A DNA stretch of 64,000 nt. Source: an uncultured Bacilli bacterium (GTDB lineage: Bacteria > Bacillota_I > Bacilli_A > RF39 > UBA660). The stretch lies in contig CANQPC010000002.1 of assembly GCA_947625625.1 (NCBI GenBank), positions 2,893-66,892 on the forward strand, written 5' to 3'. The notes below the pieces were generated by a model. That model saw only the letters and a program-made list of their open reading frames with translations. It searched no databases and was not told the origin of the DNA. Shown here in pieces: positions 1 through 64,000 of this stretch. Position numbers and translations under genes: made by a program. Within the stretch, counting starts at the first letter, position 1. Every line of letters begins with the position of its first letter.

Positions 1-1114
1 TATTACTATTATCAGATATCGTTTCAATTTTGTCAATTGTCTCTTCTAACTTGTTATAATCAATATTTGTCTCCCTTTTTTCAGTAATACTGTCTTCCTT
101 AACAGATGGTTTAATTATGTTTATCTTAGGAAGTACTTTCTCAGTTTCAAGAAAACTCATATTATTATCAGGTAAAGATGTTTGTTCTTGCTCTAATTTA
201 GATACTCTCGACTGATAATTACTCTCGTAAATTTTTTGAGGGTCAATTATTTCCGCATTTTCTTCTTCCATAGTCTGTTTATGATAATAAGTAACTGGCA
301 TAGTACCATTTAATATATCATCAAAAGTAACAGTACTTTTATCCTTTATAGTATCTTTTATAGTATTATTGATAATTAATGTATTGGCATTTTCATTTAT
401 CGAATTAGAAATAATTTCTGGCACGAAATCAGGTAAAGCATCTTTCTTTTCCACATTCGAATTATCAGTTTCAAGTACTGGTTCTTTCTGCTCCTGTGGT
501 ATGTTATTATCGACCGTATCTTGAACTTTTAATTCTTTCTTAATTCTTATTCTATCAGTTATCGCATTAGTGGTATATATAGTAATAACAGAAATAAGCC
601 ATAGAATAGCAAGATCCATATCTAACTCTAATACTACTACCAAATCTGTACTCGCATATAATGACGATATATCAAAGATGTTTATCTTATTCGAAGCTAT
701 TATATTTAAAATAATAGCAAATAAAATATTATTGAGAACAAACATGATACTATTGGCAACTTTATAACTTTTTCGAGTCTTTTTACTGACTATATTTATA
801 ATAAAGATAATATCTATAAGAAAAAGTAAAACAATATATACATAAATAGAAGGGAAATAAATATTACGGAAAAAGATAGTCGTAAAATTATCAAAAGTAT
901 CAATAAGAATATTATAGTTACTTACAATACTAATACCAAATAATAGAATAAATAAAATTACCATCAAACATGTATATCTTTTTCTACTTATTTTCTTAAA
1001 AGCATAAATAATCATAAGAATAATCATCAAAGAAGCAAATACTAAAACAACTTTAAAATTAGTAATTATGTTAAAAAGCATCTCTAATTTTTTTAGTAAT
1101 GATAAATAAGTCAT
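1..1114 (-). CDS. Multi-pass membrane protein with a long hydrophilic C-terminal region (partial; 3' end runs off the window)
   Basis: Manual minus-strand translation from the ATG at ~1114 (RBS AAAGGGGGA upstream) stays open to base 1. The N-terminus MTYLSLLKKLEMLFNIITNFKVVLVFASLMIILMIIY... has about 5 hydrophobic helices, followed by an N/D/E/K-rich tail. It is absent from the ORF track because the window edge truncates it. No family recognised. Confidence 0.6.
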   Translation of the reverse strand, partial: MTYLSLLKKLEMLFNIITNFKVVLVFASLMIILMIIYAFKKISRKRYTCLMVILFILLFGISIVSNYNILIDTFDNFTTIFFRNIYFPSIYVYIVLLFLIDIIFIINIVSKKTRKSYKVANSIMFVLNNILFAIILNIIASNKINIFDISSLYASTDLVVVLELDMDLAILWLISVITIYTTNAITDRIRIKKELKVQDTVDNNIPQEQKEPVLETDNSNVEKKDALPDFVPEIISNSINENANTLIINNTIKDTIKDKSTVTFDDILNGTMPVTYYHKQTMEEENAEIIDPQKIYESNYQSRVSKLEQEQTSLPDNNMSFLETEKVLPKINIIKPSVKEDSITEKRETNIDYNKLEETIDKIETISDNSN

Positions 1115-1136
1115 ATTTAATCCCCCTTTCATTTAA

Positions 1137-1772
1137 TTAATTAACACTAACAAGCTCTGAAATATAGACAGTTTGATGAGCTTCATCATCTTTAGTACAA
1201 GTAATTAACGTAAGAACTGTTTTTTCATTATTTCTTATTATTTTAACCATACCTGTTTTTGGTACGTCGTAAATGTTTACTATCTTATAAGTATATTTAG
1301 AATTATTATAGTAAATATTAATTGTATCTCCAACCTCTAAGATATAGAGATCCCTAAAATAACTATTATTGTAATTACCAGAATGTCCTGCGATAATTAA
1401 ATTGCCTTTATCAGTATCTGGGTAATTAGATTCTGGAAGAACATACAAGTTAAATTTAACATTATTTAAGTTAGAATCTTTACGATAAAATCCACGATAT
1501 AAGTTTATTTTAGGAATATCAATTACTCCTAAGTAATCCTCATAACTATAAATGTCATTTTTCTCTTCTTCTGGTTCTTCTCTTTCCTCGACTATTTCTT
1601 CATTTTGTTCTTCATGAACCACATCTTGCTCAAATGAAGATAAAGCAAGGTTCATTTCACTAAATACAACATCCCTTTTATCTTTTATATAATTAGAAAG
1701 CAAAGCGAGAGTACCACAAATTATCAGTATTACTCCCGCTGCTATCTGGCATTTAAAATTAATTTTCTTCAT
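1137..1772 (-). CDS. Sortase (transpeptidase)
   Basis: N-terminal membrane anchor, His motif LIIAGHSG, and catalytic Cys motif VLTLITC near the C-terminus. Overlaps the upstream surface-protein gene by 14 nt. Confidence 0.85.
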   Translation of the reverse strand: MKKINFKCQIAAGVILIICGTLALLSNYIKDKRDVVFSEMNLALSSFEQDVVHEEQNEEIVEEREEPEEEKNDIYSYEDYLGVIDIPKINLYRGFYRKDSNLNNVKFNLYVLPESNYPDTDKGNLIIAGHSGNYNNSYFRDLYILEVGDTINIYYNNSKYTYKIVNIYDVPKTGMVKIIRNNEKTVLTLITCTKDDEAHQTVYISELVSVN

Positions 1773-3330
1773 TCTTTTTATAATTCTTGTAGATTATTAT
1801 AGAGCCTAAACCTATAATAACTATTCCAATTAAGGATGCTGTAATAGTTTTAAATGAAGAAGTACCCGGAACTTTTATATATGTCTCTGGTTTGTTATAC
1901 ATGATAACTTTTCCATCGACAGTTCCATCTTCTTTAACTACAAATTCGACAGTCTCAGAAGTTAATTCGTATCCTTCTGGAGCTAATGTCTCTTTAAGGT
2001 AGTATTTACCTGGTTTTAAGCCTTTAACTTTATGAGGTTTCTCTCCAGATACCCAAGCTTCAATTAAATTGTTATCTTCGTCATATAATTCGAGATGTGC
2101 TCCTGGAAGTTCTTCCCCCGTAGTAGCATCTTGCTTGCTTATTGATACCTCAGGAACATCTGGTTTAAGTTCATTTTTCATAACTACTTTGACAGTAGTT
2201 TTTTCAGATGATAATTCAAACTCAATTGTCTCCGTACTTAAGATATAACCATCTGGGGCATAAACTTCAGTTAAATAATATTTACCAAAAGATAACCCTT
2301 TAATAATATGTGCTTCTGTACCAGATACCCAAGTCTCTATTACTTTGTCATAAGCATCTTTAAGAACTAATGTTGCTCCTGGAAGCTCTTTTCCAGTTGT
2401 TGCATCTACTTTACTAATTTCTACTTCGGTAGTCAAATCCATCTTTAAAGTAAGACTATCTTTTAATTCTTTCTCTTCAGGATATACAGTAGTAGTAGAT
2501 TGATATGCCGAACTAGAAGTTGGCGTATACAAATATGCTTTGTAAGTTACTCCTTTAGCACTTACATTAACTTTGAAGCTACTATTTAATTCTTTAATAC
2601 TCGATACTGGTATTTTAACTAAGAATGTTTCACTAGTTCCAAAGCTTGTCTTAGTATTTCCTTTACTATCGGTAACAATTGTACCACTTGGTGCATTCTC
2701 TAAACTTACTGAATATTTATTTCCAGATATGTTCCCAGTTACTTTAACACCAATACTAGAACTTACATAGTATTTTCCATCACTAGATAGCGTTAAACCT
2801 GTACTAGAACTGTTTATTTTTAGTGTTGGATTAGTTAGTGAGTAACCCTTAGCCCCATTGACTAATTTTGCTATTTCTTTGACAACGTCAGATGAACTTC
2901 CACGGTATGTTCCGTTGTTTAAATCAAAGTATGTGAAAGTTGAATCATTTGGCGAAATCAAATACCAAACAGCAAGTCCAGTAATAAAGTAATCCTTATC
3001 TTTATCACCAGTTATACTTTTAGTAGGATAACCATTTGCTAATACGTAAGCAAATTTAGCATCCATTTCTTTACTTAAAGTATATTTTTCTGTTCCATAA
3101 GAAGGCATTGAATCATGAATTTCCGTACAATAGATTACTTTTCCATCAGTTGTTACTTTATAAGTAAATCTTAATGTACTATTTTCTAGATACTTTGAAC
3201 CTTCCAAATAGTATAAATCCTTAGCTGCAATTGTATAACTATTAGGCGCTGAAGCCTTTGCCCTAGCGGTCATTCCAAACATTGTCGTAAATACTGCTAG
3301 TAAAATAAATAAAACTTTCTTTAATTTCAT
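1759..3330 (-). CDS. Cell-surface adhesin or pilin-like protein with two Cna-B/SpaA-type repeats and a C-terminal membrane-anchor/sorting region
   Basis: The likely start is MKLKKVLFILL (GGAGG RBS); the track ORF extends to 3372. It has a signal peptide and two tandem domains (ISKVDATTGKELPGATL...GKYYLTEVYAPDGY and ISKQDATTGEELPGAHL...GKYYLKETLAPEGY). The C-terminus is KVPGTSS plus a hydrophobic helix plus KNYKKNEEN. Confidence 0.8.
   Translation of the reverse strand: MKLKKVLFILLAVFTTMFGMTARAKASAPNSYTIAAKDLYYLEGSKYLENSTLRFTYKVTTDGKVIYCTEIHDSMPSYGTEKYTLSKEMDAKFAYVLANGYPTKSITGDKDKDYFITGLAVWYLISPNDSTFTYFDLNNGTYRGSSSDVVKEIAKLVNGAKGYSLTNPTLKINSSSTGLTLSSDGKYYVSSSIGVKVTGNISGNKYSVSLENAPSGTIVTDSKGNTKTSFGTSETFLVKIPVSSIKELNSSFKVNVSAKGVTYKAYLYTPTSSSAYQSTTTVYPEEKELKDSLTLKMDLTTEVEISKVDATTGKELPGATLVLKDAYDKVIETWVSGTEAHIIKGLSFGKYYLTEVYAPDGYILSTETIEFELSSEKTTVKVVMKNELKPDVPEVSISKQDATTGEELPGAHLELYDEDNNLIEAWVSGEKPHKVKGLKPGKYYLKETLAPEGYELTSETVEFVVKEDGTVDGKVIMYNKPETYIKVPGTSSFKTITASLIGIVIIGLGSIIIYKNYKKNEEN
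1925..2430 (-). repeat. Tandem duplication encoding two Cna-B/SpaA-like fold domains inside the adhesin gene
   Basis: Two units of about 80 codons share an obvious peptide pattern (D-A-T-T-G-x-E-L-P-G-A, WVSG, GKYYL-E, AP-GY, SETxEF). Boundaries are approximate. Confidence 0.6.
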
Positions 3331-3594
3331 AGTATATAACCTCCCCTGAAATACGAGTATATATATTAGCACTTTTGTCTAGTTTTGTCAATAGTCGCCA
3401 CTTTTTTAGCTAAAAATTCTCTTACTACTTTTATTAGAATACTAAAACTTAAAAAAAGAATAAATTTTTACTTTTTATTAAAAGTACAAGTTCATTAGTA
3501 GTCACTACTTTTTTATCTTTAAAATTTTAATTTATAAATATTAATATTTTATCTCTAAAAAATTATATTATTTAAAGTTTTAACCATAATAATT

Positions 3595-5055
3595 ATGAGG
3601 TGTAAGACGATGAACGATAAAATAATAGCCAAATTAAAGAAAGATAATAATAATAGTTCTTATGTCATATATCGCGAAAAATATATTAAAGGAATAAAGA
3701 TTAATATTATTTATAACGAGACACTTACCGATTCCGATAAACTATCTGACTTTATTTTTCGAAGCCTAGATCATATTGAAAAGATATATGATGAGAATGA
3801 ATTTTTATACGATACCATTAAAAATAATATCAGTAATATTAAAATTAAAGAGATAAAAGGCTACGACGACGTATGTAAATATTTAAATAACGGTTTTGTT
3901 ATTTTACTTATCGAAGATGATTACTCACTCGCTTTAGAAGTCCGCAAGAATCTATCTCGAAGTATCGATAAACCAATGTCAGAGACAACTTTAAGAGGTC
4001 CATTAGATGCTTTCAATGAAAATATTGAAACAAATATTGGCCTAATTAAAAGAAGAATTAAATCAAATAAACTCTGGAACACTGATATGGAAATTGGAAG
4101 ATATACAAAGACAAAAATTAGTATTTTGACAATTGATGGTATTACAGATACCAATATTAGAGATAAGATAATTGCCTCTCTAAATAAAATAGAAATTGAT
4201 AAGCTTACTGATTCTAGTACATTAAAATATTTAATTGCCGACGAAATGAAAACAATCTTTCCGACCATTATAACGACAGAAAGACCTGACAAAGTATGTG
4301 ATAGTCTCCTAAACGGAAGGACCGCTATCGTAGTAGATAATTGTCCCTTTGCTCTTATCATGCCCGTATTTATAAATGACTTCTTTGTTTCGGAAGACGA
4401 TAAAGATTCCCGAAGTATCAACAATAGTTTAACAAGATTTCTAAGATATATCGCCTTCTTTATTACCGTTATGACTCCGGGAATATACATTGCCATTACA
4501 ACTTTTAATCAAGAAATGCTCCCTTTAGAATTTCTTACTAGTTTCGCTTCTCAGCGGGCAAGTGTCCCTTTTCCAGCTTTTTTTGAAGCCCTTTTAATGT
4601 TACTATCATTTGAAATATTAAGAGAAAGTGATCTTCGTATTCCCAACGTTTCCAACTCGGCCCTGTCAATTGTCGGAGCCTTAATTCTCGGAGAAGCCGC
4701 TGTCAATGCCGGAATAGTTTCCCCGATAATGATTATTGTCGAAGCAGTAACTGCTATTAGTGCCCTTATTTTTATCGATACAGAATTTATTAATGCCATC
4801 AAATGGTATCGCCTATTTTTCATGATTGGAGCAACGACAATCGGAATGTTTGGCATATTTATCGTCTTTATTTTCTTCGTTATAAATCTTTGCTCTTTAA
4901 ATTCCTTTGGAACTCCTTACATGATTCCTTATACGCCAATTTCTCTAGCCGGGCTTAAAAATAGTGTCATCAAGTTCCCCGTTAAAAAAAGAACAAAGAG
5001 AATTAAATATTTAACCGATAATATTACAAGGGAGGTATTTCATGACAAAGATTAA
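3595..5055 (+). CDS. Spore germination protein, GerA family (A subunit)
   Basis: A soluble N-terminal half is followed by a 5-6 TM C-terminal half typical of GerAA/GerKA. It is followed by overlapping C- and B-type subunit genes. An alternative start at the ATG at ~3610 sits after GAGG. Confidence 0.85.
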   Translation: MRCKTMNDKIIAKLKKDNNNSSYVIYREKYIKGIKINIIYNETLTDSDKLSDFIFRSLDHIEKIYDENEFLYDTIKNNISNIKIKEIKGYDDVCKYLNNGFVILLIEDDYSLALEVRKNLSRSIDKPMSETTLRGPLDAFNENIETNIGLIKRRIKSNKLWNTDMEIGRYTKTKISILTIDGITDTNIRDKIIASLNKIEIDKLTDSSTLKYLIADEMKTIFPTIITTERPDKVCDSLLNGRTAIVVDNCPFALIMPVFINDFFVSEDDKDSRSINNSLTRFLRYIAFFITVMTPGIYIAITTFNQEMLPLEFLTSFASQRASVPFPAFFEALLMLLSFEILRESDLRIPNVSNSALSIVGALILGEAAVNAGIVSPIMIIVEAVTAISALIFIDTEFINAIKWYRLFFMIGATTIGMFGIFIVFIFFVINLCSLNSFGTPYMIPYTPISLAGLKNSVIKFPVKKRTKRIKYLTDNITREVFHDKD

Positions 5056-6235
5056 AATTTTATTAGTTCTTTCATTAACCACTCTACTTCTAAGCGGATG
5101 TTATAACTACAGAGAATTAAGTGACCTTGCCATTACGACCGCTATCAGTATTGACTATAATGAAGAAAACAAAAATTTCGAAGTTATCGCTCAAGTTATT
5201 AATCCTATCAAACAGCAGGACGTTTCTTCGAGTGGTGAACCTACTTTTATTAATTTCACTAGTAGTGCCCTCTCACTACAAGAAGCCTTTCGAACAATTA
5301 TCTTAGATTCCCCCAAACAGCTCTACGGCTCTCAATTACAAATTTTAATTTTAAGTAAGAGCGTTTTAGAAAACCATCTAGCTGATGTTATCGACTTTTT
5401 TTCGCGCGATCCAGAAATGCGCTCAGAATTTAGAATTGCTATAGCTAAAACTGATGAATCACTAGAAGGCATTTCATTGCAGACTGTTCTCGATAATTTA
5501 TCATCTTCAAATATTTTAGATTCTCTCGATAAACAAAGCGAAATATTAGGCTTATCAGTAAATCTCACTTTAAATGATCTTACTAATATGTACCTAAATC
5601 CTTACCTAGAAATTGTTTTACCATCTGTCTTTGTCGAAGGCAATATAAATGAAGGTGAAGAAAGAGAAAACGTTACTAATACAACACAAAAAGCAAAGAT
5701 AAAAATTGGTACAACTGGTATTTTCAAAGATAATAAATTATTAGGCTTTCTTTCTTTTGACGAATCTCGAGCTTTAAATTTAATTCGTGGCGACCTAGAA
5801 GATACAATAGTCAGATTAGATACAGAAAATGGTTACATTGTCTTTGAACCCAATAGAATTAAAACAAAAAAAGAAAGTGATGTCAAAAATAATAAAGTAA
5901 AAATAACCATCGATGGTTTTGCAAGAATAAAAGAAGTATCAGATCTTACTGATTTAACTTCCGTTAAAGAAATAGATAACTTAGAAAAAAAGCTCAACAA
6001 AAAAATCGAAGAAATGGTTCAAGATGCTTTTATAAATATTAGAGATAACTATAATACTGACGTCTTTGGTTTTCGAGATTCCTATTATAAAACAGATTAT
6101 AAATTATTTAAAGAGATAGATAAAAATTGGTATGACGATATATTTCCCCAATTAGAGATAGAAGTCACCTCAAAAATTAAACTTTATGAAAAAGGTAATA
6201 CTTTAGGAGGAATCGAATATGAAAGAGAAAATTAA
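5042..6235 (+). CDS. Spore germination lipoprotein, Ger(x)C family
   Basis: Lipobox LLLSGC at the N-terminus, about 400 aa. Overlaps the gerA-type gene by 14 nt and the permease gene by 17 nt. Confidence 0.8.
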   Translation: MTKIKILLVLSLTTLLLSGCYNYRELSDLAITTAISIDYNEENKNFEVIAQVINPIKQQDVSSSGEPTFINFTSSALSLQEAFRTIILDSPKQLYGSQLQILILSKSVLENHLADVIDFFSRDPEMRSEFRIAIAKTDESLEGISLQTVLDNLSSSNILDSLDKQSEILGLSVNLTLNDLTNMYLNPYLEIVLPSVFVEGNINEGEERENVTNTTQKAKIKIGTTGIFKDNKLLGFLSFDESRALNLIRGDLEDTIVRLDTENGYIVFEPNRIKTKKESDVKNNKVKITIDGFARIKEVSDLTDLTSVKEIDNLEKKLNKKIEEMVQDAFINIRDNYNTDVFGFRDSYYKTDYKLFKEIDKNWYDDIFPQLEIEVTSKIKLYEKGNTLGGIEYEREN

Positions 6236-7301
6236 TACTCTTCAGTTTTCTAGTACTTTTCTTTTATGTATTTTATCTTCGACTATCGGACTTAGTTTAT
6301 ATACGACTATTAAAATTGCCAGTATCGATACTTATATAAGTATTGCTATTGGCTCAGTAATGGGTATTATTCCCCTATTTATATTTTTATATATTTTTAA
6401 TTATGAAAAAGACTTGCCAATATACCAAAAAACAGTTTATATTTTTGGAAAGTTTTGGGGTAATATGATTAATATCATTACTACTCTTCTCTATTTCATA
6501 ATTGGTATGACTGTTCTATTTAACTTAAGTAACTTTATTGTCTCACAGTATTTATCAAATACTCCATTATTACTTATTTTAATAGTATTTGGAATAACTA
6601 TTTTACATGCCATAAATAAAGGATTTGAAACAATTACGAGAGTAAGTAGTATCTTCGTAGTAATTGCCGTCTTCTTCTTTCTCTTTAGCTTTATTTATTT
6701 ATTTAAAGAATTTAAATTCGATAATTTAAAACCAATCTTAGAATTTGGCATTCAAAAGCCCATTCTCGGAGGCTTCGTCAACATGCTAATATTTTTAGCT
6801 CCCATATACACGCTTCTTATCTTTCCCAAAAATAATATTGTCGATAAAGAAAAAATTAACAAATATATTTCTTTTAGCTATATAATAGGATTTATTATTC
6901 TCTTTCTCGTTTCTTTTTTATCAATTGGTATCCTTGGTAAATATCTAATAAACTTATACCAATATCCCGGTTATATATCATTAAAGAGAATTTCTCTATT
7001 TAAATTTGTCGACCGTATTGAAAACTTTCTTTCTATACATTGGATTTTATGTTCTTTTATTAATTTATCGATGATTTTTTACTATATAAAATGTAATATC
7101 ACAAAAGAAAAAAATAGTAAGATAATCAATTTAATATTATGCTTACTAGCTATCATTATATCGTATAAAGCTTTTGACAATAACACTAATTTTAATTATT
7201 ATACATATAAAATTTATCCTTATATTTTAGGAGCACTATTTACTATGTATCTTATTATCTATATTGGTGATATCATCAAGAAAAAAAAGAATAATATTTA
7301 A
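6219..7301 (+). CDS. Spore germination permease, GerAB/GerKB (APC-like) family
   Basis: 360 aa with about 10 hydrophobic helices. Third gene of the germinant-receptor operon. Confidence 0.8.
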   Translation: MKEKINTLQFSSTFLLCILSSTIGLSLYTTIKIASIDTYISIAIGSVMGIIPLFIFLYIFNYEKDLPIYQKTVYIFGKFWGNMINIITTLLYFIIGMTVLFNLSNFIVSQYLSNTPLLLILIVFGITILHAINKGFETITRVSSIFVVIAVFFFLFSFIYLFKEFKFDNLKPILEFGIQKPILGGFVNMLIFLAPIYTLLIFPKNNIVDKEKINKYISFSYIIGFIILFLVSFLSIGILGKYLINLYQYPGYISLKRISLFKFVDRIENFLSIHWILCSFINLSMIFYYIKCNITKEKNSKIINLILCLLAIIISYKAFDNNTNFNYYTYKIYPYILGALFTMYLIIYIGDIIKKKKNNI

Positions 7302-7366
7302 GGTATATTTATAAAAATAAGAAGCATAATATTAATGAGCAGATGATTAATTCTGCTTTACATATA

Positions 7367-7392
7367 AAGAGGCTTAATAGCCTCTCTTTTTG
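7367..7392 (+). terminator. Rho-independent terminator after the ger operon
   Basis: AGAGGC-ttaata-GCCTCT hairpin followed by a T-run. Confidence 0.7.
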
Positions 7393-7454
7393 TTTTAATA
7401 GCCCAGACATTATCTTCCCAAATACATAGTTTATTAATAGGGAGATGATAACAA

Positions 7455-8273
7455 ATGACACAATTCTTTTATAGTTTCAGTCCAGTTCTTCAAGCCTTTA
7501 TAGCCTGTTTATTTACCTATAGTGTCACCGCTATTGGGGCAGCCTTAGTTTTCCTATTTAAGAAAGTTAATAAGAATGTTCTAGATGCAATGTTAGGTTT
7601 TTCAGCGGGAGTAATGATAGCGGCTTCTTTTTGGTCTCTTCTAAATCCCGCTATCGAAATGGCAAATACTCTAAAGATGAATTCTTGGCTAATCGTTTTC
7701 TTAGGATTCTTTAGTGGCGGTGTCTTACTTTATATCGGCGATAAAATATTCGATTTTTTTGATAAAAAATTTTCCAAAAAAGAAATTAAGGAAAGAACAG
7801 AAAATAATAGTTTTAAAAGATGCCTAATGCTTATTCTTTCGATAACTCTCCATAATATTCCCGAAGGGCTTGCTGTCGGTGTAGCTTTCGGTTCAGTTAT
7901 CTATGGCTTAGATGGAGCCACGTTAGAAGCCGCAATCTTGCTAGCCCTCGGTATCGGTCTTCAAAACTTTCCCGAAGGAACAGCCGTTTCCGTACCACTT
8001 AGAAGGGAAGGATTATCACGTGGAAAATCCTTTTTCTACGGACAATTAAGTGGTATCGTAGAACCAATAGCGGGAGTCTTAGGAGCTCTTCTCGTCTTAA
8101 AAGTAAGATTACTACTCCCCTTCTTATTAAGTTTTGCAGCGGGAGCAATGATTTATGTCGTCGTTCAAGAACTTATTCCTGAAAGCCAAACTAATAAGAA
8201 GAAAGATCTCATGGCTCTCTTTACTTTGATTGGCTTTTCAGTTATGATGATTTTAGACGTTGCATTAGGATAA
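7455..8273 (+). CDS. ZIP-family divalent metal transporter (ZupT/GufA-like)
   Basis: Multi-TM protein with HNIPEGLAVG and QNFPEGTAVS motifs, which are characteristic of ZIP transporters. Confidence 0.8.
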   Translation: MTQFFYSFSPVLQAFIACLFTYSVTAIGAALVFLFKKVNKNVLDAMLGFSAGVMIAASFWSLLNPAIEMANTLKMNSWLIVFLGFFSGGVLLYIGDKIFDFFDKKFSKKEIKERTENNSFKRCLMLILSITLHNIPEGLAVGVAFGSVIYGLDGATLEAAILLALGIGLQNFPEGTAVSVPLRREGLSRGKSFFYGQLSGIVEPIAGVLGALLVLKVRLLLPFLLSFAAGAMIYVVVQELIPESQTNKKKDLMALFTLIGFSVMMILDVALG

Positions 8274-8300
8274 AATAGATAGAATTCTATCTATTTTTTT
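8274..8300. terminator. Bidirectional hairpin terminator between the convergent ZIP and KH/rpsP genes
   Basis: Palindrome AATAGATAGAATTCTATCTATT followed by T7 on the plus strand. Confidence 0.7.
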
Positions 8301-8330
8301 AGGTAAAAAAAATAGAACTAAGTAGTCCTA

Positions 8331-8582
8331 TTAATATGAGTCAACATTTATCTTGACAAGTTTATTTTCACCACTAAAGGAAGCAGCTTGAACGATAGTT
8401 CTAATCGCATTAATTGTCTTTCCTTCATGGCCTATTACTTTTGGCATATCTTCACTATTTACCATAACTTCAATTTGAATAGTATTATCATCATCTGACT
8501 CAAATTCTTTTACTGATACTGAATCGGAATCAAGAACAAGATTCTTAATAATTAATTCAGTTAAACTAACTAAATCTTTCAT
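8331..8582 (-). CDS. KH-domain RNA-binding protein (YlqC-like)
   Basis: 83 aa with VIGHEGKTINAIRTIV (GxxG KH motif). Lies directly downstream of rpsP, as in many Firmicutes. Confidence 0.8.
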   Translation of the reverse strand: MKDLVSLTELIIKNLVLDSDSVSVKEFESDDDNTIQIEVMVNSEDMPKVIGHEGKTINAIRTIVQAASFSGENKLVKINVDSY

Positions 8583-8854
8583 TACTTACCTTGTTTTGAA
8601 TTATGAAATTTTTCCATAATTCCAGCTTTACTAAATAAATTTTTAACAGTATCAGTAGGAATAGCTCCATCATTAAGCCACTTTAAAGCAGCTTCTTCAT
8701 CAATTTTTACTTCTGCTGGTGTTGTTAGAGGATTGTATGTTCCAACCTTTTCGATAAATCTTCCATCTCTTGGACTTCTAGAATCCGCTACAACGATACG
8801 GTAGAAAGGTGCTTTTTTAGCTCCCATTCTCTTAAGTCTTATTTTTACAGCCAT
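8582..8854 (-). CDS. rpsP: 30S ribosomal protein S16
   Basis: [41 protein letters not shown] is the canonical S16 N-terminus. Confidence 0.95.
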
Positions 8855-8888
8855 TATTTCTCCTCTCTTTCTGTTAACATTCTATCAT

Positions 8889-8928
8889 AAAAAAAATATA
8901 CTGTCAACCCATTCTTGTTACAGTATAT
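8889..8928 (-). terminator. Rho-independent terminator after the 8933..9556 gene
   Basis: ATATACTGT...ACAGTATAT 9-bp stem followed by T8 on the minus strand. Confidence 0.6.
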
Positions 8929-8932
8929 GTTA

Positions 8933-9556
8933 TTAAGCAGTAAAATTTGCCGTTATCGTAGAACCATTTATAGATTCAAAAGCTATTTTACCAGAAAATG
9001 TTTTAGCAAAATCTTCATTTTGACTATCATTTGTTTCAGTAAGCCAGATAACTAAATAATAAGTAATAGCACTAGTATCTATTGGAGCACTCACTAAACT
9101 ATTACCTTTTTTAAAATATACTTTTTCATTAAGTACTCTAGATAATGTCATAACATCGCTTACTTTGGTAAATGTCGAATCAAAAATTTGATATTTTAAA
9201 TTATCAGTTGTATAATCTGTCGAACTAGTCGATACATAGCCATTTAGTATTTGCGCATTTCCGCTATTTGTCAAAGTTATTTCATATAAACTACATACCT
9301 GATATCCTTTAGAATCAATACATTTATTAGATGCTTTCTTAATTGCATCATCAACTAAATCATCAGATAATGGTATCAATTGTTCTGCTTTATATATGGT
9401 ATTCATATTTAATTTAACATCGAAAGTAAAAGTCTCACCCGATATATCTTCTCCTTCGCTAGTAGCGGTAGCACTGAAGAATGCAAAAGATGTACCTGCT
9501 GTCGTAACAATTATAATCGCAACAACTATAAAAATCGAGCAAATAGCTTTTTTCAT
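8933..9556 (-). CDS. Secreted TasA/camelysin-like protein with a SipW-type N-terminal signal (paralog family member 6)
   Basis: N-terminus MKKAICSIFIVVAIIIVTTAGTSFAFFSATATSEGEDISGETFTFDVKL. It shares LIP, a Cys-x8-Cys loop (CIDSKGYQVC), YYLVIWL and a C-terminal GKIAFESINGSTITANFTA strand with the 33981-37069 family. Confidence 0.6.
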   Translation of the reverse strand: MKKAICSIFIVVAIIIVTTAGTSFAFFSATATSEGEDISGETFTFDVKLNMNTIYKAEQLIPLSDDLVDDAIKKASNKCIDSKGYQVCSLYEITLTNSGNAQILNGYVSTSSTDYTTDNLKYQIFDSTFTKVSDVMTLSRVLNEKVYFKKGNSLVSAPIDTSAITYYLVIWLTETNDSQNEDFAKTFSGKIAFESINGSTITANFTA

Positions 9557-10230
9557 CAGAAATCCCCCTCCCCTAATTTAGAAGTGGCATTTGTTTCTAG
9601 TCTCTTTCCTTTAATAGTACCCGTTAAAACATTGCCATCGACAGAATTATAAGTTACAATAGCGGAAAAACTTCCTCCTGCATCATAATCCTCTTGAGGC
9701 ATATCAAGATTAGTTAACCATACTAATAGTGTCAACTTTTTAGTAGCAGGAGCCATTTCCGTACCGCTAGCGATAGTAAAACTATCTCCCATTGTCTGAT
9801 TTTCACCACTTATAACTTTCGTTTTAGGTAAGATGACACCATCACTTTCATCTAATACCATATAACTTAAATTCTCGATATTTTCGACAGTAAAGTTTAT
9901 TGAGCCAACGATACTTTGAGCGTCTGCAAAATTAGATACTTCGAGGTCAAAAGCAAGACAAGCCCCAAAATTATATATATCAGTACATTTACTGTTGTAA
10001 GCTATCATAATATCATCATCATTGGTAGGAATTAATTTTTTAGGAGTAAACCTCTGTGACACTCCCAATCCTAGTTTTATTTTTCCTGCTTCGACGGCTA
10101 GAGCATCAGCTTCACTACGTGCCGAAATAGAAAAATAAGAAAAGGTACTTCCAATAATTAATATTAGAGTACTTAATATAGAAGTTATAAGTAAAAATCT
10201 ATTTATCTTGTTTTCTTTCATACTTAACAC
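9556..10230 (-). CDS. Secreted TasA/camelysin-like protein with a SipW-type N-terminal signal (paralog family member 5, most divergent)
   Basis: The N-terminal helix ends in GSTFSYFSISARSEADALAVEAGKIKLGLGV. It also has KLIPTNDDD, a CTDIYNFGAC loop, LLVWLTN and AIVTYNSVDG. Its stop overlaps the start of the downstream paralog. Confidence 0.55.
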   Translation of the reverse strand: MLSMKENKINRFLLITSILSTLILIIGSTFSYFSISARSEADALAVEAGKIKLGLGVSQRFTPKKLIPTNDDDIMIAYNSKCTDIYNFGACLAFDLEVSNFADAQSIVGSINFTVENIENLSYMVLDESDGVILPKTKVISGENQTMGDSFTIASGTEMAPATKKLTLLVWLTNLDMPQEDYDAGGSFSAIVTYNSVDGNVLTGTIKGKRLETNATSKLGEGDF

Positions 10231-10341
10231 TCCTTATCATATATATATGATATCAAATTATTTAATATTTTTCAAGTACGTTCGAGAAAAAAATTTATTA
10301 CTTTACTTTTAGAAATAAAAGAATGATTAACATTTAAACAA

Positions 10342-11622
10342 TCATTCTTTTACTATATCATATATTTTATCAATATCATCAATATCAACTTCGATAATAC
10401 TACTCTTTTTCATATCTTTAATTTGTATTTTTCCAGATGCAATTTCATTAGCACCAATTACGACGACGTAAGGAATATTATTCTTATCGGCACTTTCAAA
10501 TACTTTTTTTATCTTCTTGCCAGTCATTTCAATTAAAACTTTAATTCCTCTTTCCCGAAGAGAATTTGCTAATCTCAAGCTCTCGATATTAGTATCCATC
10601 GGAGCAATAAGAAGATTGCAAGTCCTATCGTCATTAGAAGTATCTAATATTTCACAAATAGGAACTATTCCAAAAGAGATACCCACTGCTGGATACTTGT
10701 TTCCATCATCAATAAAATTAGTAATTATCTTGTCATATCTTCCTCCACCACCGATAGCGGAGCTAATTCTTTTTTTCTTATCGAAGACTTCCCAAACAGT
10801 TCCCGTATATATTTCTAACCCTCTTGCCAGTGAAGGTGAAAAGTGACATTCTTGTAAATTTAAGCTATCGATATAAGAAAACAATTCCTTTATTTCCTTT
10901 CTCCCTTCGATAAATGTTTCATTAGTTATATCTAGAGCATCCAATTCTTCGATTGAAAGATTAAAATATTTAAATAGTTTATCTAATTTATTTTGTTCGA
11001 TATTATATTCTTCTAGCTCTTTTCTGACACCATCTTCCCCAATTTTAAGTAACTTATCGACAGATAAGATGACATTACTTTTAAGATTATCGGGAATATC
11101 GGAAGCGATAATAAAGCCTTCCAGTAACTTGCGGTTATTTACTTCTATTTCCACATCAATTCCAAGTTTTTGATAAGCCATCACCGTCATTGAAAGCATT
11201 TCCGCTTCGATAAACGAGCCTTCAAGTCCGCAGACGTCGACATCACATTGATAAAATTCTCTTGCTCTTCCAACTTTGACTGGTCCATCACGAAAGACTT
11301 TCCCAACTTCGTATCTTTTAAAAGGAAGAGTAATATTTTTACCAGCATTCATACTGATAACCTTAGAAAAAGGAACAGTAAGATCATATCTAAGTCCTAG
11401 TTTGCGGTCGCCTTGATCTTTTAACGTATATACTTCTTTTAAAATCTCACTTCCTCCAGAGTACTTAGAAGCTAATAAGTCATAATAACATAAAATCGAA
11501 GTATCGAGAGGAAGATAGCCAAACTTTTCAAAGACTTGAGTTAGCGTATCAATAACTTTTTTCTTTTTTAATTCTTCACTAGGAAGACTATCGCTAGTTC
11601 CTTTAACATTTATAAGTTTCAT
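10342..11622 (-). CDS. hisS: Histidine--tRNA ligase
   Basis: Class II aaRS motifs (LRYDLTVP, FKRYEVGKVFRDGP, GGGGRYD) and about 426 aa. Ends in TGA. Confidence 0.9.
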   Translation of the reverse strand: MKLINVKGTSDSLPSEELKKKKVIDTLTQVFEKFGYLPLDTSILCYYDLLASKYSGGSEILKEVYTLKDQGDRKLGLRYDLTVPFSKVISMNAGKNITLPFKRYEVGKVFRDGPVKVGRAREFYQCDVDVCGLEGSFIEAEMLSMTVMAYQKLGIDVEIEVNNRKLLEGFIIASDIPDNLKSNVILSVDKLLKIGEDGVRKELEEYNIEQNKLDKLFKYFNLSIEELDALDITNETFIEGRKEIKELFSYIDSLNLQECHFSPSLARGLEIYTGTVWEVFDKKKRISSAIGGGGRYDKIITNFIDDGNKYPAVGISFGIVPICEILDTSNDDRTCNLLIAPMDTNIESLRLANSLRERGIKVLIEMTGKKIKKVFESADKNNIPYVVVIGANEIASGKIQIKDMKKSSIIEVDIDDIDKIYDIVKE

Positions 11623-11633
11623 AACTTCCCTCC

Positions 11634-12137
11634 TTAATTTTTTATTTTTAAATTAATTAAATCACGTAAATCTGTAATTTTAGTATATCGACATTCTTTA
11701 TTTCTATTAGAAAATTTAACTGGTATACCACCCTTTTGATACCAATCATCCAAATTACCTAAATAGTCATCGACGAGAATATTACCCTTAGCCTCAATAT
11801 AATCAGTCTTTTTAATTCCTTTAGGAACTCCTATGATATTTACTCCCGGTAGATGTTTAGAAAAATATTTTTTCTTAGCCTCGATTTCATTATCAGAATT
11901 AACATGAGTCAAAATATTTACTTCGTACAAATTCGAAGCTATTATTTCTTTTATTTTAGAAATAGAATTATCAATTTCCCCAGCTTCGATAATAAATTTA
12001 TTCCAATCTAAATCCTGATAATATTTTCTTATAGCATTCTGATCCTCAAACTTAATCCCATGTTTATCAAAATAGTCGTACGATTTATTAATTGTATCTA
12101 AAATAACTCCATCACAGTCTAAATAAAGTTTTAACAT
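11634..12137 (-). CDS. HAD-family 5'(3')-deoxyribonucleotidase-like phosphatase
   Basis: Motif I LYLDCDGVILDT and the late motif LVDDYLGNLDDW. The 167-aa size fits the NT5C/YorS-like family. Confidence 0.55.
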   Translation of the reverse strand: MLKLYLDCDGVILDTINKSYDYFDKHGIKFEDQNAIRKYYQDLDWNKFIIEAGEIDNSISKIKEIIASNLYEVNILTHVNSDNEIEAKKKYFSKHLPGVNIIGVPKGIKKTDYIEAKGNILVDDYLGNLDDWYQKGGIPVKFSNRNKECRYTKITDLRDLINLKIKN

Positions 12138-12139
12138 AC

Positions 12140-12682
12140 TTAATCCCTATCTACATCTAAAGCTGATACAATTTGATCTTTACCGCTATAAAATTCTGTC
12201 ATTTTATCATCTTCAACTTTAATAATAGTTGGATTTGTTACTCTCAAATCATGAATATCAGTAACAATCCCAGAAGCCTCTCCAATATAATTACTATTGA
12301 AATCATCACTTAAATCGACACGATAAACCATTTCCGTTAAACCATATATTACATTACTTACTTCACTATCTTCATCATCAGGATCATAATAGTAAACGTA
12401 GTAAGTTAAATCCATTTGCTTTAAAGTTTCACTAGCTAAAATACGATTCTCGACCATCCCTGAACTATCTTCCTTATCAGTATCATCTTTCGAAAACCAT
12501 TTTATTTCTTTAGTGACAAATATTCCTGACAAAATATATAAAATTACGCCAAATAATAACATTGTTATTATAATAATAACAAAAGTCTTCGTAGATAGTG
12601 GCTTATCTTTACTATTTTTTTGAACTTCACGAACGTTCTTACCTTCTCTTTTAGCTTGTTTTCTTCTTAATTCTCTTCCCAT
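12140..12682 (-). CDS. Single-pass membrane protein, function unknown
   Basis: Basic N-terminus, one TM helix (FVIIIITMLLFGVILYILSGIFV), then an acidic extracytoplasmic domain. No family recognised. Confidence 0.5.
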   Translation of the reverse strand: MGRELRRKQAKREGKNVREVQKNSKDKPLSTKTFVIIIITMLLFGVILYILSGIFVTKEIKWFSKDDTDKEDSSGMVENRILASETLKQMDLTYYVYYYDPDDEDSEVSNVIYGLTEMVYRVDLSDDFNSNYIGEASGIVTDIHDLRVTNPTIIKVEDDKMTEFYSGKDQIVSALDVDRD

Positions 12683-12749
12683 TCTAACACTTCCTCTTCA
12701 TAATTTTGTTTCAATTAAATAATAGCATATATTAATTTGATTTTCAAGG

Positions 12750-13493
12750 TTAGTAAAAGACATTTTTCAAATACAAACCTTCAGGATTAGCCGTCTTACT
12801 TGCCGCTTTACGATCCTGTTTTTTTAAAATATCAATTACTTCTTCACTCTTTAAATTACCTTTTCCAACTTCTATTAAAGTTCCGACAATATTTCTTACC
12901 ATATATCTTAAGAAACCAGTTCCCACAAAAACAAGTGTTATCTTATTGACATCTTTAGTATCTCTAATTAAATTAGTCTGAGATATTGTCCTTACATAGT
13001 CATCTTTTTCTTCGTCAGTTTTCGTAAATGACTTAAAATTATGTGTACCCTCTAAATATTTCATAGCTCTCTCCATCTCGACGACATCCAATTTTTCATT
13101 ATGCTGGTAGACATAATTCCTTTCGAGGGGGTTATATTCTCCCATGTTTAACATATATATATACTCTTTCCCAATCGCGGAAAATCTAGCATGAAAATTA
13201 TCGTCTACCTCTTCTACTTTTCTTACAAAAATATCATCTGGTAAAAGAGAATTTAATCCTTTAGCCAGCTTTTCAGTAGTTATTTTAGTCTCCAAATCAA
13301 AATGAACCTTTTGAGCTAGAGCATGAACTTTCGCATCAGTACGTCCCGAAGCATGAACGTCAACTTTCTTTCCTCCATTTATTTCTTTTAGAGCTTTCTC
13401 TAATTCTCCCTGAATTGTCCTTTCTTTAGGCTGCTTCTGATAGCCAGAAAAAGATGTTCCATCATACGATATTGTCATTAAATATCTCATCAT
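12750..13493 (-). CDS. truA: tRNA pseudouridine(38-40) synthase TruA
   Basis: ISYDGTSFSGYQKQ and the catalytic GRTDAKVHA motif. Classic position downstream of ecfT. Confidence 0.9.
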   Translation of the reverse strand: MMRYLMTISYDGTSFSGYQKQPKERTIQGELEKALKEINGGKKVDVHASGRTDAKVHALAQKVHFDLETKITTEKLAKGLNSLLPDDIFVRKVEEVDDNFHARFSAIGKEYIYMLNMGEYNPLERNYVYQHNEKLDVVEMERAMKYLEGTHNFKSFTKTDEEKDDYVRTISQTNLIRDTKDVNKITLVFVGTGFLRYMVRNIVGTLIEVGKGNLKSEEVIDILKKQDRKAASKTANPEGLYLKNVFY

Positions 13494-13505
13494 AATCCCT
13501 CTTTT

Positions 13506-14246
13506 CTAATAAAACATAACAATACTTAATATTAATATATTTAAAACAAGTAGTGCACTATCTTTTTTACTCCACTTATTTAATCGATAATTAGTTCGTG
13601 ATTTACTATAATTATATAACCTAATATCCATCATTTCCATAAGTTTTAATGATTTTTGCGAAGTCAAAGTAAACATAGGAGTAAAAATACCACTGATAGT
13701 AGATAATTTATCTTTAATACCCTTGACATTAAAATTAACTCCCCGCAAATACTGAATATTTTTAATTCTACTAGCTTCAAAAGACAGATCCTGAATATAT
13801 CTTAAAGATACTCCTATAATCATGGCAATATCGTTAACTGAAACAAATTTTGAAATAGGCATCAAAAATTTAGATATACCATAAATTATCTCCGTACTAG
13901 CGGTCGTAAGAGTTAAAATACTCAAGTAAATGACAATATAGATAATTCTAAATAAATCAAACACAATATTATCAATTCCCCTAAAAAAGATTAAATCAAT
14001 TATCAAGATAAGTAATAAAATAATCCTTATACTAAATATATTTCTTAAATATACCATTGGATCAATATCACTATAAGAAATTACTAACAATAGATAAAAT
14101 GTAAGCATGATAATATCGATATAACTATCGATAAAGAAAATACCAAAAAGCATCATCATCAAAGATATAATTTTAAATACAGGATTTAGTTTATGAACTA
14201 ATGAATCCTTAAGAATATACCTACTTACAATTAAATTACTTAACAT
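13506..14246 (-). CDS. ecfT: ECF transporter transmembrane component EcfT
   Basis: Multi-TM, 246 aa, overlapping ecfA2. Conserved ecfA1-ecfA2-ecfT-truA order. Confidence 0.85.
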   Translation of the reverse strand: MLSNLIVSRYILKDSLVHKLNPVFKIISLMMMLFGIFFIDSYIDIIMLTFYLLLVISYSDIDPMVYLRNIFSIRIILLLILIIDLIFFRGIDNIVFDLFRIIYIVIYLSILTLTTASTEIIYGISKFLMPISKFVSVNDIAMIIGVSLRYIQDLSFEASRIKNIQYLRGVNFNVKGIKDKLSTISGIFTPMFTLTSQKSLKLMEMMDIRLYNYSKSRTNYRLNKWSKKDSALLVLNILILSIVMFY

Positions 14247-15015
14247 TACGATAAATATCCTTCATTAATTCTTTGATATCAGATGTAAGTTCTAAATCGA
14301 CATTTTTTACTTTTTTAACATTATTTATAAACTCTATTATTTTAGGTATTTCTATTCCTGATGTTTTTAATTTATCGCATGAAAGAAGCTCTTTTCTCTT
14401 TCCTTTACTAATTATTTTTCCTTTCTTTAAAAGAAGATAATTATCGGTAACCTTTAGTACAAAATCAAGATTACTAGATATGATAATAATAGTCTTATGA
14501 TAATTATTTTTTAATTTTTTTAATAACTTTATTAACTTTTCTTCTCTTTTATTATCGAGGTAATTACTCGGATCATCAATAATTATTAATTTAGGATTTA
14601 ACGCTAAAATAACCGCTAGAGCAATGCTTTCCTTTTCCCCATTAGATAAATTAAAAGGATTTCGATCAAGATAACTGCTACTTAAACCTACTACTCTTAA
14701 TGAATCTTCTATTCTTTTATTTAAGGTATCAACTTTATAATTATATTTTTTTAATCCAAAGGCAATTTCTTCACGAACTGTTTTAAAGATAAATGATTCG
14801 GAAGCCATCGAAAAAACATAACCAATATTACGACCGCTATAGGAACAAGTAAATTTTCCTACATAATCTTTAATAATTCCACCTATAATGTATCCAATAA
14901 TCGTCTTCCCCGATCCTGCTGCTCCAATAATACTAGTAATTTTACCCTCTTCAAACTCATAACTTATATTTTGTAATTTATCTTTATAAGAAATTTTATC
15001 TAGTTTTAATTCCAT
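14236..15015 (-). CDS. ecfA2: ECF transporter ATPase EcfA2
   Basis: Walker A GAAGSGKT, signature LSNGEKE, Walker B LIIIDDP. Confidence 0.85.
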   Translation of the reverse strand: MELKLDKISYKDKLQNISYEFEEGKITSIIGAAGSGKTIIGYIIGGIIKDYVGKFTCSYSGRNIGYVFSMASESFIFKTVREEIAFGLKKYNYKVDTLNKRIEDSLRVVGLSSSYLDRNPFNLSNGEKESIALAVILALNPKLIIIDDPSNYLDNKREEKLIKLLKKLKNNYHKTIIIISSNLDFVLKVTDNYLLLKKGKIISKGKRKELLSCDKLKTSGIEIPKIIEFINNVKKVKNVDLELTSDIKELMKDIYRNVK

Positions 15016-15815
15016 AATTCATTGATAGCCTCTCTCTCATCAAAGTAGACATGATCTAATAAATTATATAACATAAGATTATGAGATAGCTTAACGATAA
15101 AGGGAAGATTAAACCCGAACTTTTCAAATTTCTCATCTTCGTAAGCTTCTTTCTTATTTCCATCGAAGATAATCTTTCCATTATTTAAAGCAATTATTCG
15201 GTCACTTTCCAAAGTATCTTCCAAATTATGTGTCAAAAGAATTATCGTCAGCTTAGTATTTTTTTTATAATCTTTTAATATTTTTAAGACTAGCTTTCGA
15301 TCGGAAGAATTTAACTGATTGATAGAATCATCTAAAAGTAATATTTTAGGATTATAAATAAGGGAAGAGGCAATCATTACTTTTTCTTTTTCACTTTCAT
15401 TTAATTCGTATAATCCTTTTTCAAGAATGTCATCTAATTTAAATTTTTTAGAAATAACGTCAATTGCCGCTGATATCTCTTTGGGCGTATATACCAAATT
15501 TTCGAGAGAAAAAGCTAGGTCATCTTTTACTGTCTCTCCGACAAAGTGTGAGGAAGCATCATCAAAACATACCGCCATACTTCGGCGAATCCTAGGAAGA
15601 TTAGTTTTATTTAACAAATAGCCATCAATATTTATATAGCCTTCTGCATCACATAAACCAGCTAGTATTTTAGCTAAAGTACTTTTACCAGAAGCATTAT
15701 TTCCTACGATACAAACAAAAGTATTAGGATCTATCTCTAAGTCAAAATTTTTAAAGATATAGTCGTCATCATACTTAAATGACATACTTTTAATTTTGAT
15801 AATCTTCTTCTCCAT
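15006..15815 (-). CDS. ecfA1: ECF transporter ATPase EcfA1
   Basis: Walker A GNNASGKST, signature-like LNESEKE, Walker B ILLLDDS. The likely ATG is at 15815 after AAGGG; the track ORF starts at a GTG at 15824. Confidence 0.85.
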   Translation of the reverse strand: MEKKIIKIKSMSFKYDDDYIFKNFDLEIDPNTFVCIVGNNASGKSTLAKILAGLCDAEGYINIDGYLLNKTNLPRIRRSMAVCFDDASSHFVGETVKDDLAFSLENLVYTPKEISAAIDVISKKFKLDDILEKGLYELNESEKEKVMIASSLIYNPKILLLDDSINQLNSSDRKLVLKILKDYKKNTKLTIILLTHNLEDTLESDRIIALNNGKIIFDGNKKEAYEDEKFEKFGFNLPFIVKLSHNLMLYNLLDHVYFDEREAINELWN

Positions 15816-15974
15816 AAAACACACCCTTAGGTATATTATATATTAAATAGGTATAAAAAACAAGTAATAATCTCATCGTATCTGCAAAAATATTGCACCC
15901 TAATTTAGCTATTGTAATTTTTCTCTTTTTATTATAAAATTGTATTATAGAATATTGTAGTGAGGATGATTTAA

Positions 15975-16970
15975 ATGAATAATACTGAAAATATTTCAAT
16001 AACTCCAGAAGAGTTAGAAAAAAGTAACATGATTATTAAAAAAATAGATGAATATTTTTCTGAAAGAATTGTCGGACAAAAAAGACTTCAACAATCTTTA
16101 TTAGTCGCTCTTTTAGCTAACGGACATATTTTACTCGAATCAGTTCCAGGTCTTGCTAAAACCACTGCTGCTAAAGTTTTAACCGAAGCTATAAATGGTC
16201 GATTTTCACGTATTCAGTGCACTCCAGATTTACTTCCAAGCGATATTATTGGAACCCAAATTTTTAACTATTCCAAAAATACTTTTGAGACAAAGATTGG
16301 TCCTATTTATGCTAATTTTGTTCTCTTAGATGAAATAAATAGGTCGAGTGCCAAAACACAGAGTGCTACCTTGGAAGCAATGCAGGAAAGACAGATAACT
16401 ATTGATGGAAAAATATATAAATTACCCAATATATTTATTGTAATTGCCACCCAAAATCCAATCGAACAAGAAGGAACTTACCTTTTAGCTGAAGCCCAAC
16501 TAGATAGATTTTTACTAAAAGAAAAAGTTGACTATCCAACCGCTAATGAAGAAGTAGAAATACTAAATAGATTAGAAAAGAAAGTGTTTGACAATAAAGC
16601 CTCTATCTTTCAATTAATCGATATTGAATATTTACAAAAATTAGTCGAAAAAGTTTATATTGATGACGCAATAAAAAAATATATATCAGAAATAATTTTA
16701 GCGACAAGATTTCCCCAAAATTATATAGGAAATGAATTATCACAATATATTAATTTAGGTTCAAGTACGAGAGGTTCAATAGCTTTTATGCAATGTTCGA
16801 AAGCCCTAGCTTTAATTAAAGGAAGAACACATGTCATCCCCGAAGATATCAAAGAACTTAGCTATACTGTCTTAAGGCATCGTCTCTCTTTAAATTTTTC
16901 AGCCGTAGCGGATAATATCAGTGTCGAGCAAATTATCGATGCTATTATGGGAGCTGTTCCAACGCCATGA
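15975..16970 (+). CDS. MoxR-family AAA+ ATPase
   Basis: GHILLESVPGLAKTT (Walker A), RIQCTPDLLPSDIIGT, and FVLLDEINR (Walker B), which are typical of MoxR/AAA_3. Confidence 0.9.
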   Translation: MNNTENISITPEELEKSNMIIKKIDEYFSERIVGQKRLQQSLLVALLANGHILLESVPGLAKTTAAKVLTEAINGRFSRIQCTPDLLPSDIIGTQIFNYSKNTFETKIGPIYANFVLLDEINRSSAKTQSATLEAMQERQITIDGKIYKLPNIFIVIATQNPIEQEGTYLLAEAQLDRFLLKEKVDYPTANEEVEILNRLEKKVFDNKASIFQLIDIEYLQKLVEKVYIDDAIKKYISEIILATRFPQNYIGNELSQYINLGSSTRGSIAFMQCSKALALIKGRTHVIPEDIKELSYTVLRHRLSLNFSAVADNISVEQIIDAIMGAVPTP

Positions 16971-17836
16971 TTTTAAAGTATGTTAATAAAATAAGAGCAA
17001 ATATTTCTATTTATGCAAGTAAAAAAGCCACTAATATTTTAGACGGTACTTATAAATCCGTATATCGTGGAAAAAGTATGAACTTTGAAAACTTACGAGA
17101 ATATGTTATAAATGATGAAGTTAAAGATATCGATTGGAAAGCCTCGGCAAGAAGTGGAAAATTACTAGTAAAACAATTTATTGCCGAAAAAAAGCATAAT
17201 ATCATGCTTATTATGGATACCGGTAAAAAAATGGCCGCGGATACCGATTTACATGAAAACAAAAAAGATATTGCTCTCTTACTCGGAGGTACAATTGGAT
17301 ATTTAGCTATTGAAAATGGTGATTATGTAGGAATGGTATATACTAATAAAAAAGTAAATTTTAAACCATTCAAATTAAATCTTTATAATTTAGAATTTTA
17401 TTTAGCAGAATATGATAAAATAGCTTTCGAAAACAATATATCTTTAAATGATACACTAAAATATGTTTTCAAAAATATTCATAAAAAGATGATTATTTTT
17501 GTTATAACAGATATAGATGGAATAAGCAAAGTAGAAAATAAAACCCTAAAAGAAATAAAACAATTACATGATATTTTATTTTTAAATATCAATGATAACT
17601 TAATGACTGGTAATGATATTTATGATATCGAACAAGATGAATATATTCCAAATATTCTTTTAAATGATGCTAAACTAAATATTATGGAAAAAGAAATAAA
17701 AGAAAAAATATTAAATGGTAATAAAAGAAAAATGAAAAAAAATAATATTAGTATGGTATCTATAAGTTCAAAAAAAGAAATTAATGATAAAATTATCAGA
17801 CTATTGGAGGAACACCACCATGAAAGTAGAAACTGA
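16967..17836 (+). CDS. DUF58-family protein (vWA-like, MoxR partner)
   Basis: GKSMNFENLREYVINDEVKDIDWKASAR...MLIMDTGKKM matches the DUF58 pattern. Overlaps moxR by 4 nt. Confidence 0.8.
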   Translation: MILKYVNKIRANISIYASKKATNILDGTYKSVYRGKSMNFENLREYVINDEVKDIDWKASARSGKLLVKQFIAEKKHNIMLIMDTGKKMAADTDLHENKKDIALLLGGTIGYLAIENGDYVGMVYTNKKVNFKPFKLNLYNLEFYLAEYDKIAFENNISLNDTLKYVFKNIHKKMIIFVITDIDGISKVENKTLKEIKQLHDILFLNINDNLMTGNDIYDIEQDEYIPNILLNDAKLNIMEKEIKEKILNGNKRKMKKNNISMVSISSKKEINDKIIRLLEEHHHESRN

Positions 17837-18278
17837 ATTAAAACCCCTCTTTTCCTACTCTATTTTACCCATTATTCTTGTTATTGTCGTAATAGGAATA
17901 TTAGTTTTCTTTATCGTATTTAAGAAAAAGAAAATTCCAATAAAAGAAACAATTATAATCCCTGATAGAAAAAATATAATCGACATAAAAAGAACATATC
18001 TAAATAAAATTGATAATTTATTAAGTACATTTAATGAAAATAAAATAAATAATCGTCATGCATATCAAAGCTTAAGTAAATTAATTAGAAATTTTATTTT
18101 TGAAGTTACAAATATTAAAGTACAAAATTATACTTTAAATGATATCAAACAAATTAAAATACCCTATTTATACGAACTAGTAAGTGAATATTATGAACCA
18201 GAATTTGCCAAAATATCACGTGGTGATATAAGAAAATCAATAGAAAAAACAAGAAAGGTAATAGAAAAATGGAACTAA
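17820..18278 (+). CDS. Small single-pass membrane protein in the MoxR/vWA operon
   Basis: The likely start is MKVETELKPL after GGAGGA; the track ORF begins at 17784. One TM helix. Occupies the position of the DUF4381-like gene in Bat operons. Confidence 0.5.
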   Translation: MKVETELKPLFSYSILPIILVIVVIGILVFFIVFKKKKIPIKETIIIPDRKNIIDIKRTYLNKIDNLLSTFNENKINNRHAYQSLSKLIRNFIFEVTNIKVQNYTLNDIKQIKIPYLYELVSEYYEPEFAKISRGDIRKSIEKTRKVIEKWN

Positions 18279-19273
18279 GATACCCTATCATTATCATAAT
18301 TATTTTTATCTTACTTATTTGTTACTTTTTCATCTTTAAAAAGAAAAAGAAAAAATATACTTCTGGTTCAAAAATCGCCAATACTAGTTACATTAAGAAT
18401 ACAGCTTACTATAAAAAGAAAATTAAAGAATATAAATTATTTACTATAATAATCCAAGCATTTATTATAACAGCAATAATTAGTTCGACAATACTAATCG
18501 GAAGATTATCTAAAATAGAGAGTAATAATACTAACGAATATAACCGTGATATATTTTTATGCATGGATGTCTCTGATTCAGTAAATGAATTAAATCTAGA
18601 TTTAGTAAATAGTCTTAAAGACGTAGTAAATAATTTAAAAGGAGAAAGATTTGGTATATCAATTTTTAATACTTCATCAGTAACCTTAGTTCCTCTTACT
18701 GATGACTATGACTATGTCATTAGTGTTTTAGAACAAATAAAAGCATCATTGGAACTTACAAATTCGCCTGATTTAAATAGTGACAATTTTGATTTTTATT
18801 TAATTAATTATATTACCAGCGGTACTTTAGAAGATAATGAAACTAAAGGAAGCTCACTTATCGGTGATGGACTTGCTACCTGCGTATATAGTTTTTCAGA
18901 TTTAGATGATACCGAAAGAACGAGAATAATCATTTTATCAACCGATAATGAGCCTTATGGTACACAGCTAGTAACACTTGACGAAGCCGCTCAAATAAGT
19001 AAAAGTAAAGGAATAAAAGTTTTTGGAATTGCAACAAAATTAATTAGACCCGAAGCTGATTTTAAAGAAGCAACTCAAATTACTGGTGGCAAATACTATA
19101 AATATTCAGATTCTACTACCACCGAAATAGTAAATGATATCGAAGCAACATCTAAGTCTTTACTTAAAAAGAAAGTAGAAACAAAAGTTACTGATATTCC
19201 TCAAATACCTTTTATTATATTAATTTTTTCAATTATTACTTTAATTATTATAAGAAGGAAAGTGATATCATGA
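18269..19273 (+). CDS. vWA-domain membrane protein (BatA-like)
   Basis: N- and C-terminal TM helices flank a vWA domain with the MIDAS motif MDVSDSV. Confidence 0.75.
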   Translation: MELRYPIIIIIIFILLICYFFIFKKKKKKYTSGSKIANTSYIKNTAYYKKKIKEYKLFTIIIQAFIITAIISSTILIGRLSKIESNNTNEYNRDIFLCMDVSDSVNELNLDLVNSLKDVVNNLKGERFGISIFNTSSVTLVPLTDDYDYVISVLEQIKASLELTNSPDLNSDNFDFYLINYITSGTLEDNETKGSSLIGDGLATCVYSFSDLDDTERTRIIILSTDNEPYGTQLVTLDEAAQISKSKGIKVFGIATKLIRPEADFKEATQITGGKYYKYSDSTTTEIVNDIEATSKSLLKKKVETKVTDIPQIPFIILIFSIITLIIIRRKVIS

Positions 19274-20208
19274 GAACTTTTCCTATTATTCCAATTTGGA
19301 TTATGTTAATAGTATGCATATCTTTAATTATATTTATTATCATTAAGTCTAATAATAAAATTATCGAAATAGCTATTGTAATTTTAATTTTTATTATTAA
19401 TTTACGCATAATGATACCTGGTGATAATTATAAGTCAGTATCTAATAATCTCGACGTTTTATTTGTAATTGATAATACAATAAGTATGAATGCCGAAGAT
19501 TATAACGGAAACGAAACAAGACTATCTGGAGTAAAAAAAGATTGTAATTATATAATTGAACGTCTAAGTGGAGCGAGGTTTTCAATTATTACTTTCAATA
19601 ATAAGGCACAAATTATTATTCCCTTCATAAATGATATAAATCTTGCTATGGAAACTATTGATATAATTGAACCAATTGATGAGCTCTATGCTAAAGGTTC
19701 ATCCCTTAATACCCCTATTGAAACTATTTTAATGTCATTGAATTCTTCCGAAAAAAAAGATAACAGAATAAGAGTTATATTCTTTATAAGTGATGGAGAA
19801 ATAACAAAAAATGAAAGTTTATCTAGTTATCGCGAAATTAGAGAACATATAAATAATGGAGCTGTTTTAGGTTATGGAACATCTAAAGGTGGAAATATGA
19901 AATCAAGAAATAAATTTTTATATGAAGATGAATATATTAGAGATAATACTAGTTTAAATCATGACATAGCTGTATCAAAAATTGATGAAAGTAATTTAAA
20001 AAAAATAGCAAGTGATATTAATATCGATTACATTCACATGAATAAAGAAGAAAATATTAATAGTAAACTGAGAGAAATTGAGAAACTAGCAAGTTCTAGT
20101 ATAGATGATAGTAGTAAAAAAACATATGATGATATTTACTTCATATTTGTAATTCCCCTACTAGCTTTATTATTTTTAGAATTGCATAATATTAGGAGGA
20201 AAGTATGA
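19270..20208 (+). CDS. vWA-domain membrane protein (BatB-like)
   Basis: Two N-terminal TM helices, a vWA domain (VIDNTISM MIDAS variant), and a C-terminal TM helix. Confidence 0.7.
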   Translation: MRTFPIIPIWIMLIVCISLIIFIIIKSNNKIIEIAIVILIFIINLRIMIPGDNYKSVSNNLDVLFVIDNTISMNAEDYNGNETRLSGVKKDCNYIIERLSGARFSIITFNNKAQIIIPFINDINLAMETIDIIEPIDELYAKGSSLNTPIETILMSLNSSEKKDNRIRVIFFISDGEITKNESLSSYREIREHINNGAVLGYGTSKGGNMKSRNKFLYEDEYIRDNTSLNHDIAVSKIDESNLKKIASDINIDYIHMNKEENINSKLREIEKLASSSIDDSSKKTYDDIYFIFVIPLLALLFLELHNIRRKV

Positions 20209-20864
20209 AAAAAGCCTTAAAAATAATATTAGTTATCTTTTTAATTATTTTTCTCAAGTTATCTTTTTCTTATGCAATTAATGAAATAATTATCTATAAT
20301 TACAATGCAGGCAAATATAACAATAATCTCGTCAAGTTACTGTATGTGTTTAATTTCCATCAACCATATATTGCTTATTATAATGAAGGAAATATTCTAT
20401 ATCAAAAAAATAATTATGACGAAGCAATAGCTAAGTATAACGAAGCTTTAAATAAAAGACCTCCATTAAAAAGAGTTTGTGATATTAGAATTAATCTATC
20501 ATTAGCCATAATCAAAAATATAAACATTAATAATAAGACAGAAGCTCTTCAAAAACTAGAAGAAGCCAAAAATAATCTATATGAAAATAATTGTGCCAAT
20601 CCAATTGATGATAGCGGTAATAGTAAAGATGCCGAAAAATTAGAAGAAGAAATCAACGAATTAGAAAAACAATTAGAAGATAATTCAAATGATTCATCAC
20701 CTGATGATAACAATACTAATGGTGAAGAAGAAAACAAAAATACTCAAAATATTGAAGAAAAGTTAAAAGAACAAAAGAAAAAATCTAATTCTAGTAGGCA
20801 AGAAGATTTAACAACATATGAAAATATGGAAGATTATGAATATTACTCAGGTAAAAGATGGTAA
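20205..20864 (+). CDS. TPR-containing, acidic-tailed membrane-anchored protein (BatC-like)
   Basis: Signal/anchor sequence, a TPR-like YNEGNILYQKNNYDEAIAKYNEAL, and an acidic low-complexity tail. Last gene of the operon. Confidence 0.55.
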   Translation: MKKALKIILVIFLIIFLKLSFSYAINEIIIYNYNAGKYNNNLVKLLYVFNFHQPYIAYYNEGNILYQKNNYDEAIAKYNEALNKRPPLKRVCDIRINLSLAIIKNININNKTEALQKLEEAKNNLYENNCANPIDDSGNSKDAEKLEEEINELEKQLEDNSNDSSPDDNNTNGEEENKNTQNIEEKLKEQKKKSNSSRQEDLTTYENMEDYEYYSGKRW

Positions 20865-20945
20865 TTGTAAAATAATTGACAAAAAAAGAAGATAATATTT
20901 AATTAAACTTTAAGTTATGCTAAAATAAAGATAAGAGGTGGAACA

Positions 20946-21887
20946 ATGAATAAAGTAATAACTAAAGTTATAAAAGTCGATAATGAAACGAAAAAATTAA
21001 TGAACGATTTCTACCAAGATATGAAAAGAGAAAAAACTCCCCCCTACGCTATTTTTCAAGCTGACACCGGAGATACAATCGTAACTCTATATGAATCAGG
21101 AAAAGCAGTCTTTCAGGGCGTATCAGCGGATATCGAAGCAGGAATGTGGACTAGTGTTGTAAATGATAAAAGTGCTATCGATTATTTCAGTGATAACGAA
21201 GAAAGAAAAGAAACAAAGAAAGAAGAAATAACTATTCCCCTAGAAATATCTTCTATCGGCTCAGATGAAGTTGGAACCGGTGATTACTATGGTCCAATTG
21301 TCGTTACAGCTTCTTTTGTCGCTAAAGAAAATATTCCTTTTCTAACAGAACTTGGAGTCAAAGATTCAAAAAAAATAAGTGATGAACAAATTTTAAAGAT
21401 TGTTCCTAAAATAATAAAAAAAATCCCCTATAAAACTATAATGATATCAAATAAAGAATATAACGAAAAATATAATAAAGATATGAATATGAATAAAATA
21501 AAAGCTATTCTCCATAATAAAGTTTTAACAGAAATGGCTAAAGATAACCAATATGACTACATTGTTATCGATCAGTTTGAATCCGAAAAAAGCTATTATA
21601 ACCACTTAAAAGAAGTTCCCAATCCTTTAAAAGGAATAACTTTTATTACCAAAGCTGAAGATAAATGCCTTTCAGTAGCGGTCTCTTCTCTAATCAGTAG
21701 ATACATCTTTATTAAAGAAATGGATAAGTTAGGTAATAAATATGGTATATTTCTTCCTAAAGGAGCTAACTACTATGTTGAAGACGTCGGTATCAAATTA
21801 GTTAACAAATATGGTCCTAATATTTTAAAAGACATCGCTAAATTAAATTTCAGTAACACTGATAGAATAATTAAAGAAATAAAGTAA
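20946..21887 (+). CDS. rnhC: Ribonuclease HIII
   Basis: 313 aa. An N-terminal RNase HIII-specific domain is followed by the IGSDEVGTGDYYGPIVV active-site motif and DSKK. Confidence 0.85.
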   Translation: MNKVITKVIKVDNETKKLMNDFYQDMKREKTPPYAIFQADTGDTIVTLYESGKAVFQGVSADIEAGMWTSVVNDKSAIDYFSDNEERKETKKEEITIPLEISSIGSDEVGTGDYYGPIVVTASFVAKENIPFLTELGVKDSKKISDEQILKIVPKIIKKIPYKTIMISNKEYNEKYNKDMNMNKIKAILHNKVLTEMAKDNQYDYIVIDQFESEKSYYNHLKEVPNPLKGITFITKAEDKCLSVAVSSLISRYIFIKEMDKLGNKYGIFLPKGANYYVEDVGIKLVNKYGPNILKDIAKLNFSNTDRIIKEIK

Positions 21888-21896
21888 TAACTCAAA

Positions 21897-22232
21897 TTAT
21901 TCTTCAACAAAACTGCCAATCACTTTAAAAATACTTTCAATACCACTTTTTAAAATCTTATTTACTTTAACTGATACTTTATTTGTTCCTTTAGTCAAAC
22001 TAGAAGTATAATCTTTTTCTGTACTTACTAAATAATCTTCCTTGCGAACATCTTTTCCAGCTTTCAAATCATTTTCAAATTTAGTCATGGCTTCACTAGT
22101 CATGACCATTTTATTTTGTAAATTATATTCATAAAATCCCGTTTCTTCGATAGTATAAGCAATAATAAATGAAATAGAGAGTGCCATAAAGACTAATTTA
22201 AATATCTTTTTTTTACTCATTTTTATCACCAT
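21897..22232 (-). CDS. Small membrane protein, YqxA-like by synteny with spoIIP
   Basis: 111 aa with one TM helix. Overlaps the end of spoIIP, as in the spoIIP-yqxA arrangement I recall from Bacillus subtilis. Confidence 0.45.
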   Translation of the reverse strand: MVIKMSKKKIFKLVFMALSISFIIAYTIEETGFYEYNLQNKMVMTSEAMTKFENDLKAGKDVRKEDYLVSTEKDYTSSLTKGTNKVSVKVNKILKSGIESIFKVIGSFVEE

Positions 22233-23226
22233 TTATAAGTTTATCAAAAATATCTGTTATTGCTTCGGTCGTATTTAAAACCTCGTCGATATTATTTTCT
22301 GTTCCTCCTAATTCGATAAGAACCACATTAGGACTAATATCTTGATTATAAATACCATCAACTCCCGGTCCTTCCTTTTTGTATACTCCTCTAGATAATC
22401 CAGGATAGTACTTATTAGCTAAACTATTTATTCTTTCCGCTAGTGATAAATTAGCTTCATAATTATCATGTTCGAGACCGACGACAAAGAGAATTCTAGC
22501 ATATGCCTTATCACCTATACTAGCGGTAGTAGCTTCCTTTCCAACCGAATCACGATGTAAATCAATATAATATTCAATAGTAGAATATTTATTTTTTTTA
22601 TCGAGCATAAAGATTCTAGAAGCACGATATGAGTTTGCATAATCCCAACTATTTAAGTTTAAAAATTCAGTTAGATTAGTTGTTTCAACTATAGTAGATA
22701 TTCCCCTACTATTTAGCTTTTCTTTTAAAAGATAAGATGCCATCAAAACATTAGGTGTTATACCATATATATCAAGGCCAGTACTATTATAGTTCTCGAG
22801 CTGATGAGAATTGTAAATATATATTACCGGCTTATTTATATCGACAGGATTAGGATCTTCGATATAAGAACTAATTTTTTTTAATTCTTCTAGATTGCTA
22901 TAATCGTCATTATGTTCTAGAGATATATTATCAGCACTACTACCAATAACAGTATTTTGTAAAATTGTCGAAGGTCTCTTAAAATCAATCTTAAAAAGAA
23001 ACTTAACGCTAGAATTAACTATATCGACAACTTTATAATTTCCCATTAAATGACTACTACCACCATTTAATAAAAAATTTATAAATTTAGAATTATCTAT
23101 CGTATTACTATTTTTTAATGAATAATAAAATGTTACCGCAAATACAAAATATATAATAATTACATAAAAGAATGATTTTTTAATAATTTTTTTAGAAGTA
23201 TTTTTAAGTTTCATTTTCTTATTCAT
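22213..23226 (-). CDS. spoIIP: Stage II sporulation protein P (SpoIIP)
   Basis: N-terminal anchor, IYIYNSHQLENY, DLHRDS and VLIELGGTENN motifs, as in the SpoIIP amidase/endopeptidase family. Confidence 0.75.
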   Translation of the reverse strand: MNKKMKLKNTSKKIIKKSFFYVIIIYFVFAVTFYYSLKNSNTIDNSKFINFLLNGGSSHLMGNYKVVDIVNSSVKFLFKIDFKRPSTILQNTVIGSSADNISLEHNDDYSNLEELKKISSYIEDPNPVDINKPVIYIYNSHQLENYNSTGLDIYGITPNVLMASYLLKEKLNSRGISTIVETTNLTEFLNLNSWDYANSYRASRIFMLDKKNKYSTIEYYIDLHRDSVGKEATTASIGDKAYARILFVVGLEHDNYEANLSLAERINSLANKYYPGLSRGVYKKEGPGVDGIYNQDISPNVVLIELGGTENNIDEVLNTTEAITDIFDKLINGDKNE

Positions 23227-23305
23227 TCTATCACCAATATAAGTATATAGTTTTATTTAATAAATATATGTCGAAAAAAAATCTCATCTTAAATTATGAG
23301 ATCTT

Positions 23306-23812
23306 TTAAAACATTCCTTGAATCTTTTTAATTGTTTCATTATCGAGAGAAGACAGTTTCCAATTACCAGAATCATCTTTAGTAACTTCAAAATCGATTG
23401 TATATGTTACCTTCTCTTTCGTTTTTTCCAAATTATCTAATTTAGTATCATTATATTCTTCGACCGTATAGTTATCGAGCCCCTGATATTTACTATTGGT
23501 ATCTGTCACTGCTTTCTTATAATCCATTACTTCAATTTCAGCCGTTATAATAGCGGTATTACCATCCACTTTTTCATCTTTTATTTGATATGTTAAATTT
23601 TTATATTGCTTTTCGATCAATTTACGATATCTTTCCTTTTGTGTATTATTTAAACTTTCAGTTTCAATAACATCATTTATTCCATCTTTAATATCACTAT
23701 CGAGTCTTTGGTATTTACTTAATAAATCTTCCACTTTAGAAGTCGGACTATTAGATAGTGAACATCCCACTAATAAAAACATAAATAGAAATATAGTTAA
23801 TATTTTCTTCAA
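23306..23812 (-). CDS. Lipoprotein, function unknown
   Basis: Lipobox LLVGCS, then a 150-aa hydrophilic domain. Confidence 0.6.
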   Translation of the reverse strand: MKKILTIFLFMFLLVGCSLSNSPTSKVEDLLSKYQRLDSDIKDGINDVIETESLNNTQKERYRKLIEKQYKNLTYQIKDEKVDGNTAIITAEIEVMDYKKAVTDTNSKYQGLDNYTVEEYNDTKLDNLEKTKEKVTYTIDFEVTKDDSGNWKLSSLDNETIKKIQGMF

Positions 23813-23858
23813 TTATATCATCTCCATTTATATTTTTACTATTTTTAAATGTTTTATA

Positions 23859-24473
23859 CTAAAAATTATAATTATTTATTACATCGATAACTTTATCTTT
23901 ACTGTACCCTTGAGTCAAGAGATGATTATAAATTTTATTTTTTAATTTTATACCCGTATATTTTTTATTTGTACGAAGATCTTTTTCAATAATCGTAGCT
24001 ATTCTTTTTTTTATCAAATCATCATCTAAAAGATTACTATTTTCATAAATAATATCTTCAGATATCCCTAACTTTTGTAATTCTCCTTTAATTTTATAAT
24101 CTCCAATAGTCGTAAAATTTAATTTATCTTTTATATATGCCTTAGTAAAACGATTATCATCAAGATATCCAGCTTTCTTAAGCCTATTAATTACAGGAGC
24201 AATTTCTTCACGACTAGCCTTTTTTTTAATAAGATAATTTTCCATCTCTTTAGTACTTCGAAGACGAATACTAATATATTTAATAGCGGCTTCGATAAGT
24301 TCAAATAAATGATTTTCTTTTTGAAGTTTATCATATAAATCTTTATCTATTTCTTTTTTTAATAATAATTCATTTTCAGTTATAACATTCTCCGATAAGT
24401 TTATAACTTCCCCATTCGATAAAAAAACATTATATGTATTTTTTTTATCTTTTTCATACTTTAGTATTTCCAT
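23859..24473 (-). CDS. recX: RecA regulator RecX
   Basis: About 200 aa of repeated three-helix modules, with GYLDDNRFTKAYIKDKL typical of RecX. Confidence 0.7.
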   Translation of the reverse strand: MEILKYEKDKKNTYNVFLSNGEVINLSENVITENELLLKKEIDKDLYDKLQKENHLFELIEAAIKYISIRLRSTKEMENYLIKKKASREEIAPVINRLKKAGYLDDNRFTKAYIKDKLNFTTIGDYKIKGELQKLGISEDIIYENSNLLDDDLIKKRIATIIEKDLRTNKKYTGIKLKNKIYNHLLTQGYSKDKVIDVINNYNF

Positions 24474-24550
24474 AGAGGCCTCCTTATTTACAAATTTATT
24501 TTATAATAGTTAATAATAAATGTCAATTATATAAGTACGTTATATTATAA

Positions 24551-24580
24551 ATAAAAAGATGTTAAAATTACCATTTAACA
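24551..24580 (-). terminator. Terminator after the last gene of the surface-protein array
   Basis: TGTTAAA...TTTAACA stem followed by a T-rich tract on the minus strand. Confidence 0.45.
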
Positions 24581-24632
24581 CCTTAAAATTATTACTTTAT
24601 CAAATAATATTTTTACATATATCATTATGTAA

Positions 24633-25721
24633 TTAATTAGCTTTTGCAGCAATTTTTTTCTTTGCAAAAATAGTACCTATAGTAGCAAGAACTATCATTG
24701 AAAGAATGAATAGAAGGTTAATATCACCAGTATCTGGAGATTTTTCAGCAGGCTTTTCAGCAGGTTTTTCAGTAGGCTCCTCAGTAGGTATTACCGTTAC
24801 TTTACCACTTTCATCTATCTGATATTTATCATCTATATAATTAGATAAGTCAAGTTCAGCATCTTCACCAGTTAACGCATAACTTCCACCAGTAATACTT
24901 ACTCCTCCATAAGTTTCCCCTTCTGTTGGTTCGTAAAAGATATCATTATTGCCGACAAATGAACCACCAGATATATTTAATGTAGCGGGATTTTCTTCTT
25001 CACCAATACTAGATATTAAAGAATGAGCTCCCGTATTTTCTTCACTTACACCAAAATTACCATCAGTAATACTCATTTCGCCATGATTCATAACAACTGA
25101 GAAATCAGCGCCTTGAGTAAATGTACCTCCATTTATATCAGCAGTAGCTCCTTTCTGATTATTAACTCCCCAAGCATTGTTATGCGATGTCTTTACTTCT
25201 CCTCCACTAATAGTTAAAGTTTTAAGGTTATCGATACCAATTGCATAAGGTTTAGTATTAGTAGTTTCTGCTCCTTTATTGACATCAATAATTCCTTCCT
25301 CTAAAGTTAAAGTACCTTCATTTCTGATAAGTGAAGCATAATAGTCACCAGAAGCACTAGAACCTTCTTTATAAGTTATAGTACCAATTTTATCTTCATT
25401 ACCTTTACTAGATTTAATCGTTACTGTAGCACCTTCTTTTACATATATAGGACTACAAGTAGCACAGTAATTAGTAAGAGTAAAACCATTTAAGTCAAAA
25501 GTTACAGTCTCACCATCTTCAAAAACAAAATCTAAAGCAGCATCTTCCTTTAACTTAATAGTGTAGTTCTCCCCGTCACCATTTTGTGTCACTTCATATT
25601 CATCACAAGTTTCAATTTTACCATTATTATCACTATTTTTAAAAGTAAGAGCGTTTACTCTTAAAGCACCAAAACCCGCTAGTGATAAACCTAATAATAA
25701 ATAAATTTCTAATCTTTTCAT
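24633..25721 (-). CDS. Cell-wall-anchored surface protein, SPDTG sorting signal (array member 4)
   Basis: Signal peptide, Gly/Thr-rich beta-helix-like repeats (ISGGEV, INGGTF, ISGGSF, ITGGSY), a PTEKPAEKPAEK linker, then SPDTG plus a hydrophobic helix plus AKKKIAAKAN. Confidence 0.8.
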   Translation of the reverse strand: MKRLEIYLLLGLSLAGFGALRVNALTFKNSDNNGKIETCDEYEVTQNGDGENYTIKLKEDAALDFVFEDGETVTFDLNGFTLTNYCATCSPIYVKEGATVTIKSSKGNEDKIGTITYKEGSSASGDYYASLIRNEGTLTLEEGIIDVNKGAETTNTKPYAIGIDNLKTLTISGGEVKTSHNNAWGVNNQKGATADINGGTFTQGADFSVVMNHGEMSITDGNFGVSEENTGAHSLISSIGEEENPATLNISGGSFVGNNDIFYEPTEGETYGGVSITGGSYALTGEDAELDLSNYIDDKYQIDESGKVTVIPTEEPTEKPAEKPAEKSPDTGDINLLFILSMIVLATIGTIFAKKKIAAKAN

Positions 25722-25859
25722 CTTTCTTATTCTCCTTTCTATAATAATGATATCATAAAAAAATTATTTTGTAAATGACTTTACTTGGTATTATACATTA
25801 ACAATGTAAATCACAGAATAAAAAGAAATAGACGATTTCATCTATTTCTTTACTTTAAA
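25722..25859 (-). repeat. Repeated intergenic module (terminator plus conserved 5' leader), copy 1
   Basis: Contains TCTCCTTTCTATAATAATGATATCATAAAAAAATTATTTTGTAAAT and AAAAAGAAATAGACGATTTCATCTATTTCTTTACTTTAAATTAGTTAGC. Both are repeated at 27156 and 28609. The terminator hairpin is AAGAAATAGA/TCTATTTCTT. Confidence 0.8.
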
Positions 25860-27155
25860 TTAGTTAGCTTTAACAGCAATTTTTTTCTTAGCAATTACTA
25901 TACCGACAGTAGCTATAGTAATCATTGTAAGAATAAGCATGATATTGATATCGCCAGTATTAGGTGGCACAGCAGTATCTTCTTCAAAAGTTGCATACAT
26001 TTCAACATCAGAAGCAGGCATTATAAAGCTCTTTCCATCTTCTAGTAACTCAAGATCAGTCCATTTACCATCAATTTCACCTTTAATAGATAATTTTTTT
26101 AATCTATAGCCCTTATTAGGTGCATAATCAAAAGTTATAGTTTCTCCTGGAGTAGCAGCCTTTTTACTAACAGTAAGTGTACCATTCTCATCTGGAACAT
26201 AGTATGCTATTTCATATACTTCTTTTCCACCAACAGTTATAGTTGTATTATATTCTTGAGAGAATTGTCCCTTAACAATAAAGTCTTTACCTTCAGGAAT
26301 AGCAATACTTCCGCCTTCTTTGACAACTAATAATACTCCCTCTGGAACAGTAATAGTATCAGAAGCAGTATATTCATCAGTTACGTATACTTTTTCAGCA
26401 CCTTCTGAATCCAAAGCAGCTTGTAAGTCTTCATAATAGAAAGAATTACCTTCTTCATCGACAGCATATACTGGAAATTCAACATTGTATGAAATATTAA
26501 CGTACTTAGCGGCAGCACTATCAACCTCGAATCCAATTAGTATTGATTCAGAAGTATTGACGAAGAAACGATAGTTTTCACCATATACTAATTTATCAGT
26601 ATCAGTAACAGTATCATCTATTCCTTGTAATATAGTTACAAGATTTTCACCAATAGAAGTACGACCATCAGCTTTAGTAGTCACATTAGCCCACTTGCCA
26701 TCTGCTCCCATATATTGAACTTGAACAAGAGTTAAATAATAATTTCCTTTATCAGGATCTACTTGATATTCAGGTAACGAATCTTTAGCAGCAGTTATAC
26801 TTTCTTCAGTATGTCTTACCAAAGAAGTCTTAACTGAACTGCAACTAGAACAAAATCCTGTCTTTAATCCATAATATACTATTCCAAGACTAGCATTAGC
26901 TGGAGTCGAATTATCCTTTCCAGGTACATGATTTAATACCTCGTTTTTAAAATCTTCCGTAATATTTACGGTAACATTCAAATAAGTTCCATCTTCTTTA
27001 TCTTCAAATTCAAACTTATTTGAACTCTTTAAAGAATTAGTATATTCTTCGATATTAGTAGCTTTATTCATAGTAGAAGCAGCCTCTACTGCTGTCATAG
27101 ACATAACTACCGCTAGAAAAGCTACAAACAATTTACTTAATTTTTTCACTTTCAT
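25860..27155 (-). CDS. Cell-wall-anchored surface protein, PPNTG sorting signal (array member 3)
   Basis: Signal peptide MKVKKLSKLFVAFLAVVMSMTAVEA. The C-terminus is PPNTGDINIMLILTMITIATVGIVIAKKKIAVKAN. Confidence 0.8.
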   Translation of the reverse strand: MKVKKLSKLFVAFLAVVMSMTAVEAASTMNKATNIEEYTNSLKSSNKFEFEDKEDGTYLNVTVNITEDFKNEVLNHVPGKDNSTPANASLGIVYYGLKTGFCSSCSSVKTSLVRHTEESITAAKDSLPEYQVDPDKGNYYLTLVQVQYMGADGKWANVTTKADGRTSIGENLVTILQGIDDTVTDTDKLVYGENYRFFVNTSESILIGFEVDSAAAKYVNISYNVEFPVYAVDEEGNSFYYEDLQAALDSEGAEKVYVTDEYTASDTITVPEGVLLVVKEGGSIAIPEGKDFIVKGQFSQEYNTTITVGGKEVYEIAYYVPDENGTLTVSKKAATPGETITFDYAPNKGYRLKKLSIKGEIDGKWTDLELLEDGKSFIMPASDVEMYATFEEDTAVPPNTGDINIMLILTMITIATVGIVIAKKKIAVKAN

Positions 27156-27285
27156 TCTCCTTTCTATAATAATGATATCATAAAAAAATTATTTTGTAAA
27201 TTACAACCTTCATACTATTATATGCTACTTGACACTAAATATAATAAAAAGAAATAGACGATTTTATCTATTTCTTTATCTTAAA
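27156..27285 (-). repeat. Repeated intergenic module, copy 2
   Basis: Near-identical by eye to copy 3, and to the outer parts of copy 1. Confidence 0.8.
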
Positions 27286-28608
27286 TTAGTTAGCTTTAGC
27301 AGCAATTTTTTTCTTAGCAAAAATAGTTCCCGCTACAGCGGCAATAATTGCACTAATAATAAGTACTAAATTGATATCACCAGTATTTGGTGGAGTTACT
27401 GTTTCAATTTTTGCTGTTTTAACATAAATTACTGAACCATCTTCTAACTTAGAAAAATCAGAAATTTCTTCTTCGAATTTTTCATCGATGTAAAAGCCTT
27501 CAATTTTACTATCTTCATTTAATAAATTATATAATCTTATTTCCGCTTTAACATCATCAGAAGTTAATGCTCCTTTAGGATATTCGAATGTATGTTCTTT
27601 ATCGCCAACGACAATTTTTAATGCTATTGTAACAGTAGTATCTTCAGTAGCGAATCCATTTATCTTTTCAGCAGTTAAAGTACCTTCATGATAGTTTAGA
27701 ATAGCACCTTTCTTATCGTTTCCAGAAGCGCCATTCTGTCCTGGAGCTACTTCGTCAACCTCTGCTCCTTCGTTTACTGTTAATACAGCAGTTCCTTCAA
27801 CTCCTAGATTTTCATTATCTCCTTCAGCCGAAGCAAAAGCTTTCTTAACATGACCTCCATTAACTACTAAAGTTGAAGTGCCAGCAAATCCACGGTTTAC
27901 TGCCTGAAGAACATTGACTGTTCCTCCATCTATCTCGACAGAAGTCGAATTAGTGTAACCATTAGAACCTCCACCAGTAACATAATTAATATTACCAGTA
28001 AAACTTTCGGCAATTGTTACAGATGAACGACCAGTATATGAGTAGTCTTCTCCACCACCGAAGACACTTCCTGTTATTTCTCCACCAGAGACAATAACAG
28101 TAGCAATATCAACTTTTGTTAAAGTACTACCATCTTTAGCAGAAGCAGGATTACGTTTTGTATCATCTCTGTCTTCACAGTCTGTAATAAATCCAGCAGT
28201 TCCACCACCCATGATAAAGTCTACTTTACCACCAGTCATCTCGATAGTAGCATTTTTAACATAACTAGTATGCATACCACCACCAAATATACCGTGAATA
28301 GTACCTCCTCTCATTGTAATCTTAGAAGTAGGAAGTTCTGTACTATCATTATGTGAACCACCAAAAACAGTTACGTCAGCATCAACTTCAAGGCATTCCT
28401 CTTCTTCTTCACCCTGCCAGCAAATTTTAGCACCAGTAGTGCCTTCTTCATCACCATCTTTTTTATCAATAGTTATAGCATAACCATTGGCAAAAAAAGT
28501 GTCTCTGTAAGTTTCATCTAAAGCAGGTTTTTCTGCAGCTTTAACGCTAGGTACAAAAACTAAACCGAGTACTAAAGCTGACAACATACTTAATTTTTTC
28601 ATTTTCAT
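27286..28608 (-). CDS. Cell-wall-anchored surface protein, PPNTG sorting signal (array member 2)
   Basis: Signal peptide MKMKKL..., repeated GG-rich turns (FGGSHND, FGGGMHT, MGGGTAG, FGGGEDY, TGGGSNG), and the C-terminus PPNTGDINLVLIISAIIAAVAGTIFAKKKIAAKAN. Confidence 0.8.
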   Translation of the reverse strand: MKMKKLSMLSALVLGLVFVPSVKAAEKPALDETYRDTFFANGYAITIDKKDGDEEGTTGAKICWQGEEEEECLEVDADVTVFGGSHNDSTELPTSKITMRGGTIHGIFGGGMHTSYVKNATIEMTGGKVDFIMGGGTAGFITDCEDRDDTKRNPASAKDGSTLTKVDIATVIVSGGEITGSVFGGGEDYSYTGRSSVTIAESFTGNINYVTGGGSNGYTNSTSVEIDGGTVNVLQAVNRGFAGTSTLVVNGGHVKKAFASAEGDNENLGVEGTAVLTVNEGAEVDEVAPGQNGASGNDKKGAILNYHEGTLTAEKINGFATEDTTVTIALKIVVGDKEHTFEYPKGALTSDDVKAEIRLYNLLNEDSKIEGFYIDEKFEEEISDFSKLEDGSVIYVKTAKIETVTPPNTGDINLVLIISAIIAAVAGTIFAKKKIAAKAN

Positions 28609-28735
28609 TCTCCTTTCTATAATAATGATATCATAAAAAAATTATTTTGTAAATTACAATTCCACACTATTATATGCTAGTTGACACTAATATAATAAAA
28701 AGAAATAGACGATTTATCTATTTCTTTACTTTAAA
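28609..28735 (-). repeat. Repeated intergenic module, copy 3
   Basis: Same leader and terminator sequences as copy 2. A fourth, leader-only copy lies at ~30008..30045. Confidence 0.8.
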
Positions 28736-30007
28736 TTAGTTAGCTTTAGCAGCGATTTTTTTCTTAGCAAAAATAGTACCCGCTACAGCGGCAATAACTA
28801 TACTAATAATAAGTACTAAATTGATATCACCAGTTTTAGGTGGCTTTTCTGATGAAGTTTCTGTTTCGATTTCTGATGCTTTAACATAAATTTTAACATT
28901 TCCAGCTATTTCACTAAAATCAACTTCATCTTCGTAATCAGCATCTAAATAATATCCATCAATTTTAATATTTTCTGATTTTGCTTCAGCCTCAAGCTCT
29001 TTTAAAGCTGCAGGTAAGGTTTCTTCAATAGTATCTTTTTCAAATCTACCAACAATTTCCTCCTCACCTATTACTAAAGTTACATAAATATAATCATCAT
29101 CATCAGGAAATTCATTACCAGTTACAGTATTACCATGCAATGTTAAAGTTAATTTTTCTATATTTTCAACATCTAATCCAAATACAGAACTACTTGAAAC
29201 TTCATTATCTAAAACTGTATTAGTAACTTCAATAGTATTAGATTCATCACTTGAATACAATATCAAGTCTTCTTTGTTACCATTATCAGAAGTATTTGTA
29301 ACTTTTGAACTATCAATTGTTACTTCTGATCCATTTTGGTCTTTAATAACAACAGTTCCATAATCATTTTCACTATTTAATCCATAAATATTATGTCCTG
29401 TTAACTCAGAACCATTATTAATAGTTACTTTATTTTCACTAGCAGGACTTCCAGAATTTGATAAGTCAATTGCGGCATATCCATGAATTTTACTATTGGA
29501 TACAGTAACTTCATTTTCTGATCCTTTAATCCAAATACCATATTTAGCATGTACTTCAGTATTTACTACTTCGACATTAGAGCCTCCTGAAACATAAATT
29601 CCTACAGTTCCATAAGGAAAAGATGCATAATTACCATAATCTCTATCACTTTTATCTTTATAATAGATTTCACTATTTAAAACTTTTAAAGTAGCACCAT
29701 TACCTACCGTTAATACGTTGGCACCATCTTCAGTAGACACAATAGTTACACCATCTAAAGTAACTTTTGCATCAGCATCAATAGTGATTTTACCAGTAAT
29801 AATAGTTTTATCTGCTCCCTTACCTGTAATAGTTACATCTTCACTGATAGTACAACCGCCAATATAAGTAGCTTCGTCTAGTTCGACATTACCTCCTTCC
29901 CCTGTTAATTTATCACTTAAATTTTCATCTGCAAATACCATTGTTGGTAGCATAATTGCCGAAACAAAAACTATGCTTAACGCAATAAATAATTTTTTCA
30001 TTTTCAT
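28736..30007 (-). CDS. Cell-wall-anchored surface protein, PPKTG sorting signal (array member 1)
   Basis: Signal peptide MKMKKLFIAL..., parallel-beta-helix-like periodicity (VT-x-x-N-S/T-x-I/V repeats), and the C-terminus PPKTGDINLVLIISIVIAAVAGTIFAKKKIAAKAN. Confidence 0.8.
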   Translation of the reverse strand: MKMKKLFIALSIVFVSAIMLPTMVFADENLSDKLTGEGGNVELDEATYIGGCTISEDVTITGKGADKTIITGKITIDADAKVTLDGVTIVSTEDGANVLTVGNGATLKVLNSEIYYKDKSDRDYGNYASFPYGTVGIYVSGGSNVEVVNTEVHAKYGIWIKGSENEVTVSNSKIHGYAAIDLSNSGSPASENKVTINNGSELTGHNIYGLNSENDYGTVVIKDQNGSEVTIDSSKVTNTSDNGNKEDLILYSSDESNTIEVTNTVLDNEVSSSSVFGLDVENIEKLTLTLHGNTVTGNEFPDDDDYIYVTLVIGEEEIVGRFEKDTIEETLPAALKELEAEAKSENIKIDGYYLDADYEDEVDFSEIAGNVKIYVKASEIETETSSEKPPKTGDINLVLIISIVIAAVAGTIFAKKKIAAKAN

Positions 30008-30104
30008 TCTCCTTTCTATAATAATGATAGCATAAATAATTTATGATATCAACTACTTTTATTTAATTTACGAGTTATAATTATTTTTATGTCAAGCCAA
30101 TTTT

Positions 30105-30133
30105 CCCAAAATAAAAGAGTCTTACGACTCTTT
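30105..30133 (-). terminator. Terminator after the histidine kinase gene
   Basis: AAAGAGTC-gtaa-GACTCTTT hairpin overlapping the stop codon, followed by a T-rich run on the minus strand. Confidence 0.65.
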
Positions 30134-31397
30134 AGCTGATAATAAATTTAACACCATTCTTTTCATTTTCGATAGCTATATCATAATTCAAGAAAAGAAG
30201 TGTTTTCTTAACAATTGATAATCCAAGTCCAAAGACACCCTTAACACCTTTTTCATAAGGAGTAAAAATATTAGTTAAGACTTCTTTGTCAATATTAGGA
30301 CCATCATTATATAATACAATTTTACCATTCTTAACCACTATCTTAATTTTTTTCTTAGCATAGCGCATAAAATTATTAAGAATATTGTCAATAATAGCTT
30401 CCCACATCTCATCATTGCCCCTAAAAATTGTCGACTTTTTATCAATATCTAGAGCAATATCTACTTCCGGTCTCGAAGGTCCAAATTTTGATGCCGATTC
30501 GACAATAATCTTACTAACATCACATTTCTCTTTAATACTGTCCTTCTTTTCCCTAAAGTAATTTAATTTATTTAAATATAGTAAGGAGTGAACTTTTATT
30601 TCTAATTTATTTAATTGCTCTTTGCAGATATCTAGAGCTTTATCTTTTGTCTCTATACCATCTTCTGAAGCTTCAATGTAGGATTTCATAACCGTAATAG
30701 GAGTTTTAAAATCATGAGAAATATTCTGATACATCTGATTCTTATATTCCTCTTGTTCTTTGAGATATGCCCTCATATTTTGAGTAGCAATTTCAAGTGT
30801 ATATAATTCATCATCATATTCATAATGAATGCTATGATCGTAGTCATCATTATCAATATTATCAATCTTATCTTTAAGTTTCTTTATTCTATTAACTAAA
30901 TGATTAGACCATGTAAGTACTAGTAATGAAACTATTACAAAAGTAATACCCACTACTAAGAGAATAATTTTAAGTATTTCTTCCCTCATTGTCTTTATAT
31001 ATGTACTACCAGTAATAGCAATTTTACTAAAATTATCAGTACGCACTACTACATAATAGTATAATCTCTTATTAATTACAAAGTTCCCTTCTGTTTGAAC
31101 TATTTTATCTAAAACAGCATCGATATCTTTAACTTCGACGACAGAAGATAAATTATCTGAAACAATAACTTCATTACTTTTAGTAACATATACATAAGCT
31201 ATTTCACTATTAATTTTACTTGATACATTACTAGGGCTTTCAATTAAAGTAAGAGACTGATTAAGATAATTATAAAGATTATCTTCATATATAGGAAGAA
31301 GTGTTCTCGGTAAAATTATTCCTAGCGATATTATGACAATAATAATAATCGAAGCACCGATCAAAAGTAACTGCTCGGTAAGTTTAGGCTTTCTCAT
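30132..31397 (-). CDS. Sensor histidine kinase (two TM helices, HisKA plus HATPase_c)
   Basis: H-box ISHDFKTPIT, N-box NILNNFMRYA, and G-boxes YNDGPNI and GVFGLGLSIV. Confidence 0.85.
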   Translation of the reverse strand: MRKPKLTEQLLLIGASIIIIVIISLGIILPRTLLPIYEDNLYNYLNQSLTLIESPSNVSSKINSEIAYVYVTKSNEVIVSDNLSSVVEVKDIDAVLDKIVQTEGNFVINKRLYYYVVVRTDNFSKIAITGSTYIKTMREEILKIILLVVGITFVIVSLLVLTWSNHLVNRIKKLKDKIDNIDNDDYDHSIHYEYDDELYTLEIATQNMRAYLKEQEEYKNQMYQNISHDFKTPITVMKSYIEASEDGIETKDKALDICKEQLNKLEIKVHSLLYLNKLNYFREKKDSIKEKCDVSKIIVESASKFGPSRPEVDIALDIDKKSTIFRGNDEMWEAIIDNILNNFMRYAKKKIKIVVKNGKIVLYNDGPNIDKEVLTNIFTPYEKGVKGVFGLGLSIVKKTLLFLNYDIAIENEKNGVKFIIS

Positions 31398-32050
31398 GTC
31401 AAACGATAACCATACCCATATATCGTATTAATATCGAGTTCAGGCATCTTTTTTCTAAGTCTTCGAACCAAATCATCTACTACCCTATCTGTACCAAAAT
31501 AATTCTCTCCCCAAATGTTGTTTAAAATATCATCCCTAGTGAAAGATCTCTTTTTATTAGTAACAAACATACAAAGTAAATCAAACTCTAAAGTAGTAAG
31601 ATTCAAATCCTTATCGTTAAGAATAGCCATTCTCTTATCTAAATCAATTACATAATCCTTATATGTAATCTTTTTGCAGTCTTTTGAATATACTCTTCTA
31701 ATAATATTATTAACTCTAAGAACCAATTCTTTCGGAGAATAAGGCTTGGTAATGTAATCATCACTTCCCAGTTCCAAACCTATAATTTTATCTAGTTCTT
31801 TATCTCTAGCAGAAGTAAAAATAACAGGAACGTCAGTATTCTCTTCTCTAATCTTCTTAATAATATCATACCCGCTGATATCTCCACCGAGCATAATATC
31901 GAGAATCCAAAGATGTACGGGCTTATTAATATTGTTAAGAGCATCTTCACCATTATCGTAACAAATAACCGAATAACCCTCTTTTTCGAGATAAGCCTTA
32001 ATTAGACTATTCAAATCTTTTTCATCTTCTACTAAGACAATATTGTACAT
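31394..32050 (-). CDS. OmpR/PhoB-family response regulator
   Basis: Receiver domain (VLVEDE, LWILDIML phospho-Asp context, KP) plus a winged-helix C-terminus (YGYGYRL). Overlaps the kinase gene by 4 nt. Confidence 0.9.
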   Translation of the reverse strand: MYNIVLVEDEKDLNSLIKAYLEKEGYSVICYDNGEDALNNINKPVHLWILDIMLGGDISGYDIIKKIREENTDVPVIFTSARDKELDKIIGLELGSDDYITKPYSPKELVLRVNNIIRRVYSKDCKKITYKDYVIDLDKRMAILNDKDLNLTTLEFDLLCMFVTNKKRSFTRDDILNNIWGENYFGTDRVVDDLVRRLRKKMPELDINTIYGYGYRLT

Positions 32051-32203
32051 AATATCACCTTCTATATATAGTATAACACATAATTAACAGTATTCTAACT
32101 CTATTTCATCTACCACTTCCTTTCATACTAAAATTATATTGTTTTAAATCGTACAAATTATCAAATAATTGTGGTAAATTATGTGAAGTAAAATATAATT
32201 ATA

Positions 32204-32827
32204 ATGGTGATAAACTTGACTGAATATAAAAAAATACCTTTAGACTATCAAAGTCTAGAACCAATTATTGATAATCGCACTCTAAATCTTCATTATAACG
32301 TCCACTACCAAAACTATACCGACAAATTAAATAATCTTTTAAAAAAAAATAATTATGACTACCAAAATAGCGCTATCTATCTAGCTCAAAATATTGACAT
32401 TGTTCCATTAGAAGATCGTGATGAAATTCTCTATAATTTAGGAGGATATCTAAATCATAGTCTCTATTTCTATAACTTGACAGACAAAAAAAAGGACATG
32501 CCCGAAGGCATGCAAGAATTAATTAATAAAAATTTTGGTTCTCTTTCTAATTTCCGCAAAGAATTTATCAATATGGCTAAAGAAGTCAAAGGTAGCGGTT
32601 ATACCTTTCTTGTTATCGACAAAGATAACAATCTCAAAATAATAAATACCTCTAATCAAGATACTCCATATTATTATGGATTTATTCCCATAATGACTAT
32701 TGATGTTTGGGAACATGCCTATTATCTCAAATATACCTATAATAGACCAGAATATTTAGAAAATATCTTTGATATTATCGACTTTGATAAAGTATATCAT
32801 CTTTATCTTAATAATACTAAGCAATAA
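32204..32827 (+). CDS. sodA: Fe/Mn superoxide dismutase
   Basis: LHYNVHYQNY and the metal-ligand motif DVWEHAYYLKY. Confidence 0.9.
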   Translation: MVINLTEYKKIPLDYQSLEPIIDNRTLNLHYNVHYQNYTDKLNNLLKKNNYDYQNSAIYLAQNIDIVPLEDRDEILYNLGGYLNHSLYFYNLTDKKKDMPEGMQELINKNFGSLSNFRKEFINMAKEVKGSGYTFLVIDKDNNLKIINTSNQDTPYYYGFIPIMTIDVWEHAYYLKYTYNRPEYLENIFDIIDFDKVYHLYLNNTKQ

Positions 32828-32866
32828 TTATAATTGTATCTAGTTCTCCTTCACTCCTTTATTATC

Positions 32867-33781
32867 TTATATTTGTTTGGCTATTAATTCAATATCTTTT
32901 ATTGATTTACCAGTTATTTTGGAAATAGTTTCATAATTAAAATTACTACTTAACATATTTCTAATTACTTCTTCTAAATTTTTTCGTTTTCCTTCTTTCA
33001 AGCCTTCTTGCTTTCCTTTTTCTATGCCTTTTTCTATGCCTTCAGATAACCCTTCTATTTTAGCGGTTTCTAATTCTCCTTCATATGAAAGTCTAGCATT
33101 TTCTTCGAACATCCAATCTTCTAATATTCTATCATCACTATTTACATCCTTTATTCTTTCAATAAAACTTTCTTTTTGCTTTTTACTAACCATATCATCA
33201 CCTAATAACCTTTCTATTATTTCTAATTCATCTGTCAAAAGAATTGCTCCCCATCTTATAGGAATCGCAATCTCCTTAATATCATTATAAGTCATTTTTG
33301 AACTTTTAACAACATCTAAATTATAAATACTAAATTTATCACTTATAGGTTTTTTAGTTTCTGTTTCACATAGCAATATCTTTTCCATAGGTTTACCACT
33401 ATAAGTACTAAAAGTATTTAAATTTAGTTGTTTTACTACCTTACTAGATAATTCATTACTATTCGCTCCTTTCTCAACTATTTTAGAATATATTCTCGAT
33501 ACCTGTAATACATTTCTCGATAAAATATCTTTATTATTCCTTTTGTTAATTTCAATATTCACATAACTATTATCATTAAGCTTAATAAGCACATCTGTCT
33601 TATATGTCTTATTATTTTTAGATAATGGTTCTAATTCATACCCAGGCATAACCTCTACTCTCTCAATTGATACGTCTTCTTTAATATTTAATATGTCTTT
33701 TACTATTTTAAGTAACACCTCCTTTTCTTCCACAAATACCGCCTTGAAAATTGTATCGTATACAAGTGGCTTAATTTTCAT
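32867..33781 (-). CDS. Rpn-family recombination-promoting nuclease / PD-(D/E)xK putative transposase
   Basis: N-terminal YDTIFKAVF and KTDVLIKL...NIEIN nuclease core, plus the characteristic C-terminal EGxxEGxEKGxEKGKQEG repeats. The likely ATG follows AAAGGAG; the track ORF extends to 33799. Confidence 0.7.
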   Translation of the reverse strand: MKIKPLVYDTIFKAVFVEEKEVLLKIVKDILNIKEDVSIERVEVMPGYELEPLSKNNKTYKTDVLIKLNDNSYVNIEINKRNNKDILSRNVLQVSRIYSKIVEKGANSNELSSKVVKQLNLNTFSTYSGKPMEKILLCETETKKPISDKFSIYNLDVVKSSKMTYNDIKEIAIPIRWGAILLTDELEIIERLLGDDMVSKKQKESFIERIKDVNSDDRILEDWMFEENARLSYEGELETAKIEGLSEGIEKGIEKGKQEGLKEGKRKNLEEVIRNMLSSNFNYETISKITGKSIKDIELIAKQI

Positions 33782-33921
33782 TTTTTCTCCTTTCTTCACC
33801 CTTGTTTTTCCCCTTCACATATATATACAACTTTTTTAGCGGATTTTACCCAATTTTTGAAAAATTTTTTCAAAAAATAAAAAAAAATAGTATATACACT
33901 ATTCTTAATATCATTTTAGTC

Positions 33922-33962
33922 AAACAAAAAATAAAAATATAACAACTAAACATTGTTATATT
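33922..33962 (-). terminator. Terminator after fibre-like paralog A1
   Basis: AATATAACAA/TTGTTATATT 10-bp stem followed by a T-rich tract on the minus strand. A similar hairpin follows paralog A2. Confidence 0.65.
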
Positions 33963-33980
33963 TTATATTTTTACTAAATA

Positions 33981-34619
33981 TTAAGCAGCAGCAGCAGTAA
34001 ATGAAGCAGTAACACCTTGACCGTCGGCAGCACTATAACTTACTGTTCCAGTAAATCCACCACTATTAGTCTCATTTTGCGCTTTATTTGTTTCATTAAT
34101 ATAAAGCATGACATATATAGTATGTGTAGCAGAACCTGCAACAGAAATACTTTCTTCTAAACTAGAAACAGTTTTTGCATTTTTTGCATTATTGCCTAAC
34201 ACTGTAGGACTAGTAATTTTAGTCCATTTTAAATCAGCCATACTTGCAGCAGTTAAATTTAACGTACCATTTAAAACAACTGTTGAGTTACCAGTATTTT
34301 TAACATCAATTTTATAAACTTGACAGACCGTATTTCCATTTTTATCGACGCAAGACTTACTTTTAGATGCAGTATCGCCAGCTAATCCTTTACTTAAGTC
34401 AGCTTCTAGTATAGGAATAAGACCACCTTTAGCATCTGTAGTCACAGAAGTAACAGTTAATTGTAAACCAACTGTAGCAGTTTGACCTTTAATCGTATCA
34501 CTATCATCATCAGTAGCAGTAAAGAATGCAAATGTAGCTCCAATAATAGCCACTACTAAGGTAGCAACACCTATAACCGCATAAAATATTCCAGGTTCCT
34601 TTCTGTTATTTTCGACCAT
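33981..34619 (-). CDS. Secreted TasA/camelysin-like protein with a SipW-type N-terminal signal (paralog A1)
   Basis: MVENNRKEPGIFYAVIGVATLVVAIIGATFAFFTATDDDSDTIKGQTATVGLQLTV, plus GGLIPILE, the CVDKNGNTVC loop, YKIDVKNTGNS, IYVMLYINET and GTVSYSAADGQGVTASFTAAAA. A close paralog of 34806..35444. Confidence 0.65.
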   Translation of the reverse strand: MVENNRKEPGIFYAVIGVATLVVAIIGATFAFFTATDDDSDTIKGQTATVGLQLTVTSVTTDAKGGLIPILEADLSKGLAGDTASKSKSCVDKNGNTVCQVYKIDVKNTGNSTVVLNGTLNLTAASMADLKWTKITSPTVLGNNAKNAKTVSSLEESISVAGSATHTIYVMLYINETNKAQNETNSGGFTGTVSYSAADGQGVTASFTAAAA

Positions 34620-34645
34620 TTTTTCAATCCTCCTTTACAATAATA

Positions 34646-34654
34646 ATTGTAACA
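34646..34654 (-). promoter_or_regulatory. Candidate extended -10 element (TGTTACAAT) for paralog A1
   Basis: TGnTACAAT lies about 15 nt upstream of the AAAGGAGG RBS. Analogous elements precede the other three paralogs. Confidence 0.35.
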
Positions 34655-34759
34655 AATAATATTTAAAAAATCAATATTTTATCAAATTTTTTCATTATAT
34701 AATTTTCTCAATGCTTTGCATAATAAAACATTTCAAAAAATACTATATTCATTACTACC

Positions 34760-34797
34760 AAAAAATTAAAAATATAACAATATTTAATTGTTATATT
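34760..34797 (-). terminator. Terminator after fibre-like paralog A2
   Basis: AATATAACAAT/ATTGTTATATT stem followed by a T-rich tract on the minus strand. Confidence 0.65.
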
Positions 34798-34805
34798 TTT
34801 AAGCA

Positions 34806-35444
34806 CTACGCACCAGCTGTAAATGAAGCAGTAACACCTTGACCGTCAGCGGCGTTATAACTAACTATTCCAGTAAATTGACCATTATTAGAAGTATTTT
34901 GCTCTGTACTAGTCTCATTAATATAAACCATAACATATATCGTATGTGTATCGCTTCCATTAACTGAAATACTATCTTCTAAGTTAGTAACTTCTTTGGC
35001 ATTTTTTGCATTTTCACCTAATTCTTTTTCTCCATTAAGCTTAGTCCACTTTAAATCTTTTATAGTTTCAGCATTTAAAGTCAATGTCCCTTTTAAAACG
35101 ACAGTTGAATTACCAGTATTTTTAACATCAATTTTATAAACTTGACAAACTGTATTTCCGTTTTTATCGAGGCAAGATACATTTTCAGTTGCACTATCAC
35201 CAGCTAGTCCTTTTTCCAAGTCAGTTTCTAGTATAGGAATTAGTCCACCATTAGCTTGGCTTGTCGTTACAGGAGTAACAGTTAATTGCAAACCAATTTC
35301 AGCAGTACTACCTTGAATTGTTTCCACATCAGTATCAGAAGCACTAAAGAATGCAAATGTAGCTCCAATAATAGCCACTACTAATGTAGCAATACCGATA
35401 ACTGCGTAAAATACTCCAGGTCCCTTTCTGTTATTTTCATCCAT
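34806..35444 (-). CDS. Secreted TasA/camelysin-like protein with a SipW-type N-terminal signal (paralog A2)
   Basis: The likely start is MDENNRKGPGVFYAVIGIATLVVAIIGATFAFFSASDTD after AAAGGAGAG; the track ORF extends to 35468. It has the same motif set as A1 (CLDKNGNTVC, YKIDVKNTGNS, GIVSYNAADGQGVTASFTAGA). Confidence 0.65.
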   Translation of the reverse strand: MDENNRKGPGVFYAVIGIATLVVAIIGATFAFFSASDTDVETIQGSTAEIGLQLTVTPVTTSQANGGLIPILETDLEKGLAGDSATENVSCLDKNGNTVCQVYKIDVKNTGNSTVVLKGTLTLNAETIKDLKWTKLNGEKELGENAKNAKEVTNLEDSISVNGSDTHTIYVMVYINETSTEQNTSNNGQFTGIVSYNAADGQGVTASFTAGA

Positions 35445-35542
35445 TTTTTTTACAACTCTCCTTTCCAATAATTATAATAATAAATAATATTCTTGATATT
35501 TTTTTATTTTAAATTTAGTTCATAATGAACTTTTATTTTTTA

Positions 35543-36271
35543 CTAACCTCTTGCAGCAAATGTTGCAGCAACTTTACCACCTAAAGCATCCATTGTAACA
35601 GTTCCAGTATAAGAACCAGTACCATTATCAGGATTACTATTCATCTCATCAGTAGGATTTTGAGTAGCATCTTTATTTGCTAAATAAATTAGTAAATAAT
35701 AGTATACAGGGCTACCAGCATCCAAAGAGCCATTACTATGAATATCAAATCCTGCTGGATCTAAAGAACCATAAGTAGTATCAAAGTCTTTAAAACTTGA
35801 TCCACCACTATTAACTATCGAAGTAACTGTTTCAGGTTCTCCATTATCACTTTTATAAACAACGTATTTCCAACTTTCTTTATCAACAGCAGTAACGCTT
35901 AAACTAGCAATTCTAATACTAGCTTTTTCAATAGACTGTGTTGAAGAAGCTGTTATCTTGTATAAATGGCAACCAGTGTACCCACTTCCTATACATTTAG
36001 CCGCTACAGCTTTACCAATACCAGCTTCATCTGGTGTCAAATCTGTTGGAACAAGGTCGCCAACGTCTTCTTGTTGGAATTTAACTTTTTCAACATTTAA
36101 TGTAAGTGATGTACTGATTTCATCATTAGTTTTACCTTGGATGTCTCCATCTTCTGAATTAGCAGTAGCACTAAAGTATGCAAATGTAGCACCAATAATA
36201 GCAACTACTAAAGTAGCAACGCCAATTATTGCATAAAAAGCATTAGTACCATTATTATTTTTCTCTTTCAT
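35543..36271 (-). CDS. Secreted TasA/camelysin-like protein with a SipW-type N-terminal signal (paralog B2)
   Basis: MKEKNNNGTNAFYAIIGVATLVVAIIGATFAYFSATANSEDGDIQGKT, plus DLVPTDL, the CIGSGYTGC loop, HLYKITA, YYYLLIYLANK and GTVTMDALGGKVAATFAARG. Confidence 0.65.
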   Translation of the reverse strand: MKEKNNNGTNAFYAIIGVATLVVAIIGATFAYFSATANSEDGDIQGKTNDEISTSLTLNVEKVKFQQEDVGDLVPTDLTPDEAGIGKAVAAKCIGSGYTGCHLYKITASSTQSIEKASIRIASLSVTAVDKESWKYVVYKSDNGEPETVTSIVNSGGSSFKDFDTTYGSLDPAGFDIHSNGSLDAGSPVYYYLLIYLANKDATQNPTDEMNSNPDNGTGSYTGTVTMDALGGKVAATFAARG

Positions 36272-36322
36272 TTTTTTCCTCCTTTTTAGATTATAAATTA
36301 TAATATCATTTCTTAAATAGCA

Positions 36323-37069
36323 TTAATCTGCTGCAAAAGAAGCGATAACTTTACCACCAAGAACATCTAAAGTAACAGATCCCTTATAGCTTCCAGCACC
36401 ATCATGTTCGTCTGGTTCTTCAGGATTCTGAATATTATTTTCTTTATTTGCTAAATAAATTAGCAAATAATAATATACTGGCGTATTTTCAGTAAGTCCT
36501 GCACCTTGATGCATATCATAACCAGCTGCTCCTTCCATTGGCGAAGCATAAGTATCAGCAAAAGTTTTAAAACTTGTTCCACCTGCGTTAACTATCGAAG
36601 AAATAGTTCCTTCTTCTCCATTATCGCTCTTATAGATAACATATTTCCAACTATCAGTATCTTGAGCGCCATCAACAGTAATTGAAGTAAGTCTTAAATT
36701 AGCACTTTCGACCGTTTGTGTTGACTGAGCTGTTATCTTATATAGATGACAACCAGTGTAACCTTCAGATATACATTTAGCATCGATAGCACCACCAATA
36801 CCATTTTCTGTCACTTGAATATTGGCAGGTACAAGACCATCATTGACAGTACTAGGCCCTTCACTATCATCTAGTTTTACTCTCTCTACTTCAAGTGATA
36901 AAGCACCACCGATAGTATTATTAGTACCACCAGTAATTTCGTCCCCTGTTGCCTTAGCGGCCGCACTAAAGTATGCAAATGTAGCACCAATAATAGCAAC
37001 AACTAAAGTAGCAACACCTATTACAGCATATAATGTATTCATTCCTTTCTTATTATTATCGTCACTCAT
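36323..37069 (-). CDS. Secreted TasA/camelysin-like protein with a SipW-type N-terminal signal (paralog B1)
   Basis: MSDDNNKKGMNTLYAVIGVATLVVAIIGATFAYFSAAAKATGDEITGGT, plus GLVPANI, the CISEGYTGC loop, HLYKITA, YYYLLIYLANK and GSVTLDVLGGKVIASFAAD. Confidence 0.65.
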   Translation of the reverse strand: MSDDNNKKGMNTLYAVIGVATLVVAIIGATFAYFSAAAKATGDEITGGTNNTIGGALSLEVERVKLDDSEGPSTVNDGLVPANIQVTENGIGGAIDAKCISEGYTGCHLYKITAQSTQTVESANLRLTSITVDGAQDTDSWKYVIYKSDNGEEGTISSIVNAGGTSFKTFADTYASPMEGAAGYDMHQGAGLTENTPVYYYLLIYLANKENNIQNPEEPDEHDGAGSYKGSVTLDVLGGKVIASFAAD

Positions 37070-37094
37070 TTTTTTATCCTCCTTCTACAATAAC

Positions 37095-37103
37095 ATTGTA
37101 CCA
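37095..37103 (-). promoter_or_regulatory. Candidate extended -10 element (TGGTACAAT) for paralog B1
   Basis: Lies in the 70-nt gap between the last ATPase-cluster gene and B1, about 15 nt upstream of the GAAGGAGG RBS. I see no hairpin terminator in this gap. Confidence 0.35.
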
Positions 37104-37139
37104 AACAATAAATTAAATTACAATAATTTTTTATAAATT

Positions 37140-38018
37140 TCAATTATTTTCGACATAATTTTTACCATCAATGTCAACAGTCATATCTTCGTTAATACCC
37201 GGTAAATTTAAATCCGAAAATATTATATCTTCTTTTTCTTCTTCATCAGCACTATTATCATCACTGTTGTTATCACTACTAGATTCATTATCTTCTTCCG
37301 TAACTATATCACTATCTTTTATATGTATTAAGGCATTATTATCAGAAAATAATTTATCTCTTTCTACTTTTCTTGGGTCATAACTTGATACAATCCAAAA
37401 TTCATATAATAATTTTAGTATACCATCAGTCATTACCATATTTTCGATAGCTCTTAATTTACTTTCTTCTATTTTAATACTATTTTCAATTATATATATT
37501 TCATCTAAGATACTTTCTTGTTTTTGAATTAATACATCTTGACTAATAATAGTATTATATGTTTTAGGAAATCTATTCTTATCGATTCTTTCTTTTAATC
37601 TTTCTCTTTTAATTACTAATTCGGGGTAATTACTCTCTTTTTCTATTAATAAATATAATATATCTCTAATATCTTCTTCTTCATTCTTAATATCTTCATA
37701 TAAAATACTTTTATATTTATTATCAGTATCTTCATTAAATTTATTTAATAAAGTATCTTCTAGTAATATATTATCGACAGCATATTCTTCTTTTTGGACT
37801 AATAGTTCTTCGAGAGCTAATTTATCTTTATTTATTGAGTTTAAAACAGATAGATACCTACTCTTGGCATTAAGATAACGAAGAACATTATTATATCTTT
37901 CACTATAATAATTAAGGTCTTCATCATTACTATTGTTTTCTCTTAAATATCTAAGTATCTTCTCTAATCTTTCTCTTTCTTCTTCGATAGTAGCGGTAAC
38001 ATAATCATACTTATCCAT
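37140..38018 (-). CDS. Acidic coiled-coil protein, last gene of the F1-like ATPase cluster (orphan)
   Basis: The likely start is MDKYDYVTATIEEERERLEKI, directly after an AGGAGG inside the end of the gamma-like gene; the track ORF starts at a TTG at 38069. It is helical and heptad-like throughout, with a poly-acidic tail (EEDNESSSDNNSDDNSADEEEKED). No family recognised. Confidence 0.55.
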   Translation of the reverse strand: MDKYDYVTATIEEERERLEKILRYLRENNSNDEDLNYYSERYNNVLRYLNAKSRYLSVLNSINKDKLALEELLVQKEEYAVDNILLEDTLLNKFNEDTDNKYKSILYEDIKNEEEDIRDILYLLIEKESNYPELVIKRERLKERIDKNRFPKTYNTIISQDVLIQKQESILDEIYIIENSIKIEESKLRAIENMVMTDGILKLLYEFWIVSSYDPRKVERDKLFSDNNALIHIKDSDIVTEEDNESSSDNNSDDNSADEEEKEDIIFSDLNLPGINEDMTVDIDGKNYVENN

Positions 38019-38805
38019 TTTCTTCCTCCTGATATGCCATCTTTTTAAAATTATCAACTGTCTTAGCAACCAGTTTATTTTTCTTTTCTTTTCTCATCAT
38101 ATTTAATTCTTCTTCTTCAATTTCTTTTATTTTATCTAAAGCTTCGGTCGTAATTTGATTTCGAAGAACATTTTCTGCTGCTCGCGAAAAACATTCACAC
38201 ATTCGAAGCTGATACAAAATATAGAAAGAAAGTAAACTATGTAGCATACTAGTAATATCGGTCTCAATTACAAAATCATTTTTTTCGTCATATTCTCCAT
38301 CAAATTCTACTGGAAATAATTCTAATTTTCTAAATTCAAAAGAAGTACTTGAATTATAATGATTATAATATAAATTAATCGAACTATACGTAGAATTTCT
38401 TATTGCATCATCAATAGCTTTTTCTATCTTGGAGAATTCTTTATAAAAGTTATCTTTATCAATCTTAAGAATTACTTTATCATCAGTATATACAACTTTC
38501 TTTCCGATAATTATCTTATAATCATCTTTATCTTTCTTAATTTCTCTCGTTACCTGAGCATTAAAGTTTCCACAGAAACCGTAATCATTGGCAATATATA
38601 TATTAAGTCTAGCCATATTAGGGTCTGGTAAAATAACTTTTTTATCTAATAATAAATTTTTATTATAAATGATTGTCTTGATAATCTTTGTTATTTCTTC
38701 ACCGACATTTCGATAGTTTTCAGCTTCTCTTTTGGAAGCATCAACTCTAAGTAGAGAGTGGAAATTCATTACTTCAACAACACTTTTAATTCTCATTATT
38801 ACCAC
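38011..38805 (-). CDS. F1 ATPase gamma-subunit-like protein
   Basis: 264 aa with an N-terminal helix (IKSVVEVMNFHSLLRVDASKREAE), the central motif NDYGFCGNFN (compare DRGLCGGFN in canonical gamma), and a C-terminal long helix (ECFSRAAENVLRNQITTEALDKI, compare E..ARM.AM..AT.NA). Confidence 0.65.
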   Translation of the reverse strand: MVIMRIKSVVEVMNFHSLLRVDASKREAENYRNVGEEITKIIKTIIYNKNLLLDKKVILPDPNMARLNIYIANDYGFCGNFNAQVTREIKKDKDDYKIIIGKKVVYTDDKVILKIDKDNFYKEFSKIEKAIDDAIRNSTYSSINLYYNHYNSSTSFEFRKLELFPVEFDGEYDEKNDFVIETDITSMLHSLLSFYILYQLRMCECFSRAAENVLRNQITTEALDKIKEIEEEELNMMRKEKKNKLVAKTVDNFKKMAYQEEENG

Positions 38806-39301
38806 CCTTTCTTATATATTTATTTGCCGTGACAGCACTCTTAATATTCTTGAGAAGATTATAAGTTAAATACAAAAAGACAAATATCATAACAAATACT
38901 AAAAGAAGTAACATCCATACCGACATATATTCATTAGTTATATAATCATGTATTAAATAGATAATTTTTATACCTCCGAGAGATATTAAAGCTAAAAATA
39001 AATTAACGAGAAACCATTTATTTTTAATTAAAATATCGGAAAGTAATGTCAGTAATAAGACCATTCCTATTATATATATATCAATATCAACAAAGAAAGC
39101 TATTAAATAAATCATAAATATATAATTGATAATTGAAGAAGATATACTTACAATCTCACTATTTGTCATACCTTGCATCAATCCATATAATCTTACTTTT
39201 GACTTTTCGGGATTAAATTTTTTTATCAATAATTTTAAAATAATATATATTATTATTATTACAATTAAGGCTGAAATAGTAAAATAAAATACATCATTCA
39301 T
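38786..39301 (-). CDS. Polytopic (about 5 TM) membrane protein of the F1-like ATPase cluster (orphan)
   Basis: 171 aa and almost entirely hydrophobic, with acidic residues inside predicted helices (FFVDIDIYII, LLSDILI). It has neither the length nor the conserved Arg-containing helix of an a-subunit. Confidence 0.55.
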   Translation of the reverse strand: MNDVFYFTISALIVIIIIYIILKLLIKKFNPEKSKVRLYGLMQGMTNSEIVSISSSIINYIFMIYLIAFFVDIDIYIIGMVLLLTLLSDILIKNKWFLVNLFLALISLGGIKIIYLIHDYITNEYMSVWMLLLLVFVMIFVFLYLTYNLLKNIKSAVTANKYIRKGGNNEN

Positions 39302-39303
39302 AA

Positions 39304-42212
<2,909 letters not shown>

Positions 42213-42213
42213 A

Positions 42214-43973
<1,760 letters not shown>

Positions 43974-43996
43974 GTTCCCACTTTCCTACTATATCA

Positions 43997-44025
43997 AGTA
44001 TACCATTTTCAAAAATAGAAGTCAA
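43997..44025 (-). promoter_or_regulatory. Sigma-A-type promoter for the F1-like ATPase cluster
   Basis: On the minus strand, TTGACT is followed by 17 nt and then TATACT, about 20 nt upstream of the GGAAAGTGGG RBS and ATG of the 43973 gene. Confidence 0.6.
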
Positions 44026-44029
44026 TTAC

Positions 44030-44067
44030 TTTTTCAAAAAAGAAAAGATAGAGATTAGACTCTATCT
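44030..44067 (-). terminator. Rho-independent terminator after the 44087..45265 gene
   Basis: AGATAGAG-tctaat-CTCTATCT hairpin followed by TTTCTTTTTT on the minus strand. Confidence 0.7.
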
Positions 44068-44086
44068 AAATTACTTAAATATCATA

Positions 44087-45265
44087 TTATTTTTTTAATT
44101 TCTCAATACAAGCTTCTACCCCTACTTGCTTATCGATACAATTTTCTATTCCCTCGATCATTTCAGAAGAAGCGTTTTCCAAGCAGTCAGTAAAATTAAC
44201 TCCCCCAGTCAAATCTCCTAAATTTACAATAACTATCTCGACAATCCAACGTACTGCAAATACAAGTACTGCTGATAATATTCTTTTCAAGAATAATTTA
44301 AGATTTTTTTTCTGTGCCATATCATCATTTGAAACAACTGACTTTGAAAAATCGATCATTCCAAATATTATTAGTCCTATAGGAATTACTATAACTACAA
44401 TATTTAAAATAAGTTTCGCAAAATAAATAACTTTAAGTATATCAGGATTTAAACAGGCACTTACAATTACAGAATTACCATGAATTTCATTATTATTACC
44501 ACTATTACCACTATTGCCATTATCGCCGGTATTACCATTATTACCAGTATTACCATTATTACCGGTATTACCATTATTACCAGTATTTCCACCTGGTTTT
44601 TCTTCTTGAATACCCGAAACTAAATCACAGACATTATTCGAATAATATTTTCCATAATCAGAATAATTTTCAAGTTCCAAGCTATCAGCTAAATTCTTAA
44701 AATAACTAGCAGAAGTATTATTTAATTTATTTCCAAAAATATCCATATCACTGATACTTTCATATTTCGAATAACCAAAGTATACATCGTAAGCATCCAT
44801 CTGAGTCTCAAAATGTATCCACTCAGCTCCATTAGAAGCATTTAATATATCTCTAGAACATTGAAATACAATATTTTTAGGAATACTAAACTTACCACTT
44901 AATACGAGAGCAGCAATATACATCATTTCTCCCCTTTTGTTATTGCTTGCATTAATCGTACTTTCGAGACTTTTATCTCTATATGTACTATAACCTTGAT
45001 AAGTATTATCACTAATATGTTTTATTTTATCGAGCCAAGTAGAATAATTACTATTTTTAACATTATTTAAAATAATATTAGCGGTCGTAAGTCTTACAAA
45101 AAAGTTTGCATCTTCCGCATAATAATCAAGAGCACCAGTTTCTTTATAAACAATTTTAGCAATTTCTTTAACTGTATTAATTTCACAAGCACCTTCCGCT
45201 TTGACTACCCTTATTCCTCCACAAAAAAGAAAAATTCCCAGTAATAATATAACTATTTTCTTCAT
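44087..45265 (-). CDS. Secreted/membrane mosaic protein: SleB/CwlJ-like cell-wall-hydrolase-like domain, Gly/Asn repeat, 3 TM helices, Cys-containing tail
   Basis: Signal peptide, then EIAKIVYKETGALD...RLTTANIILNNVKN (resembles the Hydrolase_2 pattern A..V..E........A.VI.NRV). This is followed by GNTGNNGNTGNNGNTGNNGNTGDNGNSGNSGNNN, three hydrophobic helices, and a C-terminal CLENASSEMIEGIENCIDKQVGVEACIEKLKK. Confidence 0.5.
   Translation of the reverse strand: MKKIVILLLGIFLFCGGIRVVKAEGACEINTVKEIAKIVYKETGALDYYAEDANFFVRLTTANIILNNVKNSNYSTWLDKIKHISDNTYQGYSTYRDKSLESTINASNNKRGEMMYIAALVLSGKFSIPKNIVFQCSRDILNASNGAEWIHFETQMDAYDVYFGYSKYESISDMDIFGNKLNNTSASYFKNLADSLELENYSDYGKYYSNNVCDLVSGIQEEKPGGNTGNNGNTGNNGNTGNNGNTGDNGNSGNSGNNNEIHGNSVIVSACLNPDILKVIYFAKLILNIVVIVIPIGLIIFGMIDFSKSVVSNDDMAQKKNLKLFLKRILSAVLVFAVRWIVEIVIVNLGDLTGGVNFTDCLENASSEMIEGIENCIDKQVGVEACIEKLKK
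44494..44590 (-). repeat. In-frame short tandem repeat encoding the (G-N-x) tract
   Basis: ATTACCATTATTACCAGT and ATTACCATTATTACCGGT units are repeated head to tail on the plus strand. Confidence 0.8.
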
Positions 45266-45344
45266 CTTAAATCACCTATATAGTATAACTAAATTCTATC
45301 ATACTATAATTTAAAAATCAAGATAAAGAAAAATAGTATTTCTA

Positions 45345-47378
45345 CTATCTTTCATAATCACAATTCATACATTTTATTTTGTCTTTCTTTTCTGTAAGTG
45401 TTCCTCCACACTTCGGACATTTTTCTTCTACTGGCTTATCCCAAGATGCAAAATCACATTTTGGGTAGTTAGAGCAACCATAAAATATTTTACCTTTTCG
45501 CGTTTTTCGTTCGATTATTTTTCCATCACATTTAGGGCAATCGATAATTGCTTTAACTTCCTTTTCTTCTTTTTCATTTTTAATATATTTACAAGTAGGA
45601 TAATTAGAACAAGCGACAAATTTTCCATATTTACTCTGTTTAATTACCAAAGGACTATTGCAATTAGGACAAAGTTCTCCTGTCTCTTCGGGAGCTTTTT
45701 TCTCCATCTCTTTAAAGGCAACCTCTACTTTAGGTTCGAAATCTTTATAGAAAATACTAAGTAATTTATTCCATTCTAAATTGCCATCCGCTATCTTATC
45801 TAAATCATCTTCCATATTCTTCGTATATTCAACATTAATAATATCTTTAAAAAATTCTTGTAATTTATCAGTCGTTTCAATACCAATTTCTGTCGGAACA
45901 AACTTCTTTTCTACTAGTTTTACATATCCTCTCTCTTCGATTGTATCGATCGTCTTAGCATAAGTAGAAGGTCTTCCAATTCCAAGTTCTTCCATCTCTT
46001 TAATAAGTTTACTCTCCGTATACCTCGAAGGTGGTTTAGTCGTATGGGAAGAATATTCAATATTATTTGCGGCGATAACTTTACTATTATAACTATCAAA
46101 ATCTGGCAAAATAATATCTTGCGTATCTTCATATTCACTATAAACTTTTAAATAGCCATCAAAAACTACTATCTGACCGCTAACTTTAAATTGATAATTA
46201 TTATTATCTAGTGTTACTGCGGTCGTAAGGACTTTAGCATCCTTCATGAGGGAAGCAAGAGCACGATAATAAATAAGTCTATAAAGTTTATATTCGTCGT
46301 TGGTTAAATACTCTTTTATCTCTTCAGGATTACGGTATATTGATGTTGGTCTAATAGCTTCGTGAGCATCCTGAACGTTCTCTGTTTTATTACTCTTTTT
46401 TACATAGCCAACATATTCACTGCCAAATTTATTTTTAATATAACCATAAGTTTCTTTAACAAACTCATCTGATAATCTAACTGAATCAGTTCGCATATAG
46501 GAAATAAGTCCGACAGTTTCATCTTTTAAACTGATACCTTCATATAACTTTTGAGCTATCATCATTGTCTTCTTCGAAGTGAAACCAAGTTTAGTCGAAG
46601 CTTCTTGCTGAAGGGTACTAGTTATAAAAGGAAACTTACTCTTTTTAGCTTTTTCTTTCTTATCGATCGATTCAATTGTAAAAGCTTTCGATAACTCATT
46701 CAAAATCTCTTTAGCGCGCGATTCTTCTTTTATTTCTATCTTTTTGTGATTATACATCTCTAATTTAGCACTAAAATCATTAAAATAAGCATCTATCTCA
46801 AAATATTCTTCGGGAATAAAAGCTTCGATTTCTCTTTCTCTATCGACAATGAGCTTAAGAGCAACCGATTGAACTCGGCCAGCAGATTTTCCTCCCGTTT
46901 TAGATTGCATAAGTTTACTTAATCTGAAACCAATTATTCTATCTAATATTCTTCTCGTCTCTTGTGATTTAACTAAATTATCATCAATTTTTCGGGCATT
47001 GTTAAAAGAATTTAAGACAGCATTCTTCGTTATTTCATTAAAGACGATACGATCATAGTTATTCTCTTTTAATCCTAGAGTATCGTACAAATGCCAAGAT
47101 ATTGCTTCTCCCTCTCGATCAGGGTCGGTTGCTAAATATACAAAAGTAGCATCTTCGATATCTTTCTTTAATTCTTTTACTAGCTTACTTTTTCCCTTAA
47201 TTATTTTATAATCAGGTTTAAAATCATTTTCGATATCAACTCCAAAGCCATATTTACCAGAAGTCGATAAATCTCTTATATGTCCCAAGGAAGAAACTAC
47301 TTTATAGTCTTTTCCTAAATATTTTTCTATCGTTTTACTTTTATGTGGAGATTCCACTATTACTAATTTTTTTCCCAC
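45345..47378 (-). CDS. topA: DNA topoisomerase I
   Basis: The Toprim start is KKLVIVESPHKSKTIEKYLG, followed by the catalytic region and four C-terminal Cys4 zinc ribbons (CPNC...C..C, CPKC...C..C). I place the start at the GTG after AAAGGAAAGAG. The upstream ATG at 47432 used by the track lies inside a TTGCAT/TATAAT promoter-like sequence. Confidence 0.95.
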   Translation of the reverse strand: MGKKLVIVESPHKSKTIEKYLGKDYKVVSSLGHIRDLSTSGKYGFGVDIENDFKPDYKIIKGKSKLVKELKKDIEDATFVYLATDPDREGEAISWHLYDTLGLKENNYDRIVFNEITKNAVLNSFNNARKIDDNLVKSQETRRILDRIIGFRLSKLMQSKTGGKSAGRVQSVALKLIVDREREIEAFIPEEYFEIDAYFNDFSAKLEMYNHKKIEIKEESRAKEILNELSKAFTIESIDKKEKAKKSKFPFITSTLQQEASTKLGFTSKKTMMIAQKLYEGISLKDETVGLISYMRTDSVRLSDEFVKETYGYIKNKFGSEYVGYVKKSNKTENVQDAHEAIRPTSIYRNPEEIKEYLTNDEYKLYRLIYYRALASLMKDAKVLTTAVTLDNNNYQFKVSGQIVVFDGYLKVYSEYEDTQDIILPDFDSYNSKVIAANNIEYSSHTTKPPSRYTESKLIKEMEELGIGRPSTYAKTIDTIEERGYVKLVEKKFVPTEIGIETTDKLQEFFKDIINVEYTKNMEDDLDKIADGNLEWNKLLSIFYKDFEPKVEVAFKEMEKKAPEETGELCPNCNSPLVIKQSKYGKFVACSNYPTCKYIKNEKEEKEVKAIIDCPKCDGKIIERKTRKGKIFYGCSNYPKCDFASWDKPVEEKCPKCGGTLTEKKDKIKCMNCDYER

Positions 47379-47453
47379 AATAATCTCTTTCCTTTCTGTA
47401 ACATTATATAATAATCTTTTAATAAAATGCAAGTCTTTTTTCTTAAATATATA

Positions 47454-47482
47454 TAAAAAAGGCCCTCCTATAAAGGAAAGCC
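47454..47482 (-). terminator. Terminator downstream of comEC
   Basis: GGCTTTCC-tttata-GGAGGGCC stem (with two G-U pairs) followed by T6-7 on the minus strand. Confidence 0.6.
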
Positions 47483-47608
47483 ATTTTATATATAAACATA
47501 AGTAGGAACTTATGACAATATATATTATGCTCTCATTTCCAAAATAGTGTATAATTTTTACCCATATTTAAAATAATTAAATTCTATATACATTAATTTT
47601 TTTATAGA

Positions 47609-49639
47609 CTATGAATCATCTAGTAAAATTCGGCAAACTTTTTTATTTAAGATAATTTCTATTGTTCCATCTCTATCTGTCCTATATATTATCGAACTAT
47701 CTAGATTATTTAATACTTCTTTATCAGGATGTCCGTAAGAATTATTAAGTCCAACAGAAATAAGAGCAACCCTGGGAGTAATTTTCTCAATAAAATCTTT
47801 ACTACTACTAGTCGAAGAACCATGGTGTCCTACTTTTAAAAAAGATATATCATGAATATTGTATTTTTCAAGTAAATAGTCTTCCGTATTAAAAGAAGCA
47901 TCACCCATTAATAGGAATCTATATTTATAATATTCAAAATAAATAACTATACTATTATCGTTTTCATTAGCAAATATTTTATCATTTAAAAAATACATCT
48001 TATAACCGTCGATATCGATACTATCCCTAGCGGTAATACTATCTTTTTTAAAATTATCAATTAATTTTTTTTCGAAGTCATTAATTTTTCCTCTATTTAA
48101 GATAATATTATCTACTTTATAATTGGAGATAATCTTCAAAGCTCCGCCAATATGGTCTTCATCACCATGAGTGATAATTAGATAATCTATTTTTTTTATT
48201 CCTCTACTTTTTAGATAAGGAATTATACCATTTTCGACCGAAGAGCCATAACCAGTATCAATTAAGATATTACCTCTATTATTTGGCAGGCTTACAAGTA
48301 GGGAATCTCCCTGCCCGACATCAAAGACAGTAAGTTTAAAATTATTATCAAAGTAAGGACTAATATAATGAATAAAAACTATTCCAAGTAATAAATAAAA
48401 GTACTCTTTCTTCTTTCTTACAAGCAATAGAGTAATAACTCCATAATAAATAATAATAATTAATCCATTTACTTTAGCTAAATTAATGGTTAAAAAAGTT
48501 ATCTTTTCAAAAAATAATGATATATTCTCTAAAAGATTTATTACCCCAAATAATATTTCATCAAAAATAGGAAATATTAAAGTTAAAATACTGAGGGGAA
48601 GTAATACGATACTAAATATAGGTACTAATATTATATTGAGTAAGATACTGATTAAATTGACTTCATAATTAGTAAAGATAGCCAAAGGAAACGACACTAA
48701 AAAAGATATTACCGCTACTTCGATAATCTTTTTAATCTTTCTTCCTTTTTTGGAACTAAACATAATGAGAAAAAAAGATATTAAATATGAATAAATAAAA
48801 GATATATCGTAAATGATAAAGGGATCAACTATAATTCCTATAATAAGAGTAAGTAATAAAAGATCAATCCTTTTAATCTTCAGCTTAAAAAGAGAATTAA
48901 TACTAAAAAGAATATTCATAATTACCGAGCGAAGAAGGGAATAAGAAAAAGCTATTTTTAAATAAAATAATAGAAAGATATCGACAATTATATATTTGAT
49001 TTTTTTACAGTAAGTAATTTTATCTAGATAGAAATAAATAATACCTATAAAAAAGCTAATATGTAATCCTGATACTGAAAATAAATGTGATATACCATTC
49101 TTTCGATAGCTATTCATAATATCTTCATCAATTGTTTTATCTGAAAGAAGAAGTGTTCTTATATATGATGAAGATTTTAAGTTCTCTATTCTTTCGCTTA
49201 AAATATTTTTAACAGTATAAATATAATTACTATTATTTTCTATTTTATTAATACTAGTAGCCCTGATGATATAATATATTTTTTTATTATATAAGTATTT
49301 CTTATAATCGAAAGCATTAGGTATTCTAGTTTTCGAAGCTTCTTCTAAATAACCTTTTACTAGTACTCTATCACCATAAGATAAACTATTAATTTCTAAA
49401 TTATTATCTTTATAAGTTACAAGTAATTTTTCTTTTCCCTTTATATATAAAGTTAATTTATCTTCTTCAATCTTTTTATCATAGATAGTTCCTTCAAAGA
49501 CAGTATCATCTTTATTATAGACAGATGTAAATTTTCCATATTTTGTATATAATGTAGCGACTAAAATAACTAAAACTACCAGTATTTTAAAAATATATCT
49601 AGACTGTAATATATGCCTTAATTTTTTCAAATAAAGCAT
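47609..49639 (-). CDS. comEC: DNA internalization competence protein ComEC/Rec2
   Basis: A polytopic N-terminal competence domain is followed by a C-terminal metallo-beta-lactamase domain (DVGQGDS, ITHGDEDHIGG, KVGHHGS). Confidence 0.85.
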   Translation of the reverse strand: MLYLKKLRHILQSRYIFKILVVLVILVATLYTKYGKFTSVYNKDDTVFEGTIYDKKIEEDKLTLYIKGKEKLLVTYKDNNLEINSLSYGDRVLVKGYLEEASKTRIPNAFDYKKYLYNKKIYYIIRATSINKIENNSNYIYTVKNILSERIENLKSSSYIRTLLLSDKTIDEDIMNSYRKNGISHLFSVSGLHISFFIGIIYFYLDKITYCKKIKYIIVDIFLLFYLKIAFSYSLLRSVIMNILFSINSLFKLKIKRIDLLLLTLIIGIIVDPFIIYDISFIYSYLISFFLIMFSSKKGRKIKKIIEVAVISFLVSFPLAIFTNYEVNLISILLNIILVPIFSIVLLPLSILTLIFPIFDEILFGVINLLENISLFFEKITFLTINLAKVNGLIIIIYYGVITLLLVRKKKEYFYLLLGIVFIHYISPYFDNNFKLTVFDVGQGDSLLVSLPNNRGNILIDTGYGSSVENGIIPYLKSRGIKKIDYLIITHGDEDHIGGALKIISNYKVDNIILNRGKINDFEKKLIDNFKKDSITARDSIDIDGYKMYFLNDKIFANENDNSIVIYFEYYKYRFLLMGDASFNTEDYLLEKYNIHDISFLKVGHHGSSTSSSKDFIEKITPRVALISVGLNNSYGHPDKEVLNNLDSSIIYRTDRDGTIEIILNKKVCRILLDDS

Positions 49640-50264
49640 CTCCTATTCCTGATACATTCTTTATATCATCAATAGTTTTAAAATTACCATTTTTTTCTCG
49701 ATAATCAATAATAGCTTTGGCTTTGGCTTCTCCTATTCCATCTACTTTCGTAAGTTCACTTTCGATAGCGGTATTTATATTAACTTTTTCTTCTCTTTCC
49801 CTATCGTCATCTTTTGCTTCTACTAAGGCATCATTTTTAGGTACAATATCACGGCAGTTACATAATTCTTCTAGATATTTTTCTCTTGCCTCTTCACTCG
49901 AATAGACGACAATTGTCATTTCATCAGCGACTATTTTGGCTAAGTTAATTAAACTGGTATCAGCACCCGAAAGTAATCCTCCGGCAAGCTCAATAACATC
50001 AGATACTCTTGCCTTACTATCTACTTCATATACTCCCGGATTTACTACCATGCCTTTAATATCGACATATACCTTCGTACTAATTTCTTTGTCAGCTATA
50101 TCTTCTTCTTCGGAGGCACTATCATCTTCTTTAAAAATATCGACTACTTCACTATTGGCACTCTGATTATTTTTATATAGAACAAATACTACTCCGAAGA
50201 GAACTACCGAGATGCCTCCTAAAATTAAAATTAATTTTTTCAAATATCTCCTTTCCTTCTCCAT
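49599..50264 (-). CDS. comEA: Competence protein ComEA (DNA receptor)
   Basis: N-terminal anchor, SLBB-like region (GMVVNPGVYEV), and a C-terminal tandem helix-hairpin-helix (INTAIESELTKVDGIGEAKAKAIIDYREKNGNFKTIDDIKNVSGIG). Confidence 0.85.
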   Translation of the reverse strand: MEKERRYLKKLILILGGISVVLFGVVFVLYKNNQSANSEVVDIFKEDDSASEEEDIADKEISTKVYVDIKGMVVNPGVYEVDSKARVSDVIELAGGLLSGADTSLINLAKIVADEMTIVVYSSEEAREKYLEELCNCRDIVPKNDALVEAKDDDREREEKVNINTAIESELTKVDGIGEAKAKAIIDYREKNGNFKTIDDIKNVSGIGDALFEKIKAYITV

Positions 50265-50372
50265 CTTATAAATATTTATTATAGTCCTTATTTGCTTTTA
50301 GTCAATAGGAAAAAATAAATCTCTATATTGTTATTCCTTCTTCAATATAGTATAATTCTAGTAGGTGATGCA

Positions 50373-50948
50373 ATGCTAAGTATTAAAACTAGTCAAAAAT
50401 ATGAAGAAACAGTAAAAAACTCTAAATTTATTGCTCTTATCTTTAGAGTTCAAAATATAGATGATATAAATAATTATCTAGAAAAAGTAAAAGGTCAATA
50501 CCCGAATGCCACTCACTACTGCTATGGTTATATTATCGATAATATCGAGAGATTTTCTGATGATAAAGAACCCGCTAAGACAGCGGGATTACCTATTTTA
50601 AATCAAATTAAGTCACATAAACTAAATTATACTTTAATAATCGTCGTAAGATATTTTGGAGGTATAAAATTAGGAACCGGATTACTTACTAGAACTTATA
50701 GTAAATTAGCTAAGGAAGTAATTAAAGAAGATAATATTATTTCTCTCGCGGAAGGATTAGACATCAGCATAAGTTTTAACTATAATGATATCAAAGATGT
50801 CGATCATATACTAAGTAGTAGTAAAATAATAAGTAAAGATTTTAATGATAGAATAACATACCGAGCATATGTCGAAGATAATACTTTAAATAAATTATCT
50901 AAATATGATATACAAATAAATAATAAAATATATATCGAAAAGGAATAA
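50373..50948 (+). CDS. IMPACT/YigZ-family protein
   Basis: KNSKFIALIF...ATHYCYGYII...SDDKEPAKTAGLPIL matches the UPF0029 pattern. The ATG follows AGGTGA and a TATAAT box; the track ORF begins at 50328. Confidence 0.75.
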   Translation: MLSIKTSQKYEETVKNSKFIALIFRVQNIDDINNYLEKVKGQYPNATHYCYGYIIDNIERFSDDKEPAKTAGLPILNQIKSHKLNYTLIIVVRYFGGIKLGTGLLTRTYSKLAKEVIKEDNIISLAEGLDISISFNYNDIKDVDHILSSSKIISKDFNDRITYRAYVEDNTLNKLSKYDIQINNKIYIEKE

Positions 50949-51000
50949 GTAAACTATTAAAATAAAAGTAAAAATACCTACAAAATAGTAGATATTTTTA

Positions 51001-52626
51001 TTATAATTTATGTTCTTTATAATAGTCATAATTTCCTAAATACTGTTTAAATTTTTGGTTCTCGATATTAACTATTCTTTCCGCTAGTGTATTTATAAAA
51101 TATCTATCGTGAGAAACAAAAAATAATGTTCCTTGATATTCACAGAGAGCTTCTTCAAGCATTTCTCGCGTATCAATATCAATATGGTTAGTCGGCTCAT
51201 CTAATATTAAAAGATTAGCTTTTTTTTGAATTAATTCAAATAGCTTTAATCTTACTTTTTCTCCTCCCGAGAGACTTCCTACTCTTTTAAATACATTTTC
51301 ACCATAAAATAAAAACTTTGAAAGGGAAGCCCGCAAATAAGTTTCTGTTCCTGTATAAAACTTTCTTGCCGTATCTAATACTGATATTTTTTCATCAGCA
51401 AACTTTATTTCTTGAGGAATATACCCTATTATAACGTTACTTCCTATTTTTATTTCTCCTTTATCGGTATTATTGGATTCTAATACTTTCTTTATAAAAG
51501 TTGATTTTCCAGTACCATTTTTTCCCATCAAACATACTTTTTCGCCATATTTTAGATATAAATTAGCATCATCTAAAAGGGTTCTATTGCCAACTGTAAT
51601 ATTTAAATTATTAACTACTAATACGTCTTTACCAGATCTATTATTAATTTCAAAATCTAAAGGTAATGTTTTTTTAGATTCGGGTCTATCTATTAGTTCC
51701 ATTTTTTCAAGTTTTCTTTCAATACAAGCAGCTCTTCTAAAGAAGATAGGATTATCGCCTCTCTCTCCCCATTCTTTTAATTTTTTTACAGCCATTTTCA
51801 TTGCTTCAATTTGTTTTTGTTGATTTTTATATTCTTCAAATTCAGCAAGTGCTCTTCTTTCACTTTCTTTTAAATAGTATGAATAGTTTCCGTGATAAAT
51901 TTCATCTTTACCTTTATCAATTAAGATAGTTTTCGTAGTTACTCTATCTAAAAAATATCTATCGTGAGAGCTAACTACAATCGTACCTTTATAATTACAT
52001 AAAAACTGTTCTAACCACTCTAGAGTATCAATATCTAAATGATTAGTTGGTTCATCTAATAACAAAATGTCTGGACTACTTATAATTAGTGAAGCTAAAT
52101 TTACGATAGTTTTTTCTCCTCCCGACAAGGCATTGAAACTTCTATTTAACATATCTTCCGATATCTTAAAACCATTGCATATTTTACTTATCTTTTCATC
52201 AATTTCATAGCCACCTAGAGAAGTAAAATTATCTTGCAGTCTACTATATAATTTAAGTATAGAATCTAATTTACTTGAAGATACTGAAGCCATTTTTTCT
52301 TCACATTTTCTAAGTTTCTTTTCTATTTCAAAGATTTCATCAAACGGTTTAAGTAAAATATCTCTAACTACAGTATTATCAGATACTACCAGTGGTATTT
52401 GTGATAGTAAACCTATCGTAGCATTTTTACGAACTGACAATATGCCATTATCTAAACTTTCTTCGCCAGCGATAATTTTAAGTAGCGTTGTTTTTCCCGA
52501 TCCATTAGGACCTATTAACGAAATTTTTTCTCCAGTAGTTACTTCTAAATTGAAACCATCTAATACTCTTTTAAAACCGAAAGTTTTAACAGCATTGTTA
52601 ATACTTATCTCTATCAAAATAATCAC
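51001..52626 (-). CDS. ABC-F family ATPase (two ABC domains, no TM domain)
   Basis: Two Walker A motifs (GPNGSGKTT, GKNGTGKST), two signatures (LSGGEK twice), two Walker B motifs (LLLDEPTNHLD, LILDEPTNHID), and a charged inter-domain linker. Confidence 0.9.
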   Translation of the reverse strand: MIILIEISINNAVKTFGFKRVLDGFNLEVTTGEKISLIGPNGSGKTTLLKIIAGEESLDNGILSVRKNATIGLLSQIPLVVSDNTVVRDILLKPFDEIFEIEKKLRKCEEKMASVSSSKLDSILKLYSRLQDNFTSLGGYEIDEKISKICNGFKISEDMLNRSFNALSGGEKTIVNLASLIISSPDILLLDEPTNHLDIDTLEWLEQFLCNYKGTIVVSSHDRYFLDRVTTKTILIDKGKDEIYHGNYSYYLKESERRALAEFEEYKNQQKQIEAMKMAVKKLKEWGERGDNPIFFRRAACIERKLEKMELIDRPESKKTLPLDFEINNRSGKDVLVVNNLNITVGNRTLLDDANLYLKYGEKVCLMGKNGTGKSTFIKKVLESNNTDKGEIKIGSNVIIGYIPQEIKFADEKISVLDTARKFYTGTETYLRASLSKFLFYGENVFKRVGSLSGGEKVRLKLFELIQKKANLLILDEPTNHIDIDTREMLEEALCEYQGTLFFVSHDRYFINTLAERIVNIENQKFKQYLGNYDYYKEHKL

Positions 52627-52657
52627 CTCAATTCTTTGATATATCTTTTTTATTTAA

Positions 52658-53140
52658 TTATATTTTTTTTATATCTCTATACATTCGGGCATGATAACCA
52701 TTTTTATCATAAAATTTAATAGCATTATCATTGTATGCAAAGACATCCACCATTACATACTCACAGCCGACTAATTTAAAATATTCTTCCATCTTTTTCA
52801 TAAGTAAATTACCTATACCATTATTTCTTATTTTTTTAGTAACTACTAGTTCGATTATTTCTCCATGTTTAGGACATTTATAATCCAAGTAATCATATTC
52901 ATCATAGGGAAATATACATCCCATAATTAGTCCTACTGCCTTTTTATTTTGAACTGCTATATAGCACTTTCCATTGTTATTCTTAACTTCTTCTAAATCT
53001 AAAAGAGCCATTTTTTCTCGATATTCAGAATGAACTTGGTCTAAATTATCTTTATCTATCGATACAAGATATTCTTCTAGTTCCACTAATAAATCTCTTA
53101 CATCTTCTAAATACTTTTTTTCATATTCTATTATTTCCAT
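52658..53140 (-). CDS. GNAT-family N-acetyltransferase
   Basis: The likely start is MEIIEYEKKYLEDV after GAAAGGA; the track ORF extends to 53344. The acetyl-CoA motif is IRNNGIGNLLMKKME. Confidence 0.75.
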   Translation of the reverse strand: MEIIEYEKKYLEDVRDLLVELEEYLVSIDKDNLDQVHSEYREKMALLDLEEVKNNNGKCYIAVQNKKAVGLIMGCIFPYDEYDYLDYKCPKHGEIIELVVTKKIRNNGIGNLLMKKMEEYFKLVGCEYVMVDVFAYNDNAIKFYDKNGYHARMYRDIKKI

Positions 53141-53382
53141 CACAATTATCCTTTCTAAATTAACGTTATCACTATTCATGCTATAAAAAAAGATTCTGCT
53201 TATGCAGAACCAATATAATTTAAAACTTTTTAAATACCAAGGGTCATAGGAATAGTGACTAAATCTGCATAACTTATATTTTTTAAATTTTTCATCATTA
53301 ATCACACTCCTTTCCTTAAATAATTTACAATAAAAATATATCATAAAATTATTACTTTGTAAATAAAATATTATAATTACAA

Positions 53383-54372
53383 CTAATATCTTCCAAAACC
53401 AACCTTTTTAAATACTTCTTCTAATTTTTCTTTTGCTATTTTAGATGTTACTTCACTACCACGATTTAATATTTCATCTATTTCTTCACTATCAATAATC
53501 TTATTATATTTTTCCTGAATATCTAGTAATACTTCTGTAACAACATCCGCTACTTCTTTCTTTAAATTACCATAATTATAATCTTTAAAGTGTTCTTCGG
53601 CCTTCGCAATTGAAATATTTTTTAGCGAAGCATATATTGTCAGTAAATTAGATATACCAGGTTTATTTTGAACGTCATAATATACTTTTCCTTCACTATC
53701 AGTAACCGCCGACATTATTTTTTTGCGAATGTTTTTTTCATCATCAAGTAAAAATATTATTCCTTTATGGTTTTCTGAACTCTTACTCATTTTATTAGTA
53801 GGATTTTGTAAATCCATTATTTTAAAGCCGACATTACGAATTAAGGGTTCAGGAATTTTAAATACTTCGCCATACAATTTATTAAATCTAATGGCGACAT
53901 CTCTTGCAAGTTCGACATGCTGTTTTTGGTCTATGCCAACTGGTACATAATCGGCATCATACAAAAGAATATCTGCAGCCATAAGAATCGGATAAGTAAA
54001 AAGACCCACAGTTACATTATCTTGTTTTTTAGATTTTTCTTTAAACTGGGTCATTCGCGAAGCTTCACCCATATAAGTATTACATTCTAAAACCCAAGAT
54101 AAATTAGCATGATATAAATTTTCTGACTGAATATATATCGTATTTTTTTTAGGATCGACACCACATGCTAAATATAGAGCGACATTCTTTCTAATCCTTT
54201 CTTTTAGTAAAATAGGATCTTGTCTTACTGTAATTGCATGCATATCTGGTACAAAAATAAATGAATCATATTCATCTTGGAGCTTAACTGTCTGACTAAT
54301 ACCACCAATTAAACTGCCGAGTGTAAGCTCACCACTAGGCTGTAATCCTGTCAATATTCTCTTCATAATCAA
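53383..54372 (-). CDS. trpS: Tryptophan--tRNA ligase
   Basis: TGLQPSGELTLGSLIG (TIGN-type HIGH region) and KMSKS, about 329 aa. Confidence 0.9.
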   Translation of the reverse strand: MIMKRILTGLQPSGELTLGSLIGGISQTVKLQDEYDSFIFVPDMHAITVRQDPILLKERIRKNVALYLACGVDPKKNTIYIQSENLYHANLSWVLECNTYMGEASRMTQFKEKSKKQDNVTVGLFTYPILMAADILLYDADYVPVGIDQKQHVELARDVAIRFNKLYGEVFKIPEPLIRNVGFKIMDLQNPTNKMSKSSENHKGIIFLLDDEKNIRKKIMSAVTDSEGKVYYDVQNKPGISNLLTIYASLKNISIAKAEEHFKDYNYGNLKKEVADVVTEVLLDIQEKYNKIIDSEEIDEILNRGSEVTSKIAKEKLEEVFKKVGFGRY

Positions 54373-54468
54373 CCTTCTCTCGTTACAATTATATATTAAA
54401 TAATCACTTTTTTCAAGGTATCTTTACATAATAGACATATTTTGTTATAATGAACTGGTGAGGTCAAA

Positions 54469-55173
54469 ATGGAAAAAGTGTTATTTTATTTTTTACTTTT
54501 TATAATATATTCATTTGCAGGTTGGTTAATCGAAATAACGGTAGTGAGAATTAAAGATAAAAAGTTTGTAAATCGAGGATTTTTAATTGGACCATACTGT
54601 CCTATCTACGGATGCGCTTCTATTATCATGATATTATACTTAAGTCATTATAAAGACAACATACTAAATGTCTTTCTACTAGCGGTCTGTATCTGTACTT
54701 TTATCGAATATATTATAAGTTATCTAATGGAAAAATTATTTGGAGCTAGATGGTGGGATTACTCAAATAGAAAGTTCAATATCAATGGAAGAGTTTGTCT
54801 TTCCAATGCTTTTGCTTTTGGTTTTCTTGGCGTCCTTCTCATATATTTAGTTAATCCTTTTCTTACTAAAATAATCAGTATGATAGATGTTAAAATAATT
54901 AATATTATCAGTATTATTCTCTTAATTATCTTTATTATAGATTTTGTTATCTCGTTTAATCTTTCGTGCAAAATAAAAAATACAATTCATAAAATAAGGA
55001 AAGATAGTACTGAAGAAATTAATCAAAAGACCAAAGAAATAATCGAAAATAAAGTATTAAATCGTAGAATATTTAAAGCATTTCCTAATTTAAAACTAAA
55101 TCTTATCAAGAAAAAAATAATAGATACTAAAAATAATATCGAAAAGAAAATTGAAAAAAGGAGAAAGAACTAA
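54469..55173 (+). CDS. Polytopic membrane protein (putative ABC-transporter type IV / PF06541-like)
   Basis: YSFAGWLIEITV...NRGFLIGPYCPIYG is the N-terminal pattern I associate with this family. Basic C-terminal tail. Confidence 0.5.
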   Translation: MEKVLFYFLLFIIYSFAGWLIEITVVRIKDKKFVNRGFLIGPYCPIYGCASIIMILYLSHYKDNILNVFLLAVCICTFIEYIISYLMEKLFGARWWDYSNRKFNINGRVCLSNAFAFGFLGVLLIYLVNPFLTKIISMIDVKIINIISIILLIIFIIDFVISFNLSCKIKNTIHKIRKDSTEEINQKTKEIIENKVLNRRIFKAFPNLKLNLIKKKIIDTKNNIEKKIEKRRKN

Positions 55174-56711
55174 GCTTCTCCTTTTTGTTTATTTAATTTT
55201 CTTTTTATCAACTTGGTTATTCTATCAAATAGTCTCCTCGAAGAAGGACTTACAAAATATAATACTATAGTTGTCAAAATAGTAACAATCAAAAATACTA
55301 TTCCAAGTTTAAGTACCGTCGTTATAAATCCACTAGATATACTTAAAAAGTAGCTTTCGATAGGACTTAAAATAACGGCGAGAAAGACAAATATGATAGT
55401 TGAAAGAAAATAATATTTCAAAATAGAAAATAATTTAATATCTTTAAGTATTTTTTTCGATACCGAATTAGATTTAAGAAGAATATTGACAAAGAATGAT
55501 ATTACTGTACCTAAAAGAATGCCATCAATTCCAAAGAAATTAATCAAAATTATCGAAAGTACTAAGTTAATAACCGAACATATAAAGATATGATGTTTAT
55601 TATCTTTAAATAGTCCGTCAGCATTAATAAGAGCCACTAGCGGATAATACAAGATATTCATAAATAGAGTTGCGGTAAATAAAACTACTGTCAAATAATT
55701 AAGAATATAATTTTCTTTTTCGACCCATACTGATACAAATCCTCTAATGCCAATCATAAATGTTATACACATTGAAAAAGAAATGAGAATGAAGAGCATT
55801 AAAAACTCTTTAAATAGAGAGTATACTTTTTCATCTTCCTTTTTAGCAAAAACATTACCAAAAGAATAGACTGAAGACATCTCCACCCGCGAAGCTATTT
55901 CATTTAAAAATCTTAAAATATAATTATAAGTAGTATAAATACTTACCATTACAGGACCGCTGAAACCCATTAATAAAAGGGCATCAATATTATTTAATAC
56001 TAAATAACCAACTTGAGTCCAAGCAAGGTCTTTAGTCATCTTAACCATCGAAGTATCTTTTCTAGCAGTCTCGTGTAAGTAAGGATATTTCTTTTGAACG
56101 ACGATTCTATTAATTATTTCCTCCAAGATTTTCATAAACAAGATAACTATAGCTATCGCTTCTAAACTTCTAAATTTATAGGTAACAACTACTATTAAAA
56201 TATCACATAAAAGTTTGACACCATTGAAGACAAGTGAATAAATATACTTTTCTTGAGCGGCCGACAAAACCGACATATATGTCTGCCCTCTTCCAAAATA
56301 AGATATCAAATATGATGTCGAAATAACAAAGAAACATATAAGAGCGGCACTTTGATATCCATCTTCAAAATGATAGAATAAATATAGTCCTAAAGTTACT
56401 AAACAGATTATTCCAAATATGATAAGACCGATAATTTTAAATACTTTTCTAGCACCGCTATAAATGGCATTAATGTCATCTTTATTTTTATTAGCAAATG
56501 GTTTATATAAACTATATATTACTGCATCAGAAAAACCTGCTTGTGCTAAGAAAACATACGATATAATTTGATTAATTGTCTGATAGTAGCCATTACCAAC
56601 ATCTCCAACATAGGTAATTAAAACATCCATTTTAATTATTCCAATGATTCCTATTAATAGATAAGGTAAAATATCACACAACATATTTAAAAATATTTTC
56701 TTTGTTCGCAT
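55170..56711 (-). CDS. MOP-superfamily polysaccharide/lipid flippase-like membrane protein
   Basis: 513 aa with about 14 hydrophobic helices and a basic C-terminal tail. Called on topology only. Confidence 0.5.
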   Translation of the reverse strand: MRTKKIFLNMLCDILPYLLIGIIGIIKMDVLITYVGDVGNGYYQTINQIISYVFLAQAGFSDAVIYSLYKPFANKNKDDINAIYSGARKVFKIIGLIIFGIICLVTLGLYLFYHFEDGYQSAALICFFVISTSYLISYFGRGQTYMSVLSAAQEKYIYSLVFNGVKLLCDILIVVVTYKFRSLEAIAIVILFMKILEEIINRIVVQKKYPYLHETARKDTSMVKMTKDLAWTQVGYLVLNNIDALLLMGFSGPVMVSIYTTYNYILRFLNEIASRVEMSSVYSFGNVFAKKEDEKVYSLFKEFLMLFILISFSMCITFMIGIRGFVSVWVEKENYILNYLTVVLFTATLFMNILYYPLVALINADGLFKDNKHHIFICSVINLVLSIILINFFGIDGILLGTVISFFVNILLKSNSVSKKILKDIKLFSILKYYFLSTIIFVFLAVILSPIESYFLSISSGFITTVLKLGIVFLIVTILTTIVLYFVSPSSRRLFDRITKLIKRKLNKQKGEA

Positions 56712-56766
56712 ATAACACTTCCTATAAAAATATCATACCATATTTTCTTAATTATATAAAGAAAAA

Positions 56767-56949
56767 TTATTTCTTTTCTTCGGTATACATTATTAATGCT
56801 GTAAAGCAATAAATTTGTTCTTCCCCATACATAGTACAGGAACTAGCAAACTTAATATCGATAATATCGACATTATTCTCTTTAATAAATTTATTTATTT
56901 CATTTTCTAAATCTTTTTCATGACTTTCATCAATTATTTTAACTTTCAA
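56767..56949 (-). CDS. Sporulation protein Cse60-like
   Basis: 60 aa. MKVKIIDESHEKDLENEINKFIKENNVDIIDIKF...EQIYCFTALIMY resembles my recollection of the Bacillus Cse60/YteV pattern. Confidence 0.5.
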   Translation of the reverse strand: MKVKIIDESHEKDLENEINKFIKENNVDIIDIKFASSCTMYGEEQIYCFTALIMYTEEKK

Positions 56950-57004
56950 ATAATATCACCAAAAAAAGTATACCTCATAAAAAGGATACTTTTTGTCGAA
57001 CTAA

Positions 57005-57469
57005 TTAACCTCTAGCAACTTCATAATAGATTTTATTTTCTAATCCATTTTCAGTTTCATATTCTAAATAAAGTTTAAATTTTGTCTTACTTATATCACT
57101 AGTTGTCTGAATTGTTCCATTTAAAGATATTGAGTAATCTTCATCTTTAAGTAAATTTACTGGTTCATCAAAGATTCCAACACTAGGAAAAATGTCTTCG
57201 GAAACAAAATCATGAATAAGTAGGGCTTTAATATTATACATATCTACTTTGGGATTATCAATTTTTAAACTATAATTTACTTTTTCATCATTTTCTCTAA
57301 TTATATTAAAGAAAGTATTAAAATCTAATTCCTCTTCGGTATCAAATTCTTCTTGTTTTTGTAAATCACTTTTATATGTTAAATATTCATCTTTTTCAAC
57401 TTCTAATTTATTAGTACAACCTGCCGCTAGGAAAAGAGAAATTAAAAGTATTACTCCTATTTTTTTCAT
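57005..57469 (-). CDS. Lipoprotein, function unknown
   Basis: Lipobox LAAGC. Overlaps the enolase stop by 4 nt. Confidence 0.6.
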
Positions 57470-58686
57470 TTTATTTGTTCCTCTATTCGAAGCAATCTAT
57501 TATATTTAGCGGTCCTTTCTCCCCTAGACAAAGATCCGGTCTTTATTTGACCTAAATTAAGTCCAACAGCCATATCGGCAATATAATTATCTTCAGTCTC
57601 TCCGCTACGATGAGAAATAATTGTCTTATACCCATTTTCTTTGGCAAGATTTATCGTATCTAAAGTTTCACTTACTGTTCCAATTTGATTTACCTTAAGA
57701 AGGATTGCATTAGCTATTCCCATCTTGATTCCTTTCTGTAATAAATCTTTATTTGTGACAAATAAGTCATCACCAACTAACTGAATATTAGAAAGTCTCT
57801 CGGTAAGTTTTTTCCATCCTTCATAGTCTTCTTCGGCGAGACCATCTTCAATCGAAATAATATGATATTTAGGAACTATCTCTTCATAGTAATCGATAAG
57901 TTCATCACTTGTATATTCTTTGCCTTCTAACTTATATATACCGTTATCGTAAAATTCCGAAGCTGCTACATCGAGAGCTATATATACGTCTTTTCCTAGC
58001 TCGTAGCCGCTAGCGGAAATAGCCTCCCTAATTATATTAAGTGCTTCTGTCGCATCAGAAACATCCGGAGCAAATCCGCCTTCATCTCCTACACCGCACT
58101 GTAGTCCTCTCTCTTTTAAAACTTTCTTCAAAGAGTTAAATATTTCCGAACCCATACGTAAATTTTCTTTAAATTCCTCTTTACTAGGTACAATCATAAA
58201 TTCTTGAAAAGCAAGTTTATTATCAGCGTGAGCTCCGCCATTTAAAATATTCATCATACATCTAGGCATTGAATATTCACTACCTAAGTATGCAAATAAT
58301 TCTTTCTTTTCATACATAGATGCTGCTTTTAAATTGGCAAGTGATACTCCAAGTATGGCATTAGCACCTAAATTACTTTTATTATAAGTACCATCTAATT
58401 TTAACATTGCTTCGTCAATTTCTCTCTGCTTTAAACAGTCCATTCCTACTAAAGCTTTAGCAATAATATTATTAACATTATTTACAGCTTTTAATACTCC
58501 TTTACCATGATATCTATTTTCATCATTATCACGAAGTTCCCAAGCTTCATACTTACCAGTCGAAGCACCGCTGGGTACAGAAGCTGTTGCTTTTATTCCA
58601 CATTCCAAAGTAACATCTACTTCAACAGTAGGATTACTTCGCGAATCTAATATTTCTCTAGCAAATATACTCTTAATCTTACTCAT
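57466..58686 (-). CDS. eno: Enolase
   Basis: [29 protein letters not shown] and [10 protein letters not shown]. The start is taken at the ATG after GGAGGA; the track ORF begins 4 codons upstream. Confidence 0.95.
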
Positions 58687-58737
58687 ATAATCCTCCATCT
58701 ATTTTAATTATAAAACACTAAAATAAAAAAATCAACC

Positions 58738-59481
58738 TCACGATTGATTTCTCTTAAAAAGATATCTTGCTTTTTTCTTTCCTTTTATTTCATCTTTCCT
58801 ACCAGTCGAAGCTGTTACATTAGTTGATACCAGAGGAATATTAATTCCCAATCTTATTATTTTATCTAATCTTTCTTGATTTTCATTAAGACGAGAAAGA
58901 TTAGAAAGATTTGGATTATTAATATATTCCGCCGCTAACTTCTTAAAATTTTTTAATTCATCCACCGCTACATTATTTAGTAAACAATCTATTTCTACTG
59001 GAGTAACTACTCTTTTCTTCATAATACTTTTAATATATTTTTCATCTATTAAAGGATCTGCTATATCAACTATTCTTTTCTGAACATACTCACTATCTTG
59101 ATTATATACAAAATCAAATAACTCCTTCGTAATTCTTTCATTTTGAAATAACCTAATCAAATTATTTCTTGCCATTTTATTCTTATCATCAAAAATTTTT
59201 TGAACATAATAATCAGCATCTTTTATATTTTTAGATTTTATTACCTCTAATACTTTTAGAAGACCGAAAGAAGCTCCATAATCACTAGCATTTTTGACAA
59301 GAAAATCGAGAAAAAACTTCTTATCTATCTCAAGCTCACTACCTAAAATCAATATTAGAGCTTCATTAGCGGGTGCAGTCATCATATTTTGATTAAGAAG
59401 TTCATCTAAATACTCTTTATTCAAACATAATTTGTTTTCTGCTAAAGAATTTATTAAAAATTTAAACGAATTATATTCCAT
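58738..59481 (-). CDS. Hypothetical helical protein
   Basis: The likely start is MEYNSFKFLINS; the track ORF extends to 59574. No family recognised. Confidence 0.45.
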   Translation of the reverse strand: MEYNSFKFLINSLAENKLCLNKEYLDELLNQNMMTAPANEALILILGSELEIDKKFFLDFLVKNASDYGASFGLLKVLEVIKSKNIKDADYYVQKIFDDKNKMARNNLIRLFQNERITKELFDFVYNQDSEYVQKRIVDIADPLIDEKYIKSIMKKRVVTPVEIDCLLNNVAVDELKNFKKLAAEYINNPNLSNLSRLNENQERLDKIIRLGINIPLVSTNVTASTGRKDEIKGKKKARYLFKRNQS

Positions 59482-59604
59482 AAAAATCACCACAAAAAAT
59501 ATTTTATCATAAAATAAACATTTTTTATAGTAAAATTTATTTTTTATAATATAAATCTTACTTCTTTCATTCAAGAAATAAGATTTATTGCATATTATTT
59601 TACT

Positions 59605-60525
59605 TTATCCCATTATTTGACCGCCATTATTATGAATAACTTGACCTGTCATATAACTAGAATCATCACTTGCTAAAAAAACAAATGTTGAAGCAAGTTC
59701 ATATGGCATAGCCCCTCTTGCCATTGCTGCATCGGCTCCAAGTGATGGGATCTTTTCTTTTACCCAACAAGCTGGTTGTAGCGGCGTCCAAAAAAATCCC
59801 GGTGCAATAGCATTAACTCGAATATTTTTTAAAGCTAGATTTCTTGCTAAAGCTCTTGTAAAACCAACTATTGCTCCTTTAGTAGTTACATAATCGATAA
59901 GTTGAGGATCCCCATAGAAAGCTGTAACTGATGATAAATTAATAATTGATGCTCCTGATTTCAAATAAGGTAAAACCTCTTTTGTTAAATAAAACATTCC
60001 ATAGACGTTAACTTTCATAGTCCAATCAAATTGCTCATCACTTATACTGTTTAATTCATCCTGCTGATATTGTACTCCAGCATTGTTTACAAGTATATCT
60101 ATTTTCCCAAATTTATCTAATGTCTTTTTTACAATTTCCTGACAAAAACATTTATCTGTAATATCACCACTTAAAAGTAAACATTCTCCCCCTAACCTTT
60201 CGATATAAGATTTAGTTTCTTCGGCATCTCGATGCTCATTATAATAAGGTATTACAACCTTAGCCCCCTCTTTAGTAAAAGCAACCGCTGCCGCTCTTCC
60301 AAGTCCACTATCTCCTCCAGTAATTATAGCTACTTTATCTTTTAATTTACCACTTCCAATATAATTAGGATTATCAAATATTGGTCTCGGATTCATCAAA
60401 TATTCCATTCCTGGTTGAACGTTTTGTGACTGCTCGGGAGCCATTATCTCGTATTCTCTACTTTTAATTCCCATTGGATAATAGTAGTTATAATAATCAT
60501 TCCCATAATTATAATCGTAATTCAT
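59605..60525 (-). CDS. SDR-family oxidoreductase (YhdF/YdaD general-stress-protein-like)
   Basis: ITGGDSGLGRAAA, NNAG, Y-x3-K (YVTTKGAI), and the family-typical pre-Rossmann segment QPGMEYLMNPRPIFDNPNYIGSGKL. Confidence 0.85.
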   Translation of the reverse strand: MNYDYNYGNDYYNYYYPMGIKSREYEIMAPEQSQNVQPGMEYLMNPRPIFDNPNYIGSGKLKDKVAIITGGDSGLGRAAAVAFTKEGAKVVIPYYNEHRDAEETKSYIERLGGECLLLSGDITDKCFCQEIVKKTLDKFGKIDILVNNAGVQYQQDELNSISDEQFDWTMKVNVYGMFYLTKEVLPYLKSGASIINLSSVTAFYGDPQLIDYVTTKGAIVGFTRALARNLALKNIRVNAIAPGFFWTPLQPACWVKEKIPSLGADAAMARGAMPYELASTFVFLASDDSSYMTGQVIHNNGGQIMG

Positions 60526-60652
60526 ATTTCCCCCTCATGTATATTATATTATTAAATATAAAAGAAGTTCTAAATTAGTTTAATGCTCTATTTTCATTTT
60601 TATATTAAACATAAAATATAAAGGAAAAACTTTAATAGAAAGAAGGAAAGAA

Positions 60653-61009
60653 ATGGAAAATATATCGTTAGGTCAAATAGCTACCGCTATTACATTTATT
60701 GGTATTTTTATTGGAGCTATAACTGGATTAATAACATTTATTAAGAAAACTATCTCTAAAATATTTAAACCGATCGATCAAAAAATAGAACGTATTGAAG
60801 TAGCATCAACTCAAAGTCGTAATAATATTGAACTTGAATTAATAAAAATGATTCTCGTAAATTTTATTAATGATATCGAGCAAGGAACTACCAAAACTGA
60901 CATTCAAAAAAAGAATGCTTATGAACTATATGATAGATATCAAGTACTTGGAGGTAATTCTTACATTCATGACTGCTGGGAAAAACTAATTAAAGAAGGT
61001 AAGATTTAG
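60653..61009 (+). CDS. Small single-pass membrane protein, function unknown
   Basis: N-terminal TM helix (IATAITFIGIFIGAITGLITFI) plus an 80-aa helical domain, followed by a strong hairpin. Confidence 0.5.
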   Translation: MENISLGQIATAITFIGIFIGAITGLITFIKKTISKIFKPIDQKIERIEVASTQSRNNIELELIKMILVNFINDIEQGTTKTDIQKKNAYELYDRYQVLGGNSYIHDCWEKLIKEGKI

Positions 61010-61055
61010 TCTCGAAGTCAAAATTATCAAACATTAATTATTATATAATAAAAGC

Positions 61056-61081
61056 AAAACTCCTTAATTATAAGGAGTTTT
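61056..61081 (+). terminator. Hairpin terminator after the 60653..61009 gene
   Basis: AAAACTCCTTA-atta-TAAGGAGTTTT. Confidence 0.6.
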
Positions 61082-61268
61082 AAAAATTCTTAATTTAACT
61101 AAATTTAATACTAATCTTTATCAAGTTTATATTAAAACATTTTACGATGTTTCATACTTTAATGGTACGAACGGCGAAATGGTTTACAACTCTTTCGCAT
61201 AAAGACGATTAATTTATATCAATCACTATATAAAGTATACCATATATTTTTTTATTTGAAACAATATT

Positions 61269-61676
61269 TTATAATTTTTCTATTGTTTCTATACCTAATA
61301 TTTTTAATGCACTAGTTATCACCTTTGAAATACAATTTAATAATCTTATTCTTGATGACTTTAAAACAATATCAGTTTCATTTGATATATTAACTTGCTC
61401 ATATAGTTTTGAGAATAATCCTGCGACACTAAATATATATTTTGTTAAATGTGCTGGTTCATTAGATTTTAATAATTCATCAATTACATCAGGATATAAA
61501 GACAATTCCTTTATAATTTTCTTTTCAATATCATTGTTAGATTTAATTCTATCTTCTAATTCTATTTTATTATTCTTTAAAATAGAGTTAATTCTGACTA
61601 AACTATATAAAATATACATACCAGATTCACCTGTAAAACTTGTTGCATTTTCTAAATTAAAATTAACAGGTTTGGT
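61269..61676 (-). pseudogene. argS: 3'-terminal fragment of an arginine--tRNA ligase gene (DALR anticodon-binding domain only)
   Basis: The open frame reads TKPVNFNLENATSFTGESGMYILYSLVRINSILKN...HLTKYIFSVAGLFSKLYEQ...ALKILGIETIEKL. This matches the C-terminal ~135 aa of ArgRS (F.G.SGPY.QY...R..SI; ends LGI....M/L). The frame is closed by TAG at 61677-61679, and no catalytic domain lies upstream. Confidence 0.6.
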
Positions 61677-61680
61677 CTAA

Positions 61681-61695
61681 TTCCACAGTGTGGAA
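61681..61695. repeat. Perfect inverted repeat TTCCACA-g-TGTGGAA at the argS-fragment / KilA-N junction
   Basis: 7-bp arms with a 1-nt spacer, lying exactly between the two decayed genes. Confidence 0.7.
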
Positions 61696-61699
61696 CCAT

Positions 61700-62284
61700 T
61701 TAATTATCACCATTAAACTCAGACTTTTGCTTTTCTGTTAAGGTTGGCACAATATAATTTTTTATGTCATCTGTATGGACTAAATAATTTGTTTTAGCTA
61801 AAACTCTATTAGCATGCCATTCAATTTTCTCTTGATATGCTTCATTCTTTTTTAATCTTTCAAATTCTTTAATCAAATATAATTTAAAAGTAGGACTTAA
61901 CCAACTTGCAAATTCAAATGCTATATCAGGATGAGCAAATGTTCCTATGCTATATTTCCCACCTTTAGAATATATTCCTATGGCATTTGTTCTATAAATC
62001 CATCTTTTTGGACTTAAAGTAAATGATGAATATCCAACTTCGTTATTTTTAATTTCACGGAATTCCGTGAAATTAAAATTTTCATTATTTAATTATTCCC
62101 ATAATCCTATATAATCAAATGCTCCTTTATTACTCATCCAATGTATTATAACATTAGCAGGATTTTCAGGATTAAAATATTTTGCTAAATCAGTTAATGA
62201 TATATAGTCGGTATCGCCAATTCTTAAAATACCTATTTTATTGTCATTAACATTTATTTCTGCTTTAATTAACTCTTTTTTCAT
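61700..62284 (-). pseudogene. KilA-N domain protein gene interrupted by an in-frame TAA
   Basis: The track ORF (62093..62284) ends at ...GAFDYIGLWE*. The same frame then continues open for 131 codons: LNNENFNFTEFREIKNNEVGYSSFTLSPKRWIYRTNAIGIYSKGGKYSIGTFAHPDIAFEFASWLSPTFKLYLIKEFERLKKNE... This contains the conserved KilA-N core. Confidence 0.7.
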
Positions 62285-62442
62285 ATTTTCCCCCTTAATT
62301 ACTAAAAATATTTTATCATAAATTATTAAATATTAAAACTCGAACTTATTAAATGTTTTAAAAAGTCCGAGTTTGGTATCAATCTGGTGCGAGTGGTGTA
62401 GATATTTACAACTATTACTTATATTGGTTTAATGGTAGGTAA

Positions 62443-63471
62443 TTAATGCTCAATATCATCTTTTTTAGTTTCATTTAAAACTTTTTCAACTTCATTAATT
62501 AATTGCTCTTTATTAGGAATATAGTAAGTATAAGTAGATGCAAAAACATTGTTTGAAAGTCCACCTAAAGCATAATCAATTGCAATATCCTTTTTGCTTT
62601 TACAAAGAATTATTCCTATTGGTTTATTATCTTCTTTATCATTTATTTCTTCATTATAGTAATTTAAATACATATTCATTTGACCAGCATATTCAGCTTT
62701 CATTTGTCCTATTTTTAAATCAATTAAAACATAACATTTTAATATTTTATTATAAAAAACCATATCAACATAATAATGAGTATTTCCTAAAGTAACTCTT
62801 TGTTGTGTCCCAACAAACATAAATCCTTTTCCTAATTCAAGCAAAAATTCTTCAATATGTTTTACTAACTTTTGCTCCAAATCTTTTTCTAAAATTGGCT
62901 TATTTTCTTTAACTCCTAAAAATTCAAACACATAAGGCTCTTTTAATACATCTTCAGGTGAATTAAGAGTCTGTCCATCTTTTGATAATTCATAAACTTT
63001 TTCTTTATTCTTTTTTCCTTCAGAAAGTAATAATCTTTCAAATAAAGATGTTTCTAATTGCCTTTTTAATTCTCTTACACTCCAGTTAGAATTTAAACAT
63101 TCTTTTTCATAAAAGTTTCGTTCATCAACGTTATCAATACTTAATAATTCACAATAATGAGACCAACTCAATTTTCCAGACACTGTCTGGAATTTTGGAT
63201 AAGTTATATAAAGTTTACGCATGTTAAATAAATTGCTAACAGAAAATCCTGATCCTAAAATTTTTGTTAATTCCTTAGAAAGTTCTTTCATAATCTGTTT
63301 TCCATATTCTGCCTTAATGTTGCCATTCTGTTCGTTTTCAACAATAATTCTTCCAACATTCCAATATGCATGTAACATAGTATTATTTACTTCATAAGCC
63401 ACCTTTTTTCTACTACTTAAAATAATATCTTTAATTTCTTTAATTATTTCAGTGTTATTTTTTTCTAACAT
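62443..63471 (-). CDS. DUF1016 / YhcG-family PD-(D/E)xK nuclease-domain protein
   Basis: N-terminal WNVGRIIVENEQ...AEYGKQIMKELSKELT...GFSVSNLFNMRKLY and a C-terminal nuclease core (YVDMVFYN...LIDLKIG) fit the family pattern. Confidence 0.7.
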   Translation of the reverse strand: MLEKNNTEIIKEIKDIILSSRKKVAYEVNNTMLHAYWNVGRIIVENEQNGNIKAEYGKQIMKELSKELTKILGSGFSVSNLFNMRKLYITYPKFQTVSGKLSWSHYCELLSIDNVDERNFYEKECLNSNWSVRELKRQLETSLFERLLLSEGKKNKEKVYELSKDGQTLNSPEDVLKEPYVFEFLGVKENKPILEKDLEQKLVKHIEEFLLELGKGFMFVGTQQRVTLGNTHYYVDMVFYNKILKCYVLIDLKIGQMKAEYAGQMNMYLNYYNEEINDKEDNKPIGIILCKSKKDIAIDYALGGLSNNVFASTYTYYIPNKEQLINEVEKVLNETKKDDIEH

Positions 63472-63493
63472 AATTTCACTCCTTTCTGAAATA

Positions 63494-63509
63494 GTCAGAC
63501 ATGTCTGAC
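63494..63509. promoter_or_regulatory. 16-bp perfect palindrome GTCAGACATGTCTGAC just upstream of the DUF1016 gene RBS
   Basis: Lies about 23 nt upstream of the start codon. Either an operator-like site or a 5'-UTR hairpin. Confidence 0.3.
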
Positions 63510-63915
63510 CAATTTTTAGTGCTAATAATATTGTATCATAAAATAACTAAAATAGTATCTAATATTGGTAAATTTTATTGCTTTTAATTTATGACAAAAT
63601 AACTAACCCCCCTAGGTATTTTGACAGAAGTATCAAAATAACCTTGGGGAATTTTTATTAAAAAAATCAATCCGAATGGATTGATTATATGTTAAGTTCA
63701 AACTATAAAAGTTCGAACAGAAACGTCACTGGTGCGTATAGAAAAGAAGTTGAATAACTTTTCTCATACTTAATAATAGGTAGTAATAACTACTAACTAA
63801 TATAATTATACTATATTTTTTACATTTTGAACTAACAGATTTGTATATTATACAAAACTTTTCCCAAAAATGCTAATTAGTATGATATAATAATTATAGA
63901 AAGGTAGGTATTGTT

Positions 63916-64000
63916 ATGCAAAAAAGTAATTGTACTGAAATATGTAAAGGCATAATTAAAGAAGTTAAAACTCGTGGTATTGATTATTCACCAACTATAA
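63916..64000 (+). CDS. Start of an unidentified ORF (partial, runs off the window end)
   Basis: An ATG after GAAAGGTAGG, reading MQKSNCTEICKGIIKEVKTRGIDYSPTI... open to the window end. Too short to classify. Confidence 0.3.
   Translation, partial: MQKSNCTEICKGIIKEVKTRGIDYSPTI

Follow-up and report, generated by a model that had tools for sequence, protein, structure and literature searches.

Four tandem genes occupy positions 33981-37069 of a 64-kb stretch of DNA from an uncultured Bacilli bacterium (hereafter the window) and lie directly behind a set of F-type ATPase-like genes. What do they encode, and does this neighbourhood matter? A sequence-only reading had placed their products in the TasA/camelysin family. 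Our analysis favours, with a probability of about one half, exported SipW-processed fibre or surface subunits that are functionally coupled to an atypical F-type ATPase motor.

Four paralogs form two pairs in a large family of gut Bacilli

The open reading frames and their alignment confirmed the tandem array of four paralogs, all co-oriented on the minus strand. The genes and the accompanying signals are as follows.

36323-37069, minus strand: B2, 248 aa, B type, first gene after the ATPase cluster (ORF and alignment)
35543-36271, minus strand: B1, 242 aa, B type (ORF and alignment)
34806-35444, minus strand: A2, 212 aa, A type, ATG start at 35444 (ORF and alignment)
33981-34619, minus strand: A1, 212 aa, A type, last gene of the array (ORF and alignment)
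34760-34802, minus strand: intrinsic-terminator-like hairpin and T-run 3' of A2, 16-bp AT-rich stem, -14.2 kcal/mol
33926-33965, minus strand: intrinsic-terminator-like hairpin and T-run 3' of A1, at the operon end, -15.1 kcal/mol, z -3.6
37095-37123, minus strand: promoter-like TTGTAA-17-TACAAT with extended TG, in the 70-nt gap before B2; within chance expectation for AT-rich DNA
34646-34674, minus strand: promoter-like TTGATT-17-TACAAT with TG, before A1 and downstream of the A2 terminator; consensus match only
8933-9556 and 9556-10230, minus strand: second family locus with two divergent members, 207 and 224 aa (tblastn, ORFs)

Judged from their sequences, the four genes are true paralogs in two pairs, with identities of 74% for A1/A2, about 56% for B1/B2 and about 35% between the A and B types. 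The two pairs claimed previously are thus real, but they are not especially recent duplicates. The start of A2 is likely the ATG at 35444 rather than the TTG at 35468 given by the ORF tool, since the latter reading would cross the gene's own RBS (GGAAAGGAGAG, 5' of the ATG). A strong AGGAGG-type RBS precedes each of the four genes, as had been stated, and the terminators proposed for A1 and A2 are indeed AT-rich hairpins followed by T-runs (for A2, z -3.9, with none of 200 shuffles folding as well). On the other hand, the TATAAT- or TGnTACAAT-like elements exist but are no commoner than in shuffled sequence (29 found versus 26.3 expected in this 28% GC DNA). When folding was compared with shuffles, no significant hairpin appeared in the B2-B1 and B1-A2 intervals or in the 70-nt gap between the ATPase cluster and B2; co-transcription of cluster and array by read-through, as suggested earlier, is plausible.

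The window contains family members outside the array as well: the two at 8933-10230 match A1 and B1 in tblastn with E values of 2e-17 and 3e-7. Overall, the family comprises about 1,660 clusters at 50% identity and carries no Pfam domain; B1 has 1841 homologs, none annotated with such a domain, and A1 has 1352. Its members occur in arrays of 1-13 copies and are seen only in uncultured gut Bacilli, with hosts on record as uncultured Bacilli or 'Tenericutes'. From these host records, a putative relationship of the hosts to mycoplasmas is likely; mycoplasma-related orders have been described (PMC10868615).

The N-termini carry a SipW-class export signal

All shared motifs listed in the sequence-only reading were found in the alignment. 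They comprise the N-terminal (V/I)ATLVVAIIGATFA(F/Y)F(S/T)A, I-x-G-x-T, L(I/V)P, C-x7-8-C with YKI after it, a strand YYYLLIYL / IYVM(L/V)YI and the last strand. The proposed SipW-dependent signal was only partly recovered by the TIGR04088 model (cutoff 19): B1 passes with 23.0 bits and B2 lies just below with 17.6, whereas A1 and A2 score weakly, at about 10. The threshold was also missed by the two extra members of the window and by a member from another locus (L072). When the family was aligned by hhalign with a real TasA-family profile, the sole aligned part was the signal peptide and the first strand, with IGATFAYFSA opposite GGGTWAAFND and in register with the TasA cleavage site. The segments aligned are therefore those named previously, but the match is weak (E 0.048 and 0.0088, probability 1-5%). 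Conservation follows the same pattern in the family (0.88 in the signal region versus 0.37 in the body) and in bona fide TasA proteins (0.89 versus 0.50). On these sequence features, the array N-termini are best described as a SipW-class, TasA-type export signal, weak in A1 and A2.

In agreement with the earlier reading, neither tapA nor sipW was found in the window, and a search for a signal-peptidase gene gave no GSMxP motif and no tblastn match to a SipW-class relative. Nevertheless, at another family locus (L003) an archaeal/SipW-class signal peptidase is encoded inside the array (TIGR02228, 102.9 bits against a cutoff of 51.85), and tblastn matches to it lie beside arrays at L005, L007, L010, L020, L047, L056, L060, L067, L083-L088 and L124.

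These observations bear on whether the N-terminus is cleaved at all. It could instead be an uncleaved anchor of variable surface effectors, moved or reset across the membrane by the F1-like ATPase, in the manner of the MIB-MIP/mycoplasma Type 3 ATPase or of the gliding legs of Mycoplasma mobile. Indeed, the h-region of about 19 residues is long enough to span the membrane, the window lacks a peptidase gene, and the mature domain is highly variable, as exposed proteins should be. However, the T-F-A site at -3/-1 coincides in the alignment with the TasA cut, there are matches to the SipW-class signal HMM, SipW-class peptidase genes recur in or beside arrays, and cleaved TasA proteins likewise have a strongly conserved signal. 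We consider an uncleaved anchor unlikely.

The first 24 residues hardly vary and the remainder diverges, which would also suit pilin-like subunits, held in the membrane until a rotary ATPase extracts, polymerises or spins them, in a new kind of filament machine. The VVAIIG segment presumably resembles type IV pilin helices, and the rotor-like c-ring of the motor, described below, lacks an ion site. But the array proteins show neither the prepilin-peptidase motif (G/FxxxE) nor an N_methyl match, recognition by SipW explains the conservation pattern equally well, and the AF2 model of B1 shows no helix of this segment packed on the domain. A pilin-like mode is thus highly improbable, and cleaved, exported subunits are preferred.

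The mature domain is a beta-sandwich without specific likeness to TasA

In the AF2 model of B1, pLDDT exceeds 90 over most of residues 51-242 but stays below 50 in residues 1-47, and the mature part of A1 was modelled as a beta-sandwich with a pLDDT of 85.2. The mature domain is thus confidently predicted as a beta-sandwich by both models, and both show disorder in the conserved segment that joins the cleavage site to the core. In TasA, residues 28-38, at the place equivalent to this segment, form the donor strand (PMC9674648).

Fold searches with the two models returned generic Ig-like beta-sandwiches, weak and non-specific (TM 0.3-0.47), and the donor-strand or matrix proteins TasA fibre, EcpA and RbmA were found among many generic matches. 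For B1, the TasA fibre (8aur_A) ranked 8 with a probability of 0.91 but a TM of 0.30 and an rmsd of 10.9 Å; for A1, TasA was not among the top 50. Furthermore, nothing in the body was aligned by hhalign with the TasA-family profile, and TasA was not retrieved by a profile search of PDB sequences. Peptidase_M73 (PF12389) gave no match at E<=10 for the four window proteins. It matches 45 of 122 relatives, one of them above the gathering score (28.1 versus 22.5 bits), but the four matches inspected cover only residues about 4-53, that is, profile positions 3-47 of 196.

Since the body shows no Peptidase_M73, profile-profile or specific fold similarity, membership in the TasA/camelysin family is not supported, contrary to the sequence-only reading. 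True homology to TasA would imply SipW-dependent biofilm or spore-surface fibres of TasA fold, with the ATPase a mere neighbour. It is favoured by the TasA-type signal and first strand, by the single relative above the Peptidase_M73 threshold and by the rank of 8aur_A for B1. Against the empty body alignments and the poor superposition, we regard it as quite improbable.

The likeness to TasA/CalY (PF12389, tapA-sipW-tasA operon) nevertheless extends to several traits: a long, highly conserved SipW-class signal ending in G-x-T-(F/W)-A, a short N-terminal stretch followed by an x-G-T-L-x-L first strand, small size, predicted secretion and a beta-sandwich body, and a SipW-class peptidase gene beside relatives. 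Unlike TasA/CalY, the family has a mature domain without detectable sequence similarity, and its structural similarity is weak and non-specific. It also has a conserved Cys-x7-8-Cys loop, whereas the verified B. subtilis TasA query has no cysteine, and it forms F-type ATPase-linked arrays of up to 13 copies, in this window without tapA or sipW. To our knowledge, no linkage with an F-type ATPase has been described for TasA. Neither a sequence nor a fold match was obtained between the family and archaeal bundling pili (AbpA) or other TasA-like donor-strand fibres, for which we likewise know of no described ATPase linkage.

An atypical F-type ATPase cluster precedes the array

The neighbourhood of the array, underrated in the sequence-only reading, contains the following genes upstream of B2.

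44087-45265, minus strand: 392-aa protein with signal peptide, GN(T/S)GNN repeats and C-terminal TM segments; first cluster gene in closer relatives
43236-43973, minus strand: 245-aa protein with N-terminal TM helix; cluster gene in closer relatives
42974-43219, minus strand: c-subunit-like proteolipid, 81 aa, without helix-2 carboxylate; F0 c models match below cutoffs
42214-42981, minus strand: b-like protein, one N-terminal TM helix and coiled coil, read from sequence
40887-42245, minus strand: F1 alpha-like subunit (PF00006), C-terminus shortened; below every NCBIfam alpha cutoff
39551-40909, minus strand: F1 beta-like catalytic subunit (PF00006)
39304-39558, minus strand: 84-aa protein in the position of epsilon in F-type operons; 63-88% identity across loci
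38786-39301, minus strand: 171-aa multi-pass (5-TM) membrane protein, candidate stator/X0 part; no family match
38011-38805, minus strand: F1 gamma-like subunit (PF00231, 83 bits); below every NCBIfam gamma cutoff
37140-38018, minus strand: p309, acidic, predicted cytoplasmic, about 292 aa, last gene of the ATPase cluster; no family match

Homologs of alpha, beta, gamma and c are clear, as in a canonical bacterial F1Fo ATP synthase, yet each falls below every curated cutoff. The beta-like subunit scores 451.3 against 462.85 for atpD, 415.8 against 570 for MSC_0618_beta and 369 against 850 for MMOB1670; in the PDB it matches canonical F1 beta subunits best, and Walker A, the catalytic Glu region and a DELSEED-like loop are readable. 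The alignment of the alpha-like subunit with PS3 alpha (502 residues) spans residues 12-434 of the latter. The b-like protein has no family match and is conserved in 33 loci. Epsilon homology of the 84-aa protein was undetected by sequence. The position of the 171-aa protein is conserved, with an identity of 26-34% in more distant loci, and it lacks a conserved membrane Arg. The p309 gene overlaps that of gamma by 8 nt, and a protein of 270-633 aa is kept at its position in related loci.

The cluster differs from canonical F1Fo in its gene order and truncated alpha, in the lack of detectable a and delta subunits, and in a c subunit devoid of the ion-binding Asp/Glu: although PF00137 is recorded on orthologs, helix 2 contains no Asp or Glu in any of 24 distinct sequences. 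No housekeeping ion-translocating ATPase could work with a c subunit without this carboxylate and with the a subunit missing.

Among non-canonical systems, the MIB-MIP/Type 3 'F1-like X0' ATPase (PMC3369863; PMC12994834) similarly combines an extra F1-like set with non-canonical membrane partners, has alpha, beta, gamma and epsilon-type genes directly beside tandem multi-copy surface-protein genes, and is functionally linked to them mainly by gene linkage. The four MIB-MIP pairs of M. mycoides (PMC12994834), placed beside such an ATPase like the array here, and the putative mycoplasma kinship of the hosts would speak for an uncleaved anchor. However, the window ATPase belongs to neither Type 2 nor Type 3. 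Its beta and alpha subunits do not reach the cutoffs of the MSC_0618 and MSC_0619 models, and the order here (c-like, b-like, alpha, beta, 84-aa protein, 5-TM protein, gamma, acidic protein) differs from that in mycoplasmas (12-TM, small cytoplasmic, gamma, epsilon, large signal-peptide/two-TM-helix protein, alpha, beta). The partners also differ, being small SipW-signal beta-sandwiches here and large proteins with immunoglobulin-binding and protease functions in MIB/MIP. The Type 2 G1-ATPase of Mycoplasma mobile gliding is F1-derived and thought to drive surface proteins mechanically rather than pump ions (PMC12994834), a mode of action that we propose for the window ATPase as well; yet the window beta is nearer to canonical F1 beta than to G1 beta (385.8 versus 293.7 bits) and fails MMOB1670. 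The descriptions of Type 2 and Type 3 clusters in that paper include no c-like subunit.

Array and ATPase remain linked across divergent loci

The linkage of array and ATPase is the main new result, and this neighbourhood is the most informative feature of the locus. Among the 63 family loci with a sufficiently long flank, the ATPase cluster lies upstream on the same strand in 35. Most of the first 78 loci had been retrieved via the family itself. In the converse search from gamma, family genes lie about 0.9 kb 3' of gamma in 51 of 52 gamma-retrieved loci with enough downstream sequence. At 90% gamma identity, all 18 informative lineages have the family directly behind the cluster in the same orientation. 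The linkage persists at gamma identities as low as 54-64% and family identities of 25-30%, and outlasts conservation of topA, of sodA-RR-HK and of the first two cluster genes. One contig (L140) carries the ATPase cluster without the family. Conversely, no ATPase lies nearby in 28 family loci for which 6 kb or more of upstream sequence is available; hence many members act away from, or independently of, the cluster.

Could the arrangement be inherited gene order devoid of function, with fast-evolving secreted or coat proteins lying beside the lineage's degenerate housekeeping ATPase? All loci belong to one clade of MAGs from related uncultured Bacilli, and the 28 unlinked loci, the terminator 3' of A2 and a possible promoter of A1's own would agree with this. 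But the linkage outlasts all surrounding synteny, all 18 lineages preserve orientation and position, there is no terminator between the cluster and B2, and the c and a features exclude a housekeeping ion-translocating enzyme. Mere inheritance is therefore very doubtful, and functional coupling of the exported subunits to the ATPase is preferred.

A possible motor-plus-surface-protein machine

In the model that we propose, a conserved cluster of about 14 genes ends with the four array genes as its terminal module. Each product would consist of three parts. The first is a signal peptide whose n-region is basic and whose long h-region ends in G-A-T-F-A; it is predicted to be cut after ATFA by an archaeal/ER-type (SipW-class) peptidase encoded elsewhere in the genome. 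It would be followed by a conserved unstructured stretch of about 15-20 residues (YFSA...I-x-G-x-T) and by a compact Ig-like beta-sandwich whose surface is variable and which has one conserved Cys-Cys loop. The freed N-terminal stretch could act as a donor strand, like TasA residues 28-38, and the A and B subunits would in this way form a fibre or a surface lattice outside the cell.

Assembly, anchoring or movement of this structure would be coupled to the upstream ATPase, putatively composed of an F1 alpha3beta3-gamma head, a b-like stalk, a c-ring without ion-binding site and the 5-TM partner. Such a make-up implies that ATP would be spent on mechanical work and not on ion pumping. Fibre or surface subunits and motor together possibly constitute a new system, and their linkage, seen in many uncultured gut bacteria, suggests that they form a new motor-plus-surface-protein machine.

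Organization of the array

The four genes, of an A type and a B type, are arranged head to tail on the minus strand:

36323-37069, minus strand: B2, ORF of 248 aa
35543-36271, minus strand: B1, ORF of 242 aa
34806-35444, minus strand: A2, ORF of 212 aa
33981-34619, minus strand: A1, ORF of 212 aa

Identity is 74% between A1 and A2 and about 56% between B1 and B2, against about 35% between the A and B types, in line with the four tandem paralogs proposed by the sequence-only reading. The ORF tool starts A2 at a TTG at 35468; since this start would span the Shine-Dalgarno sequence of A2 itself, translation probably begins at the ATG at 35444. The motifs listed in that reading are all present in the alignment of the four proteins, and the AGGAGG-type ribosome-binding site claimed for each gene was found before all four. 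Its hairpin terminators of A1 and A2 correspond to AT-rich hairpins with T-runs (z of -3.6 and -3.9, respectively), and the gap between the ATPase cluster and B2, described as terminator-free, indeed carries no significant hairpin, nor do the B2-B1 and B1-A2 gaps. As for the promoters, the -10-like elements exist but show no excess over shuffled versions of this 28% GC DNA, and the matches of a promoter scan of the array, being not above chance, were discarded.

The proteins stop right behind the last strand and bear no anchor (C-termini ...ASFTAAAA, ...ATFAARG and ...ASFAAD), and the alignment of the four proteins shows no LPXTG-type sorting signal. Elsewhere in the window, a 423-aa protein (28736-30007, minus strand) carries, besides a signal peptide, a C-terminal PPKTGD motif with a TM helix and a basic tail behind it; this is a sortase-type anchor, whose match to the LPXTG model is weak. 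Between A1 and sodA lies a gene for an Rpn-family recombination-promoting nuclease/putative transposase (32867-33799, minus strand; TIGR01784, 61.5 bits against a cutoff of 52.1); in the closest related loci (L002-L004), unlike in the window with this inserted gene, sodA directly follows the array.

Two divergent members were identified by tblastn and ORF search at a second locus of the window:

8933-9556, minus strand: divergent family member of 207 aa
9556-10230, minus strand: divergent family member of 224 aa

This locus sits between rpsP with a KH-domain gene and a HisS-like gene. The h-regions of its two products are unlike those of the array genes, and the motif G-x-(S/T)-F-(A/S)-(F/Y)-F-S is kept.

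A SipW-class export signal

The array products had been read as TasA/camelysin-like proteins with a SipW-dependent signal. On the corresponding model, TIGR04088 (threshold 19), this holds for B1, which passes with 23.0 bits, but B2 falls just below (17.6 bits) and A1/A2 well below (9.7 and 10.1 bits). An A-type relative in L003, a related locus, scores 26.0; no match was obtained for the two extra window members or for the divergent member of locus L072.

The signal region is extremely conserved. Among 125 family representatives, the mean top-residue frequency is 0.88 in the hydrophobic N-terminus (residues 12-35) and 0.37 in the rest of the protein. Such conservation would suit a retained, pilin-like helix and, with it, a pilin-like filament machine. 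We dropped this argument, since the same calculation on genuine TasA proteins, which are cleaved, gives an equal pattern (0.89 versus 0.50); a very conserved signal is thus a hallmark of SipW substrates and provides no argument against cleavage. Searches of Pfam and NCBIfam at E<=10 also gave no N_methyl or pilin match for a class III signal, and the alignment of the four proteins has no Glu at +5 of a prepilin-peptidase site, which further argues against pilin-like proteins.

The window had been said to contain no sipW, tapA or calY-type partner and, correspondingly, neither motif search nor tblastn detected a signal-peptidase gene in these 64 kb of the genome. In some related loci, a 379-aa signal-peptidase protein is encoded within an array or next to one; the L003 gene and its tblastn matches represent at least five different contexts. 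The C-terminal domain of the L003 protein reaches 102.9 bits on TIGR02228 (archaeal-type signal peptidase I; cutoff 51.85) and also matches the SipW model. In L003 (3550-9048), an island within the array, observed also in L005, L007, L083-L088 and L124, encodes the 379-aa signal peptidase (multi-TM, archaeal-type) together with an A-type member passing both Peptidase_M73 and TIGR04088, a DUF5305 protein, and two proteins of 197 aa (similar N-terminus) and 625 aa (glycine-rich domain of ALK/LTK type).

No assignment of the body to TasA or camelysin

Beyond the signal, the proposed TasA/camelysin membership found little to build on. The Pfam scan of the four proteins gave no match, Peptidase_M73 (PF12389) included, even at E<=10, and Pfam and NCBIfam together returned nothing besides the borderline TIGR04088. 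Peptidase_M73 matches 45 of 122 relatives weakly, only one above the gathering score; in the four matches inspected, residues ~4-53 align with positions 3-47 of the 196-position profile.

For a direct comparison, a TasA query identical residue for residue to PDB 8aur_A retrieved 276 homologs, with PF12389 on all 120 of the matches listed. When a 50-sequence TasA profile was compared by hhalign with either family profile, a single alignment was obtained, restricted to the signal peptide and first strand and in register with the TasA cleavage site (IGATFAYFSA pairs with GGGTWAAFND); both alignments are weak (E of 0.048 and 0.0088, probability 1-5%). No part of the body aligned with the TasA profile beyond the first strand, hhalign against a single TasA sequence gave no match, and searching the whole PDB with a sequence profile turned up noise only (caspase-4 at E 1.5).

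The AlphaFold2 models of B1 (pLDDT >90 over most of residues 51-242) and mature A1 (mean pLDDT 85.2) are both beta-sandwiches. Foldseek matched them in the PDB to generic Ig-like/beta-sandwich domains at TM 0.3-0.47. For B1, the TasA fibre 8aur_A does appear, at rank 8 (E 1.1e-3, TM 0.30, rmsd 10.9 Å) behind generic GH123 N-terminal domains, but for A1 no TasA is found among the top 50.

Since nothing past the N-terminus is matched in Pfam, PDB sequences or hhalign, and the fold matches are generic, the body cannot be assigned to the TasA/camelysin family. Less probably, these proteins are true TasA homologs whose ATPase neighbour is irrelevant; the export signal and the N-terminal segment are indeed of TasA type, and the generic fold matches of the body speak neither clearly for a TasA fold nor clearly against it. 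As judged from sequence comparison and predicted structures, the proteins therefore join a TasA-type export signal and N-terminal segment to a body without a TasA or camelysin assignment. Collectively, these data show four paralogs with a SipW-class signal and a predicted Ig-like beta-sandwich body.

A large family of uncultured gut Bacilli

B1 and A1 have more than 1,300 homologs each, almost wholly from metagenomes, with no Pfam domain among the 120 matches listed for each; one of them, from a Bacilli MAG, bears no more specific name in its source than SipW-dependent-type signal peptide-containing protein. When 1.84 billion cluster representatives were searched with a profile, 1,664 matched at E<=1e-3, of which 651 also at E<=1e-10, so that the family amounts to about 1,660 clusters at 50% identity. 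Genome matches come from MAGs labelled uncultured Bacilli or 'Tenericutes' and from Clostridium sp. CAG:302 and CAG:914, and a few family contigs are binned under unrelated names. Metagenome matches with a stated source are mostly from human gut, and contigs of stated source mostly from human and animal gut. These record labels would be compatible with hosts from the uncultured orders of Bacilli, related to mycoplasmas, that PMC10868615 describes. In L001, a CotE homolog (12683-13222) is located a few kb downstream of the array, suggesting that at least some hosts are probably spore formers.

Arrays range from 1 to 13 tandem copies. The largest, in L015 (4909-15296), follows a 476-aa cadherin-like protein; in L026 (7003-20214), six copies, a 1851-aa ORF without known domain and then the ATPase cluster follow one another on one strand. 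The large ORFs by these two arrays (ABC transporters, LRR/cadherin-like proteins, unknowns) were considered as a clue to mechanism and provided none.

An atypical F-type ATPase cluster

The conserved cluster upstream of the array, in the same orientation, is composed of ten genes:

37140-45265, minus strand: whole cluster
Gene 1, 44087-45265, minus strand: 392-aa protein with signal peptide, GN(T/S)GNN collagen-like repeats and C-terminal TM segments
Gene 2: 245-aa TM protein
Gene 3, 42974-43219, minus strand: 81-aa c-subunit homolog
Gene 4: b-like TM protein with coiled coil
Gene 5: alpha-like subunit
Gene 6: beta-like subunit
Gene 7: 84-aa protein
Gene 8: 171-aa 5-TM protein
Gene 9: gamma-like subunit
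Gene 10: acidic protein, ~292 aa

Counterparts of gene 1 in distant loci measure 476-493 aa and also have Gly-rich linkers. The alpha, beta, gamma and c products are clear F-type homologs, each under every curated NCBIfam cutoff, including those of the canonical, N-ATPase, mycoplasma Type 3 (MSC_0618/0619) and Type 2 (MMOB1670/1660) models. For instance, the atpD model gives 451.3 against a cutoff of 462.85, MSC_0618_beta 415.8 against 570, MSC_0619_alpha 301.1 against 520, MMOB1670 369.3 against 850 and MMOB1660 364 against 600. In the PDB, beta is nearer to canonical F1 beta than to the G1 beta of M. mobile.

Several elements of a canonical F1Fo core (alpha, beta, gamma, a, and c with its carboxylate) are missing from the cluster. 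Neither an a nor a delta subunit was detected, as the ATP-synt_A and delta models had no match. Helix 2 of the c-like protein, which in F-type c subunits is the site of the ion-binding carboxylate, has no Asp or Glu in 24 of 24 distinct sequences from 83 loci, with PS3 and E. coli c sequences as references. The 5-TM protein shows no conserved membrane arginine; with neither such an Arg nor a Pfam match, the 171-aa protein was rejected as an a-subunit analogue. Similarly, the 84-aa protein, read by eye as epsilon, was unsupported by a profile search of the PDB. Since c has no Asp/Glu in helix 2, and no a, delta or conserved membrane Arg was detected, the cluster cannot work as an ion-translocating ATP synthase. 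It also differs from the mycoplasma F1-like systems, failing the alpha and beta models of Types 2 and 3 and departing in gene order and content from the seven-gene Type 3 layout with its 12-TM protein. On these sequence grounds, the cluster looks like an undescribed class of F1-like ATPase with a gene order of its own.

Linkage of the family to the ATPase cluster

Of the first 78 loci compared, 4 were fetched via individual homologs and 74 via the family profile. The ATPase cluster lies upstream of the array on the same strand in 35 of these 78 loci and begins about 9 kb downstream of it in three further loci; 28 loci with enough flank have no ATPase cluster and are second loci of the family, and 15 of the 78 are too short to judge. 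In a reciprocal sample, 80 metagenome loci were fetched via the gamma-like protein. Downstream sequence was sufficient in 52 of them, and 51 of these 52 have between one and five family genes; in all positive loci but one, the genes begin about 0.9 kb past gamma, following the acidic protein. The one locus of the 52 that lacks family genes, L140 (3521-9500, a gut metagenome contig), has a cluster ending at gamma, without acidic protein and family genes, and continues with housekeeping ORFs resembling, by eye, dgkA, cdd, era and recO; a natural deletion or else a chimera of the assembly would account for it. At 90% identity, the gamma proteins form 19 lineages, and all 18 informative ones are positive (18/18), only six of the informative lineages including loci sampled without ascertainment through the family.

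The alternative to be weighed here is synteny without function, a simple neighbourhood that the second loci do not share. This explanation has to be set against a linkage that persists in loci where topA, sodA and the genes for the response regulator and kinase around it are no longer kept, nor even the first two cluster genes. For instance, in L072, whose gamma is 61% identical to that of the window, a 633-aa acidic protein comes after the core cluster, and then a single family gene, with an N-terminus near-identical to that of B1 and an almost unrecognisable body. Gene neighbourhoods thus show the family to be tightly linked to an F-type ATPase predicted to be non-pumping. In the literature searched, no description of this family, this ATPase cluster or their association was found.

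A possible mechanism

The proteins would be exported and cut by a SipW-class peptidase at the predicted site ATFA/YF. The segment of ~15-20 residues between this cut and the core is conserved (Gly without exception, Ile and Thr nearly so) and is disordered in both single-chain models. In TasA, residues 28-38 form the donor strand, with contacts by F29, I32 and F39 (PMC9674648), and the new N-terminus of the family proteins could serve in the same way. A fibre or surface lattice would result, and the ATPase would supply the energy to assemble, anchor or move it. Export, cleavage, donor strand and the ATPase-driven step are all inferred from sequences and models.

The closest functional precedent for a step powered by such an ATPase is, by analogy, found in mycoplasmas, where tandem MIB-MIP genes adjoin a Type 3 F1-like ATPase required for MIB-MIP function (PMC12994834; PMC3369863); a Type 2 relative drives gliding (PMC12994834). 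The same precedent would also suit surface effectors in MIB-MIP style, held by an uncleaved N-terminal anchor; this alternative has to be set beside the SipW-class signal, above the cutoff in B1, and the signal peptidase encoded in related arrays. Going beyond the cleaved donor-strand subunits, one may imagine the cluster as an unrecognised ATP-driven surface nanomachine, although we consider this improbable (roughly one chance in seven). It would be a rotary motor, with a c-ring devoid of ion site and the 5-TM protein replacing a, that would assemble, extrude, tension or rotate a filament of SipW-signal beta-sandwich subunits. Such a machine would represent a further F1-like class, beside Type 2 (gliding) and Type 3 (MIB-MIP); its hosts would be uncultured mycoplasma relatives of the gut, and it may stand near the point from which the mycoplasma systems arose.

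Significance

From its sequences and predicted folds, the array encodes putative secreted proteins of a matrix or fibre, of the SipW type but with a body unrelated to the known ones. It defines a large family without Pfam domain, of predicted exported proteins from bacteria that have never been cultured. Since the cluster keeps c-like and b-like subunits, it might reveal the route by which ATP synthase gave rise to such motors. The motor and its small soluble partners also constitute a testable pair for how an F1 head does mechanical work at the cell surface, a question open for MIB-MIP and gliding alike (PMC12994834). Should the association prove functional, mechanical ATPases of the F1-like kind would be known outside mycoplasmas as well.
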